Shown here: positions 1 to 64,000 of the stretch, one piece after another
Numbering within the stretch: the first letter of the stretch is position 1
Layout of the letters: each line of letters begins with the position of its first letter
Origin: Eledone cirrhosa
Taxonomy: Eukaryota
Assembly (NCBI GenBank): GCA_964016885.1
Contig: OZ024743.1
Span: forward strand, 313,720,001 to 313,784,000
Direction of reading: 5' to 3'
DNA length: 64,000 nt
Program-made: the position numbers and the translations under genes
The notes under the pieces: model-generated
Database searches by the model: none
Told to the model about the DNA's origin: nothing
Seen by the model: the letters and a program-made list of their open reading frames with translations, nothing else

Positions 1-470
1 TCCTATAGCGTTCCCAGATTTCTGCCTGTAGGATTTGTTATTGAAAACGAAGTAATTGTTCTCCAAGATAAATTTGAGTCCCTCTATCACGAATTCTTTT
101 TTGATGCGTTGTGGGAGTTCATTGTGGTAATTATCCAGCCAGAATTGGATAGCTTCTATTCCTAGGTTGTGGGGGATGTTGGAGTATAGGTTGACTACAT
201 CGAATCTCACTAGTAGGGTTTGTTCAGAAAGGGGCACATTAGCGAGGTGATTGAGCATATCTAGGTCGTCCCTTATATAGCTTTTGATGTGTTTGAGAAA
301 AGGCTTGAGAAGGGTATCAATGAAGTTGCTAAGGCGGTGGGTTTCGCAAGCGGGGCCTGCTATTATAGGTCTTAATTTGAGATCATTGAGTGAGGGGACA
401 TTGATGACTATGTCTGTGGAATCCTTGCATGCCTTACTTATTAATTCGCTTTTATTTACTTTAGGGACAC
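1..470 (-). mobile_element. Penelope-like element reverse transcriptase fragment (runs off window start)
   Basis: Minus-strand translation GVPKVNK...LRPIIAGPACETHRLSNFIDTLLKPF...LLVRFDVVNLYSNIPHNLG...FILENNYFVFNNKSYRQKSGNAIG matches PLE RT motifs (PKxxK, RPII, FDVxxLYxNIP, YxQxxGxxxG). Confidence 0.85.
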
Positions 471-474
471 CTTG

Positions 475-1764
<1,290 letters not shown>

Positions 1765-2930
1765 GAGTATGAGTGAGAGAGAGAGATTGTAATTTAATAA
1801 TGGAGATATACAGATGTAACCTTTTTCTTTATAGTAGACTTCATCTGCTTAACGCAATTCATGATATATATCTTAAAGGAACGCTAATTATATTCAAATT
1901 ATCTAATTATATTCAAATTTCAGAATGCTACAACCTTAGAATAGGTATATTTGCCTATGTAATATGTCTTTTATTGTGGTTGTTTCGATGACGAAGACCC
2001 AACTAGGTCAGAAAATCGATTACAGTTTTTTTTCATCATTTTTTTTTCAATTAACAGCGAATTTCGTATTTCTAGCAAGTTCGACTGTTTGTATATATAT
2101 ACATATTTATAATATACATTCACGCAGATTCAGTAATCCACTCTGTATATATACATATAAAAGTTTATTGTTTATTATAGTTCATTATATATATATGAGT
2201 GTGTTGTTTATATCTGTGCGTGTGTGTGTGTACATATGTGTATGTCTGTGTGTGTATGTAATATGTTATTTAGAGAATATTCAAACATTGAAGATGTTTT
2301 CGGAAGATATATGACATAAAACAATTGCAGCTGCCGAACAATTATAGTTTGATATATATTCTCGGAGGCGTATATAAATTATCAAATGAATGTGTGTATT
2401 TCTCTATGTCCATATATGGCATTAGCTTCTATAAAATATGTTAAGTAGTAGATTAGTACAGAACACACCTTTTCCAGAATAGGTTATTTACTTACACCAG
2501 GTGCAATAGCATTTCAGTTTACATAATATTACTGATGATAACTAATTCAAGCAATTTTGATGGAGAGGAGGAGTCGATGAGATCAACCCCAATAATTGAC
2601 TGGTTCTTACAGTTTCGTTGGGTTTTGGAATCAGAACAGAAAGAATTGGAAGAATAATTCAAAGAATTTAGGGAACGCTCTAACGACTTTAATAATTCAA
2701 CATCCTCATAATAACAGTCACAGCAATAATAACGATAATAATTGTTGTTTTTGTAAGATCTCCTTAGCAATTGGTTGCTATGTGAAGCATTAATTAGTCT
2801 CAGATCAGTTCCCGATCTCAGTGGCTCAATATATCGTATAGGATTGTGGCAGTGCTAGTGGGGGTAACAATCTGGGCACTGTTTATGAAGTCAGGAATCC
2901 AAAGGATTTTGATAAATAATAATAATAATG

Positions 2931-3144
2931 GTTTCTTATATAGGCACAAGGCCAGCAATTCTTTTTTTTTTGGGGGGGGGGGCGACTTAATGGACCCCAG
3001 TGAATTACTGGTATTTTATTTTATCGACCTCGGAAGGATGAAAGGCAAAGCTAACGTCGGCGAGATTTGAGCTCAGATCATAAAGGGGTGTAACTCAATG
3101 CTGCAAAGTATGGTGTTCGACGCTCTACCTATTGTGCCAATCCG
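2931..3144 (-). mobile_element. tRNA-derived SINE with (ATT)n tail
   Basis: Reverse complement shares the GCCTTTCATCCTT..GGTCGATAAAATAA..TACCAGT...TTGCTGGCCTTGTGCC body with the SINEs at 28807, 44655 and 50181; tail at 2913-2929. Confidence 0.75.
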
Positions 3145-4738
3145 GTTTCTTTTATGGATCATAAGGACGCACGACTTTGTGGATGAAATATGGACAAATA
3201 AAATCAATAGGCATATTCAGCCTCGTCAATCTCGCTACTCGCACCCATCTTTCATAAATCACACTTGATGGCAGCACTTCCCTTTCTACTCTCACATTGC
3301 TCCTCAACTAAATCTTGAAGGAGTTAATGCGGCCTTGGCCTGAGAGAAAGGAGCTTAGCTTCAATCATGTTTCCAGAAAACAGGGCCATGTATATTAAGC
3401 AGTTCTAAGTTGACTGCAGAGGTCACAAATTTGGGATCTGTATATTCAGATCTTACTGTATGAACTGCTACGATTTGTACAAATCCACATTGGCGCAATT
3501 GGTAAATCCAGACGAAATCTATGAGATAGTTGGAAACGCCTAAACAGATTTTAAAGGTTTTTGCACCCCATGTCCTGTCAGTTACCACCTGCATTATTCT
3601 TACGTACATCAATAATACCGTTACAATCACTCACTAATACAACCGTCCGAAATATTCCAAGGAAAGTCTCTAAACGTCAAAAGAAGTTCGATCTTACAGC
3701 TCCGCTCGGGGCATGAACTATTAGGTTGTTCCGAAAATAATGCCTGCTCTAAGTGTTGTGTTTTAAAACGCAATTTTATCATGGTATTTTAATTATATTT
3801 TAGGTGAATTTCGACATACTTAATAATTGATGTATGCTCTTTAATAACATGACAAAAAAGGACCTTTGCTTACTTTTCTTGCATGAGTTCAAGCTTGGGC
3901 ACACTGCCTCCCAAACAGCTGCAAATATCAACAGAGCATGGGGAGAGGGGTCGACAAGTGATCCCAGAGTACGAAGGTGGTTTCAGAAATTCCGTAGTGG
4001 TGATGAGAGCCTTGAAGATGAAGAAGGTAGAGGACGGTCACGCAGTCTTGACATGAACAATTGAAAGCAATTGTTGAACAAAACACACGTCAAAGTGTCA
4101 TAGAAATGTCTCAGGCCCTTGGTGTCGGTGTTGCAACGGTCTCACGCCATCTGCAGAAGATTGGTTAAGTGACAAAGCTCGATAAATGAGTACCGCATGA
4201 GCTCAATGAAAATCAAAAAGTTCGGCGTTTTGAAGTGTGCTCGATGCTCTTTCAGCGAAACACCAATGACCCTTTTCTTGACCGAATAGTCAATAGGCAG
4301 CGATGCATAGACTTTCACGGCTCATACTTTGACTAATCAAAACATTTCTGTTGTTAATTTTTCCAGAATAAAATTATGTTTCTAAAATCGGCCATTATTT
4401 TCGGAACAACCTAATACCACTCGTCTGAATAAACCTCCTTCTCCTTCACTACCACTCAGATCCAGGGCAACCGACATACCTGCCAGGTCTAAGAAAACCG
4501 TGTTTACTTCTAAGTCCAGGTCTTCTGAAAGAGCATTGTTACACCACTCGAACCGGGTCTACCGCAAAACTCAGACTTTGTATTCATCCAGGTCTAGCAA
4601 TTGCATTTCGGAAATCCTGGTCTCACTAATGGCTATCACATCTAGACGCGTTGCCCTGATGTCATTGAACAGGAACCCCTGTTTCCACTTCGACCCCAGG
4701 CTACATACATTTATACAAACAATTCTGACTATGTCCAT
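3145..4738 (-). mobile_element. Degenerate L1/Tx1-like LINE ORF2 N-terminus (APE endonuclease), split by a mariner
   Basis: From the ATG at 4738: MDIVRIVCINVCSL...DVIAISETR... After the mariner it resumes VHAPSG..NFF..LETFL...VVLVSDCNG (APE NVxxL, ET, VYAP and GDFN-like motifs), with stops and frameshifts. Confidence 0.7.
3721..4414 (+). mobile_element. Internally deleted mariner (Tc1/mariner) DNA transposon
   Basis: 22-bp TIRs TTAGGTTGTTCCGAAAATAATG / CATTATTTTCGGAACAACCTAA with TA on both sides. ORF 3834-4064 encodes the mariner HTH (HEFKLGH..TAANINRAWG..VRRWFQKFRSGDESLEDEEGRGR). A later frame jumps from FLDRIV to the C-terminal RCIDFHGSYFD*, so most of the catalytic domain is deleted. Confidence 0.93.
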
Positions 4739-4934
4739 TCAACTAAGGTTTAGGGCTGTTCCTCATGAAAGTACGCAAATGGTCCCTGATGCATCTTAGA
4801 CTTTATTCTTTTCTTAAGGCTGCATAACAGGAGTTCTGCATAAACTGCTGGTGTTGTTTGTATAAGCTATCTATCTGCCTTTGATTTCGGGAGGAATTCA
4901 CTTAATTCCACCCCGTATGTTGTAATGTTACTGG

Positions 4935-5695
4935 GTTTCTGAAATGGAATAAATATACTTTCCGAAGAAAATATAGATAATCATTTCATCGTCAGGGAAG
5001 TCTATTCTCAGCTATTTTTGTATAAGTTTCCAGAGTCCCCGCTTTGTCTGGAAACCTAGCTGAGAATAGACTTCCCTGACGACGAAATGATTCTCTGTAT
5101 TTATAGAAACTAATTAGTTGGGAGTGATATTTTAGTAAGTAAGTTAATTTTATAATTTTCTTATTTTACGTCTCTCATATTATTGTTGTGCAACCCCATG
5201 CATTGAACCACAAAGTTACTAAGACAAAACCTATATATTTGCTGGCATTGATATGCATGTGTATGTATATATATGTTACTAGATATATTAATTCTTTATA
5301 ATTATCTCCAAATTATTTGTCGAGCAATATTGGCCAAGACTGCTGCTATGGTAGCAGGCAGGCCGCTGTCTTCTTAACAAACCACTTTCCACTGATTGAC
5401 CTCGATGTCACGTGATTGATTCTTTTTGAATTTGCCACCGATGCAGTAGGCAGTGATTTTCTCAATGGCTAGGAATTCAGTTCACGCTTTGCTATTTTCT
5501 ATCCACTGAATTATTTTTGTATAAGTTTCCAGAGTCCCCGCTTTGCCTGGAAACTTAGCTGAGAATAGACTTCCCTGACGACGAAATGATTCTCTATATT
5601 TTCTTCGGAAAGTATATTTATTCCATTTCAGAAACTAATTAGTTGGGAGTGATATTTTAGTAAGTAAGTTAATTTTATAATTTTCTTATTTTACG

Positions 5696-5702
<7 letters not shown>
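4935..5702 (+). mobile_element. pLTR-like unit: inverted 5' segment plus two direct repeats, ending at (TA)n
   Basis: 4935-5012 is the reverse complement of ~5557-5635; 5013-5180 repeats at 5513-5702; the unit abuts (TA)n at 5702-5762. Confidence 0.65.
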
Positions 5703-5767
<65 letters not shown>

Positions 5768-6214
5768 TGTGATGGAGGGTTTGTGGGTTTTCTCGCATCT
5801 GGTTGGTGTTCGAATGTTACTTCTGTTTTATGTGGAAAAATGTGGCTGAAATTCTAGGTTTTTTAGAAAAGTAATTTGGTTGGTTGATGACTGTGATATG
5901 AATAAGTATAATAAATTCCGCGGCAGTTCGCGTTTGAGGGTTCTTTATTGTCATTTTCACTTAAAAATGTGGTTCAAAAATGTTTTTTTTTATAAATGTA
6001 ATTTGATTGGATCTGACTGGACATTCAATTTCGCGCCAGTTCGTATTTGGGGTTCTTTGTAGCCGTTTTCACAGTCACATGATTTGTCATAGAGAGTTTT
6101 GTCCCAAACAAAAGATAATTGTCTAGAAAAACGGGCTGGGGAGAATTGTTCTGGTTCAGTGAGTATGGCTGACGTGCTGACGTGTCAAAATTCAGACTTT
6201 CTATTGGAATTTAA
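5768..6214 (-). mobile_element. Truncated pLTR copy of the CCAAT/E-box PLE family
   Basis: Aligns by eye to 47178-47650 and to the reverse complement of ~21170-21710; TA tracts on both sides. Confidence 0.65.
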
Positions 6215-6382
6215 ATATATATATATATATAATAATAATAATAAATTTGAAGACTAAAATCCAAAGAGGGCTCGATAAGGATAAATATATATTAAATATA
6301 TAAGAACCGTAGAACAAATATTTAATCTGTTATTTTAATAAATATATATATATATATATATATGAATAGGTCTGATAATTTT

Positions 6383-6745
6383 ATAACAACTAGAAATTGA
6401 TTAACATATAAATAAAGATATGAAACAATCACAGGGGATATTTTTTGCAAGTGTGTAAGCACACATAGCTAGGTAGGTAACTAAATAAAGTTAACTAGAA
6501 CTTCAAAAATAGATACCCTATAATATGATTAATCGTGGGTTACCATTCGATTAATTGGTGAAATATGTTTCTTTAATGGAATATATACAGGGAAGATTAA
6601 TCATATTATAAGGTATCTATTTTTGAAGTTCTAGTTAACTTTTTTAGTTACCTACCTAGCTATGTGTGCTTACACACTTGTAAAAATTATCCCCTGTGAT
6701 TGTTTCATATCTTTATTTATATGTTAATCAATTTTTAGTTGTTAT
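6383..6745. repeat. ~150-bp inverted repeat (arms 6383-6534 and 6595-6745)
   Basis: Arms are reverse complements with a few substitutions and a 60-bp spacer; the repeat lies between TA tracts. Confidence 0.85.
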
Positions 6746-6853
6746 ATATATATTTATACATATTTATAAGTTATTCTGGGTTGAATCGGAAGTAACCACA
6801 GTAAGTAAGGTATTCAATACATAGCAGAGTATAAAAGTTTTAATATAGAAGAA

Positions 6854-6900
6854 CTTCTACAGGACTAGAACTGTTTCATTCGCGAGAAATCATCAGGAAG
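6854..6900 (-). ncRNA. Type I hammerhead ribozyme
   Basis: RC: CTTC-CTGATGA-T TTC tcgc GAA T-GAAA-CAG ttctagtc CTG-TA-GAAG; stems I, II and III all pair. A fold-back + copy at 6901-6944 starts exactly at CTGATGA. Confidence 0.8.
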
Positions 6901-6972
6901 CTGATGATTTCTCACGAATGAAACAATTCTAGTCTTGTAGAAGCTCTTCTATATTAAAAAAATAAAAATATA

Positions 6973-7026
<54 letters not shown>

Positions 7027-7589
7027 GGCTGTTTATTAAAATTATATGTAGACCGAGGTCACCGCTGATCTTGATGAAAAAAAAATGAAATTCGCATTTA
7101 TTCTTTCGAATAAATTTCGAACATTGGCGGCAAAACGTTACACATGTTGGAGCACTAAGTCGCCCCCAGCATCTAATCTTTACTTCATATTAATTCTATT
7201 ACTGAAGTCATTGATGCATTTTATTTTTTTACTGTCATGGAAAGTTAGCGTGAAAAAGTAGTTTAGTGATGGTACTAATATACTATAATGTAAGAAGTTA
7301 GAAATGGATCATTATGTTTCGGGTATTGACCGTCAATACGTACATAGAAAAAAAGAGAAGAGGGGGTGTATGTGAGTGAGAAAAAAAAAACGACGAGAGT
7401 AAAGAAATAAAGGTAAACAGGGAGAAAAGAAGAGAGAATCAAATACGTACAGTTGCTAGTCAACCTTCATTAGAAAAAGATGAAACTAAAATATTTACAC
7501 AGAACGTATGCAGTTAAATATCTAGTTGGTCTGTGAGAACAAATGTAATGTTCCAGCTTTCGAACACAAATAGAAACCTGTTACGTTAC

Positions 7590-8390
7590 TTCCCTTGCAC
7601 AGGGATGATCGATATGGACAAACGACAAAATTGATAGAACATCTGACTTGGAGTACTCGACAAAGCGTGATGATCATTGCACTCACCGACTGGATCTTAC
7701 GCTTGTTGCTTGAGCAGAATTACAAGTAACAGTAGATGGAAGCACTGTTGTTGAGTTAACCTGGTCCGGTTGTAAGGGTATGTCCAATTACATGTGGGCG
7801 TTTAATAAACGGTCGTCACTGACAGAATGTTTCTACCCGATTATTTATAAAATGAAATATTTTGCTATTCTGTTGAGAACTTTTTAAAGTCCTGAGTATG
7901 TTGGTTGCAGTTGAGATCGTGGAGTATCTTTCCGGATGAACTCATGTCTCCACTGTTGTATGATGGATGGAACATGAATTGTAACATTTTGAGGACCCAA
8001 CAGCAACGAATGGTAAGCTTGACATGTAAGTCCGTAAACGATGGATATATTTTGTGGGATCCGGGGTGTGTTGAGAAGCAATGGCAGTCATTCAATCGGA
8101 TAACACTAGTGTTGTGCCATGAACCAGCTGAGTTGGCGTTGAATCGATTCATTCTTTTACTATAGAACGAAGTCTGAAAGTCATAAGGTGCAGGATCTCC
8201 AAACTGTTGCCTTTGTCGTCACTGAAGTCTGGGGACTGGGGACGCCGGACATCTTTGTTTTTGTGGTAGTCGAATGAAGTTTTGTATAGAGAGCATTTAT
8301 GCTTGACTGGTTCTGAATAACAGAGTGGTCACTCCCTAGAAAAGCAGATGTTGTTTTACTTTAACAGCACGAGTTGTCCACTGGCTGATG
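7590..8390 (-). mobile_element. Highly decayed LINE remnant (RTE-like)
   Basis: Only scattered motifs on the minus strand (AFLGSDHSVI, SIIPVQG), with many stops. Confidence 0.3.
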
Positions 8391-9071
8391 TCAGATGCTT
8401 TTATCCTTTTTCGGGGAAGAGGTTCAACGAAAGAACAAATAAGTTGCCCACCCAACACATATAACCATAAATCTATCCATGACTATACATACATAATTAT
8501 ATATACAAGGAGTCTGTCGTTTGATTTGACACCACCCACCCCTTTTGTCGTGTTTAGCGAAGACAAGAATTCGGTCTGAAGTTTCAGATCACTTCGATTA
8601 CTTTTAGACAAAACACAACAAAAGAAAAGACATAAAAAACCCCAAGAATCATGTACTTTGCTTTCATCCACGATAAAAAAAATATATGAAAGATGTAGTG
8701 AGACTCCTCGAGAGGATTGCACCGAAAAACCGCCGACTGTATTATTGGTTTTAATTGTAAGTTCAAATACGTCATCTTGTATGTGTCAATAAAGCCTAAC
8801 AATATGCAATGATGGAAAGTCACGTAACTAACGGCAGTGATAATTGTTCAAATCTTATAGCAAGTGTTAACGAATACAAAATCAACATTTCGAATAAAGT
8901 TGCCTCTCATCATATATTTGAGAAAAGCACACATGAATATATTTTAAAAGTGAATTGTAATGGAATTGATTTATACGAACGGTTGAGAATGTTTGCTCAT
9001 TCACACCCACACGATCACACCCACACGATCACACCCACACTTATACCCCCACCCACATCCACACACCAATA

Positions 9072-9114
<43 letters not shown>

Positions 9115-9117
<3 letters not shown>

Positions 9118-9480
9118 GATAAATCTACCAAGAGTTTACGGTAGTGTCCAATCCGTATGAAGAGCTCAATGTAATCCGGATATCATGGAAAGAAGAGATG
9201 CAATGAAAAATCACTTTCGGTGAAAGATAAAAGGAATACAGAGTCAAGATAAAATATTAAAAAAATAATGAATAAAACAATGAAACAGTTCCTTATATTA
9301 AACAAAAAAAGTTCATTATTTAACGATCGTTTCTGGGATATATATGTGTGTTAGAATTGGCATGTATATTTAACAGATCTATGTACAAAATTATACAAAA
9401 TTATACAAACTATCAAAATTAAATATACATACCAACTCATATATATGCCGTCTTCAGAAATAATGAAATATATTTATTGA
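9115..9480 (-). mobile_element. pLTR-like unit ending at (TA)n (same family as 27663-27985)
   Basis: The terminus TGTAGATAAATCTACC..ACGGTAGTGTCCAATCCGTATGAAG matches the RC of 27935-27985; contains a hammerhead. Confidence 0.7.
9312..9467 (-). ncRNA. Type I hammerhead with long stem II insertion
   Basis: RC: TTCATTATTT-CTGAAGA-[~115 nt with pairing ATATATAT arms]-GAAA-CGATCG-TT-AAATAATGAA; 10-bp stem I and palindromic stem III. Confidence 0.75.
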
Positions 9481-10074
9481 TAATAACAACAATTCAAAAT
9501 TACAGGTCTGTTTGGGAACAGAGTTCAAATTGACCAATGGAAACACAAAAAGTTTATACAGTTAGGTGTGTGTATATATGTAAGTAACTTCGTTCACAGA
9601 TATGCATAAAAATATATGTTCACATGCATACGCATGCCGAAAAGATGTATGTAAATACAAAAATTCAGGGCTAATGTCTCTGTATGTTTATAATCTACAG
9701 ATAAAATACATATACGCATATAAACATATAAATATAAAAATAAATATATACACATTCATATACTCACACATATACATACATTCACACACACACGCGCATA
9801 TACGCATAAACATACACACAACCACGAACATACATACACACACACACTCACACACACATATATGTGTATATACTATTATCATAAGCATATGGACATTAAT
9901 GCGCGCACATAAACACTGCCACACATATTTAGATCCAGATACAGAAAGTAGGTGGGGGGGGGGAAGAGGTCAGTATTTACTGGTGTCAGCAAACTGCCTA
10001 TTTATAAATGTATCTATAAATTTAGAAATAAAAAGAAAAAGAAAAAAGAAAAATATTAAATATTAAATTTTCCC

Positions 10075-10124
<50 letters not shown>

Positions 10125-10237
10125 GGGAAAACAGGTAAGCAAACACACGCCTCAATAGGTGCATAAATCATAGACACATATTTAAACAATTAAATAATAT
10201 CTGCAAATATACATGTATATATATATATATATATATA

Positions 10238-10346
<109 letters not shown>

Positions 10347-10519
10347 ATGCACCCTACGCGAACATACACACACGCATACATTTATAAACATACACAAGCA
10401 CTTTATATGCGCACAAACCATACACACATATATAAACAGGAGCACATCACATAAAAGTAAGAACATAGAATTATATAAACAGACATAGCATACACACAGA
10501 CTCACAGAACCTATATAAG

Positions 10520-10564
<45 letters not shown>

Positions 10565-10666
10565 CTAAACAAATTAACATTAACCAATTCAAAACATAAC
10601 AAATACACAGAAGTGCCGACCCACCTCTCTCTCACTCTCCCACTCTCTCTTTCTCTCTCTCTATCT

Positions 10667-10767
<101 letters not shown>

Positions 10768-11334
10768 ACACACACACACTCACACACACACACACACACA
10801 CACACAAATACTAAGACATGCGCGTACAAAATAACGCAGAAATAAAAAAGAATTACGCAAAGAGGAAACCTGGAATACATCACAGCAAATATAATTTAAA
10901 GAGAGTAAGTAGGAATGTATGAACGTAGAAAAGTAATAATCATATTTGTACAGAGATTTTAGTGTGCATTGACTATATATGTAAAGCAGTAGAGGTGCAC
11001 TGCTATTTATTAAACTATCATCACAATTGAAGTTACATATATGGTATCAACAACTTGATATAATTTATTTATAAGCCAACATTTCCTAATTGACGTCATA
11101 CTATATTCGTTTATCCGATTATTCTTTTATTCTTGCAGTCTATCATTATCACTATTGCGGCCTTTCATACACATAGGACACATACTAAGTATCATTCACT
11201 TCATTTCCACAATACTACACACCTAGATACGCACACAATGACGGACAAAAAAACACACACAGATACACACACAATCACGCATATTTCCCCAAGGCAATCA
11301 TACACGCATTCATTTCTCAAATGTTTGACAAATG

Positions 11335-11480
11335 TTTCTGTCTATCGAATTTCATTGACACAGCATTTGTTAACCCGAGGTTATAGTAGAAGACTCTTGC
11401 TCAAGGTGTCATGCAGTGGAACTGAACACAACTCTGTGTTGTTGTGAAGTGAACTCCCTAACCATACACTAAAGCCTGTG
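11335..11480 (-). mobile_element. tRNA-derived SINE (second family), degenerate
   Basis: RC has a GTTCAGTTCCACTGC B-box-like segment followed by ACCTTGAGCAAG..TCTTCTACTATA; a similar copy lies at ~50035-50140. Confidence 0.55.
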
Positions 11481-12464
11481 CCAATTGATACAAATATTTG
11501 TTTCTAATTCACGCTCAAAATTGGCGGTTTTGGGTTATTAGGTGATTGAATCTACCACAGTGTTTGGTTGGTACTTCATTTTAAGAACCACAGGTGAATG
11601 GAAATCAAAGTATTCCTCGATAGAATTTGAACTCAGATTGTAAAGCGTTGTAATATTTTCTGATGAAATTATTTTTTCATTCATCGATAAAAATCAAACC
11701 ATGCTATGTTCTCGAGTCAAAGATGGGGTCTTTGTTTGGTCGAAAGATTTGCAAAACATAGCAGTTACATTTCCCTCAGATCATACAATAAAATCTGAAT
11801 GTTTTTTCTGGATCCATTGGATAATATAATGATAGATATATGCCCCCTCCTGCCAAAAAATGCATATGTGATGATGTTTTTAAAAACAATTTTAATAATA
11901 GGTTTGCCGATTCAAGATTTTTTTTTTCGAAGCAAATATGGTGTTCATATAATATATTTACATCCCTCAACACAGCTCATTTCACTTTCATTGCTGATTG
12001 TATGGTCTTTTGAACTGATGTGAAGAGACAGGGCATGCCCCATAGTTTGGTTAGATTTTTCGCATTAACAGGTCGCGTTCAAAATAGAAGGATTCACGTT
12101 GCGATCGCCGTCAAGAATACCTCGTTATCAATTGCAAAGAGGTTTTCAATTTATCAGATTAGATATGAGAAAAATATACATGGTATAGAAAATGATCATT
12201 GATAAATTAGTAACTCCAGAAGCAATAAACTTTATCTATAAAAATATAAAGCCTCCTGTAATGACTGAAACCACTCAAAGACTATAATAACAGTCGCTCA
12301 TGATAAATAATAGTTGAGAAAATTGGTTAAAGTACACTTGGAAAAGGGCACATATTTTGGCAATGTGCGTTACGTCAATCACATGTCTCACACACACACA
12401 CATAAACACACTATTTTGGATACAAATAAGTACATCAAAATATATTTTAACTTCTGAGACCCCT

Positions 12465-12578
<114 letters not shown>

Positions 12579-12585
12579 CGTGTGT

Positions 12586-12757
12586 GTAGGGAAAATAGGG
12601 TTTGAAAAATGCAATGACTGACCTTTTGGTTATTTAAAATATTTCTGTTAAAGTAAACAAAAATACATAAGTCAAATTACTTGGCACACTAATTTAGAAA
12701 ACTTCTAAATAAGCCAAAAGCCAGTTATTGCCCTTTAAAAACCCTACTTTCCCTACA
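12586..12757. mobile_element. MITE-like element with imperfect terminal inverted repeats
   Basis: TAGGGAAAATAGGGTTT...ACTGACCTTTTGGTTATTT versus AAATAAGCCAAAAGCCAGT...AAACCCTACTTTCCCTA. Confidence 0.5.
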
Positions 12758-13143
12758 ACAAGTGATTTGTAAAGAACCCCTTAAAGTCTTTAGTTTTTTC
12801 ACTACATACATACATATGTATGTATGTATCTAGATCAATATATGATTTATAATGAAATACACCTCAACGCCTCCTCTTTTTCAAGCGAAAGTAATTTTCA
12901 ACAGAAATTCATTTATATTCAGACTGGATATGTTTCGATCTATTCCTTAAATTTATTAAATATTCCAATGTAATCTATATTAAAAAGAATAAATTGGATT
13001 TCTATGAAAAATATTTAAAACGGTAGCAGATTGCATTTGGAGAAAGTCATTAACGAGAAGTTCTCACATCACAACAGAAAATATATTGAGGTAAATAGGA
13101 AAATTTATTCATATATATATATATGTGTGTGTATGTGTGTGTG

Positions 13144-13184
<41 letters not shown>

Positions 13185-13252
13185 CTATATATATATATGT
13201 ATATCTATATATATAATATATATATATAATATATAAGAACAAAAGAACAATA

Positions 13253-13341
13253 TATTATGTATACTCCAGTCCTACAAACTGTAGAGTGCTTCTTAGCCGA
13301 TATCTGCATTGCTTTATTGTACTACAATAAAACTCACCTCC

Positions 13342-13345
<4 letters not shown>
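13253..13345 (+). mobile_element. Solo 3' tail of the 38242-38670 element family, abutting (TA)n
   Basis: Near-identical to 38580-38670 (TACTCCAGTC..AAACTGTAGAGTGC...CTCACCTCCTACA). Confidence 0.75.
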
Positions 13346-13406
<61 letters not shown>

Positions 13407-13425
13407 ATATATATATGTGTGTATG

Positions 13426-13487
<62 letters not shown>

Positions 13488-13653
13488 TGTGTGTAAACAA
13501 AGGAAAAACACAAAAAAATCAAAACGAGAAAGTCACGTTTAAAAAGAAAGGGTTATGGGCGAGGCAAATTAATGGCCTGTCTCAACTTCCCGTGTATGTG
13601 TGCGCCTCCCCCCCCATATATATATATATATATGGGGGGGGGGAGGCGCACAC

Positions 13654-13736
<83 letters not shown>

Positions 13737-13740
<4 letters not shown>

Positions 13741-13921
13741 TAAACGGAAAAGAAAATGCTGACAAATTGTTCACAGTGAAAAATAGTTTAATTAGGAATA
13801 AGTGAAAATTAGTAATAGTATCGATTAGTATTCAGTTTTGGTTTTAAGTTTTACCGGTTGCGCATTTCTAATGCTTTTCAAAAATAATTTTGAGATAGAG
13901 CGTCCATGATGTTTGCTCTAA

Positions 13922-13925
<4 letters not shown>
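13737..13925 (-). mobile_element. pLTR fragment (copy of 1375-1570) between (TA)n tracts
   Basis: RC matches 1375-1570, including the variant hammerhead at 13849-13883. Confidence 0.75.
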
Positions 13926-13996
<71 letters not shown>

Positions 13997-14181
13997 AGAT
14001 TAATATCCCCACAGGTACTAATTACCCACGGAAATATATAGGGTGTCTATATTACATTTGTTGTTCAATGGTATGAATTTGAGATACCAGAACTATAAAA
14101 TTGAGATGAGTGGAACAAGTAAACATTAAACAATCTTTTAAATAAATTAAAATACGATTTAAATATTTACCTATCCAAAAT

Positions 14182-14258
14182 GCTTTTACCGACGGTTTCG
14201 CCTCAAAAGATTGGAAATTCAAAGGACTTCCAATGGAAAGATCGGCTCTTCAGAAAGC
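14182..14258 (-). ncRNA. Type I hammerhead ribozyme
   Basis: RC: GCTTT-CTGAAGA-GCC..ATTGGAAG..TTTCCAAT..GGC-GAAA-CCGTCGG-TA-AAAGC; lies ~190 nt upstream of the (TA)n at 13926-13990. Confidence 0.85.
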
Positions 14259-15914
14259 TATTTCCATTCTATAGGACGTAAGTCTCACAGTTTGTAAATA
14301 TATCGCCTACTGCCAGCTAGCGCAAGTTCAGGTCGTTAAAATTACCCACACATAAACTGGTCGTTAGTAAAAGCGGGAATATTATAGACCTGTTGTTTGC
14401 CACGCTACTAAAAATAGCAGTCAGGTACAACGCTTTTTTCTCTACACACATGTGTATATATATATATTTACTTATTTATTTATTTATACACACACACTCT
14501 CTCTTCCAATCTAGTATGTAATTTTATATATGTTGTTTCTTACAACATAGCTATAAAGGATTAGCCAAGTGAATTGATTGTCTGCTGAGATTCTTCAGAG
14601 AACTAGTATTTGATATTCAAGTCTCTCATGTATATAGTGTTTTGGTTGTGTATGTGTGTAGGATGTTTTAGGATACGGATTCTGTGTGAGGGAGAATTGT
14701 GGTAACTAATGGATGAATCTAGGATTGGCTGTATCATAGTAAAAGTGAGGGTTTTTTATAACCTGGCATTTCATTTTATTTTACAAAGCTGTTTTATACA
14801 AAAACATAATACGCTATTAAAGGGAACAAAAAAGAAAGAAAATAAAGATAATGAATAAAAGAAAAATACAAAAGAATCAATAACGAAAGAAAGGGAGAGG
14901 GATTGTGACAGACATTACACCAGATGTAATTCGTTCTGGTCATTTGGCCAAAGTTATAGAATTTTTGTTATCATGGTGCTGGCCCTATGATAAGTTAGAT
15001 ATCGATTTATATTTGTATTCGATATTATTTTGTAAGAGTTGTTTAATAGAATTTTAATCTCTGATTCTTACTTTTCTTTTTGTAAGAGGATATTTTATTT
15101 CTAGGATAAAATTACATTAAAATAATAAAGAATTCAATATTTGGTGAAACCTAAAGAAAAAGAAAGTGGTACTACAAAAGACTGTATATGAAAAGGGTGG
15201 AAAAGGGCAAGGCTTATTAAGCAACGAAAGAAAGAAATATGGAAGGGGGAGGTTGACAGACCTTTTTTCTGTGTTGGTACAGTAAACATTATTTGTTCTA
15301 TCGAGTTAATTGGTATATTATTTGTGCTGAGTTTGGGATTGTTCTAAGCTAAGAGTTATTGATATAAAGCTGAACATTGAAGACCTATTCTAGAGGTAAG
15401 ATGTGGGGATAGCTCATCAGTTGATTCCTAAGCAATCCATATAAAGCCACGAACACTTATATGTGAGGTTAAATCAATTTAGTACAGGCTGCGTGGAAAT
15501 TTTGATTTTGACGTTTTCAATTTTATAATCATTGTTGATAGGTCCTAATTTTATTAATTTATTATTTAATTAATTAATATTCTTATTATTGTGTGGGTAG
15601 TTTTAAGACATATATACAACTATCACACTCCTACATAACAGGAACGTTTTATGTGAATTTAGAGGCTGCTTAGAATTTTTAGCTTGTAAATATATAATAT
15701 ATAATTTAGAGAGATTGTCAAGACTCTTGAGATATATTTTATCCTTATTTTTATTTGTGTATTTATTTGTTCATTTATATATTAGTAATATATGAAGAGG
15801 GTATGGTAAGATAGCAGGTGAACCATAACGCACCAGAGTACTCAATACTTAGAGTAGTAGATTAGAGGCAACATAGGTTTTTTAATTTAATATATATATA
15901 TATCAAATTAAAAA

Positions 15915-16315
15915 AAACAATGTTACCTCTGATCGCGACAAAGCGAGAGTATATTTGAAAACTCATCGCTAGAACAGCTGTTAAAACAGCTAAATGGTGT
16001 CAAAGACACTGATGAGCAAAGATGCCTCAGAGGACAGAGACAGCGGCAAGTGGCTTATAAAAAGACAATCGACAAGGTGGGTGACAGGCAGATGAAATAG
16101 AGGAAAGATTGAAATCCTTTTCGGGTCCTGACCCTATAAGTTATATATCTCTTTATATTTGTGTTGGATATTATTTCCTAATGGCATTTTTGCCTATGGC
16201 TGTCTTTGACACCATTTAACTGTTTTAACAGCTGTTCTAGTGATGAGATTTCTCATTTTTATATGAATTCAAATATTCTCTCGCTTTGTCTCGATCTGAA
16301 TCAACATTGTTTTTT
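15915..16315. repeat. Inverted repeat (arms ~15915-16007 and ~16202-16315) with a further partial copy at 16650-16765
   Basis: CTAGAACAGCTGTTAAAACAG..AAATGGTGTCAAAGAC versus its reverse complement. Confidence 0.7.
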
Positions 16316-16884
16316 CATTTAACTTTATCATAGCTATGATTAGCTTTCTCTTTAGGACAGATAACACAGCTTGAGATCCTCTATCCTATTATTTTCCTTT
16401 GTTTTCTTTCGCCCTTCTATATGTACTGTTTGTTTTATCTCACACACATCATACTAGCAGAAAGATATATTTTTCTGTTGCACGATCCAGGACTTTAAAA
16501 TGGTACTCTTAATTACATCGTGCGAAACTATTTTGTTGGTTTGAGAGCTGATGAGGGTGATGATGTGTTAAAACTTGTCTCATATATCGCTTTTATTTAT
16601 TTTCTCTTTCGGTCAATTCTGTGCGCCAACACATTTCTCCTTGTCCTCCTACTCTTTCAATCTTTCTATATTTCATCTGTCTGTCACCCAACTTGTGGAT
16701 TGTCTCTTTGTTGAAAACATTTAGCTGTTTTAACAGTTGTTCTAGCGGTGAGTTGTCTCATTTTTATTTATATATATATGAATGTATATATAGTGTATTT
16801 TGCAATACACTGTATGCTTAATTAAAAGCATTTCGAAGACCTTATACTATTGTTTTAGAGTAGTGACAGTCTCACTTGCTTTAA

Positions 16885-16977
16885 TTTTCAGCAAACAGGG
16901 CAGATAAAGCTGACAGGGCCCTGTTTCGCATTTTTTTATGCTTATCAAAGCCAACTACTCCTCCTGTTTGCTGAAAA
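16885..16977 (-). ncRNA. Type I hammerhead, U3-A8 core, extended stem I (unit 1)
   Basis: RC: TTTTCAGCAAACAGG..GGCT-TTGATAA-GCAT aaaaaa ATGC-GAAA-CAGGGCCCTG-TC-AGCT..CCTGTTTGCTGAAAA. Confidence 0.85.
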
Positions 16978-17202
16978 TCATGGATGTTTGATTCTTATAG
17001 AATACTAGTAAATAATCAGGAAGTGATTACATACAGCCGTTGCCGGTCAAGCAGAAATTGAAAATTAGAATTGGTGCTCTGAAATAGCTATATATATGAA
17101 TGTATATATAGTGTATTTTGCAATACACTGTATGCTTAATTAAAAGCATTTCGAAGACCTTATGCTATTGTTTTAGAGTAGTGACAGTCTCACTTACTTT
17201 AA

Positions 17203-17295
17203 TTTTCAGCAAACAGGGGAGATAAAGCTGACAGGGCCCTGTTTCGCATTTTTTTATGCTTATCAAAGCCAACAACTCCTCCTGTTTGCTGAAAA
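17203..17295 (-). ncRNA. Type I hammerhead, U3-A8 core, extended stem I (unit 2)
   Basis: Core identical to unit 1, at 17226-17270. Confidence 0.85.
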
Positions 17296-17592
17296 TCATG
17301 GATGATTGATTCTTATAGAATTCTAGTAAATAATCAGGAACTGATTATACAGAGCGGTTGCCGGTCAAGCAGAAATTGAAAATTAGAATTGGTGCTCTGA
17401 AATGGCTATATATATATGAATGTATATATAGTGTATTTTGCAATACACTGTATGCTTAAACAGGGTCCTGTCAGCTTTATCTCCCTTGTTTGCTGAAAAT
17501 TAAAGTAAGTGAGACTGTCACTACTCTAAAACAATAGCATAAGGTCTTCGAAATATTTTTAATTAAGCATCCTTGAGTATATATGTCTTCAG

Positions 17593-17919
<327 letters not shown>

Positions 17920-18020
17920 GATATAGATATATATATGTGTGTGTGTGTGTGTATGTGTGTGCGTGTGAGAGTGTGTGTGTGTATGTGTGTGTGAGTGTAT
18001 GTTTATGCTTGTATATATGT

Positions 18021-18276
18021 GAAGGCGTATGGCTTAGTGGTTAGAGCATTGGGCTTGCAATCGAAAGGTTATGAGTTCAATTCTCGGACAGGGTGATGTG
18101 TTGTTTCCTTGAGCAAGACACTTTATTTTACGTTGCTCCAGTTTACTCAGCTGTAGAAATGAGTACCGGCCTGCCCGCCCGGCCAGTGGGATGGCGTTAT
18201 CTTATGGCTAAAACAGCACGACGTGCTGTGACCAGCGGTGCCGATGGGCGCCCGCAGGCTGGTCGGTCAAGGTGAT
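18021..18276 (+). mobile_element. CORE-like tRNA-derived SINE
   Basis: A box TGGCTTAGTGG and B box GAGTTCAATTC, then CCTTGAGCAAGACACTTTATTT..CGTTGCTCCAGTT.ACTCAGCTGTAGAAATGAG. Confidence 0.85.
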
Positions 18277-19019
18277 ATATATATATATATATGTATATAT
18301 GTTGTATGGCACAGTGAGTATTTTTATTATGTGGTATTCGTAGTGTCCTGATTTGAAATGCTACAATACTTTTAAAATATTTGTGCTTGCATGGTTGCCA
18401 TCTCTTTAAACGTCGAGTTAGAAGCCTTAATTCTGCATGTAATATCTTAACACTTTTTGTGACGCATAATCGTCATATGTTTCTATCCTGTCTTAAAGAT
18501 TTTGCTGCAGTGAATATATTCCATTTCGCAACGTATTTTTTTAATTAATTAGCATAAATAACTCAATATGGATGTGGTATTATGACTGCTGTCATTCCTG
18601 AAAGAAAATTTGTGCAGATTAAAACGGATTTGAAACCATTAGCAGTAAGGTCTATATAGATCTTTTTGAAATCCGATGATGTGACTTGGCATTTAAATAC
18701 TATATTGTTTGTGAGGCAATTGAAATTGAAAAAAATCTTTTCTATGATATCGTCATCCATCCTTCAGTTGCTGTAATTTCCCCACGCCCACTCCCCACCT
18801 CCTAAAGTTCCCTATTTACATACACAAATAAAACATATACAAGTGAAGCGTGGATAACAAACATCAGTTCTCCGAATAATCTAAACATCAGCTTTGCTAA
18901 AAGATGTAAGAAACTGAATAAATAGAATTATATATACTGTATTATAAATATGGAATTCTGTTTCCCTTTTCTTAACTGCAAATATAATTGAACACACACA
19001 CGCACACACACACACACGC

Positions 19020-19057
<38 letters not shown>

Positions 19058-19065
19058 ACACACAG

Positions 19066-19101
<36 letters not shown>

Positions 19102-19704
19102 GACTTCGTATTGATTATATGTATATACCCTTAAATTTTATATACTCCCGTAACGTTGAATAAACCTTTAGGCAGTATTCGGCTGCGCTTTCTAGCAAGC
19201 AGCCTAATTGCCGACAGGCACCAATCACAAACTTTCTGTTTTGACCACTAGCCACGTGATGATTCTTAGCCATTTTGAATTCGTTTCTGGCGGGAATCAT
19301 GTAAGAAAAATCTTTGTCCAATTGAGTTATCTCCTGATGATTTCCAAACCTCGTTGATTTATCCAAGATCGGATATATCCAAAAATGGAATGAAACCGTT
19401 GGAGGTAGAGATATTTTGATGATTTTGGTAAGGTTTATGTACATTTTTTCTTCTAACTTTGATTTTGTGCCTAATTATGTATGGTTAACTATATGTTTAG
19501 TCAATTTCTACAGGCTATTAGAAATACTAGGTAAATGTTTCGTAGCTCTAAGTCGCGGATAAGAAGCTATATCATTTATCTATTGTTTCTTCATAAGTAT
19601 ATTTTAAACTTATAGCCTCGTTTAAATGATTTTTTGTGTGGTTAATTTATGCTGATTGGGAGAAGAAATACTGTATATATTTTATCTAATGTTTCTATGG
19701 ACTT

Positions 19705-19708
<4 letters not shown>
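19102..19708 (+). mobile_element. Non-coding hammerhead-bearing unit flanked by (TA)n on both sides
   Basis: ~600 bp between TA tracts; CCAATCA and CACGTG lie upstream of the hammerhead. Confidence 0.65.
19328..19413 (+). ncRNA. Type I hammerhead ribozyme
   Basis: TATCTC-CTGATGA-T TTCCA...TGGAA T-GAAA-CC gttgga GG-TA-GAGATA. Confidence 0.85.
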
Positions 19709-19769
<61 letters not shown>

Positions 19770-19847
19770 ATGTGTGTGGTGTGTGTGTGTGTTTGTGTCT
19801 GTGTTTGGGTCTGTGTGTCTGTGTGTCTGTGTATATATATATATATG

Positions 19848-20242
19848 CCTGTAAATAATATTATTCTTTCTTTCCCATTACATTATCATGTTCCACATCG
19901 CCACTTTTTTTCGTTTTTTCTTTTTACTTCAAAAACCTTGTTTGTAAATAATATTATTCTTTCTTTCCCATTTCCTTAACATGTTCAACATCACATTATT
20001 TTCTCTCCAACATTTTATACCAATACAAATTCCCCCCTTTGATAATGCATAAAATGCTGAAACCGGTAATAGACAATTATTAAATATATAAATAAATAAA
20101 TAAATAAATGCCATTGTTAATTAACACTTCACACAAAGTAATATATTTTGTGTTAAACATTTTCTAACTCAGTAAAAGGAGAAAAAAATAAGAGGAAAAA
20201 AAAATGTTTCTTCCTAATAATCGTCGCTTTCTCCCTCTTTTC
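19848..20242 (+). mobile_element. pLTR copy related to 29348-29848 with decayed U3-A8 hammerhead (20039-20072)
   Basis: TTGATAA-TGCAT aaa ATGCT-GAAA-CCGG-TA-ATAG; stem I is disrupted; the unit ends at (TA)n. Confidence 0.65.
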
Positions 20243-20243
20243 A

Positions 20244-20276
<33 letters not shown>

Positions 20277-20277
20277 T

Positions 20278-20600
20278 GACTCCCGAGTAGTATCTGGAGG
20301 GGTGGTTAAAATTGATGAGGATAACGATCCCATAACTCCTTGTGGAATCATAGAGGCACCGCCATACGGCTTGCCTATGGTACATTTAAATCTGGGGGAG
20401 CCCAACCCTCTCCAGGTCTGAACACAGCCGACTTGTTCTATAGAGGAAGAATCGACCGCAGTACTGGTCTGGCACTTTCTTTTATCGACCTCGAAAAGAT
20501 GAAAAGCAAATTTAACCACGGCGGGATTTGAACTCAGAGCGTGTGAGGTTTCGACGAATACCGTAAAGCATTCTATCCGACGTTTTAACGATTCTGTCAA
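20278..20600 (-). mobile_element. tRNA-derived SINE, diverged
   Basis: RC contains CTGAGTTCAAATCCCGCCG..TTTGCTTTTCATC..GGTCGATAAA. Confidence 0.65.
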
Positions 20601-20674
20601 TACATTGGTTGCGTATAGGCATCACGAATGCAACAGTTTTAGTCATGTAGAAGTCATATATATATATATATATA

Positions 20675-20765
<91 letters not shown>

Positions 20766-20811
20766 GGTAAACAGAAAAAACAACACAATCGGTACACTAT
20801 ATGGAAGTGGG

Positions 20812-20847
20812 TCTTAACATTTCGGACGCTTGTCCTTCATCAGAAGA
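20812..20847 (-). ncRNA. Minimal PLE-type hammerhead
   Basis: RC: TCTT-CTGATGA-A-GGAC aagc GTCC-GAAA-TG-TT-AAGA; GAAATGTT is a likely CpG-decayed GAAACGTT. Confidence 0.7.
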
Positions 20848-20940
20848 AAGAATTAGAAATAAGATAGATTGAAGGGGCGTGCGGGTTGTAATTGGAAAAA
20901 ATGTCTTTAGATAAAAATAACCGGTTCATTATACACACAC

Positions 20941-20976
<36 letters not shown>

Positions 20977-21099
20977 ATATATATATATATGTGTGTGTGT
21001 GGAAGCTTAGTAAAATCGAAGTTTTGGCTGTGGCCAAGCTAACGCCATACAATTAGAAATGTGCAGCAAAGCACTCGATAAGGCTGTAGGCCTTTGAGT

Positions 21100-21818
21100 A
21101 ATAACATACGTTTAGACAGCTTGACAAATTGAAAACTGCGGCAGGTAAACCTAGCCACATAGTACCAAATCAACGTAAAAACCAATGTAATTTCATTACA
21201 TTTCAGCACATCAGTCATACTCAGAACAACTCTCTCCATCCCTTTTTCTTAACCATTATCTTTTGTTTGGCACCAAATTCTCTAAATGGATACAAAAAAT
21301 TCCAAAATACGGGTGCGAAATTTAATGTACTTGTTCACGTGACAGTCATAATTTCATTTATAACCAATCAAATTACATTTATAAATAAAGCCTTCGTGAG
21401 CCACCTTTTTTTTAAGGTAAAAAGAAATTCAAACACAAACTGGTGCGAAAGCTGATGTGCTTATTCACGTGACTGCATCAGCCAATCAAACTTCACTGAT
21501 ATATGAAAAAACAACCTGAGCCCCCCCCCCCTTTTTAAAGGCAAATATAAGAACTTTGTAACGCGACTTAGCGTGAAATTTATTATACTTATTCACCACC
21601 AACCAAATTACTTCTCTAAAAACCTAGCATTTCGAGCCACTTTTTTTTCCGTATAAAACAGAACATTTAAACACCATCCAGATGTGAGAAAAACCACAGA
21701 CCCTCCATCTCAATTCTACTTTTGAAAAGCAGAAGAACTGCGAAACCGGTAAAGGAACAAAATAAATATATATTTTAATAAAAAAAGATTCTAGATTCAC
21801 TTTCGATTTCATCTTTTT

Positions 21819-21822
<4 letters not shown>
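21100..21822 (+). mobile_element. pLTR of CCAAT/E-box PLE family ending at (TA)n
   Basis: Reverse complement of ~47067-47650; three promoter-like modules, TATAAAA at 21652 and a hammerhead at 21719-21754. Confidence 0.7.
21719..21754 (+). ncRNA. Minimal hammerhead, U3-A8 core
   Basis: CTT-TTGAAAA-GCAG aagaa CTGC-GAAA-CCGG-TA-AAG. Confidence 0.7.
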
Positions 21823-21872
<50 letters not shown>

Positions 21873-21873
<1 letters not shown>

Positions 21874-22010
21874 AACGGAAAGAATGAAACGAAATTTCAT
21901 TTCCCACTCTTAGTACGGCTGTTACTTAAATATAAGTATGTACACGTACATACATATATGTATACAGACGTACAGTAGTATGTATATATATATATATATA
22001 TACATACATG

Positions 22011-22049
<39 letters not shown>

Positions 22050-22760
22050 GTATGGATTCACCGAACATCTATTTTAATGCTCGGTGTGTTTGTAAACAAA
22101 CAACTCGTATTAAGCTGTAGTATCCAGCAACCATCGTTGCTCATTTGTTCAACACTGACAAAGGAACGATGTACTAGTTTCAAGCTTATTAGCTATCGTC
22201 AGCAACGTATACCTTCCTGCCAGATTGTTGAACTATATACTTACCTTATGTATATTAACGGCTGAGTAGCCGAATTTGCATATCGAGTGGGTTAATCGTC
22301 CGGGTGTACCGAAAACGGTACACGGAAAAAATGAAACGAAATTTCATTTCCCACTCTTATTACGGCTGTTATTTAAATATAAGTATGTACACGTACATAC
22401 ATATATGTTTACAGACGTACAGTAGTATGTACGATATGCAAATTGGGCTACTCAACCGTTAATATGCATAAGGTAAGTATATACGTTCAACAATCTGGCA
22501 GGAAGGTATACGTTACTGACGATAGCTAATAAGCTTGAAACTAGTACAGCGTTCCTTTGTCAGTGTTGAAGAAACGAGCAACGATGGTTGCTGGACACAA
22601 CGGCTTAATACGGGATGTTTGTTTACAAACACACCGAGCATTATAATAAATGTTCGGTGAATCCATACGTACATATATATATGTGTGCATGTATGTATAT
22701 ATATATACATACTACTGTACGGCTGTATACATATATGAATGTACGTGTACATACTTATAT
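21873..22760. mobile_element. Fold-back pLTR-like unit with direct (21874/22321) and inverted (21930-22283/22433-22760) repeats
   Basis: Arms are reverse-complementary with substitutions; TA tracts on both sides; a hammerhead in each arm. Confidence 0.75.
22510..22552 (+). ncRNA. Minimal hammerhead (mirror copy at 22166-22208 on -)
   Basis: ACGTT(A/G)-CTGACGA-T AGCT aata AGCT T-GAAA-CTAG-TA-CAGCGT. Confidence 0.75.
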
Positions 22761-22782
22761 ATATATACATATATATACTGTA

Positions 22783-22909
<127 letters not shown>

Positions 22910-22939
22910 GAAAGGTATAGAAAATATTGTAGCAAAAAG

Positions 22940-22979
<40 letters not shown>

Positions 22980-23310
22980 TATGGAGGGGTGGTCTGCGTG
23001 TATTTAGCAGGTGTATATTTTTATTTTTATTTATTAAAGGACAAAATTTGACTCAGGTCAAGAAAAGTTACTCAATGCATCAGGTAAAGGAGTCAGTTTA
23101 TTTTATTGAGATGCAATCTCTACAGGATTAGTTCAGAGAGCTAAATAACAGTGTGTTATTAACGAGACTGGCTAATTTTCGTTTAAAACTTACTTTAGGT
23201 GAATGCCGAAAATCTCAGGCGTAAAAGTGGTGATGGAGGAATGATAGATGTGGGGGTGTTGACATTAGAAAGTGTGAAAACAAGCAACTGGATTGGAGCT
23301 AAGTAGTAGT

Positions 23311-23375
23311 AGCAGTAACAGTAGTAGTAGTCGTAGGAGTAGTAGTGGTGGTGGTGGTGGTAGTAGTAGTAGTAA

Positions 23376-23416
<41 letters not shown>

Positions 23417-23471
23417 ATGCTGCTGCTGCTAGCACTACCACTGCTGCTGCTAGTACTACTATTGCTGCTGC

Positions 23472-23524
<53 letters not shown>

Positions 23525-23659
23525 ATGCTGCTGCTGCTAGCACTACCACTTCTGCTGCTGCTACTACTACTAGCAGCACCAGTAGTATTATTACTAGCAG
23601 CAGCAGTGGTAGTCCTAGCAGCAGCAGCAGCATTACTACTACTACTACTACTACTACTG

Positions 23660-23716
<57 letters not shown>

Positions 23717-23760
23717 GTAGTAGTAGTAGTAGTAGTTGTAGTAGCAGCAGTAATAGCACT
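23311..23760. repeat. Compound trinucleotide microsatellite (AGT/GGT/GCT/ACT/GCA)
   Basis: Read directly; the poly-S/T/V/L ORFs here are artefacts of the repeat. Confidence 0.9.
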
Positions 23761-24122
23761 ATTAATAGCATGAGTAGTATTGACATTAGTAATATTTCAT
23801 TCAATTTCTTGGATATATAACGATATTGACGAAACCTCGCCTTCATCAAAACTAGAAGGAGGTGAAAGCTGAACTCATAACGCATAGGCCTGGAGCTGAT
23901 ACCGCAAATCATCCCCTCTATCTTTTTAACAATTCTGCCAATCCACAGCTATTGCTGCACGGGCAATATATCTATCAACCTAGAAAGGATGAAAGGCAAT
24001 CTTCACATCGGAAGGTTTTCAATTCACATCGTAGAGCACCGGAACTAATAACGTGACAATTAACCCAATGTTCTAACGACTCTGTCAATTGGCTATGATT
24101 GTATATAGTTCGTCTTTATCAA

Positions 24123-24392
24123 GGAGGCGCATGACCTAGTAGTAGATGTTTTGGACTTGCAATCATATTGTCATGGGTTAGATTACCTGACTGGGTTGCG
24201 TGTTTTGGTTTTGAGCAAAATATTTCATTTCACGTTGCTTCAGTATACTCAGCTGAAAATGTATAGCTGCAATAGCTGGTGCTTTAACTTGCGATGGACT
24301 GGCGTCATGTCCGCGGGGAGACATGTACTGTCAGTCGTTTAACGCCATGAAAACTGGGATAAGCAACGACTTGATGAGCCTCCGCTCTCGAG
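24123..24392 (+). mobile_element. CORE-like SINE, diverged
   Basis: GGAGGCGCATGACCTAGTAG..CTTGCAATC..TTGAGCAAAATATTTCATTTCACGTTGCT; similar to 18021. Confidence 0.65.
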
Positions 24393-24799
24393 ACATATTT
24401 TACACATTTTTCTATTAATGAACGATGTTATTGGAACACAAGTAGTTCTGAAATCTGTACATATGCACGCATCAATTCTATTGCTACAAATCTCACAGCT
24501 AATAGGATTATTAGCAAGTCTATTTTAAATCGTATTATTACTGCCACCATACATACAAACGTTTCACATTTAATCGGCTTAAATACCATGTGAAAATTGA
24601 AATCAACGAATACATTACCACAAATATGCACTCTATTACTGACCTATAATATTGTTTTTATTCCGATTAATCAAAGCCGCTGTGAATAAAGGGAGATAAA
24701 AACGTCGACAATTCGAATTCACAATTCCGTTTATATATATATAGTGCAAGCTTGATTGGCTAACATTAATTAGACACATCGAGTTACGGCCCTTGCCAG

Positions 24800-24916
24800 T
24801 ATGAGTTCAAATCCCGCCGAGGTTAACTTTGCTTTTCATCCTTACGGGGGTCGATAAAATAAAGTACCAGTAATACACTGGGATAATTGCTGGCCTTGTA
24901 CCAAAAGTAGAAACAA
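24800..24916 (+). mobile_element. SINE 3' part
   Basis: GAGTTCAAATCCCGCCGAGGTTAACTTTGC...GCTGGCCTTGTACCAAAAGTAGAAAC. Confidence 0.8.
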
Positions 24917-26129
24917 TTAATTAAAGATAGCACTAGCACATCTTGATTCACAACAAAAACGTACATGGATGATCAATAACAACTGTGAAATACATGTGTC
25001 CCGCTCATGTCCCGATACTGAGGTAATTGTGTTATGATCACAACTTCAAATATTCACAGTAAGACTAAATGTATATTAATTAAACATAAGCATATATAGT
25101 TATTATAATTTCCATCTCAAAGGCGTATATGGACCCATATAATAAACATATTTATTTTAAACGTGGTCACATCAAATCCGTATCAGTGTCGGGTAAAGAG
25201 CTGTGTATACATGTATTTACCAGCCTTTGATCGTACATATACACTTTATTCTGAATAACATTGAGTTAGTGGTATGGTTAAATAATATTACCTTCAAGTT
25301 AGGATTCAATATAGATAAGTTTTAACCAAGAATACTTTGATTATGATATCTAACAAGGCTTTCGTTATTTGGTTCCTTGGCGTAAGTGTGCAAGCGGCTT
25401 TGAATCTGGATAATGAAAAAAGAAGCTGCATTGCTATTTAATACTACATTTAAGTTAGGATTCTATATAGATCAGTTTTAAACAAAAATAGTTCGTTTAC
25501 AAAATCTATAAGACTTTTATTGTTCGGTACCTTGGCCTAAGTGTGCGAGTGGTTTTAAACCACGACAGTGGAAACAAACCTACATTAACAAACCAGCAGT
25601 GTTATAATTAATTACAATTTATCCTGGGTAGTGGACACAAGGAATAGGCAACAGCTAATACTCTCTGCATAAATGTTAATTTTATCTTTATCAAATATCT
25701 AAAAGATCAAACCACACTTCAATATCCTACTGACTCTCTCAATGCCAGTTTAACCTTGCAATGTAAAATGTTGATCAGTTTCTTCCCATAGTCCTTACAC
25801 GCATTCATCAGAGGTTTCCCCTCAGCTAATATCCCTACATACCTTTCAATAAATTATAGCCATACCTCAGAAGAAAGAGCTTTAAATCAGATTAGATAAA
25901 TCATTTATTTCTCATTTGCTATGTATAGAGTATGTACTTAAAATGTACCAGGCAACTCTATAAAGTGGTAGTGCTGGTGCTATGATAAAATACACAAAGT
26001 ACATGTTGTAAAGTGTAGAACAATGAGGGAGTGAATGGAGCCGGTCAAGCGTTAAAAGTGAATTCTTTACAGCAAATTCTAAGGAGTGTGGATGAAATTA
26101 GGCTAGTTAGAAAGCCGGCGAAAAAAGAA

Positions 26130-27262
26130 TTTGGAGGAATCTAGATGGACAACAAATTACCTCCAGCCTCGGGGTCGCCGACCGCACGGAACCTCTCAAC
26201 CCACGGACTCCCTACTTCACCCTGAAGGACCATCAATCCGACTTCGACCGCAAACTATCCATCAGCCTTATGAACCAGACGAAGTCGGACATAGGGAGAG
26301 TCAGCAAAAAGATTCTAGACCGCGTTATACCAAAAGTCAAGCAAAACGCGAGACTTAGCCTCATGGTTCAGGAATATGGAGGACAAACAGGTCACCAAAT
26401 TCATCCAGTTCGACATAGAGAGCTATTACGTTTCTATTACCCTACCGCTCCTTACGGCCGTTTTGGACTTTGCCAGAACACTTACACCCATCACCGACCA
26501 GTAAAAAACATCATTTTTCACTTCAATTGGATAAAGAGAGCTCCAGACTCCCCCTTTCGAGCCACATCTGGGACTCCAAGATAATAACATCACATACCAT
26601 CTTACTTGGAGCTTACCTTCCAGGGCTAATTCCTACACGGAGGACGCCGTCCGTGTAACTTAAGTTCGGAGGAAACAATACAAATGCTGTTTACGAAGGA
26701 CCAACTCCTAAACAAAAAAGACGAACTTGTAACCGCATGTAAACACCAATTGCCTAGGACTTACCTCGCCCTCAAACCCCCTCATGACCCGGGTGGGTAG
26801 ACAATGGCTGTAACATCCTTCTTTTCCCCACTTGCCGAACAAGTTAGGGGAAACCCCAGCATATATAGGTAGATGTACTTCTTTTCTTTTTTCCCTTTAT
26901 CCCTTCGTCTCCCTTCTTTCCACTTCCTCTCCTCTTCCTTTTCCTTTTTCTTCTTTCGCTTACCCTGAGGCAGCACATCGGGCTTTTGAAGCCTCAGTAC
27001 CCCCACCCGAGTAAATTATATATAGCATTAGCCGAAAATACAATACCAGCTATATATATAGCAGCTGTTTTAGACTCTAGTTTTTTTTATTATTTAATTT
27101 TTTAACCTTCACACTCTCAGTCCAGAAATAGCCGCCGAAACGGCTTGGGCTCTGCCGTTGGGGTCTTGAACAATTTCCTATTACCCACTCTACTACCCTA
27201 AGTATTGAGTACTCTGGTGCGTTATGATCCACTCCTGGTTCCTTACGACACTTCATTCGTTA
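26130..27262 (+). mobile_element. Internally deleted Naiad-type Penelope-like element with 3' pLTR ending at (TA)n
   Basis: Frames give YFTLKDHQSDF..MNQTKSDIGRVSKKILD..WFRNMEDK..FIQFDIESYY (RT N-part), then LSSHIW..LLNKKDELVTACKH (EN C-part). The tail 27117-27262 has a hammerhead 3' half. Confidence 0.75.
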
Positions 27263-27315
27263 TATATATATATATTGGAAAATGTGAGAGATCCTTGGTA
27301 CAGTTAGGTATATTT

Positions 27316-27437
27316 GAAAAAAGGAAAAGAATGACTTCACTTGTAGCGCTAAATAATTTGATTTAATTATATATTATAATATAAAATTAAATCAAATTAT
27401 TTAGCACTACAAGTGAAGTTATTAATTTCCTTTTTCT
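27316..27437. repeat. ~52-bp inverted repeat between TA tracts
   Basis: ACTTCACTTGTAG(C/T)GCTAAATAATTTGATTTAATT and its reverse complement. Confidence 0.8.
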
Positions 27438-27438
27438 C

Positions 27439-27467
<29 letters not shown>

Positions 27468-27469
<2 letters not shown>

Positions 27470-27985
27470 AATTAATAAACATAATGAATAAAAGCAAAGA
27501 AACAGTTCCTTATATTAAAAAATTCATCAGTTTACGATCGTTTCTAGGATATATATGTGTGTGTTGGTATGTATATCATATAGATCTATGTAAAAATTTT
27601 ACAAACTATCAGAGGGAATATACATACCTACACATATATATATGCTGTCTTCAGAAATAATATTATTTCTGAAGACAGCATATATATGTGTAGGTATGTA
27701 TATTCCCTCTGATAGTTTGTAAAATTTTTACATAAATCTATATGATATACATACCAACACACACATATATATCCTAGAAACGATCGTAAACTGATGAATT
27801 TTTTAATATAAGGAACTGTTTCTTTGTTTTTATTCATTATTTTTATTAATTTATCTTGATTCTGTTTTCATGTGTTTTTCATCGAAAACATTTTGAATAC
27901 ATCTTCTCTTCTCATAATATTTGGATTACATTGATTTCTTCATACGGATTGGACACTACCGTATATTTTGGTAGATTTATCTACA
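27468..27985 (+). mobile_element. Fold-back pLTR (arms 27468-27660/27663-27854) plus 3' tail ending at (TA)n
   Basis: ~190-bp palindrome with a 2-nt centre; hammerhead at 27663-27794 (CTGAAGA..long stem II..GAAA-CGATCG-TA). Confidence 0.8.
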
Positions 27986-28149
27986 CATATATATATATAT
28001 ATAGTAAAAGAGTGGAGAATAACATGGTTGGCTGTATAAAAAGGGTTTTATTTACAGTATTAACATTAAAAACTACGCACTGTACAGGGTACTCACAACC
28101 TCTAACTGAATTACCTTAAACGATCACTTATTATCCAATATATATAAAC

Positions 28150-28598
<449 letters not shown>

Positions 28599-28616
28599 TC
28601 ACACACACACACACAC

Positions 28617-28653
<37 letters not shown>

Positions 28654-28806
28654 TGAAAATGGAGAAAGAGACGATTATGAGGAAGAAAACAATTTTTTTT
28701 TTCTTTTTTTGTCTCTCTCTCTTTTTTCTGGGTTAGAAAATGATTAAAACGAAATGTTTTACTTTGTGTGAAGTGTTAAGGTATTAGTTGATTTATTTAT
28801 TATTTA

Positions 28807-28980
28807 TGGCAGTATCGGTAGAGGGTCGGACGCCATGCTTTCCAGCATAGTTACGTCCCTTTACGATCTGAGTTCAAATCCCGCCGAGGTTGACTTTGCC
28901 TTTCATCCTTACGGGGTCGATAAAATAAAGTACCAGTAATGTACTGGGTAATTGCTGGCCTTGTGCCTAAAGTAGAAACA
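28807..28980 (+). mobile_element. tRNA-derived SINE inserted in the left palindrome arm
   Basis: A box TGGCAGTATCGG and B box GAGTTCAAATCC; flanked by an ATTATTTA duplication that is single in the right arm. Confidence 0.9.
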
Positions 28981-29610
28981 ATTATTTAACAATGGCATTT
29001 ATTTATCTATTTATCTATTTAATTATTGTCTATTACCGGTTTCTGCATTTATATGCATTATCAAATGATAGTGAAATGTATTAGTGTGGTGTCGCACATG
29101 TTAAACAGAATGTGCAGAAAGAATAATGTTATTTACAAACAAGGTTTAAGAAGTGAAAAGAAAAAAGAAAAGGGAAGAAAAAAAACGTGCATAATGTGGA
29201 ACGTAAAAAAGTCAATGTGGAAGAAAAGTTAATGTTATTTACAAGCACAGTCATTGAAGTTAAGCAGTTCAAAATGTGTTAATATCGCAAGAGTGTTTAG
29301 TTGAACCATGGTTCCGCGAAGGAGGCAAATGGTGTACAATGGTGTCTACCATTTGCCTCCTTCACGGAACTATGGTTCAACTAAACACTCTTGCGATATT
29401 AACACATTTTGAACTGCTTAACTTCAATGACTGTGCTTGTAAATAACATTAACTTTTCTTCCATATTGACTTTTTACGTTCCACATTATGCACGTTTTTT
29501 TTTTCTTTTTCTTTTTCTTTTTTCTTTTCACTTCTTAAACCTTGTTTGTATATAACATTATTCTTCTGCACCTTCTGTTTAACATGTGCGACACCACACT
29601 AATACATTTC

Positions 29611-29654
29611 ACTATCATTTGATAATGCATATAAATGCAGAAACCGGTAATAGT
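29611..29654 (+). ncRNA. Minimal hammerhead, U3-A8 core (mirror copy at 29030-29072 on -)
   Basis: ACTATCAT-TTGATAA-TGCAT ataa ATGCA-GAAA-CCGG-TA-ATAGT; stem I is bulged. Confidence 0.65.
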
Positions 29655-30629
29655 CAATAATTAAATATATAAATAGATAAATAAATGCCATTGTTAAATA
29701 ATCAATAAAGCAACTAATACCGTAACACTTCTCACAAAGTAAAACATTTCGTTTTAATCATTTTCTAACCCAGAAAAAAGAGAGAGATAAAAAAAAAAAA
29801 AAAAAGAATTTGTCTTCCTCATAATCGTCTCTTTTTCCCTGTTTTCATATATATATATATATATATATATCCTAACTCGTGTGCCTCCTCTCCACATTTT
29901 ATTTTTATATATATATAATATTTATAATAATAAAATCACTCCCGTAAGTTTTTGATTTTTAACATATTTAAATCAATTGTGAAATAACATTTCTTAGTAC
30001 AAATGCATAAATCACCGAATCAAGTCACAAAAATTCGGATCCATAATATATTGTTATATCGCTCAAATATTCAATTTTGTATTATATATTTTATATTCAA
30101 AAAAGAAAATGGTTATAAATGGAAGAAAACCCCCTCTGTCTACACTATATAGAACTGCCAAATAACAGCAATTTCACCAACACAAGAAACTAGATACACC
30201 ACCTACCCCATCACCCCGCTGTGTACACTAAATATAACAGCCAGATAACGGCAATTTCACCACAACCACCACCAATCCCAGCATCATAATAATAATTACT
30301 ATTATTATTGTCTCAAGTTTTAACAAAATGTTTAAATCCAATATTAAGAGAATATGTCAACACATATATTAAACATACGCGACACAAACGCATAGATACT
30401 ACATATCAAACAAAACTAGTCTATACAACAAAACTCAGTAACGACAACGCCACCGCCGCCACCACTCCATCCATCATTGCTACCACTATCCCATCACCGC
30501 CGCCACCACTCCTTCATTGCTACCACCACTATTCCCCTGTTAACTTAAGAAAGGGGAAGGTGGCGGTATCACTAGACAAGGGAGAGGCTAGCAAAAGATA
30601 TAAATAGATTGACTTAGTGACCTGGCCAC

Positions 30630-33600
30630 CGGCCAAACGTCAACAACTATGGCACTGCTGGCTCCCCCCTTCCCCACCAACAATATAAAAAGCCCCAGTA
30701 CCACCACCGACATAGCCAACAACAATAACAGGCAACTTCAGCAAAAAGTATATTATATTATTGTAATGCACTGGGTAATTGCTGGCCTTGTGCCTCGAGT
30801 GGAGACAATTATTAATAATTTCATTCTTAAGCCACGCAATGCTCACATTAAGGAACCACTCATGATAATAACAATTTAAAAAAAAACAACAGAAAGAAAA
30901 CCCCGTGACCAAGAAATACTGGCATGGCGGCCGGCGGGGAATAGCCGTGTCTCTAGGGGAGAACGACCCCTCTAGTCTTGGTTGACACTCGTTCTAGAAG
31001 TGGTAACACGAAATGATTACCCCTTGGCGGATAAGGATAAAACGCGACCAAATAAAGTAAATGTCTAATGATAAAATCTCATACCGGATCGGCCGTCACC
31101 CGGGTAAAAAAGGGCCGCGTCCCTCAGAGAGGAACCAGACTGGGGTCGAAAAATCAGCTAATGGTTCAAACCTTCCCATCACTTCGGAGCTGGAGACCTC
31201 CCATAACCGGAATACTCCTACTGTTGGCCCTCCATGCTCACCACCAAGAAATCCAAAGAAAAAGAGAGAAAAATGGTCAAGGGAAGATAATAAAGAAGTC
31301 CTTGAGGCTTTCTACACTGCCATGTACTACCCATCAAATACATCGAATACAGAACAGACATATATCAACTGGAAAAAGAAACATCCCGAAAACAGAGGCT
31401 ATATTAACACTAACAAACTAGCCAATATACGAAGAAATATTGTAAAAAAAAAAGTTACTGATATAGAAATTGATCAGATCAAGCTATTAGCACAAAGTTA
31501 GCGAAGGGAAAAGGAAACATGTGTCAGTGAAAACGAGGTAAATTGTAACACTTCGAACCCCAGGGTTGGGGCCGAATCACTGGCAACAGAACAAATTAAA
31601 GAAAGGATCGAAAAAATGGAGGGAGTGCATGCTCAGGATGAAACTCCAAATGAAAATAATGAGATCGTAAATGATAAAGAAATGAATGAGAATGAACTTG
31701 CCAACTTGAAGGATGAAATTATGATCGAATGGATGAAAATGAAAGAATCTGACATGGGGCAACGAGACACCCTCCCTAAGATCCAGAACTCCAAACAGAA
31801 CCAAAAGATAATACACAAGACTAACATAATTCTCAAAAACATTATCATCACAAACAAACTAAACATTACTGATTTAAATCATCTCTATTATGCATAGGCT
31901 AAAGTCACCACTCACTTATGTGGAGTGAAGATGCAAAAACAAAGGAATTCCCACAAGAAATCTACTTGGCAAGATAACATCAATCGCCAAATAAACCTTC
32001 TCCGATCTGACATAGAAATTTTAAAAAACTATAAAGTAGGTGAACATGTTAAACAAACTAAACTTAGAAAATTGAAAAGAAAGTACAGTACAAAATCAAC
32101 AAGTGACATAGACATGCTGATAGAAATAATCAAGCAAAAAGTGTCGGCCAAAGCTGCTCGTATAAGGCGCTTTGAAAAACAATCTAGATTCTATAAGGAC
32201 AATAATATGTTCAAAAACAACCAAAGAAACTTCTACAGAAAAATTGGTGAGTCAGCAATAACTGCTAAATCAATACCACCCAAGGAGGAAGTGCAAGAAT
32301 TCTGGGAAAAGATCTGGGCCGAAGAAAAAGTACATAACATACATGCCCCATGGATAGACAGACAAATGAAAGATACAGCTCACCTTGAGGAACAAATATG
32401 CATTACATTCCTGCTTCCGAAGAATGATGAGACAAACAATCCCCAAAATACAGACCGATAACTTGCTTGACCACAATGTATAAAATTTTAACATCAGTCC
32501 TAACTGAATGTACATATGACCACCTGATAACAAATGACCTATTTCCCATTGAGCAGAAAGGGTGTAAACGAGGCTCATATGGCTGTAAGGATCAGCTTTT
32601 GGTTAACAAAATGATATTGGAAGATTGTCATAATAGACACAAACATCTATCAATTGCTTGGATAGATTATAAAAAAGCATTCGATAGTTTGCCACACAGT
32701 TGGATTGAAAAATGTTTAGAGATTTTCAAAATATCCCCCGTTGTCAGGAGGTTTTTGTCGTTCAGTATGAAGACATGGAAAACGACACTCCTTTTGAATA
32801 GTGAAACAAAATCACTGGAAGCTGGAGAAGTTAATATTAATTGTGGAATTTTTCAGGGTGACTCTTTATCACCGCTTTTATTCTGCATCGCACTTATACC
32901 ATTAAGTAAAATGCTCAATGAAACAAAACATGGATATAAAGTCTATGACAAAACCATTAATCACTTGTTCTACATGGATGACCTGAAACTATTTGCAAAA
33001 AATAATGAACAATTGCAAGGGCTATTATCCACTGTGAAGCAGTTCAGTGATGACATTAAAATGGAGTTTGGACTAGATAAATGCGCCAAAGTAACGTTCA
33101 CCAGAGAAAAGCTGCGGAAGAGTTCGGACATTAATCTTGATCGGGGGAATGTGATAAGAGAACTTGATCAAGAAAAAACTTGCATATATCTAGGTGTTTG
33201 TGAAGGAGACGGCATCAAGCACTCGACAATGAGGGAAAGGATAAGGAAGGAATGTTACCGCAGAGTAAGAGAAATCTTAAGAACGAAATTGAATGCAAGG
33301 AATAGGATCGATGCCATAAACACGCTTGCCATACCAGTAGTAACCTACAGTTACGATGTCATCAACTGGACAAGCACAGAGATCCGTAGGCTCGATACAA
33401 AAAGTCGAAAATTCTTAACCATGCACAGAATGCATCACCCTAAGGCAGATACAGATAGAATATATCTCCCTAGGAAAGAAGGAGGACGTGGGTTAATCCA
33501 GTTAGACATTGCGTTGAAAACTGCAACAATTGGATTATCTACATATCTAAGGGAATCACATGATTGGATGATCAAACTCGTTTTGAAACACGAAAGCATC

Positions 33601-34665
33601 AAAAGATCATACTCCATTACAAAAGATGCACAAAGATACAGTAATGGACTACACATTTCAGAAGTCACATTTACTGCTGAAATGGAAAACACAGAAAAAG
33701 TAAAGCAGGTAAAACTAACTGCAAAGAAAGAACAGCTACAGAAACTGGCTAAGAAATGGCAAGAAAAGCCTCTGTATGGAAAATACCCAGAACGAGCTAA
33801 CAATCCTGATGTTGACAAAACTTTAACCCATCAGTGGTTGGCATCCTCTGGACTGAAATCGGAGACTGAAGGACTGATTATATCAGCACAAGATCAGTGT
33901 CTGCCAACCAAAAATTACCAAGCCAACATAATAAAAAAATGGATGCAGCCCATTATGCCGTGTATGTAAAAAACAACCAGAGACCATTGACCATATAATT
34001 TCAATGTGCAGTCCTATAGCTCCAACCGAATACCTAAACAGGCATGACAGAGCTGCACAATACATGCATTGGATAATGTGTAAGCATCTTGACCTGCACC
34101 ATCAAAAGGATTGGTGGGAGCATCAACCACCTCCCATACTTGAAAAAGATCACATCTCAATCTTGTGGAACTTTAGTATCCAAACAGACCGAAAAATAGA
34201 TGCAAATAGACCTGATATAATATTGAAGGACTTTAAAAAGAGGGTATGCCTGCTAATTGATATGTCTGTTCCAATAGACAAGAATGTATCTATAAAAACA
34301 TTTGAAAAATTGAGCACGTATAAGGATCTGGAGATAGAAATTGGAAAAATGTGGAAATTGAGAACTAAAACAATACCAGTGGTTGTAGGCGCTCTGGGAA
34401 TGATACCTAAGGGGTCTAATGATTACTTATCGCAAATCCCAGGAAACCCGCGTATAGGAGAAATACAAAAGATAGTACTAATGGGAACTGCCCATATACT
34501 AAGGAAGATTCTGTCAATATAAGTACATCACAAGTCTAAACACTAAAGATGCATGTGTGAGTATGTATGTTCTTTCTTGAACATGGCAGACCTTGTTGTC
34601 TCTTGAGGTCACTGGTTGTGACTTGGTGATAACTCGTATGAACATAAAGCAAGGTAAATGCAACT

Positions 34666-34666
<1 letters not shown>
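30630..34666 (+). mobile_element. R4/Dong-type non-LTR retrotransposon, family A copy 1 (near full length, disrupted; 5' end may extend to ~30298)
   Basis: Broken ORF 31061-34522: N-terminal KWSREDNKEVLEAFY, RT (WIDYKKAFDS, GIFQGDSLSP, YMDDLK), CRVC..H...C zinc knuckle and RPDII..D..K restriction-like endonuclease. A 3' UTR and (TAA)n follow. Confidence 0.93.
31061..34522 (+). pseudogene. RT-RLE polyprotein of family A copy 1
   Basis: ORFs 31061-31501, 31616-31897, 31925-32461, 32467-33969 and 34004-34522 are consecutive pieces separated by stops or frameshifts; in-frame 186-nt deletion at ~32400 relative to copy 2. Confidence 0.9.

Positions 34667-34715
<49 letters not shown>
34667..34715 (+). 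repeat. (TAA)n junction between tandem retrotransposon copies
   Basis: Read directly. Confidence 0.95.
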
Positions 34716-34717
<2 letters not shown>

Positions 34718-37700
34718 AAATAATGAGATCGTAAATGATAAAGAAATGAATGAGAATGAACTTGCCAACTTGAAGGATGAAATTATGATCGAATGGATGA
34801 AAATGAAAGAATCTGACATGGGGGAACGAGACACCCTCCCTAAGATCCAGAACTCCAAACAGAACCAAAAGATAATACACAAGACTAACATAATTCTCAA
34901 AAACATTATCATCACAAACAAACTAAACATTACTGATTTAAATCATCTCTATTATGCATCGGCTAAAGTCACCACTCACTTATGTGGAGTGAAGATGAAA
35001 AAACAAAGGAATTCCCACAAGAAATCTACTTGGCAAGATAACATCAATCGCCAAATAAACCTTCTCCGATCTGACGTAGAAATTTTAACAAACTATAAAG
35101 TAGGTGAACATGTTAAACAAACTAAACTTAGAAAATTGAAAAAAAAGTACAGTATAAGATCAACATGTGACATAGACATGCTGATAGAAACAATCAAGCA
35201 AAAAGTGTCGGCCAAAGCTGCTCGTATAAGGCGCTTTGAAAAACGATCTAGATTCTATAAGGACAATAATAGGTTCAAAAACAACCAAAGAAACTCCTAC
35301 AGAAAATTGGTAAGTCAACAATAACTGCTAAATCAATACCACCCAAGGAGGAAGTGCAAGAATTCTGGGAAAAGATCTGGGCCGAAGAAAAAGTTCATAA
35401 CATACATGCCCCATGGATAGACAGACAAATGAAAGAAACAGCTCACCTTGAAGAACAAACATGGGAAAATATAACAGTTGAACAGCTGCGCTTGGCTCTA
35501 AGAAAAACCAGCAAATGGAAATCCCCAGGAAAAGACAAAATACAAAACTTTTGGATAAATGCCTTCACAGAGTCTCGTGAGCTGTTAGCCCAACTTTACA
35601 ATGAAATAGTTAAGGAGCCAGAAAAGATACCATCATGGCTAGTTAACGGCATTACATTCCTGCTACCGAAGAATGATGAGACAAACAATCCCAAAAATTA
35701 CAGACCGATAACCTGCTTGACCACAATGTATAAAATTTTAACATCAGTCCTAACTGAATACACATATGACCACCTGATAACAAATGACCTATTTCCCATT
35801 GAGCAGAAAGGGTGTAAACGAGGCTCATATGGCTGTAAGGATCAGCTTCTGGTTAACAAAATGATACTGGAAGATTGTCATAATAGACACAAAAATCTAT
35901 CGATTGCTTGGATAGATTATAAAAAAGCATTTGATAGTTTGCCACACAGTTGGATTGGAAAATGTTTAGAGATTTTCAAAATATCCCCCGTTGTCAGGAG
36001 GTTTTTGTCATTCAGTATGAGGACATGGAGAACGACACTCCTTTTGAATAGTGAAACAAAATCACTGGAAGCTGGAGAAGTTAACATTAATTGTGGAATT
36101 TTTCAGGGTGACTCTTTATCACCGCTTTTATTCTGTATCGCACTTATACCATTAAGTAAAATGCTCAATGAAACAAAACATGGATATAGAGTCTATGACA
36201 AAACCATTAATCACCTGTTCTACATGGATGACCTGAAACTATTTGCAAAAAATGATGAACAATTGCAAGGGCTATTATCCACTGTGAAGCAGTTCAGTGA
36301 TGACATTAAAATGGAGTTTGGACTGGATAAATGCGCCAAAGCAACGTTCACCAGAGGAAAGCTGCTGAAGAGTTCAGACATTAATCTTGATCGGGGGAAC
36401 GTGATAAGAGAGCTTGATCAAGAACAAACTTACAAATATCTAGGTGTTTGTGAAGGAGACGGAATCAAGCACTCGACAATGAGGGAAAGGATAAGGAAGG
36501 AATGTTACCGCAGAGTCAGAGCAATCTTAAGAACGGAATTGAATGCAAGGAATAGGATCGATGCCATAAACACGCTTGCCATACCAGTAGTAACCTACAG
36601 TTACAATGTCATCAACTGGTCAAGCACAGAGATCCGTAGGCTCGATACAAAAATCCGAAAATTCTTAACCATGCACAGAATGCATCACCCTAAGGCAGAT
36701 ACAGATAGAATATATCTCCCTAGGAAAGAAGGAGGACGTGGGTTAATCCAGTTAGACATTGCGTTGAAAACTGCAACAATTGGATTATCCACATATCTAA
36801 GGGAATCACATGATTGGATGATCAAACTCGTTTTGAAACACGAAAGCACCAAAAGATCATATTCCATTACAAAAGATGCACAAAGATACAGTAATGGACT
36901 ACAAATTTCAGAAGTCCCATTTACTGCTGAAATGGAAAACACAGCAAAAGCAAAGCAGGTAAAAGTAACTGCAAAGAAAGAACTGCTACAGAAACTGGCT
37001 AAGAAATGGCAAGAAAAGCCTCTGTATGGAAAATACCCAGAACGAGCTAACAATCCTGATGTTGACAAAACTTTAACCCATCAGTGGTTGGCATCCTCTG
37101 GACTGAAATCGGAGACTGAAGGACTGATTATATCAGCACAAGATCAGTGTCTGCCAACAAAAAATTACCAAGCCAACATAATAAAAAATGGGTGCAGCCC
37201 ATTATGCCGTGTATGCAAAAAACAACCAGAGACCATTGACCATATAATTTCAATGTGCAGTCCTATAGCTCCAACCGAATACCTAAACAGGCATGACAGA
37301 GCTGCACAATACATACATTGGATAATGTGTAAGCATTTTGACCTGCCCCATCAAAAGAATTGGTGGGAGCATCAACCACCTCCCATACTTGAAAAAGATC
37401 ACATCTCAATCTTGTGGAACTTTAGCATCCAAACAGACCGAAAAATAGATGCAAATAGACCTGATATAATATTGAAGGACTTTCAAAGGAGGGTATGCCT
37501 GCTAATTGATATGTCTGTTCCAATAGACAAGAATGTATCTATAAAAACATTTGAAAAATTGAGCAAGTATAAGGACCTGGAGATAGAAATTGGAAAAATG
37601 TGGAAATTGAGAACTAAAACAATACCAGTGGTTGTAGGCGCTCTGGGAATGATACCTAAGGGGTCTAATGATTACTTATCGCAAATCCCAGGAAACCCGC

Positions 37701-37910
37701 GTATAGGAGAAATACAAAAGATAGTACTAATGGGAACTGCCCATATACTAAGGAAGATCCTGTCAATATAAGTACATCACAAGTCTAAACACTAAGGATG
37801 CATGTGTGAATATGTATGTTCTTTCTTGAACATGGCGGACCTTGTTGTCTCTTGAGGTCACTGGTTGTGACTTGGTGATAACTCGTATAAACATAAAGCA
37901 AGATAAATGC
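34713..37910 (+). mobile_element. R4/Dong-type family A copy 2 (5'-truncated)
   Basis: Begins at the equivalent of ~31649 in copy 1; one frameshift near 35310; same 3' UTR; (TAA)n at 37912-37930. Confidence 0.95.
35354..37771 (+). CDS. Reverse transcriptase plus CCHC zinc knuckle plus restriction-like endonuclease (uninterrupted 805-aa frame of a truncated copy)
   Basis: WKSPGKDKI, NYRPITCL, EQKGC, YKKAFDS, QGDSLSP, YMDD, CRVCKKQPETIDHIISMC, RHD, RPDIILKD, LLIDMSVP, KLSKYKDL. Confidence 0.9.
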   Translation: MQEFWEKIWAEEKVHNIHAPWIDRQMKETAHLEEQTWENITVEQLRLALRKTSKWKSPGKDKIQNFWINAFTESRELLAQLYNEIVKEPEKIPSWLVNGITFLLPKNDETNNPKNYRPITCLTTMYKILTSVLTEYTYDHLITNDLFPIEQKGCKRGSYGCKDQLLVNKMILEDCHNRHKNLSIAWIDYKKAFDSLPHSWIGKCLEIFKISPVVRRFLSFSMRTWRTTLLLNSETKSLEAGEVNINCGIFQGDSLSPLLFCIALIPLSKMLNETKHGYRVYDKTINHLFYMDDLKLFAKNDEQLQGLLSTVKQFSDDIKMEFGLDKCAKATFTRGKLLKSSDINLDRGNVIRELDQEQTYKYLGVCEGDGIKHSTMRERIRKECYRRVRAILRTELNARNRIDAINTLAIPVVTYSYNVINWSSTEIRRLDTKIRKFLTMHRMHHPKADTDRIYLPRKEGGRGLIQLDIALKTATIGLSTYLRESHDWMIKLVLKHESTKRSYSITKDAQRYSNGLQISEVPFTAEMENTAKAKQVKVTAKKELLQKLAKKWQEKPLYGKYPERANNPDVDKTLTHQWLASSGLKSETEGLIISAQDQCLPTKNYQANIIKNGCSPLCRVCKKQPETIDHIISMCSPIAPTEYLNRHDRAAQYIHWIMCKHFDLPHQKNWWEHQPPPILEKDHISILWNFSIQTDRKIDANRPDIILKDFQRRVCLLIDMSVPIDKNVSIKTFEKLSKYKDLEIEIGKMWKLRTKTIPVVVGALGMIPKGSNDYLSQIPGNPRIGEIQKIVLMGTAHILRKILSI

Positions 37911-37930
37911 AAATAATAATAATAATAATA

Positions 37931-38032
37931 TTTGTTACTACTTTTGGCACAAGGCCGCCAAATACCCAGTTCATTACTGGTACTTTATTTTATTGACCCC
38001 CGTAAGGATTGACCCCCGTAAGACAAAGTTAA
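37931..38032 (-). mobile_element. SINE 3' end, antisense, directly after the retrotransposon (TAA)n
   Basis: RC: ..GGGGTCAATAAAATAAAGTACCAGTAATGAACTGGGTA..GGCCTTGTGCCAAAAGTAG. Confidence 0.8.
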
Positions 38033-38178
38033 TCTAATAATAATAATACTATTTATACTCATATATATAATCTATATATAATTATAAATGAGAAAGTGTA
38101 ATATTTTGTATTCCCAAATTATCAGTAAGAAAATTACCTCAATGTAAAATATCTGATATATTAAAGAGCAGAAATACA

Positions 38179-38243
<65 letters not shown>

Positions 38244-38250
<7 letters not shown>

Positions 38251-38670
38251 AGATCAAAAGATGGTTAAAGGAGTTCCATATATTTTCTTATGCGCATTTC
38301 AAAAACAAACATCATCAAGCAATAATATTTGTGTTTTCATCAGATAAAACAGGAGAACATGATATGAAGGCTAAAAAAACACTTGTTGATAGTGCAGTTG
38401 TAAATCAACATATCCTATGTTGATTTAAAACTGCACTATCAACAAGTGTTTTTTTAGCCTTCATATCATGTTCTCCTGTTTTATCTGATGAAAACACAAA
38501 TATTATTGCTTGATGATGTTTGTTTTTGAAATGCGCATAATAAAATATATGGAACTCCTTTAACCATCTTTTGATCTTATATTATGCATACTCCAGTCCC
38601 ACAAACTGTAGAGTGCTTCTTATCCGATATCTGCATTGCTTTATTGTACTACAATAAAACTCACCTCCTA
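38244..38670 (+). mobile_element. Fold-back pLTR (arms ~38244-38410/38418-38584) plus ~87-nt tail ending at (TA)n
   Basis: Near-perfect palindrome; another copy at 39478-39672 and a solo tail at 13253. Confidence 0.85.
38470..38555 (+). ncRNA. Type I hammerhead ribozyme (mirror copies ~38283-38350 and ~39517-39584 on -)
   Basis: TTTTAT-CTGATGA-16-bp stem II (AAACACAAATATTATT gctt GATGATGTTTGTTTTT, one mismatch)-GAAA-TGCGCA-TA-ATAAAA; distal stem I GTTC../..GGAAC. Confidence 0.85.
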
Positions 38671-38671
38671 C

Positions 38672-38702
<31 letters not shown>

Positions 38703-38798
38703 TATATACTGAAGTAAAAGTTAAGTGCAAATATCCAAGAGTAAGAGCACTCAGTCCGTAGGACGCGTATAGTATAAATAATTACAACAGTGACATAA

Positions 38799-38848
38799 AC
38801 AGGTACTCATGTTTCGTTGGGTTCTGGGCCCCAATTTCTTCAGCCTGT
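38799..38848 (-). ncRNA. Type I hammerhead ribozyme
   Basis: RC: ACAGG-CTGAAGA-AA TTGGG..CCCAA C-GAAA-C atga G-TA-CCTGT; lies ~90 nt upstream of a TA tract. Confidence 0.75.
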
Positions 38849-39304
38849 CATGAGAAAAATAAAAAAACAAAGATGGCCGCCTATGGTTGATTGTGGTTTC
38901 CCTATGGGGATATAAAACAAGAGTTTACGCAGGGGCAGGTAATTTAGAAAAAGTATAGAATAAACGGTTTAAATAAAATAGGGTAAAATATAAGAGCGGT
39001 AACACTTGAGAGACAACAGTCAATTCAGAGTAGAAATAGAAGCACAATAATTTCTTCTAGTTGTCTCCAGGGATCACATTTCACTGAAATACAATATAGT
39101 CAGTAGCTCGAAACATACTTCTGGACCTGTTAGTCAGGCCTAAGCCATTTAGCCAAAATATATTTCTTCACATGGGGACAACCGCCAAAGCAATCCAGTA
39201 ACGTGTTGAGGCGGTACTTATCCTACGTCAATTGGGAGAGTATCCACCATTTTTAGGAAATATGGTAAAAGAGTAAAAGAGCATATATATATATATATTT
39301 ATAT

Positions 39305-39745
<441 letters not shown>

Positions 39746-39796
39746 GAAAGAGTGAAGAATAACATGGTCAACAGTACAAAAAAGGGGTTTTATTTA

Positions 39797-39910
39797 CAGT
39801 ATTAACAATTGTTTCACTGATTAAGTTGTCTAAAAATTGCTGAACACTTGGAGCTGTGGCACTCAATTTTAAATACGTTGTTAGCTTAACCAGATCATCA
39901 GAAAGGACTG
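39797..39910 (-). ncRNA. Type I hammerhead with long stem II, inside fold-back unit 39746-40055
   Basis: RC: CAGT cct TT-CTGATGA-T CTGGTTAAG..CTTAATCAG T-GAAA-CAATTG-TT-AA t ACTG; inverted partial copy at 39985-40055. Confidence 0.7.
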
Positions 39911-41409
39911 TTAAAAATATGCTCAGCGTTTACGAATTCAAATTACAACATCATTAATAAAGAAGGAGAGAGAGAAAAGAAAGATCAGTGAAACAATTGT
40001 TAATACTGTAAATAAAACCCTTTTTGTACTGTTGACCATGTTATTCTTCACTATTTCAATATTATTACTCCAAGATAAACTTACATAGGAATTCAAGAGA
40101 AGTCACAATTTCGCCACCTACGGAAACCTCTTGAGTTTGATTCCTGGCAGCGTGCTTTGTCTTTGAGCAAAGTATTTTATTTCTTGTTAATCCAGTCCAT
40201 TCAGATGGTAAAGAGAATTTGTACCTGCAACTAAAATCCCTGTTTTGTAATTCAGTGTGTCACTGACAAATACGCTAATGCTACACCTGTGTGTAGAATA
40301 TTTACTGAGGCACTTGCAAGATAATTTCATGAGCAATTCGGTCGGAAATTCGAACAGCTGGAACACTCGTCGCCGGAACTGACGGAGGCTCAAAACGCGC
40401 GCGCGCTCCCATAAGATACGTTTATATAAGATACGTTTATAATCAATTGCAAAGCAGCATCATATTTGCAACATTTGTCTAGTCTGCATTAAACATTAAC
40501 GTAAAGTTATGATTTACAGAGAATATATTTAGCAATTCTCGGAGATTCTGTCCCCCTTTCATTAAATCCCTTATGCAAATCTTCGAAAATCTACAGCATT
40601 GTACGTACATGTGAGTTTGTACGCGTGTTTGTGTGGGCGCGTGCGTGTTCATAGCATTAACGATGAATAACGTGGGTGAATCGTTTAGTTAAGTTGGTTG
40701 TAAGATAGTTGTTGTTTCAGTAGTTTTCAGCATTCATCACTTCTGTGCAATGTGGGCGTCAGCTAAGAATCATATTTAATGCGTAGGTGACGAATTGGTA
40801 GTTATTACAGCGTTGGATAACATGCTTGATTGTATTCAATCTGGTCTTCTGTGCTCTGTGTTCAAACATCGCCGAGGGCAGTTTGCGATCAGTAAATAAT
40901 GCACGTGTCTACTATTGGGATTGATGCATCTTCCCTCTCACTTTCCCCACTCATCCACCTGAACTATCTATCTGTCTCTGTTTCTCTCTCTCTCGACGAA
41001 ATATGTTGTGTATAAACGAAGAGAGGGATGGAAGCCGCCAGGCTTAAATACCCAAGACTCATCAAGAAATCATATGATTTGTGGACTGAGATATCCAATG
41101 TAATAGCTTTTTTCTGAGATTTTCAGCAAAATATTTTGTAACATTTAGTTACTACTCTTGACGATCTGAGTTCACATCTTTTCAATTTCGCCTTTCAATC
41201 TTCATAAGGTTTAAGTACATGTCAAATACTGCGGTTAAATCCATTGATTAATACGGGTGTGCCAAGTGATTATTTAAGCAAGATTGCTGAGGCAGAGGCA
41301 TCGCTGCCATGCGGTCAACGTTCAGTCACACGGTGCGAGATCTCAGGTATGAGTCTTCTACTAAAGCTTTGAATTCAGTGTTTGCGAGTGAAATTTGATG
41401 ATCGAAAAC

Positions 41410-41830
<421 letters not shown>

Positions 41831-44654
41831 TGTATGTGAATACGTTTAAGTTTTAATGTTCCGTAAATTGTTAGTTAATTACAGTGATTATATTTCTCTA
41901 TAAGCCTCCCATCATATATATGAGAAACGTTAAATCCTATACAAAATCGATAAAATAATCGATAAAATAAATACCACTTTTGAAAAACACATTCTGCTCG
42001 AGAAAAGCCCTTCATGGCAGTGCCCAAGCATGGTCATAGTCTAATGACTGAAACTATTAAATAAAAGAGCAAATGTCTACAGCTGAGAAATATCTACTCT
42101 TCGTTTTGCTTGAAATCTAATAGTGGGTGAGAATATGATCTGTAGTAGATGAAGTATTACTAAGAGCAGTAGCGACCCAGGTACTATTTGAGATAAATGA
42201 TATAAGGGCAATATAACGCCATACAAATCTTCTAATTAAGGTGCTATAGGATGAGTCTGTGATACCGCTTTCGAGGTAATTCAGTAAAAAGATATGCACA
42301 ACATGTCTCTTCACGCAGAGTTTAACTCAAGTGTTTAGAAGCTAAATTTATAGTTTCTTCCAATCTTTCATTACATCTATCATAATTTCCAATCAATTCA
42401 CCTTCCATAAAGTTACAGACAGAGACGCATTAAACTTTCAAAGGATAACGAATCGATTAGATTTTCCGATCTATGTTACTTCATCGACATAGAAATTGAT
42501 TAGCCAATATCTGTTCCATAAAACAAAACCTTCAATGAATAGCTGTCTTTGACAAAATAATACAGAATATGATATGCAATAACTTTGATAAATCTAACCT
42601 GGGTTTATGTGGTGATGAGAGAAATCCAATATCATCGAAATGCTAATAAAAGATTACAAAGGTTAGATACTTCCACTTAATCTCGATAAATTAACTGCAA
42701 CGTATCAATAGATAAAACCATTAATATAAAAAGTAAATCGATAGATATATGTAACAGAAAAAGAAAGAATTTTCTGTATGTTTAATATTCGCACAATGAT
42801 GATGATGCGCTGAAAAGGTGATTTCTATCCGAAATAATCACTCTTCTATTCTTAAAACTTTTGATAGCGGGCTGTCTGAAAATGAAATTGCTTCTATTAT
42901 AAGTGTTTATATTTATATAAAACCGTTCCATCGTGATTTTATACAGGAGTTTTTGTCAAGTTATTTTCTAAGCACCAGCTTAATAATGAGAAAGTTAGTT
43001 AATTACAATGATTATATTTCTCTATAAGCCTCCCATCATAATTGTATATGAGAAACGTTAAATCTTATACAAAAGAGCAGCGTAATAATGAGAAAGTTAG
43101 TTCTATTACTAAATCTCTTCAAACCACCTCCCCACTTCTTTTGATTGTGATGGATATGGTTCTCCGCTATTTTGTAGTAGTTTTAACATTCAGTAAATAT
43201 GTAGGAATAAATGAAGCGTTACGTGGAAATTGTAACTTGGAAGTTACAATTTGTGTTTGTTTTATTGAAATTTAGTATGTCTAACATTACACTTGCTATT
43301 ATCTTTGCTAACTTTCTGAAGAGGTATATATTTATAGGTCTGCATAAAGCAGCAATGCTCAAAGCATTGACATGCCTTTCATGACCAGAGCGATAAATGC
43401 CATTGTTGTTCTCTTGAACATGTTCAAGGTCTACATTTTTTGAAACAAAAAAACAAGAATAAACGTTGAGTCTGCTATTTTTTGTAACTGTCTCCTGTAA
43501 ATATTTGATACATTTACATGAGGTGCGGTGTGTGGTATAAACAAGAATAGAAGTAGCACGACATGCGTTGAATCAAAACAAACAACTGCGAAACTCAATA
43601 GAAAATTGGAAATGAGCTTACAAAAAAAAAATAAAAAAAAATGAGAAACAAATGGAAATGAGAAACAAATATAAAAAGAAACATAAACATTTGGCAATAA
43701 AGTCTCAAAGATAGAAAATATCCACAATGTTAAGTCCCAAAATGACATTTTTCATGAAATAATTAACAGCTATAACAACATTATTGGGCACGCGCATACG
43801 GTTTGACACTAACAAGCAGATACAACTATCGTTCGCGAATGTAGTATCCAATATTGCATTTTTGCCAAAAGAATATATCTAGTATCGGGCTTGCAGCAAA
43901 TTAATAGTCACGCAACGGCTTTTTTATGCATTCAAAAATGAATTGAAAGAAGCGCTATCTGCCGTTTGAATTACGATGCTTTGTATAGAAAAGAATATAG
44001 CGAATAGAACCGCCTGTTAGACTTTCAGGAGCTAGAATGAAGCGGAAAGACAAGGAGAAATAATGTGCGAATACCCGTCTCACTAGCTTGTACTCCAGTA
44101 CATGTAAGGGCTAACATAAAAAGGCATAGCCTACCGATGGGCCATAGTTGTCTTTGTTAAACTATAAGTAGCAAAGTAATGAGAAATGGAATATGGTCGT
44201 GAAGTGAGGATATGGATTTGTAAGTACACATGAATGAGAAGCAATAAGACTGACGCTGCAAGGCAGAAAGCCCAGTTGTTACAAAAGCAACTTGAGGGCT
44301 TTCTGATCCAAGGGTCTTAAAACTAGACCAAGTATTTGAGCAAGGAACTGGGGGCGTATCCTGAATGGTAGGTTAGCTGAAAGGTTAGGTATTTTGACTC
44401 AATTTAACTATTGGGCTCCCACCTGTGTATGTGGGCAACCTTCAGGTTTCATATCATATAATTTGTTAATTATCGTGTTTCCTAATAATGCTAAACATAT
44501 TTCATACTTTACTAATTCATATGTCTATCTTATAACTTTCTTGCTACTACCCTCGTTTTATATTGTATTGTAAACTTTAATTTTATGATGTTTACTTTAT
44601 TCTATGTGATATGATTTGTAGCCAATATAGAAATCCTTATTATTATTGTTATAA

Positions 44655-44840
44655 GGGCGGTGGTTTGGCAGTATCGGTAGAGCGTCAGATACCATGTTTT
44701 GCAGCATAAATCTATGGCTCTTTACGTTCTGAGTTCGTATCCACTGAGGTTAACTCTGCCTTTCATACTTAAGGGGTCGATAAAATAAAGTACCAGTAAT
44801 ACACTGGGGTAATTGCTGGTCTTGTGCCAAAAGTAGAAAC
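44655..44840 (+). mobile_element. tRNA-derived SINE
   Basis: Same family as 28807 and 50181. Confidence 0.85.
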
Positions 44841-44841
44841 A

Positions 44842-45735
44842 TGTCACAGGCACTCAAGATCTGTGCTATACTTTCCTAATAATTGGTACAGCCCAGTCAT
44901 TGATAGTGGTAATACAATTCTTCTCATTTAATTTCGTTTTCAGTAGCAGTTCTAGCCTGTTTAGATATTCTTCCTTCACATTTCCTTTCAAATTCTGATT
45001 TAAAACTTTGTCAAGATCCAAGATGCCCAGATATTTGTACCCACTATCTTCAGGGTCACCAAGTGTCTCCTCATCAGGTAACCTATTCCCACCGCTATGT
45101 ACATGACTAGTTCTGTTCATATTCACGGTGGCACATATTGCGACACCAAATTCTATTCCAATGTCCCTGCAACGCCATTGGATATTTCTGAACAGCACGT
45201 GAACCTGAGATTTATTCCTGCCAAAGTGTTTCAGATCATCCTTGAAAAGTAGATAATTGACCTTAAGTCCTCTGCTTTCCATCTGATAGCCAATATGTGT
45301 ATCTTGTAAGACCATTGTTAGTTGAATCATGGCAATCGCAGAGAGCAATAATGAGAAGGAATCTCCTTGCAATGTTCCTCTTATATTGACCACACACAAC
45401 TGTTTATTTCCTGCATGCAGTCTTGTCTTCCACAAAGGCATGCTAGACACCATTGCATTAATAACACAGTCTGGTATCCCAAACATGTTCAAACATTTCA
45501 CTACCCATGAATGTGGGACCATGTCAAAGGCTTCCTTAAAGTCTATCCAAGCAATGCATATTTAGACGTCTTGTGCAGATATTTATGATTGCCTTGTCAA
45601 TAGTAAGATGGTATTTGATTCGCTGGGAATAATTCCTACACACCTTCTGCTCGACATATAGAATATCATTCTGAAGCAAGTGATCATAAACTTTTGCAGC
45701 AAGAATGCCAGGCAACTGCCTCCAAAGAAAATTAA
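44842..45735 (-). mobile_element. Old R4/Dong-like RT fragment (family C), decayed
   Basis: ORF 44866-45522: MVPHSW..QGDSFS..NYLLFKDDLK..YKYLGIL..INDWAVPIIR. Upstream frames give ISCL/LWK-like and AWIDFKEAFD; preceded on the minus strand by (TAG/TGG)n. Confidence 0.85.
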
Positions 45736-45752
45736 TACTACTACTGGTGCTG

Positions 45753-45812
<60 letters not shown>

Positions 45813-45894
45813 CGCCGCCACCACCACCACCACCACCACCACTACTACTACTACTACTACCACCACCACCACCACCACCACCACCACCACCACC

Positions 45895-45929
<35 letters not shown>

Positions 45930-45941
45930 CATCATCATCAT
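45735..45941. repeat. (CTA)n/(CCA)n compound microsatellite
   Basis: Read directly. Confidence 0.95.
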
Positions 45942-46826
45942 CGACTTGTGGTGATTAGATAGCAGCGAAGCACCATGTTGTCTCTAGTAATATTTCAATC
46001 GCGACATTTTCTATCAACTTTCATATATACATAAATCTCTTATACAGTCATGTTAATGACTATGTTTACTTATAATGTGTATACAATAACATGTGTAGGT
46101 ACATCGCTTCTACGATATGTTTTACTATAAAATATACCTAATGTTTATGTTAGTAATATAGTCTATCGAGCTCCTCTTATCTACCATATTTTAGCCAATG
46201 TGTTTTATACACTGTTAGTAACATGTTTTATCTATTTAAAAGGAAAACATTCTTGATATTTCTCACAGGTAATTTCCTGACACTAATGTGTATCTATTCT
46301 AGCTATTCTATGGTAACACATAATTTTTTACCTAAAGTTTTGTTGATATACCACTTCAAACTTTGCTGCAAATTACATTTTACGATTTAACAGTTTCGTT
46401 TCCTGTCAAATGTCTAATGAGTTAACTGATTAAAATAACTATGGTAGTTAATCATTTTACCGTACCCATGATCATATAGTCAGTAGATGAGTTATTTAGA
46501 CGTTTATGGTTTCGTTTATAGTTTCATATTTTATATCTTAACGTTTAAACTAACCTGGAGTTCATTTCATCTTTTATTAAATACTAGTGAGACCCACCAA
46601 AAACGTTATTCATTTGAATAATTTAGGCGAAGGAATGTGGGAAAGTATGGAGTTTAAAGTCAGACAATAGATACATTGAAGGGAAAGAGAAGGGAGATTT
46701 TCTAGACTAGCGGATGAAAGGCCATTGGCATCCTTAGGAATTTAAAGATCAATATTCATCAGTCTCTCTCTCTTTCAGTCTACCTCTGGTCATGAAATTT
46801 GAATTTTATTAAGAATTATCATCATC

Positions 46827-46939
<113 letters not shown>

Positions 46940-47132
46940 CGAAGGAAATGTGGTAAGGAACCAGGTGGACCATAACGCACCAAAGTACTCAATGAGTCCA
47001 GAATTAGCCGTCGAAACGGCTTGAGCTCAGCTGTCGGGGTCTTACTGGTTCATATATATATATATAAAGAGATGAAATCGAAAATGCAACTGGAGTATTA
47101 TTTTTTTTTTAAATATATATATTTATTTGCTT

Positions 47133-47170
47133 CCTTTACCGGTTTCGCAGTTCTTTTGCTTTTCAAAAGG
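47133..47170 (-). ncRNA. Minimal hammerhead, U3-A8 core
   Basis: RC: CCTT-TTGAAAA-GCA aaagaac TGC-GAAA-CCGG-TA-AAGG. Confidence 0.75.
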
Positions 47171-47682
47171 TGAGTTGAGATGGAGGGTCTGTGGTTTTTC
47201 TCACATCTGGTTGGTCTCTGAATGTTACTTGTTTTATATGGAAAAAGTGGCTCGAAATGCCAGGTTTTTCGAGAAGTAACTTGATTGGTTTGTCAATAAT
47301 TATAATAAATTTCGCGCCAGTTCGCGTTACAATAGTTCTTCAAATAAGAGAGAGGGGGGGGGGGTTGTCACAGGTTGTTTTTTCATATATGAGTGTTTGA
47401 ATTTCTTTTTACTTGAAAAAAGGAGGCTCACGAAGGCTTTTTTTTGGTTGGTTATAAATGAAATTTGGCTGTCACGTGAACAAGTTTTCATTACATTTTT
47501 GCGCCCTTATTTGGAAAACTATTCTGTAGTCTTTATAGTGAATGTTATGACAATGGAGAGATAGTGGTCAATAGAAAAGGGATTGGGAGAATTGTTCTGG
47601 ATCAGTGAATATGGCCAGCTCGCCGGGGTGTCAGAGTTCAGATTTTCTATTGAAGTGAAGATATGTATGTTTATTTGTGTGC

Positions 47683-47782
<100 letters not shown>

Positions 47783-48256
47783 TGGAAGATGATTCTATTA
47801 GTAGAGATGAGGGAGGGAGTTGTGTGTGTGTGTATATGGGTGTTATGTGTGTGTGTGCGAGTATGTTAAGATGGAGAGAATATATATTTTGTGTGTGTGT
47901 ATATATATATGTGTGTAGGAAAGTGGTTCTATTAGTAGAAATGGGGAGGGAGTTGTAGGTGTGGGGGTTGTTATGTGTGTGTATGGGTGTTATGTGTGTG
48001 GGAGTATGGTTAGCATGTTAAGATGAAGAGAATATATATATATATTGTGTGTGTGTGTATGTGTGTGTGTAGGAAAGTGATTCCTTTAGTATGAATATTT
48101 TTGAATGAACATATTTTCCTTACTTTTTCGTGTTTGCTGTTGTATTGCCAGTGCAAACGTATGTTAAGGTTTATTTAGTTCGGGTTTTTATTTTCTAAAG
48201 TAGAAGGTGTTATGTGTGTGTGTGTATGTCATATTGTGGTGTTGACATAATGTATA

Positions 48257-48958
48257 TTAAACCTTATTTAATGTTGGTTTATATTTTTGAATAAACATAT
48301 TTTCCTTATTTATTCGCATTTGTTTTGTTGTATTGTTAGCGCAAAGGTAAAATGGGAAGACTTGGAATTTGGATGTCTTATTACTTGCGCAAATGTCTAG
48401 ATGTGCACTTAGTGGTATCTGTCTCGTGGTTGGATCTCGTAATTGTTGGCGATGAACTGTCATTCTGTTTCTGAGTGTGAGTTTAGTTTGTCCTATATAA
48501 TCTTCATTGCATCCTTTACATTTAATGGCATAAAGTAGATTTTTTGATGAGCAAGTGAAGTGATTTTTTACAGTAAAATTTTGTCCTGATTTAAATGTAT
48601 ACGTGTTGCCTTCAATGAGGTGAGTGCAGGTTCCACAATTAGAGCGACCACATTTTTTGATACTTGGTTGTGGGTTTGTGGTAGGTAATTTGGCATTGGT
48701 GAGTAATGTTTTCAGTGATTTTGGTTGTCTCTTGCTTTTGATTATTTTGTGTGTTTCAAGGGCTTTTTTCATTCTTGGGTTTTGTTTTAGTAGTGGAATG
48801 TTATTGTGAATAGTGTTGTAAGCTTCCGCATTTCTTGGGTTGTGTGTTGAGATATATGATAAAATATTGGACGTACCTTGAATTTGTTTCTGTTTCCGTA
48901 ATTCATCAATGCCTATTGCTTTAGCCCTTTCTATTCCATTATTTATTAGTAATAGTGG

Positions 48959-48961
<3 letters not shown>
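48257..48961 (-). CDS. PLE C-terminus: RT thumb end, Cys-rich linker and GIY-YIG endonuclease (Neptune-like)
   Basis: YPLLLI..KRQPKSLKTLL..CGRSNCGTC..FTCSSKNLLYAIKCKGCNEDYIGQT..LRNRMTVHR..HLD..KENMFIQKYKPTLN. The called ORF's first ~40 aa are SINE and microsatellite sequence. Confidence 0.88.
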
Positions 48962-49041
<80 letters not shown>

Positions 49042-49042
<1 letters not shown>

Positions 49043-49160
49043 AAGGCGTGTGGCTGAGTGGTTAGAGAATTGGATTCGCAATCGTGAGGTTGTGAGTTCA
49101 ATTCCTGGACCGGGCGATGCGTTATCTCCTTGAGCAAGACACTTTATTTCACGTTGCTCC
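49042..49160 (+). mobile_element. CORE-like SINE 5' part
   Basis: A box TGGCTGAGTGG and B box GAGTTCAATTCC; matches 18021-18140. Confidence 0.8.
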
Positions 49161-49255
49161 TTCTACCTGGAGTTGCGACCGATAGATAGTATTAGCAATT
49201 GGAAAGACCAACGGAAACATTGTTTCCACGGTCCGATTTGACGAAAGTCGATCGA

Positions 49256-49294
<39 letters not shown>

Positions 49295-50180
49295 CTCTCT
49301 CTCAAAACAACAGCAGAACATTTTGCAGGATGTTATCTTCTCTAATGCTTTTCCATGCTTTACATTCTCCCTCCGTCTTTCTGTAGTAATGGAAATGTTA
49401 TTCTATTACTCATCTCCTACATCACTTTCTCGAGTTGTTTCTCTCAAACAAGAAATTCTCTGTGAGGCAGTAGAAGAAAATATATGTTAGTAAAGTCATA
49501 CAAAGAAGGAGCATAGAATCATAATACTGAGAAAAGATACTGAGAAAAAAATGTATAAAATGGTCTCCATAGACAAATATGCAGACTCACAGATACACGA
49601 TGTATACTATTATATTAGACTACCATAGTACTTTGCGCTGCCCTTACTATACACGTTTGATATTTCATCAAGCAATCGTCATTAAACATTTGATTATATA
49701 TGAATTTTCATCAAACACACATACTTGATATTGTATCAAACATTTTACTATCAAACAAACATTTTCAATATTTCAGTAAATATCAATATTCAGGTTTTAT
49801 CAAACATACATCTATGATAATTCATAAAAAATACTTGTTTCATATATTTCGAAACAAATATTCCATCAAACACACATGAAACATTCTCACGCAAAAATGT
49901 TTCATATGTGTCATAAAATATTTAAGTTTCATCAATCTTACACCTCTTTGATATTTATACATCTCACCAGACTTATTCGTTTTTGATACTTAATTTAAAA
50001 TATCTTTGATCAAACATTTTAAAATTTCTCTCACAGGGCATTGGTCAGTCTGAGGCTATAATAGAAAACACTGAAGGTGCCATTCTGTGAGTATGAACAC
50101 GAAACGACGTGGTTGCAAAACGAACTCCGTAAACTCAGTTATGTTCGAACGTATTTTTCTGTCAATATTCCCTTATCAAG

Positions 50181-50364
50181 GGCGGTGAATTGGCAGTATC
50201 GGTAGAGGGTCGGGTGCCATGCTTTGCAGCACAGTTACGTCCCTTTACGGACTGAGTTCAAATCCCGCCGAGGTTAACTTTGCCTTTCATCCTTACGAGG
50301 TCGATAAAATAAAGTACCAGTAATACACTGGATAATTGCTGGCCTTGTGCCAAAAGTAGAAACA
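50181..50364 (+). mobile_element. tRNA-derived SINE with 17-bp target-site duplication
   Basis: TSD AATATTCCCTTATCAAG at 50164-50180 and 50365-50381. Confidence 0.93.
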
Positions 50365-50541
50365 AATATTCCCTTATCAAGTTCTGAGATATTTTAATAA
50401 AGCCCAAGTAAGAATTTATTTCTCTTTTTGACCCTGCTCATTTGATGGAGTTGCAGAGGTTCAGTAAAATATGGTGGAATTCATCTCTTGCTCAGAACTA
50501 AACACAGGCAATTTTAAGTATCGGTGGGTGTGTGTTTGTGC

Positions 50542-50575
<34 letters not shown>

Positions 50576-50919
50576 GGTGAAGAATGGAAGGGAGAGTTGA
50601 GAAGAATGTGAGAGAAAGAGTGTGAAAAAAGATATAGGAAGAATCTACCACAGTCAGAAGTGAATGATAAATTATTTATCGTTCTTAAACGAATGAAAGG
50701 CATAGTATATTTCGGTGCAGAGTGAGTTGAAACGATCGAATGCTGCAAATTAGTCTATCCGATTTTCTAACGACTCGCAAGAACAGAAAATGTGTTGGAC
50801 CTCCGTCGGTTACGATGATGTGTATTCCAGTTGGTCGGAACAAGGGAACAGTCTGATCATAGAATTCTGATGTAAATACAGAGTCTTTCAAAAACACCTG
50901 TACCCTCAGGGAGATTCAG

Positions 50920-51035
50920 CAACGTGAAATAAAATGCTTTGCTCAAGGACACATCATACCACTCAGTCCGGGAAAAAAGTTAGAGCTTTACGATTATAAG
51001 CTCAAATATCCTAACCACTAAGCCATGTAACTTCA
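50920..51035 (-). mobile_element. CORE-like SINE 5' part, diverged
   Basis: RC: ATGGCTTAGTGGTTAGG..GTCCTTGAGCAAAGCATTTTATTTCACGTTGCT. Confidence 0.65.
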
Positions 51036-52074
51036 CATAAAGAAAGGAATACTAAACTAAGTCTGAGACCTTCATTTGACATTATTTGCTTCAAGTATAT
51101 CTGAGAAGTCTTCTATAAAAGGTTAGGTTATCTCTTCTTCAGGAGAAAACAAATGCTAGCTTATCGATTAATAATTAATGGCTGCCGAACAACTCAAAGA
51201 CGTAGAGACGAAATGTTAAGTAGGTTTCGCATGAGGAGACTCATATTTACATCAGGCTCTAAATCTAATTGTACAAGTAATTAAAAGTTCCCCAATCTTT
51301 ATTATTTCTTTTACTAATCTACATTAGGGCAACTTACCAAAAATGTGAAGTTTACATCAAGATTAAGTCGGTAACGTTTATATTTCGAGTGTGTGATAGA
51401 TATTAACAATGCTGAGTGCATGATACAGTCATTTTGCAATCTTACTTGTCTCTCAGTTCATTTGTTTCTCAAAATTTCCTCATGAATTAAGATGGTGGCA
51501 AAATGTCAGAAAGTAATCCTATGCTTGGGTATAAAATTCTTTTGCCTGTTTATAGAGGTATTGCATTGAAAGATTCGGAAATTTTAATATACACACACAC
51601 ACTCGCACGCACAAACACACACACACACACACACATGCACGCAGAAACAAACACACACTTATATATACATGCATATATATGTCCCTATGTGATCAACAGC
51701 TGAGAGAAAGGAGTAGTTAATACCGAAGTAGAGTTTTAATATTCATAGTATTGAGGCTAAATAGTGAGTCTTGTTACTCTGGAGATTCGCCTGTTTATCA
51801 CAGGATGATCAGTTAAGAACTAACAATTCAATAGCAAACACAATATAAATAAAGGAAGACTTGAGATGAGAGAGAGAGAGTTTTAAATGAGGAGGGGTAA
51901 TAAAGATAGGGTCAAGAGGGTGGTGGGGGCAGTGGGAAGAATAGCGCTGTGTGAAGAAGATAATGGAGGATACAATGGTCATACAATTTTAACGGGAAGT
52001 AGGTGATGAATGTGAAGAAGGGTGTATAGGGTGTTAGGGAAGAGGTTGGTGTGATAGGCGGGATGGAAGGGTGG

Positions 52075-52330
52075 AATGGTATATACATACTTAGTCGCTT
52101 CGGCCACATTCCTCGGTACTGCGGCCCGCCTTGCAGAAGAACGGAAAATGAAAAATCCTACCGGGGTCTGTCCGGCCGCTTCCTCTTCGCACCGGTCGCC
52201 GTTGAGACCTCAGGCGTACTTGGACCCCGTACAAACGAGTTACTTCGCAAGATCGGAATGTCGACAGCCGGTCTGAGGAAGGAGCCCCGCGAGGTGGAGT
52301 TGCTGTTCCAATTAATCGGATGGTAAACCA
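52075..52330 (+). mobile_element. CRE-like non-LTR retrotransposon RLE C-terminal fragment
   Basis: Two frames join to AARLAEERK..YRGLSGRFLFAPVAVETSGVLGP..LLRKIG (K..KY..F.P.AVET.G..G signature); GC-rich patch. Confidence 0.65.
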
Positions 52331-52611
52331 CGGAAGTGGAGACTTGGATTTTCAACAAGGAAGAAGTTCCAGCGATCCGTATTTACACTTCAAGTTCAAA
52401 TCAGCGACTGGCCAGCAGCACGTGCTATATTTACTAGAAATACGCACATCATACTAGCTTCGTCCCAGTGGCGTGAATAGGGTTATCGACAACTATAAAC
52501 AGCAGTCGAGTCCATTCAACAGAGTTAGCTCTACAATTAAGCAGCCGTATTTTATATCTATATCCAAAATTAAGATAAATCAAATGAATTTAATCTAAAT
52601 CAAAATTATGG

Positions 52612-53533
52612 GTGTCATGCCAGAAAGACATGCGCCATATCACCCGGCATCGTTATGTAACTACCTTTGCGAACAAGACCTGGCAACTGAGGGAAACTAA
52701 CCAGCAATACACCCTGAAGTGGAAGAAATTATCGAACACGCCTGCATATCGGAGTGGTATGAGAAGCTGTCGATTGTGTGACCTTGAACTGTTCCACATT
52801 TTGAGTTCGAAGAATAAGTTACTCAACAATAAAATCGAAAGAACAATTTATTGCAACCATAGACTTAAAGAAAAATTTGCGCACTACAAGTGCAAATCGA
52901 ACCCTTAACCTCTTACTACTACCACCTGACAAACTGCATATACTTAGACTTTCTACCCTCTTATTGAATCTAACCCCTTTTAATTACCCACAGTAACCAA
53001 TACTTATGTCCCTCTCTCCTCCTTCTTTCCTTTTTTCTTTTCTTTTCTTCTTTTCTTGTTCTCTTTTCTTTTCTTCTTTTTTTATCTTCCCCCTTTTTAT
53101 ATATATATATATATATCTCCCTATCTCTCCCCCTCCCTCTCTCGCTCTCTCTCTCTCTATCTCTCTCTCTCCCTCCCACTATAATCAATTTAATTCTCTT
53201 TAACTCCCTACACTGAAAATTGACGACATCAAGTCTACCAATCAAAACTGATTGAGGAATCGTTCCATATTTACCCCTCCCTCCATCTCCGTTTGTGCCT
53301 CTACTTCCTAATTCTTCTCCCCCTTCCTCTCTCTCTATACTAGTAAATACGATTTTTAAAAATGTTGTTTTTTTTATATATTAAGAACCTTTTGAAAATT
53401 TGGAGGTGAATAACAATTATTATCGAGTGGCTGCTATCTGCAGTATAGCGATATAAGGTTGCGCTTACCAATGAAACGGTCGTAAATACCTGGATAAAAT
53501 CCTTTTTTAATGCTTACCTGTGTTTTCTCATTT

Positions 53534-53540
<7 letters not shown>
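52612..53540 (+). mobile_element. Naiad-type PLE 3' end (GIY-YIG C-terminus 52612-52908 plus 3' region) ending at (TA)n
   Basis: TWQLRE..YTLKWK..AYRSGMRSCRLCDLELFHI..LLNNKIE..YCNHR; U3-A8 hammerhead-like motif at 53390-53486. Confidence 0.7.
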
Positions 53541-53568
<28 letters not shown>

Positions 53569-53569
53569 T

Positions 53570-54540
53570 AAGTTGACGGGACTAGCATGGGTTTCACTGC
53601 TAGTACCGGTTGCATCTCAGCGTACTCAATGAGTAATGTTATGTAAAATCCCAGAGTAGACTCATAGTTATTCGCTTCAATACAACATACGTAAAAGGGA
53701 ACCTTCAATTTATTCCCGTACTCGAGTTTCGGCCACGCTTAATGCAGCAATAGATTGAACACCATCCACTGTCTGCATTTATTATGCAACAATGCACAAA
53801 CAGTGCATGTGGTTCCATGAGCGGGTTTCGCCTAATCAATAACCAATCGATCGACAGGATTCGATTCGAGTCCGTGTCGGTTATGTTAAGTGAATGTGAC
53901 CGTCAACACAGTAAAACATTTGCAACTGAAATCTCTACGCGTCATCACAATGCCACCAACCAATTGGCTACTGCTTCAGAAATAAATTCACGTGACGGTA
54001 GGAGACGTAGCTCAAATAGTTCTGCTACCGCCATAAGCACTCAGCCAAAGTATTTCAAGCACAGATTAACAAGTGAGTGAAAAAAATTGGTTATTAGACA
54101 AAGTCAGTCTCGAATCGCTGTAAAATAGAATAACAGCATTCCGCTGCAGTCTCTAAGTAACATCGCGAGAAATAGTGCGACAGTAACAATGGTAGTAGCT
54201 AAAACCTTTCCGGACATTAAATGCCAGCAGGCGATTAGACAACGATATAGTTAGCACGCTGGTTAGAATTCGAATTCTAGATATTTCGGCCAACCACGAG
54301 TGTAAACGGGTCAATTTCACAACTTGCACGATTCAATAGGCGAGTGAGAGAGGAAGATAGAAATTGTATTAGAGCGCATACTAAACAAAACAGAATAAAA
54401 AATTGTAGAACTTACTCTCATTGTTAATCTGCTATTTTGGAAAAAATAATAAGTTTACGGGACTAGCATGGGTTTTTCTGCTAGTACCGGTTCAATCTCA
54501 GCGTACTTAATATGCAATGCTATGTAAAATCCCAGAGTAT
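53570..54540 (-). mobile_element. Non-coding unit with ~88-bp direct terminal repeats (period 881 bp) between TA tracts
   Basis: 53570-53658 repeats at 54451-54539; decayed hammerhead at 53715-53825 on the minus strand. Confidence 0.65.
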
Positions 54541-55074
54541 ATATATACACACAGACATATATATATATATGACCGTTTATATACAAATACAAATATGCGT
54601 ACATGCACATAGAAATATGCGTGCATATTTAAATAAGTACAAACATGAATATACAAGTCCTAATGTATGCATACATATATACGACAGACGCGCGTGTGTG
54701 TGTGCATATAGTGGTGGGGGATGGTGGGGATAGTGTTGGTGACTGTGAACATAAAGCGATGTAGTTCAAATTAAAAGAATTAAGTACAATGAAGATTATG
54801 GAAATATAAAATTATAGAATATGAAGTGTATAGCTGTGATATATAAAAGTGGTTGAATGTATGATAATAGTGATGGTGGAAGTTATGATGGGTGAATGGG
54901 CGATGGCAGGGTGGTATGGGAGTTTAGTAAATATGCGAAATACCTAAGATATATGAGATATAAATATCATTTTTGTAGATATAGTGGAGATTATGGAAAT
55001 ATAAATATGGAATTATATAATATGATGATAGTGGTAGTGACGGTGTAGTGTGGTTATCAGGCAAATATAAGATA

Positions 55075-55600
55075 TCTATCTATCTAGGGCGGGTAAAATC
55101 CCTGAGATCCATGGACGAGTTCTCTCCAGCGGTCTCTGTCCCTCATTATCGCTGCCATGTCCTGCGTCTCCAACAGATTAGTGTCTGTCCTTAGGGCATC
55201 AACATACGTTAACTTTGGTCTTCCTCTTCCAGCGTGTCCATGCAAGGGCTCCCACAGGAGCACTGAGTGCATTGTCAACTTTGGATGTCGGTGAGCATGT
55301 CCAGCTAACCTCAGTCTCTTCTGTGTCACTTTTGAGCTGTCTTTTGGGAGGCTCCCATACAGCTCTGAGTTTTTCATCCTCAGTGTATACTGATTAATGT
55401 TCAGAGTCATCCTCAGCATTCTCGTGTAGCACCCATCAACCATCTGAGAGTGTTTCTTGGTCAGTATCCGAGTCTCAGACCCGTACAGCAGCACATATCC
55501 ATTACAGCAATGAAGAAGCGGATCTTCAGGTCTTTGCGAAGGTCCGACTTCCACACCGATCTCAAACTGTGGCACGGCTTTGCTCTTCCTCTCAACCACA
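55075..55600 (-). mobile_element. RTE-type LINE 3' fragment
   Basis: VWKSDLRKDLKIRFF / VLLYGSET..DGCYTRMLRM..RLRLAGH..VLLWEP..GRGRPKLTYVD..DRDRWR; (TAGA)n tail. Confidence 0.85.
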
Positions 55601-55966
55601 TCATATATATAAGGTATGGAAATATAAATATTATGGAATTATATATGATGATAGTGGTAGTGACGGTGTGGTGTGAGTATCAGACAAATATAAGATATAA
55701 GGTATGAGGAATAAAGGATGATGAAAAAGCTGAAAAAATGAAAAATGGGAAAGTGGGAAATGAAAGACGAAAAATTGAAAAGCTCGAAAAATGAAAATAA
55801 TGACAAAATGACAAAATGAAAGAAAAGAAATTAAAAATTAATTAATTTAAAATTGTTTTAAATTTTAAATTAAAAATATAGAAATTTTAAAATTTTAAAA
55901 TCTAAACATAAAAAAATTGAAAAATAATAATAACAATAATGCTTTCTTTATTCATTTTATAATAAT

Positions 55967-56149
55967 TGTTTCTATTTTAGGCACAAGGCCAGCAATTACC
56001 CAGTGCTTTACTGGTACTTTATTTTATCAACCCCGTAAGGATGAAAGGCAAAGTTAACCTCGGCGGGATTTGAACTCAGATCATAAAGGGACGTAACTCT
56101 ATGCTTCAAAGCATGGTGTCCGGCTCTCTACCGATACTGCCAATCCACC
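55967..56149 (-). mobile_element. tRNA-derived SINE with ~17-bp TSD
   Basis: ATTCATTTTATAATAAT on both sides (55950 and 56150). Confidence 0.9.
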
Positions 56150-56284
56150 ATTCATTTTATAATAATAATTATAATAATATAAACATAATATGTATAAAAG
56201 TACTAGAAGAATATAAGGATGGTGGAGGTCATGGAATATATTGTATGAAATATGACATACTATATAAGAGAGGTGAAATATATA

Positions 56285-56492
56285 ATTTCAATATAGGCAC
56301 AAGGCTAGTAATTTGGGAGAAAGGGAAGTCGATTAAATCGACCCCAGTAAATTACTGGTGCGTATTTTATCGACCCCGTAAGGATGTAAGGCAAAGTTAA
56401 CCTCGGCGGGATTTGAACTCAGGCCATAAAGGACCGTAACTCTATGCTGCAAAGCATGGTGTCCGACTCTACTGTTACTACCAATCCACCGC
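56285..56492 (-). mobile_element. tRNA-derived SINE (longer subfamily)
   Basis: Same head as 55967, with an extra GGGGTCGATTTAATCGACTT segment. Confidence 0.85.
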
Positions 56493-56719
56493 TCGAAGAG
56501 AGGATAAATATATGGAACAGATTGTTTTTGATGCTGGGTTATACGCAGTTAGCGAGGTGGAAGGGGTAGCAGTAGTTGCCGAGATATAGACTCTAGACGG
56601 GATGGGGGTGCCTTCCGACATTTACACAATCGGGTACACATCGTTATCTGGTGAGTAATCCGTAAGGCAGTGGGTTATCTGGTGTACTTCCGAGAGAGTA
56701 GATGTGCTTGAAGTAACAC

Positions 56720-57107
56720 AAGCACAACGATTTTTGTGTAAGCAAGAGGACATTGCTTGCACCCGATAGTTCAAGATGTTAGTTGACGAGACTTGAACAT
56801 GGTGTTTTTCAGTGATAAATAAGTGGCATCACGTGCCACGTTCGTTGTAGGCTGTCGCTGTTGGCACGATACTCCATTTAATGGTAAGGTTTTCCATCCC
56901 GCTGTCTTCCAATAGCCAAATATATATTGATAGGCATTTGAATTCTTCAATCGTCTGTAATTGAACGTATACAGGTGTTGAGAAAAGCGAGATTTAAATG
57001 TATTTTTGGCTAGTCCAATGTACAATTTTTATAGTAATTGGCTTTATATACAAGTTCCTATGCAGGTATTTTTTCTGCAGTGGGCATCTAGTTTGGTCTC
57101 TACAATT
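56720..57107 (-). mobile_element. Naiad-type PLE GIY-YIG fragment, frameshifted
   Basis: NCRDQTRCPLQK..YIGLAKNTFKSRFSQHLYTF..LSIYIWLL..IKWSI..AYN...CHL..EKH..SCLHKN. Confidence 0.78.
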
Positions 57108-57114
57108 ACTTTCC

Positions 57115-57497
57115 CTGGTGGTTTTGGACAAGGCGAAAAGGTTCGTGCCTGATTGTAGATGTAGCCTGCCCATTTGACACGAGAGTGCAAGAAAAAGAGA
57201 GGGAGAAAATTAACCGATACCAGGATTTAAAGTGGGATTTAAAAAGGATTTGGAGCAGACATGAAATCAACGTCGTCCCGATTGTAATAGGCGCACTAGG
57301 TACTATCACAAAGAGTTTCCAAGGATGGTTAAAGAAGATTAGTCAAGATCCTCTTTTTGGAACACTTCAAAAGGCATGCTTGCTGGGAACAGCAAGAACC
57401 CTCCGATACGTCCTGAATATCAGAGGCTGCGGGTAGCGGCTTGATATTCATTTCAACAAACTTTCCAGTTAAATAACATCAATGACTGAAACACAAA

Positions 57498-57498
<1 letters not shown>
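57115..57498 (+). mobile_element. R4/Dong-type family B' 3' fragment
   Basis: ORF 57185-57436 is closely similar to the C-terminus of 59095-59748; (TAA)n follows at 57499-57558. Confidence 0.9.
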
Positions 57499-57558
<60 letters not shown>

Positions 57559-59822
57559 TTGAGTATCACAGTTGAAACTCTTAAGGGGCAAGCCAAAAAA
57601 CTAACCAACTGGAAATCACCAGGCCCAGATGGTGTGCAGGGGTATTGGATTAAACATTTAACATCCCTCCACCCGAAGCTGACGGCCATGTTCAATGACT
57701 GCTTGGTGTCGGGTGAGGTGCCAGAGTGGTTGACAAAAGGTACCACAGTTCTGATAATGAAAGACCGAATCAAGGGTAATGATGCTACCAACTATAGACC
57801 TATCACATGTCTGCCCGTAATGTGGAAACTGTTGACGAGCATTGTGTCTGAGGAAATCTACCATCACCTCCACACAAACAACTTGTTACCGGACGAACAG
57901 AAAGGATGCCGAAAGAAGTCACGTGGTACAAAGGACCAGTTGCTTATTGATAAGATGGTAATGGGGAATTGCAGGAGGAGACACACTGATCTTGCCATGG
58001 GATGGATAGACTACAGAAAGGCATTTGACATGGTGCCTCATTCCTGGATCACCAAAAGCCTGGAGATCTTCAGGGTGGCGGATAACATCAGACAGTTGCT
58101 AGGCAGGAGTATGGGGTCCTGGGAGACAGAGCTGACATCAACTGGAGTATCCTTGGGAAGCGTGAAGATCAAGAGAGGTATCTTCCAGGGAGATAGCCTG
58201 TCCCCTCTGTTGTTTGTCCTTGCCCTGATGCCCTTGACCATTATGCTGCGAAAAGTGAGAGCAGGATACAAGTTGGGAAGGGGAGAGCTTACCATCAATC
58301 ACCTCCTCTTCATGGACGATCTTAAGCTCTTCGGGAAAAGTGAGAAGGAGTTGGATGTGCTTGTTGACACTGTCCGTATTTTCAGCAGTGATATATGTAT
58401 GCAGTTTGGTATTGGTAAATGTGGAGTCATTGTGATGAAGAGAGGTAGGTTGAGCAGAAGTAACGGGATCCAGATACCAACAGGTGAGATGATAAAGGAA
58501 ATTGACTCTGAGGAAGGATACAAGTATTTGGGCGTTCTGGAGGCTGATGGCATAAAGAACAAAAAAATGAAGGAATTGTTAAGAACTGAATACATTCGGA
58601 GAGTAAGGAGCGTATTGAAGTCACATCTGAACAGCAGAAATGCCATAAGCGCAGTAAATTCCCGAGCTGTGTCTATTATTAGGTACAGTGCGGGAATTCT
58701 GAGATGGAATGTTGCTGAACAAAAAGAAATGGATAGGAAGACTAGGAAACTATTGACTATCTACAACATGTTCCACAGGAGGAGTGATGTCGATAGACTC
58801 TACCTAAGGAGATCTGAGGGTGGAAGAGGTCTTATCAGCATAGAGGACTGTGTTCGGATGGAGAAAAACAACCTATACAAATACGTGACCTATAGTAAGG
58901 AGCCAATGCTCAGAACTGTACTGAAGGAGGGGACAGTAGGCCAGGGGATGTCCAAGGAGGAAATAACATCAAGGAGGAAGAGCAGCCTTAAGGGAAAATC
59001 CCTTCATAGTACCTTCTTTGAGAAAACTGAATTTAGAGATCCACAGACATGGAACTGGTTGAGAAGAGGAGACCTCAAAAAGGCTACATAAGGAATGCTA
59101 ATGGCTGCGCAGGAGCAGGCCCTCAAAACGAAGTGGTTGAAGCACCATATCTACAAGGAGGAGGCTAGCCCACTGTGCAGGATCTGTGGAGAGAGAGAGG
59201 AGACTGTGGCTCACATTGTGTCCGAGTGTAAACACCTAGCCCAGACCCACTATAAGGGCTGGAGACACGATGTGATGGGCAGGGTGATTCACTGGCACCT
59301 GTGCAAAGTAAACAATCTACCACATTCTGAGAAATGGTATGAGCATAGGCCAGAGGCGGTGATGGAGAACAATCAGGTGAAGGTGCTGTGGGATTTTAGG
59401 ATACAGACGGACAAAAAACTGGAACACAATAGACCTGACCTGGTGGTTGTGGACAAAGAAAAAAGATCGTGCCTGATTGTGGATGTGGCCTGCCCGTTCG
59501 ACACGAGAGTGCAAGAGAAGGAGAGGGAGAAAATTAACCGATACCAGGACCTAAAGTGGGAGGTGAAAAGGATTTGGAACTGCCATGAAGTCAAAGTGAT
59601 CCCGATTGTCATAGGCGCACTGGGGACTATCTCCAAAAGTTTCCAGGGATGGTTAAAGAAAATCGGCCCCTTCACGCTTTTTGGAACGCTTCAAAAGGCA
59701 TGCTTGCTTGGAACAGCAAGAACCCTCCGATACGTCCTGAATATCTGAGGCTGCAGGTAGTGGCTTGATATTCAATCCAACGGACTTTCCAGTTAACCAA
59801 CATCAATGACTGAGATTCAAGG
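57559..59822 (+). mobile_element. R4/Dong-type family B, 5'-truncated; one nonsense codon at 59089-59091
   Basis: ORFs 57559-59091 and 59095-59748 are in the same frame: RT (IDYRKAFD, QGDSLSP, FMDD), CRIC..H...C, RPDLVV..D..K; (TAA)n at 59823-59891. Confidence 0.95.
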
Positions 59823-59856
59823 AATAACAATAACAATAATAATAATAATAATAATG

Positions 59857-59891
<35 letters not shown>

Positions 59892-59893
<2 letters not shown>

Positions 59894-62800
59894 GGCCAAA
59901 CGTCAACAACTATGGCACTGCTGGCTCCCCCCTTCCCCACCAACAATATAAAAAGCCCCAGCACCACCACCGACATAGCCAACAACAATAACAGGCAACT
60001 TCAGCAAAAAGTATATTATATTATTGTAATGCACTGGGTAATTGCGGGCCTTGTGCCTGGAGTGGAGACAATTGTTAATAATTTCATTCTTAAGCCACGC
60101 AATGCTCACATTAAGGAACCACTCATGATGATAACAATTTAAAAAAAACAACAAAAAAGAAAACCCCGTGACCAAGAAATACCGGGATGGCGGCCGGCGG
60201 GGAATAGCCGTGTCTCTAGGGGAGAACGACCCCTCTAGTCTTGGTTGACACTCGTTCTAGAAGTGGTAACACGAAATGATTACCCCTTGGCGGATAAGGA
60301 TAAAACGCGACAAAATAAAGAAGTCCTTGAGGCTTTCTACACTGCCATGTACTACCCATCAAATACATCGAATACAGAACAGACATATATCAACTGGAAA
60401 AAGAAACATCCCGAAAACAGAGGCTATATTGACAGTAACAAACTAGCCAATATACGAAGAAATATTGTAAAAAAAAAGTTACTAACTGATATAGAAATTG
60501 ATCAGATCAAGCTATTAGCACAAAGTCAGCGAAGGGAAAATGAAACATGTGTCAGTGAAAACGAGGTAAATTGTAACACTTCGAATCCCAGGGTTGGGGC
60601 GGAATCACTGACAACAGAACAAATTAAAGAAAGGATCGAAAAAGTGGAGGGAGTGCATGCTCAAGGTGAAACTCCAAATGAAAACAATGAGATCGTAAAT
60701 GATAAAGAAATGAATGAGAATGAACTTGCCAACTTGAAGGATGAAATTATGATCGAATGGATGAAAATGAAAGAATCTGACATGGGGGAACGAGACACCC
60801 TCCCTAAGATCCAGAACTCCAAACAGAACCAAAAGATAATACACAAGACTAACATAATTCTCAAAAACATTATCATCACAAACAAACTAAACATTACTTA
60901 TTTAAATCATCTCTATTATGTATCGGCTAAAGTCACCACTCACTTATGTGGAGTGAAGATGAAAAAACAAAGGAATTCCCACAAGAAATCTACTTGGCAA
61001 GAGAACATCAATCGCCAAATAAACCTTCTCCGATCTGACATAGAAATTTTAAAAAACTATAAAGTAGGTGAACATGTTAAACAAACTAAACTTAGAAAAT
61101 TGAAAAGAAAGTACAGTATAAAACCAACAAGTGACATAGGCATGCTGATAGAAATAATCAAGCAAAAAGTGTCGGCCAAAGCTGCTCGTATAAGGCGCTT
61201 TGAAAAACGATCTAGATTCTATAAGGACAATAATATGTTCAAAAACAACCAAAGAAACTACTACAGAAAAATTGGTAAGTCAACAATAACTGCTAAATCA
61301 ATACCACCCAAGGAGGAAGTGCAAGAATTCTGGGAAAAGATTTGGGCCGAAGAAAAAGTACTTAATATACATGCCCCATGGATAGACAGACAAATGAAAG
61401 ATACAGCTCACCTTGAGGAACAAATATGGGAAAATATAACAGTTGAACAGTTGCGTTTGGCTCTTAGAAAAACCAGCAAATGGAAATCCCCAGGAAAAGA
61501 CAAAATACAAAATTTTTGGATACATGCCTCCACAGAGTCTCATGAGCTGTTAGCCAACTTTACAATGAAATAGTTAAGGAGACAGAAAAGATACCATCAT
61601 GGCTAGTTAACGGCATTACATTTCTGCTTCCGAAGAATGATGAGACAGACAATCCCCAAAATTACAGACCGATAACTTGCTTGACCACAATGTATAAAAT
61701 TTTAACATCAGTCCTAACTGAATATACATATGACCACCTGATAACAAATGACCTATTTCCCATTGAGCAGAAAGGGTGTAAACGAGGCTCATATGGCTGT
61801 AAGGATCAGCTTTTATTTAACAAAATGATACTGGAAGATTGTCATAATAGACACAAAAATCTATCAATTGCTTGGATAGATTATAAAAAAGCATTCGATA
61901 GTTTGCCACACAGTTGGATTGAAAAATGTTTAGAGATTTTCAAAATATCCCCCGTTATCAGGAGGTTTTTGTCGTTCAGTATGAAGACATGGAAAATGAC
62001 ACTCCTTTTGAATAGTGAAACAAAATCACTGGAAGCTGGAGAAGTTAATATTAATTGTGGATTTTTTCCGGGTGACTCTTTATCACCGCTTTTATTCTGC
62101 ATCGCACTTATACCATTAAGTAAAATGCTCAATGAAACAAAACATGGATATAAAGTCTATGACAAAACCATTAATCACTTGTTCTACATGGATGACCTGA
62201 AACTATTTGCAAAAAATGATGAACATGGCAAGGGCTATTATCCACTGTGGAGCAGTTCAGTGATGACATTAAAATGGAGTTTGTACTAGATAAATGCGCC
62301 AAAGCAACGTTCACCAGAGGAAAGCTCATGAAGAGTTCAGACATTAATCTTGATCGAGGGAATGTGATAAGAGAACTTGATCAAGAGGAAACTTACAAAT
62401 ATCTAGGTGTTTGTGAAGGAGATGGAATCAAGCACTGGACACTGAGGGAAAGGATAAGGAAGGAATGTTACCGCAGAGTAAGAGCAATCTTAAGAACGGA
62501 ATTGAATGCAAGCAATAGGATCGATGCCATAAACACGCTTGCCATACCAGTAATAACCTACAGTTACAATGTCATCAACTGGTCAAGCACAGAGATCCGT
62601 AGGCTCGATACAAAAATTCGAAAATTCTTAACCATGCACAGAATGCATCACCCTAAGGCAGATACAGATAGAATATATCTCCCTAGGAAAGAAGGAGGAC
62701 GTGGGTTAATCCAGTTAGACATTGCGTTGAAAACTGCAACAATTGGATTATCTACCTATCTAAGGGAATCACATGATTGGATGATCAAACTCGTTTTGAA

Positions 62801-63879
62801 ACACGAAAGCATCAAAAGATCATACTCCATTACAAAAGATGCACAAAGATACAGTAATGGACTACACATTTCAGAAGTCCAATTTACTGCTGAAATGGAA
62901 AACACAGAAAAAGCAAAGCAGGTAAAAGTAACTGCAAAGAAAGAACAGCTACAGAAACTGGCTAAGAAATGGCAAGAAAAGCCTCTGTATGGAAAATACC
63001 CAGAACGAGCTAACAATCCTGATGTTGACAAAACTTTAACCCATCAGTGGTTGGCATCCTCTGGACTGAAATCGGAGACTGAAGGACTGATTATATCAGC
63101 ACAAGATCAGTGTCTGCAAAACAAAAAATTACCAAGCCAACATAATAAAAAAATGGATGCAGCCCATTATGCCGTGTATGTAAAAAACAACCAGAGACCA
63201 TTGACCATATAATTTCAATGTGCAGTCCTATAGCTCCAACCGAATACCTAAACAGGCATGACAGAGCTGCACAATACATGCATTGGATAATGTGTAAGCA
63301 TTTTGACCTGCCCCATCAAAAGAATTGGTGGGAGCATCAACCACCTCCCATACTTGAAAAAGATAACATCTCAATCTTGTGGAACTTTAGTATCCAAACA
63401 TACCGAAAAATAGATGCAAATAGACCTGATATAATATTGAAGGACTTTAAAAAGAGGGTATGCCTGCTAATTGATATGTCCGTTCCAATAGACAAGAATG
63501 TATCTATAAAAACATTTGAAAAATTGAGCAAGTATAAGGACCTGGAGATAGAAATTGGAAAAATGTGAAAATTGAGAACTAAAACAATACCAGTAGTTGT
63601 AAGCGCTCTAGGAATGATACCTAAGGGGTCTAATGATTACTTATCGCAAATCCCAGGAAACCCGCGTATAGGAGAAATACAAAAGATAGTACTAATGGGA
63701 ACTGCCCATATACTAAGGAAGATTCTGTCAATATAAGTACATCACAAGTCTAAACACTAAAGATGCATGTGTGAGTATGTATGTTCTTTCTTGAACATGG
63801 CAGACTTTGTTGTCTCTTGAGGTCACCGGTTGTGACTTGGTGATAACTCGTATGAACATAAAGCAAGATAAATGCAGCT

Positions 63880-63880
<1 letters not shown>
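59892..63880 (+). mobile_element. R4/Dong-type family A copy 3 (frameshifted, 238-bp 5' deletion)
   Basis: Colinear with 30630-34666; ORF pieces 60245-61573, 61681-62289, 62247-63212 and 63218-63568; (TAA)n at 63881-63947. Confidence 0.95.
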
Positions 63881-63943
<63 letters not shown>

Positions 63944-64000
63944 TAATGATTTCTTTATTAACCACAAGGGTTTACATAAAGTAGACATTAAGGACAGTGC

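Follow-up and report, generated by a model that had tools for sequence, protein, structure and literature searches.

Animal non-LTR retrozymes are non-coding tandem repeats of 150–450 bp with a GC content below 50% and one type I hammerhead per unit; they range from monomers to long arrays, fold strongly as monomers and coexist with PLEs (PMC7229834). Their units measure 350–390 bp in mussel, 330 or 350 bp in axolotl and 220–245 bp in coral, they are expressed as circles in these three animals, and PLEs have been put forward as their possible mobilisers (Cervera and de la Pena 2020, PMC7229834). A study of Xenopus took co-occurrence and pLTR similarity as grounds to regard retrozymes as non-autonomous derivatives of PLEs; one of nine predicted retrozyme dimers was cleaved in vitro, whereas the other eight were not (Li, Clavereau and Pollet 2026, bioRxiv 10.64898/2026.07.22.740005). 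The enzyme that moves animal retrozymes has so far been proposed from co-occurrence and sequence similarity.

PLE insertions have an anatomy of their own, which comprises partial tandems, an inverted 5'-truncated copy, TA targets and a tail of 30–40 bp, usually on one end (Craig et al. 2021, PMC8557442). In vitro, the tail is flanked by two internal RT start sites, which are the same on both strands, and both target strands are cut and extended; anole PLE RNA with a dead ribozyme inserts normally, cleavage being unneeded in vitro, and coupling of the two start sites within one event was not seen in that system (Frangieh et al. 2024, PMC11167929). In canonical EN+ PLEs of the Neptune/Nematis type, a hammerhead of the minimal form lies upstream of the two internal start sites (PMC8557442; PMC11167929). 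The non-autonomous PLEs of the Chlamys clade, such as MRC1, are non-coding, multicopy, head-to-tail insertions of the PLE type that generally resemble the 3' end of their autonomous partner, in a clade mostly devoid of hammerheads (Craig et al. 2021).

Here we describe a 318-bp repeat in a window of 64,000 nucleotides from Eledone cirrhosa (contig OZ024743.1 of GCA_964016885.1). The locus is very probably one insertion of a non-autonomous PLE, that is, of an animal non-LTR retrozyme. The family is a non-coding 318-bp tandem repeat that is dispersed in the genome and carries a type I hammerhead motif, and it is likely a small parasite of PLEs. Membership among animal non-LTR retrozymes, as proposed by an initial annotation of this DNA, agrees with size and layout, since the repeat is non-coding, within 150–450 bp and low in GC, with a hammerhead in two consecutive units; the range from monomers to long arrays, the strongly folded monomer and the coexisting PLEs are shared as well. 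It differs in its U3-A8 core and 4-bp stem III, and in that cleavage and circles are predicted here. Fixed 3' ends, tails and inverted arms, all present in the family, are not described for animal non-LTR retrozymes in the parts of PMC7229834 on which we draw. Our conclusion is the same as that of Li et al. (2026), a non-autonomous PLE; theirs was based on co-occurrence and pLTR similarity, whereas ours is based on insertion anatomy, no pLTR homology to a partner having been found in the family compared. With canonical EN+ PLEs the family shares partial tandems, the inverted 5'-truncated arm, the tail on one end, the TA targets and a hammerhead upstream of two internal start sites, but its unit has no ORF, its tail is 25–32 nt long and its hammerhead is of full size with a long distal stem. 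Unlike the Chlamys PLEs, which are likewise non-coding, the unit carries a hammerhead and has no detected similarity to a partner. These comparisons hold for the portions of each source cited. Elements of this kind, such tails and this variant of the core had all been known before. In the open-access literature we found no account of the family in cephalopods (Repbase, Dfam, subscription journals and supplements may list it), and in the same literature, subscription journals and supplements aside, no paper that joins retrozymes to tail anatomy.

The tandem repeat and its hammerhead motifs

TRF reported a tandem repeat at 16770–17459 with a period of 318, 2.2 copies and 95% matches. Successive periods are 318 and 320 bp long, the difference being a TA indel, in agreement with the approximately 2.2 units of 318–320 bp first annotated. 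One hammerhead per full unit had also been claimed, and the minus strand indeed holds two complete type I motifs, whose GUC sites, 17230 and 16912, are separated by 318 nt. Their 15-bp distal stem, stem II and stem III match the earlier description, and a comparison of the two units places all their differences outside the hammerhead core, as had been stated. Unit positions are counted from the base that follows the cleavage site (position 1). No ORF longer than 49 codons was found in either direction of the 318-nt unit. The 3'-terminal partial unit stops at the 'short' 3' end of the family, at the left edge of a TA tract. The inverted partial copy had been described as beginning within stem III and ending at (TA)n; it does begin at the first base of stem III (17460), with a 2-nt microhomology, but its match to the unit stops at 17570, 22 bases before the tract. 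This arm lacks the catalytic core; it also lacks the standard long end, which most family members have.

Table 1. Features of the locus, of the PLE family and of other elements in the window. Coordinates are window positions unless a locus is named.
Feature	Coordinates	Strand	Remarks
Older pieces of the two-ORF PLE family	12-384, 1245-1449, 5767-5934, 21222-21825		
3'-terminal partial unit	16771..16911	-	unit positions 1-141 from cleavage site
Type I hammerhead motif A	16885..16977	-	U3-A8 core from 16948; predicted cut 16912/16911
Full 318-nt unit	16912..17229	-	predicted monomer, between successive predicted cleavage sites
Internal copy of the 25-nt 'tail'	17064..17088	-	positions 142-166, between the two fixed 3' ends of the family
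Type I hammerhead motif B	17203..17295	-	core from 17266; predicted cut 17230/17229
5'-truncated unit	17230..17459	-	positions 91-318
Inverted second arm	17460..17570	+	positions 306-318, then 1-98
22 bases without alignment to the unit	17571..17592	.	between inverted arm and microsatellite; origin unexplained
(TA)n tract, inferred target site	17593..17936	.	TRF and TA flanks of other copies
Non-LTR retrotransposons with RT	31061-37771, 57490-59748, 60239-63568	+	
Hammerheads of another family	38485	+	canonical core with long stem II
	39577	-	canonical core with long stem II
PLE fragment with GIY-YIG domain	47057-48970	-	5'-truncated (92%); short 3' end in TA repeats
Full PLE copies	loci L051-L059		4,679-nt unit; overlapping 409-aa and 775-aa frames; U3-A8 minimal hammerhead

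The core of both window units has U3-A8 instead of C3-G8, with GAAA and the NUH site present. This variant is natural and has been reported active in vitro (Perreault et al. 2011, PMC3088659), and Schistosoma PLEs also have it (Cervera and de la Pena 2014, PMC4209133). From 193 family copies, 177 were parsed and gave 168 U3-A8, four C3-G8 (one subfamily) and five other cores. Core covariation is as in the U3-A8 hammerheads of the two sources just cited, in the parts used here; the difference is that U3-A8 and C3-G8 coexist in one repeat family. Stem II occurs in five fully paired versions (58, 32, 26, 6 and 4 copies), and stems I–III and the 3-8 pair covary across subfamilies. In an alignment of 20 rows, hand-picked as subfamily examples with their relatedness uncontrolled, and with many loci picked up by core patterns, 12 of 28 pairs were changed on both sides, every helix being represented, and 96% of the cells were paired (0 of 500 shuffles). 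Rfam made no hammerhead call at the gathering score (HH9, 22.3 bits, E 0.0076, threshold 52); the consensus of the HH9 model is C3-G8, unlike the core found here. Covariation supports the hammerhead motif, self-cleavage itself being predicted, and the fact that the catalytic core and all stems covary implies that cleavage mattered.

The two motifs gave folding z-scores of -7.07 and -6.07, which none of 200 shuffles equalled, and the 318-nt monomer is also strongly folded (z -6.53). The hammerhead differed from the predicted minimum-energy fold in all seven copies tested, in which it lay 0.7–7.0 kcal/mol higher; in the two window copies the difference was 4.1 and 5.9 kcal/mol, which counts against activity. 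The hammerheads had been called intact, and because of this fold the word holds for their sequence only. The competing fold, for which a greater stability is predicted, pairs the 5' arm of stem I with stem III. At positions 278/313, 163 of 172 copies would allow this pairing, but they represent few subfamily events; we treat this compatibility as a lead only, for which the palindrome of stem III would account equally.

Dispersal through the genome

The family is scattered through the 3.0-Gb genome. Positions 1–20, taken as a 20-mer, have 1,177 exact matches genome-wide, and the core has 478 against 0 for the control, so that the locus belongs to a dispersed family, as the initial annotation supposed, and is not a single-locus duplication. 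A search for the unit gave 1,100 candidates, 40 of which were scored and yielded 124 matches; the tail motif gave 3,259 matches, sister subfamilies about 84–92% alike included. Most copies comprise 0.3–3.5 units. Two loci are satellite-like arrays, G000:C2:208895103-208908284 with 39 full units and G000:C1:82390457-82395955 with 17. Their units are approximately 10–11% diverged and have derived variants in common, and the arrays lack standard PLE ends; given the shared variants and the missing ends, they have evolved locally in the manner of satellites.

Two relatives of the unit were also noted. A sister subfamily (L164, L172–L177) has the canonical C3-G8 core with compensated stems, and an older 310-bp tandem (L081/L096, G000:C1:111533000-111534260) is 76% alike to unit positions 62–213.

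Insertion ends and TA targets

Copies with permuted ends had been anticipated, and here the prediction failed: the 3' ends lie at two fixed points after the cleavage site, about 141 nt (short) and 166–173 nt (long), and run into (TA)n, whereas only the 5' ends vary. The latter were scattered in a sample that is biased by the choice of loci. In a second sample, made up of other copies, TA repeats adjoined 72 of the 76 long and 60 of the 74 short ends (132 of 150 in all); target-site duplications are unreadable inside (TA)n. Fixed 3' ends that run into (TA)n are the signature of PLEs, and PLE insertions usually have such an inverted copy as their second arm.

The two ends of each insertion were then compared. 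The first sample counted 65 of 70 clusters (the other five were at a locus edge or shorter than 100 bp) and included 42 two-armed insertions, 34 of them with both ends standard. These 34 comprised 29 long+short, four short+short and one long+long (p 1.9e-5). One of the short+short cases is the copy in the window, whose second end is really non-standard, and another became long+short with more flank. Of the 120 clusters in the second sample, 103 were resolved and had not been in the first; two-armed insertions numbered 72, and 51 of the 53 with both ends standard were long+short. Thirty of the 138 loci of this sample had been selected through the tail motif, a choice biased towards a long end but not towards a short end facing it. 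The tail was accordingly on one end only in 29/34 and 51/53 cases, and in the pooled samples 87 two-armed insertions had two standard ends, 80 of them one short and one long. The value of the family is that it lets the PLE signature be counted cleanly on a retrozyme, in the company of a young PLE with ORFs. One weakness of a PLE origin is the inverted arm in the window, which has no standard end, a condition shared by 8/42 and 19/72 of the two-sided insertions in the respective samples. A deletion common to L217 and L218 was considered as a trace of the two arms and was rejected, as a later inverted duplication that took the flanks with it explains it instead.

A young autonomous PLE in the same genome

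The window contains a 5'-truncated PLE fragment and older pieces of the same two-ORF family (Table 1). The family is young, 150 of 24,144 candidates having been scored, at 97–100% identity. The 775-aa frame of the full copies carries a CX4CxxC linker, which is a mark of Neptune/Nematis (Craig et al. 2021, PMC8557442). The hammerhead of this PLE has the U3-A8 core, as has that of the unit. Of 56 ends, 24 lie 79 nt and 24 lie 147 nt after the family's own cleavage site, in TA repeats, and six of seven resolved two-sided copies were long+short. The resulting tail of about 68 nt is longer than the 25–32 nt of the 318-bp unit and the usual 30–40 bp.

Compared with the non-coding ends of this one full family, the unit had no homology beyond TA runs and a 7-nt terminal motif. 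The motif was rejected as a marker of the partner, since 483 of 1,000 shuffles scored equally and it also occurs internally in another family. Apparent chimeras of the unit with the autonomous PLE (L002, L050) were likewise set aside, as nested insertion into shared TA targets accounts for them. The PLE protein search scored the top family only, other PLE families being barely sampled. PLEs are well supported as the class of the mobiliser; that it is the two-ORF Neptune/Nematis-type family found here, or an older subfamily of it, we would propose only tentatively, with doubt somewhat outweighing confidence.

At least two more related families (L092–L119) carry U3-A8 hammerheads as well, and their 3' ends fall at two points in TA repeats, about 150 nt from each other; they gave 207 pattern matches in all, members of other families included. 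Their existence, like the different tail length, speaks against this particular PLE family as the mobiliser.

Mode of insertion and nature of the template

In the explanation that we prefer, the reverse transcriptase and GIY-YIG endonuclease of a PLE would copy the unit into the genome. The PLE protein would nick both strands of (TA)n, and reverse transcription would start at two internal RNA sites, one per target strand; each cDNA would extend over unit borders for a variable length before the two are joined head to head. The identical start sites on both strands in vitro (PMC11167929) and the failure of eight of nine predicted dimers to cleave (Li et al. 2026) speak against this explanation. 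Three other origins were weighed against it. The copies might be 5'-truncated stumps of an autonomous PLE that has the unit as its terminal repeat, and the PLE-type anatomy of the insertions would suit this reading, as would the restriction of the scored PLEs to the top family. However, every arm longer than one unit goes on into a further unit, with up to four unit borders crossed, no sampled copy was attached to an RT/GIY-YIG frame in a constant register, and PLE coding matches beside copies vary in position and strand. The 73 non-family 5' flanks have nothing in common apart from diverged parts of the unit, and share nothing coding with the PLE, so that this sample holds no stumps of a coding element; we consider such an origin quite improbable. 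Also very improbable, in our judgement, is the route of the initial annotation, in which a monomer released by self-cleavage forms a circle, and rolling-circle reverse transcription from arbitrary starting points turns it into permuted copies. The size of the unit, the 318-nt spacing of the predicted cleavage sites, the strong fold of the monomer, read-through of the junction and the retrozyme circles known in coral, mussel and axolotl (PMC7229834) all agree with this route, but the 3' ends are fixed at two sites and the 5' ends alone vary. Spread as a satellite by DNA-level duplication, with the hammerhead as a relic, finds its evidence in the two long arrays with their shared derived variants and missing standard ends. 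For the dispersed copies it is contradicted by their 0.3–3.5 units, fixed 3' ends, TA flanks, inverted arms and unrelated sites. As an origin of the family it is extremely improbable, and it describes instead the later history of the long arrays.

Within the preferred explanation, mobilisation by a PLE, the template may take more than one form. The base before the cleavage site is kept in 1,132 of the 1,177 copies of positions 1–20, so cDNA synthesis crosses the site, as copying round a circle requires and as the initial annotation implied. This read-through indicates that the template is a circle or an uncut multimer, both of which the DNA fits equally. A pile-up of 5' ends at the cleavage site was considered as a trace of cutting in vivo and was rejected, because it showed no excess over two of three controls: 13/30 breaks at position 1 (first 30 of 45 matches) compared with 12/30 at position 7 (of 35), 2/30 at position 46 (of 175) and 2/18 at position 316, all raw counts for which control denominators are missing. 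Read-through and the lack of an excess of breaks together argue that a cut linear monomer is not the main template.

Units of one insertion mismatch at subfamily-diagnostic sites in 46/337 and 50/356 cases (14%), compared with 44% between insertions, whereas other sites differ equally within and between insertions (4.8, 4.8 and 4.9%), as if units had been alike at insertion and had since decayed by about 2.4% each. Each insertion holds one subfamily, and one tandem contains two stem III haplotypes. A sister-family insertion with five full units has 18 variants, all private. Private variants with a shared subfamily would fit a circle and also a uniform uncut multimer, while the 14% mismatch at diagnostic sites and the one mixed tandem lean towards a multimer. 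Sharing of rare variants (99/730 inverted, 143/1,419 tandem, 1,230/355,884 between insertions) was discarded as a criterion, as it comes mostly from one sister-family locus (80 and 67 of the cases) and the arrays. As evidence on the template it lends weak support.

The uncut multimer is therefore an alternative branch inside the best explanation, with the same mobilisation by a PLE and a linear template from tandem loci; the hammerhead would be slow, protein-dependent or off, and circles would not contribute to copying. We give this branch slightly less than an even chance. Read-through of the cleavage site fits it equally, the arrays of 39 and 17 full units are possible sources, the competing fold is predicted to be more stable, the diagnostic-site mismatch exceeds the 4.8% background, two stem III haplotypes occur in one tandem, and ribozyme-dead anole PLE RNA inserts normally (PMC11167929). 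On the other hand, units of one insertion share their subfamily (14% versus 44% mismatch), the five-unit sister-family insertion looks as if derived from one template, the long arrays are about 10–11% diverged and without PLE ends, and the core and all stems covary. Whether the template would instead be a 318-nt circle made by double self-cleavage and ligation seems to us about evenly balanced. A more detailed version of the circle is rather unlikely as a whole, namely that the ribozyme-made circle of 318 nt would be the direct template of a dimeric PLE protein, with its two RT sites starting about 25–30 nt apart on the same RNA, one per nicked (TA)n strand, so that each two-armed insertion would receive a short and a long end; that its structure would be recognised without sequence homology to the host element; and that the competing pairing would keep the hammerhead off in the circle. 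An RNA of 318 nt makes a test of trans-mobilisation possible, in which one could ask whether circles serve as template and whether the start sites are coupled per event.

Other elements in the window

Another hammerhead-bearing family, with a canonical core and long stem II, occurs at about 38250–38670 and about 39485–39670; the first copy is a palindrome centred near 38415 with TA tracts on both sides. A further hammerhead-like motif with a canonical core and long stem II lies at 14253 on the minus strand. Two of the non-LTR retrotransposon copies stand in tandem with (TAA)n between them; the C-terminal region of these retrotransposons presumably resembles a restriction-like endonuclease. Just after a (TG)n tract, a tRNA-like head at 18030–18087 on the plus strand (Rfam tRNA, 29.2 bits) probably belongs to a SINE.
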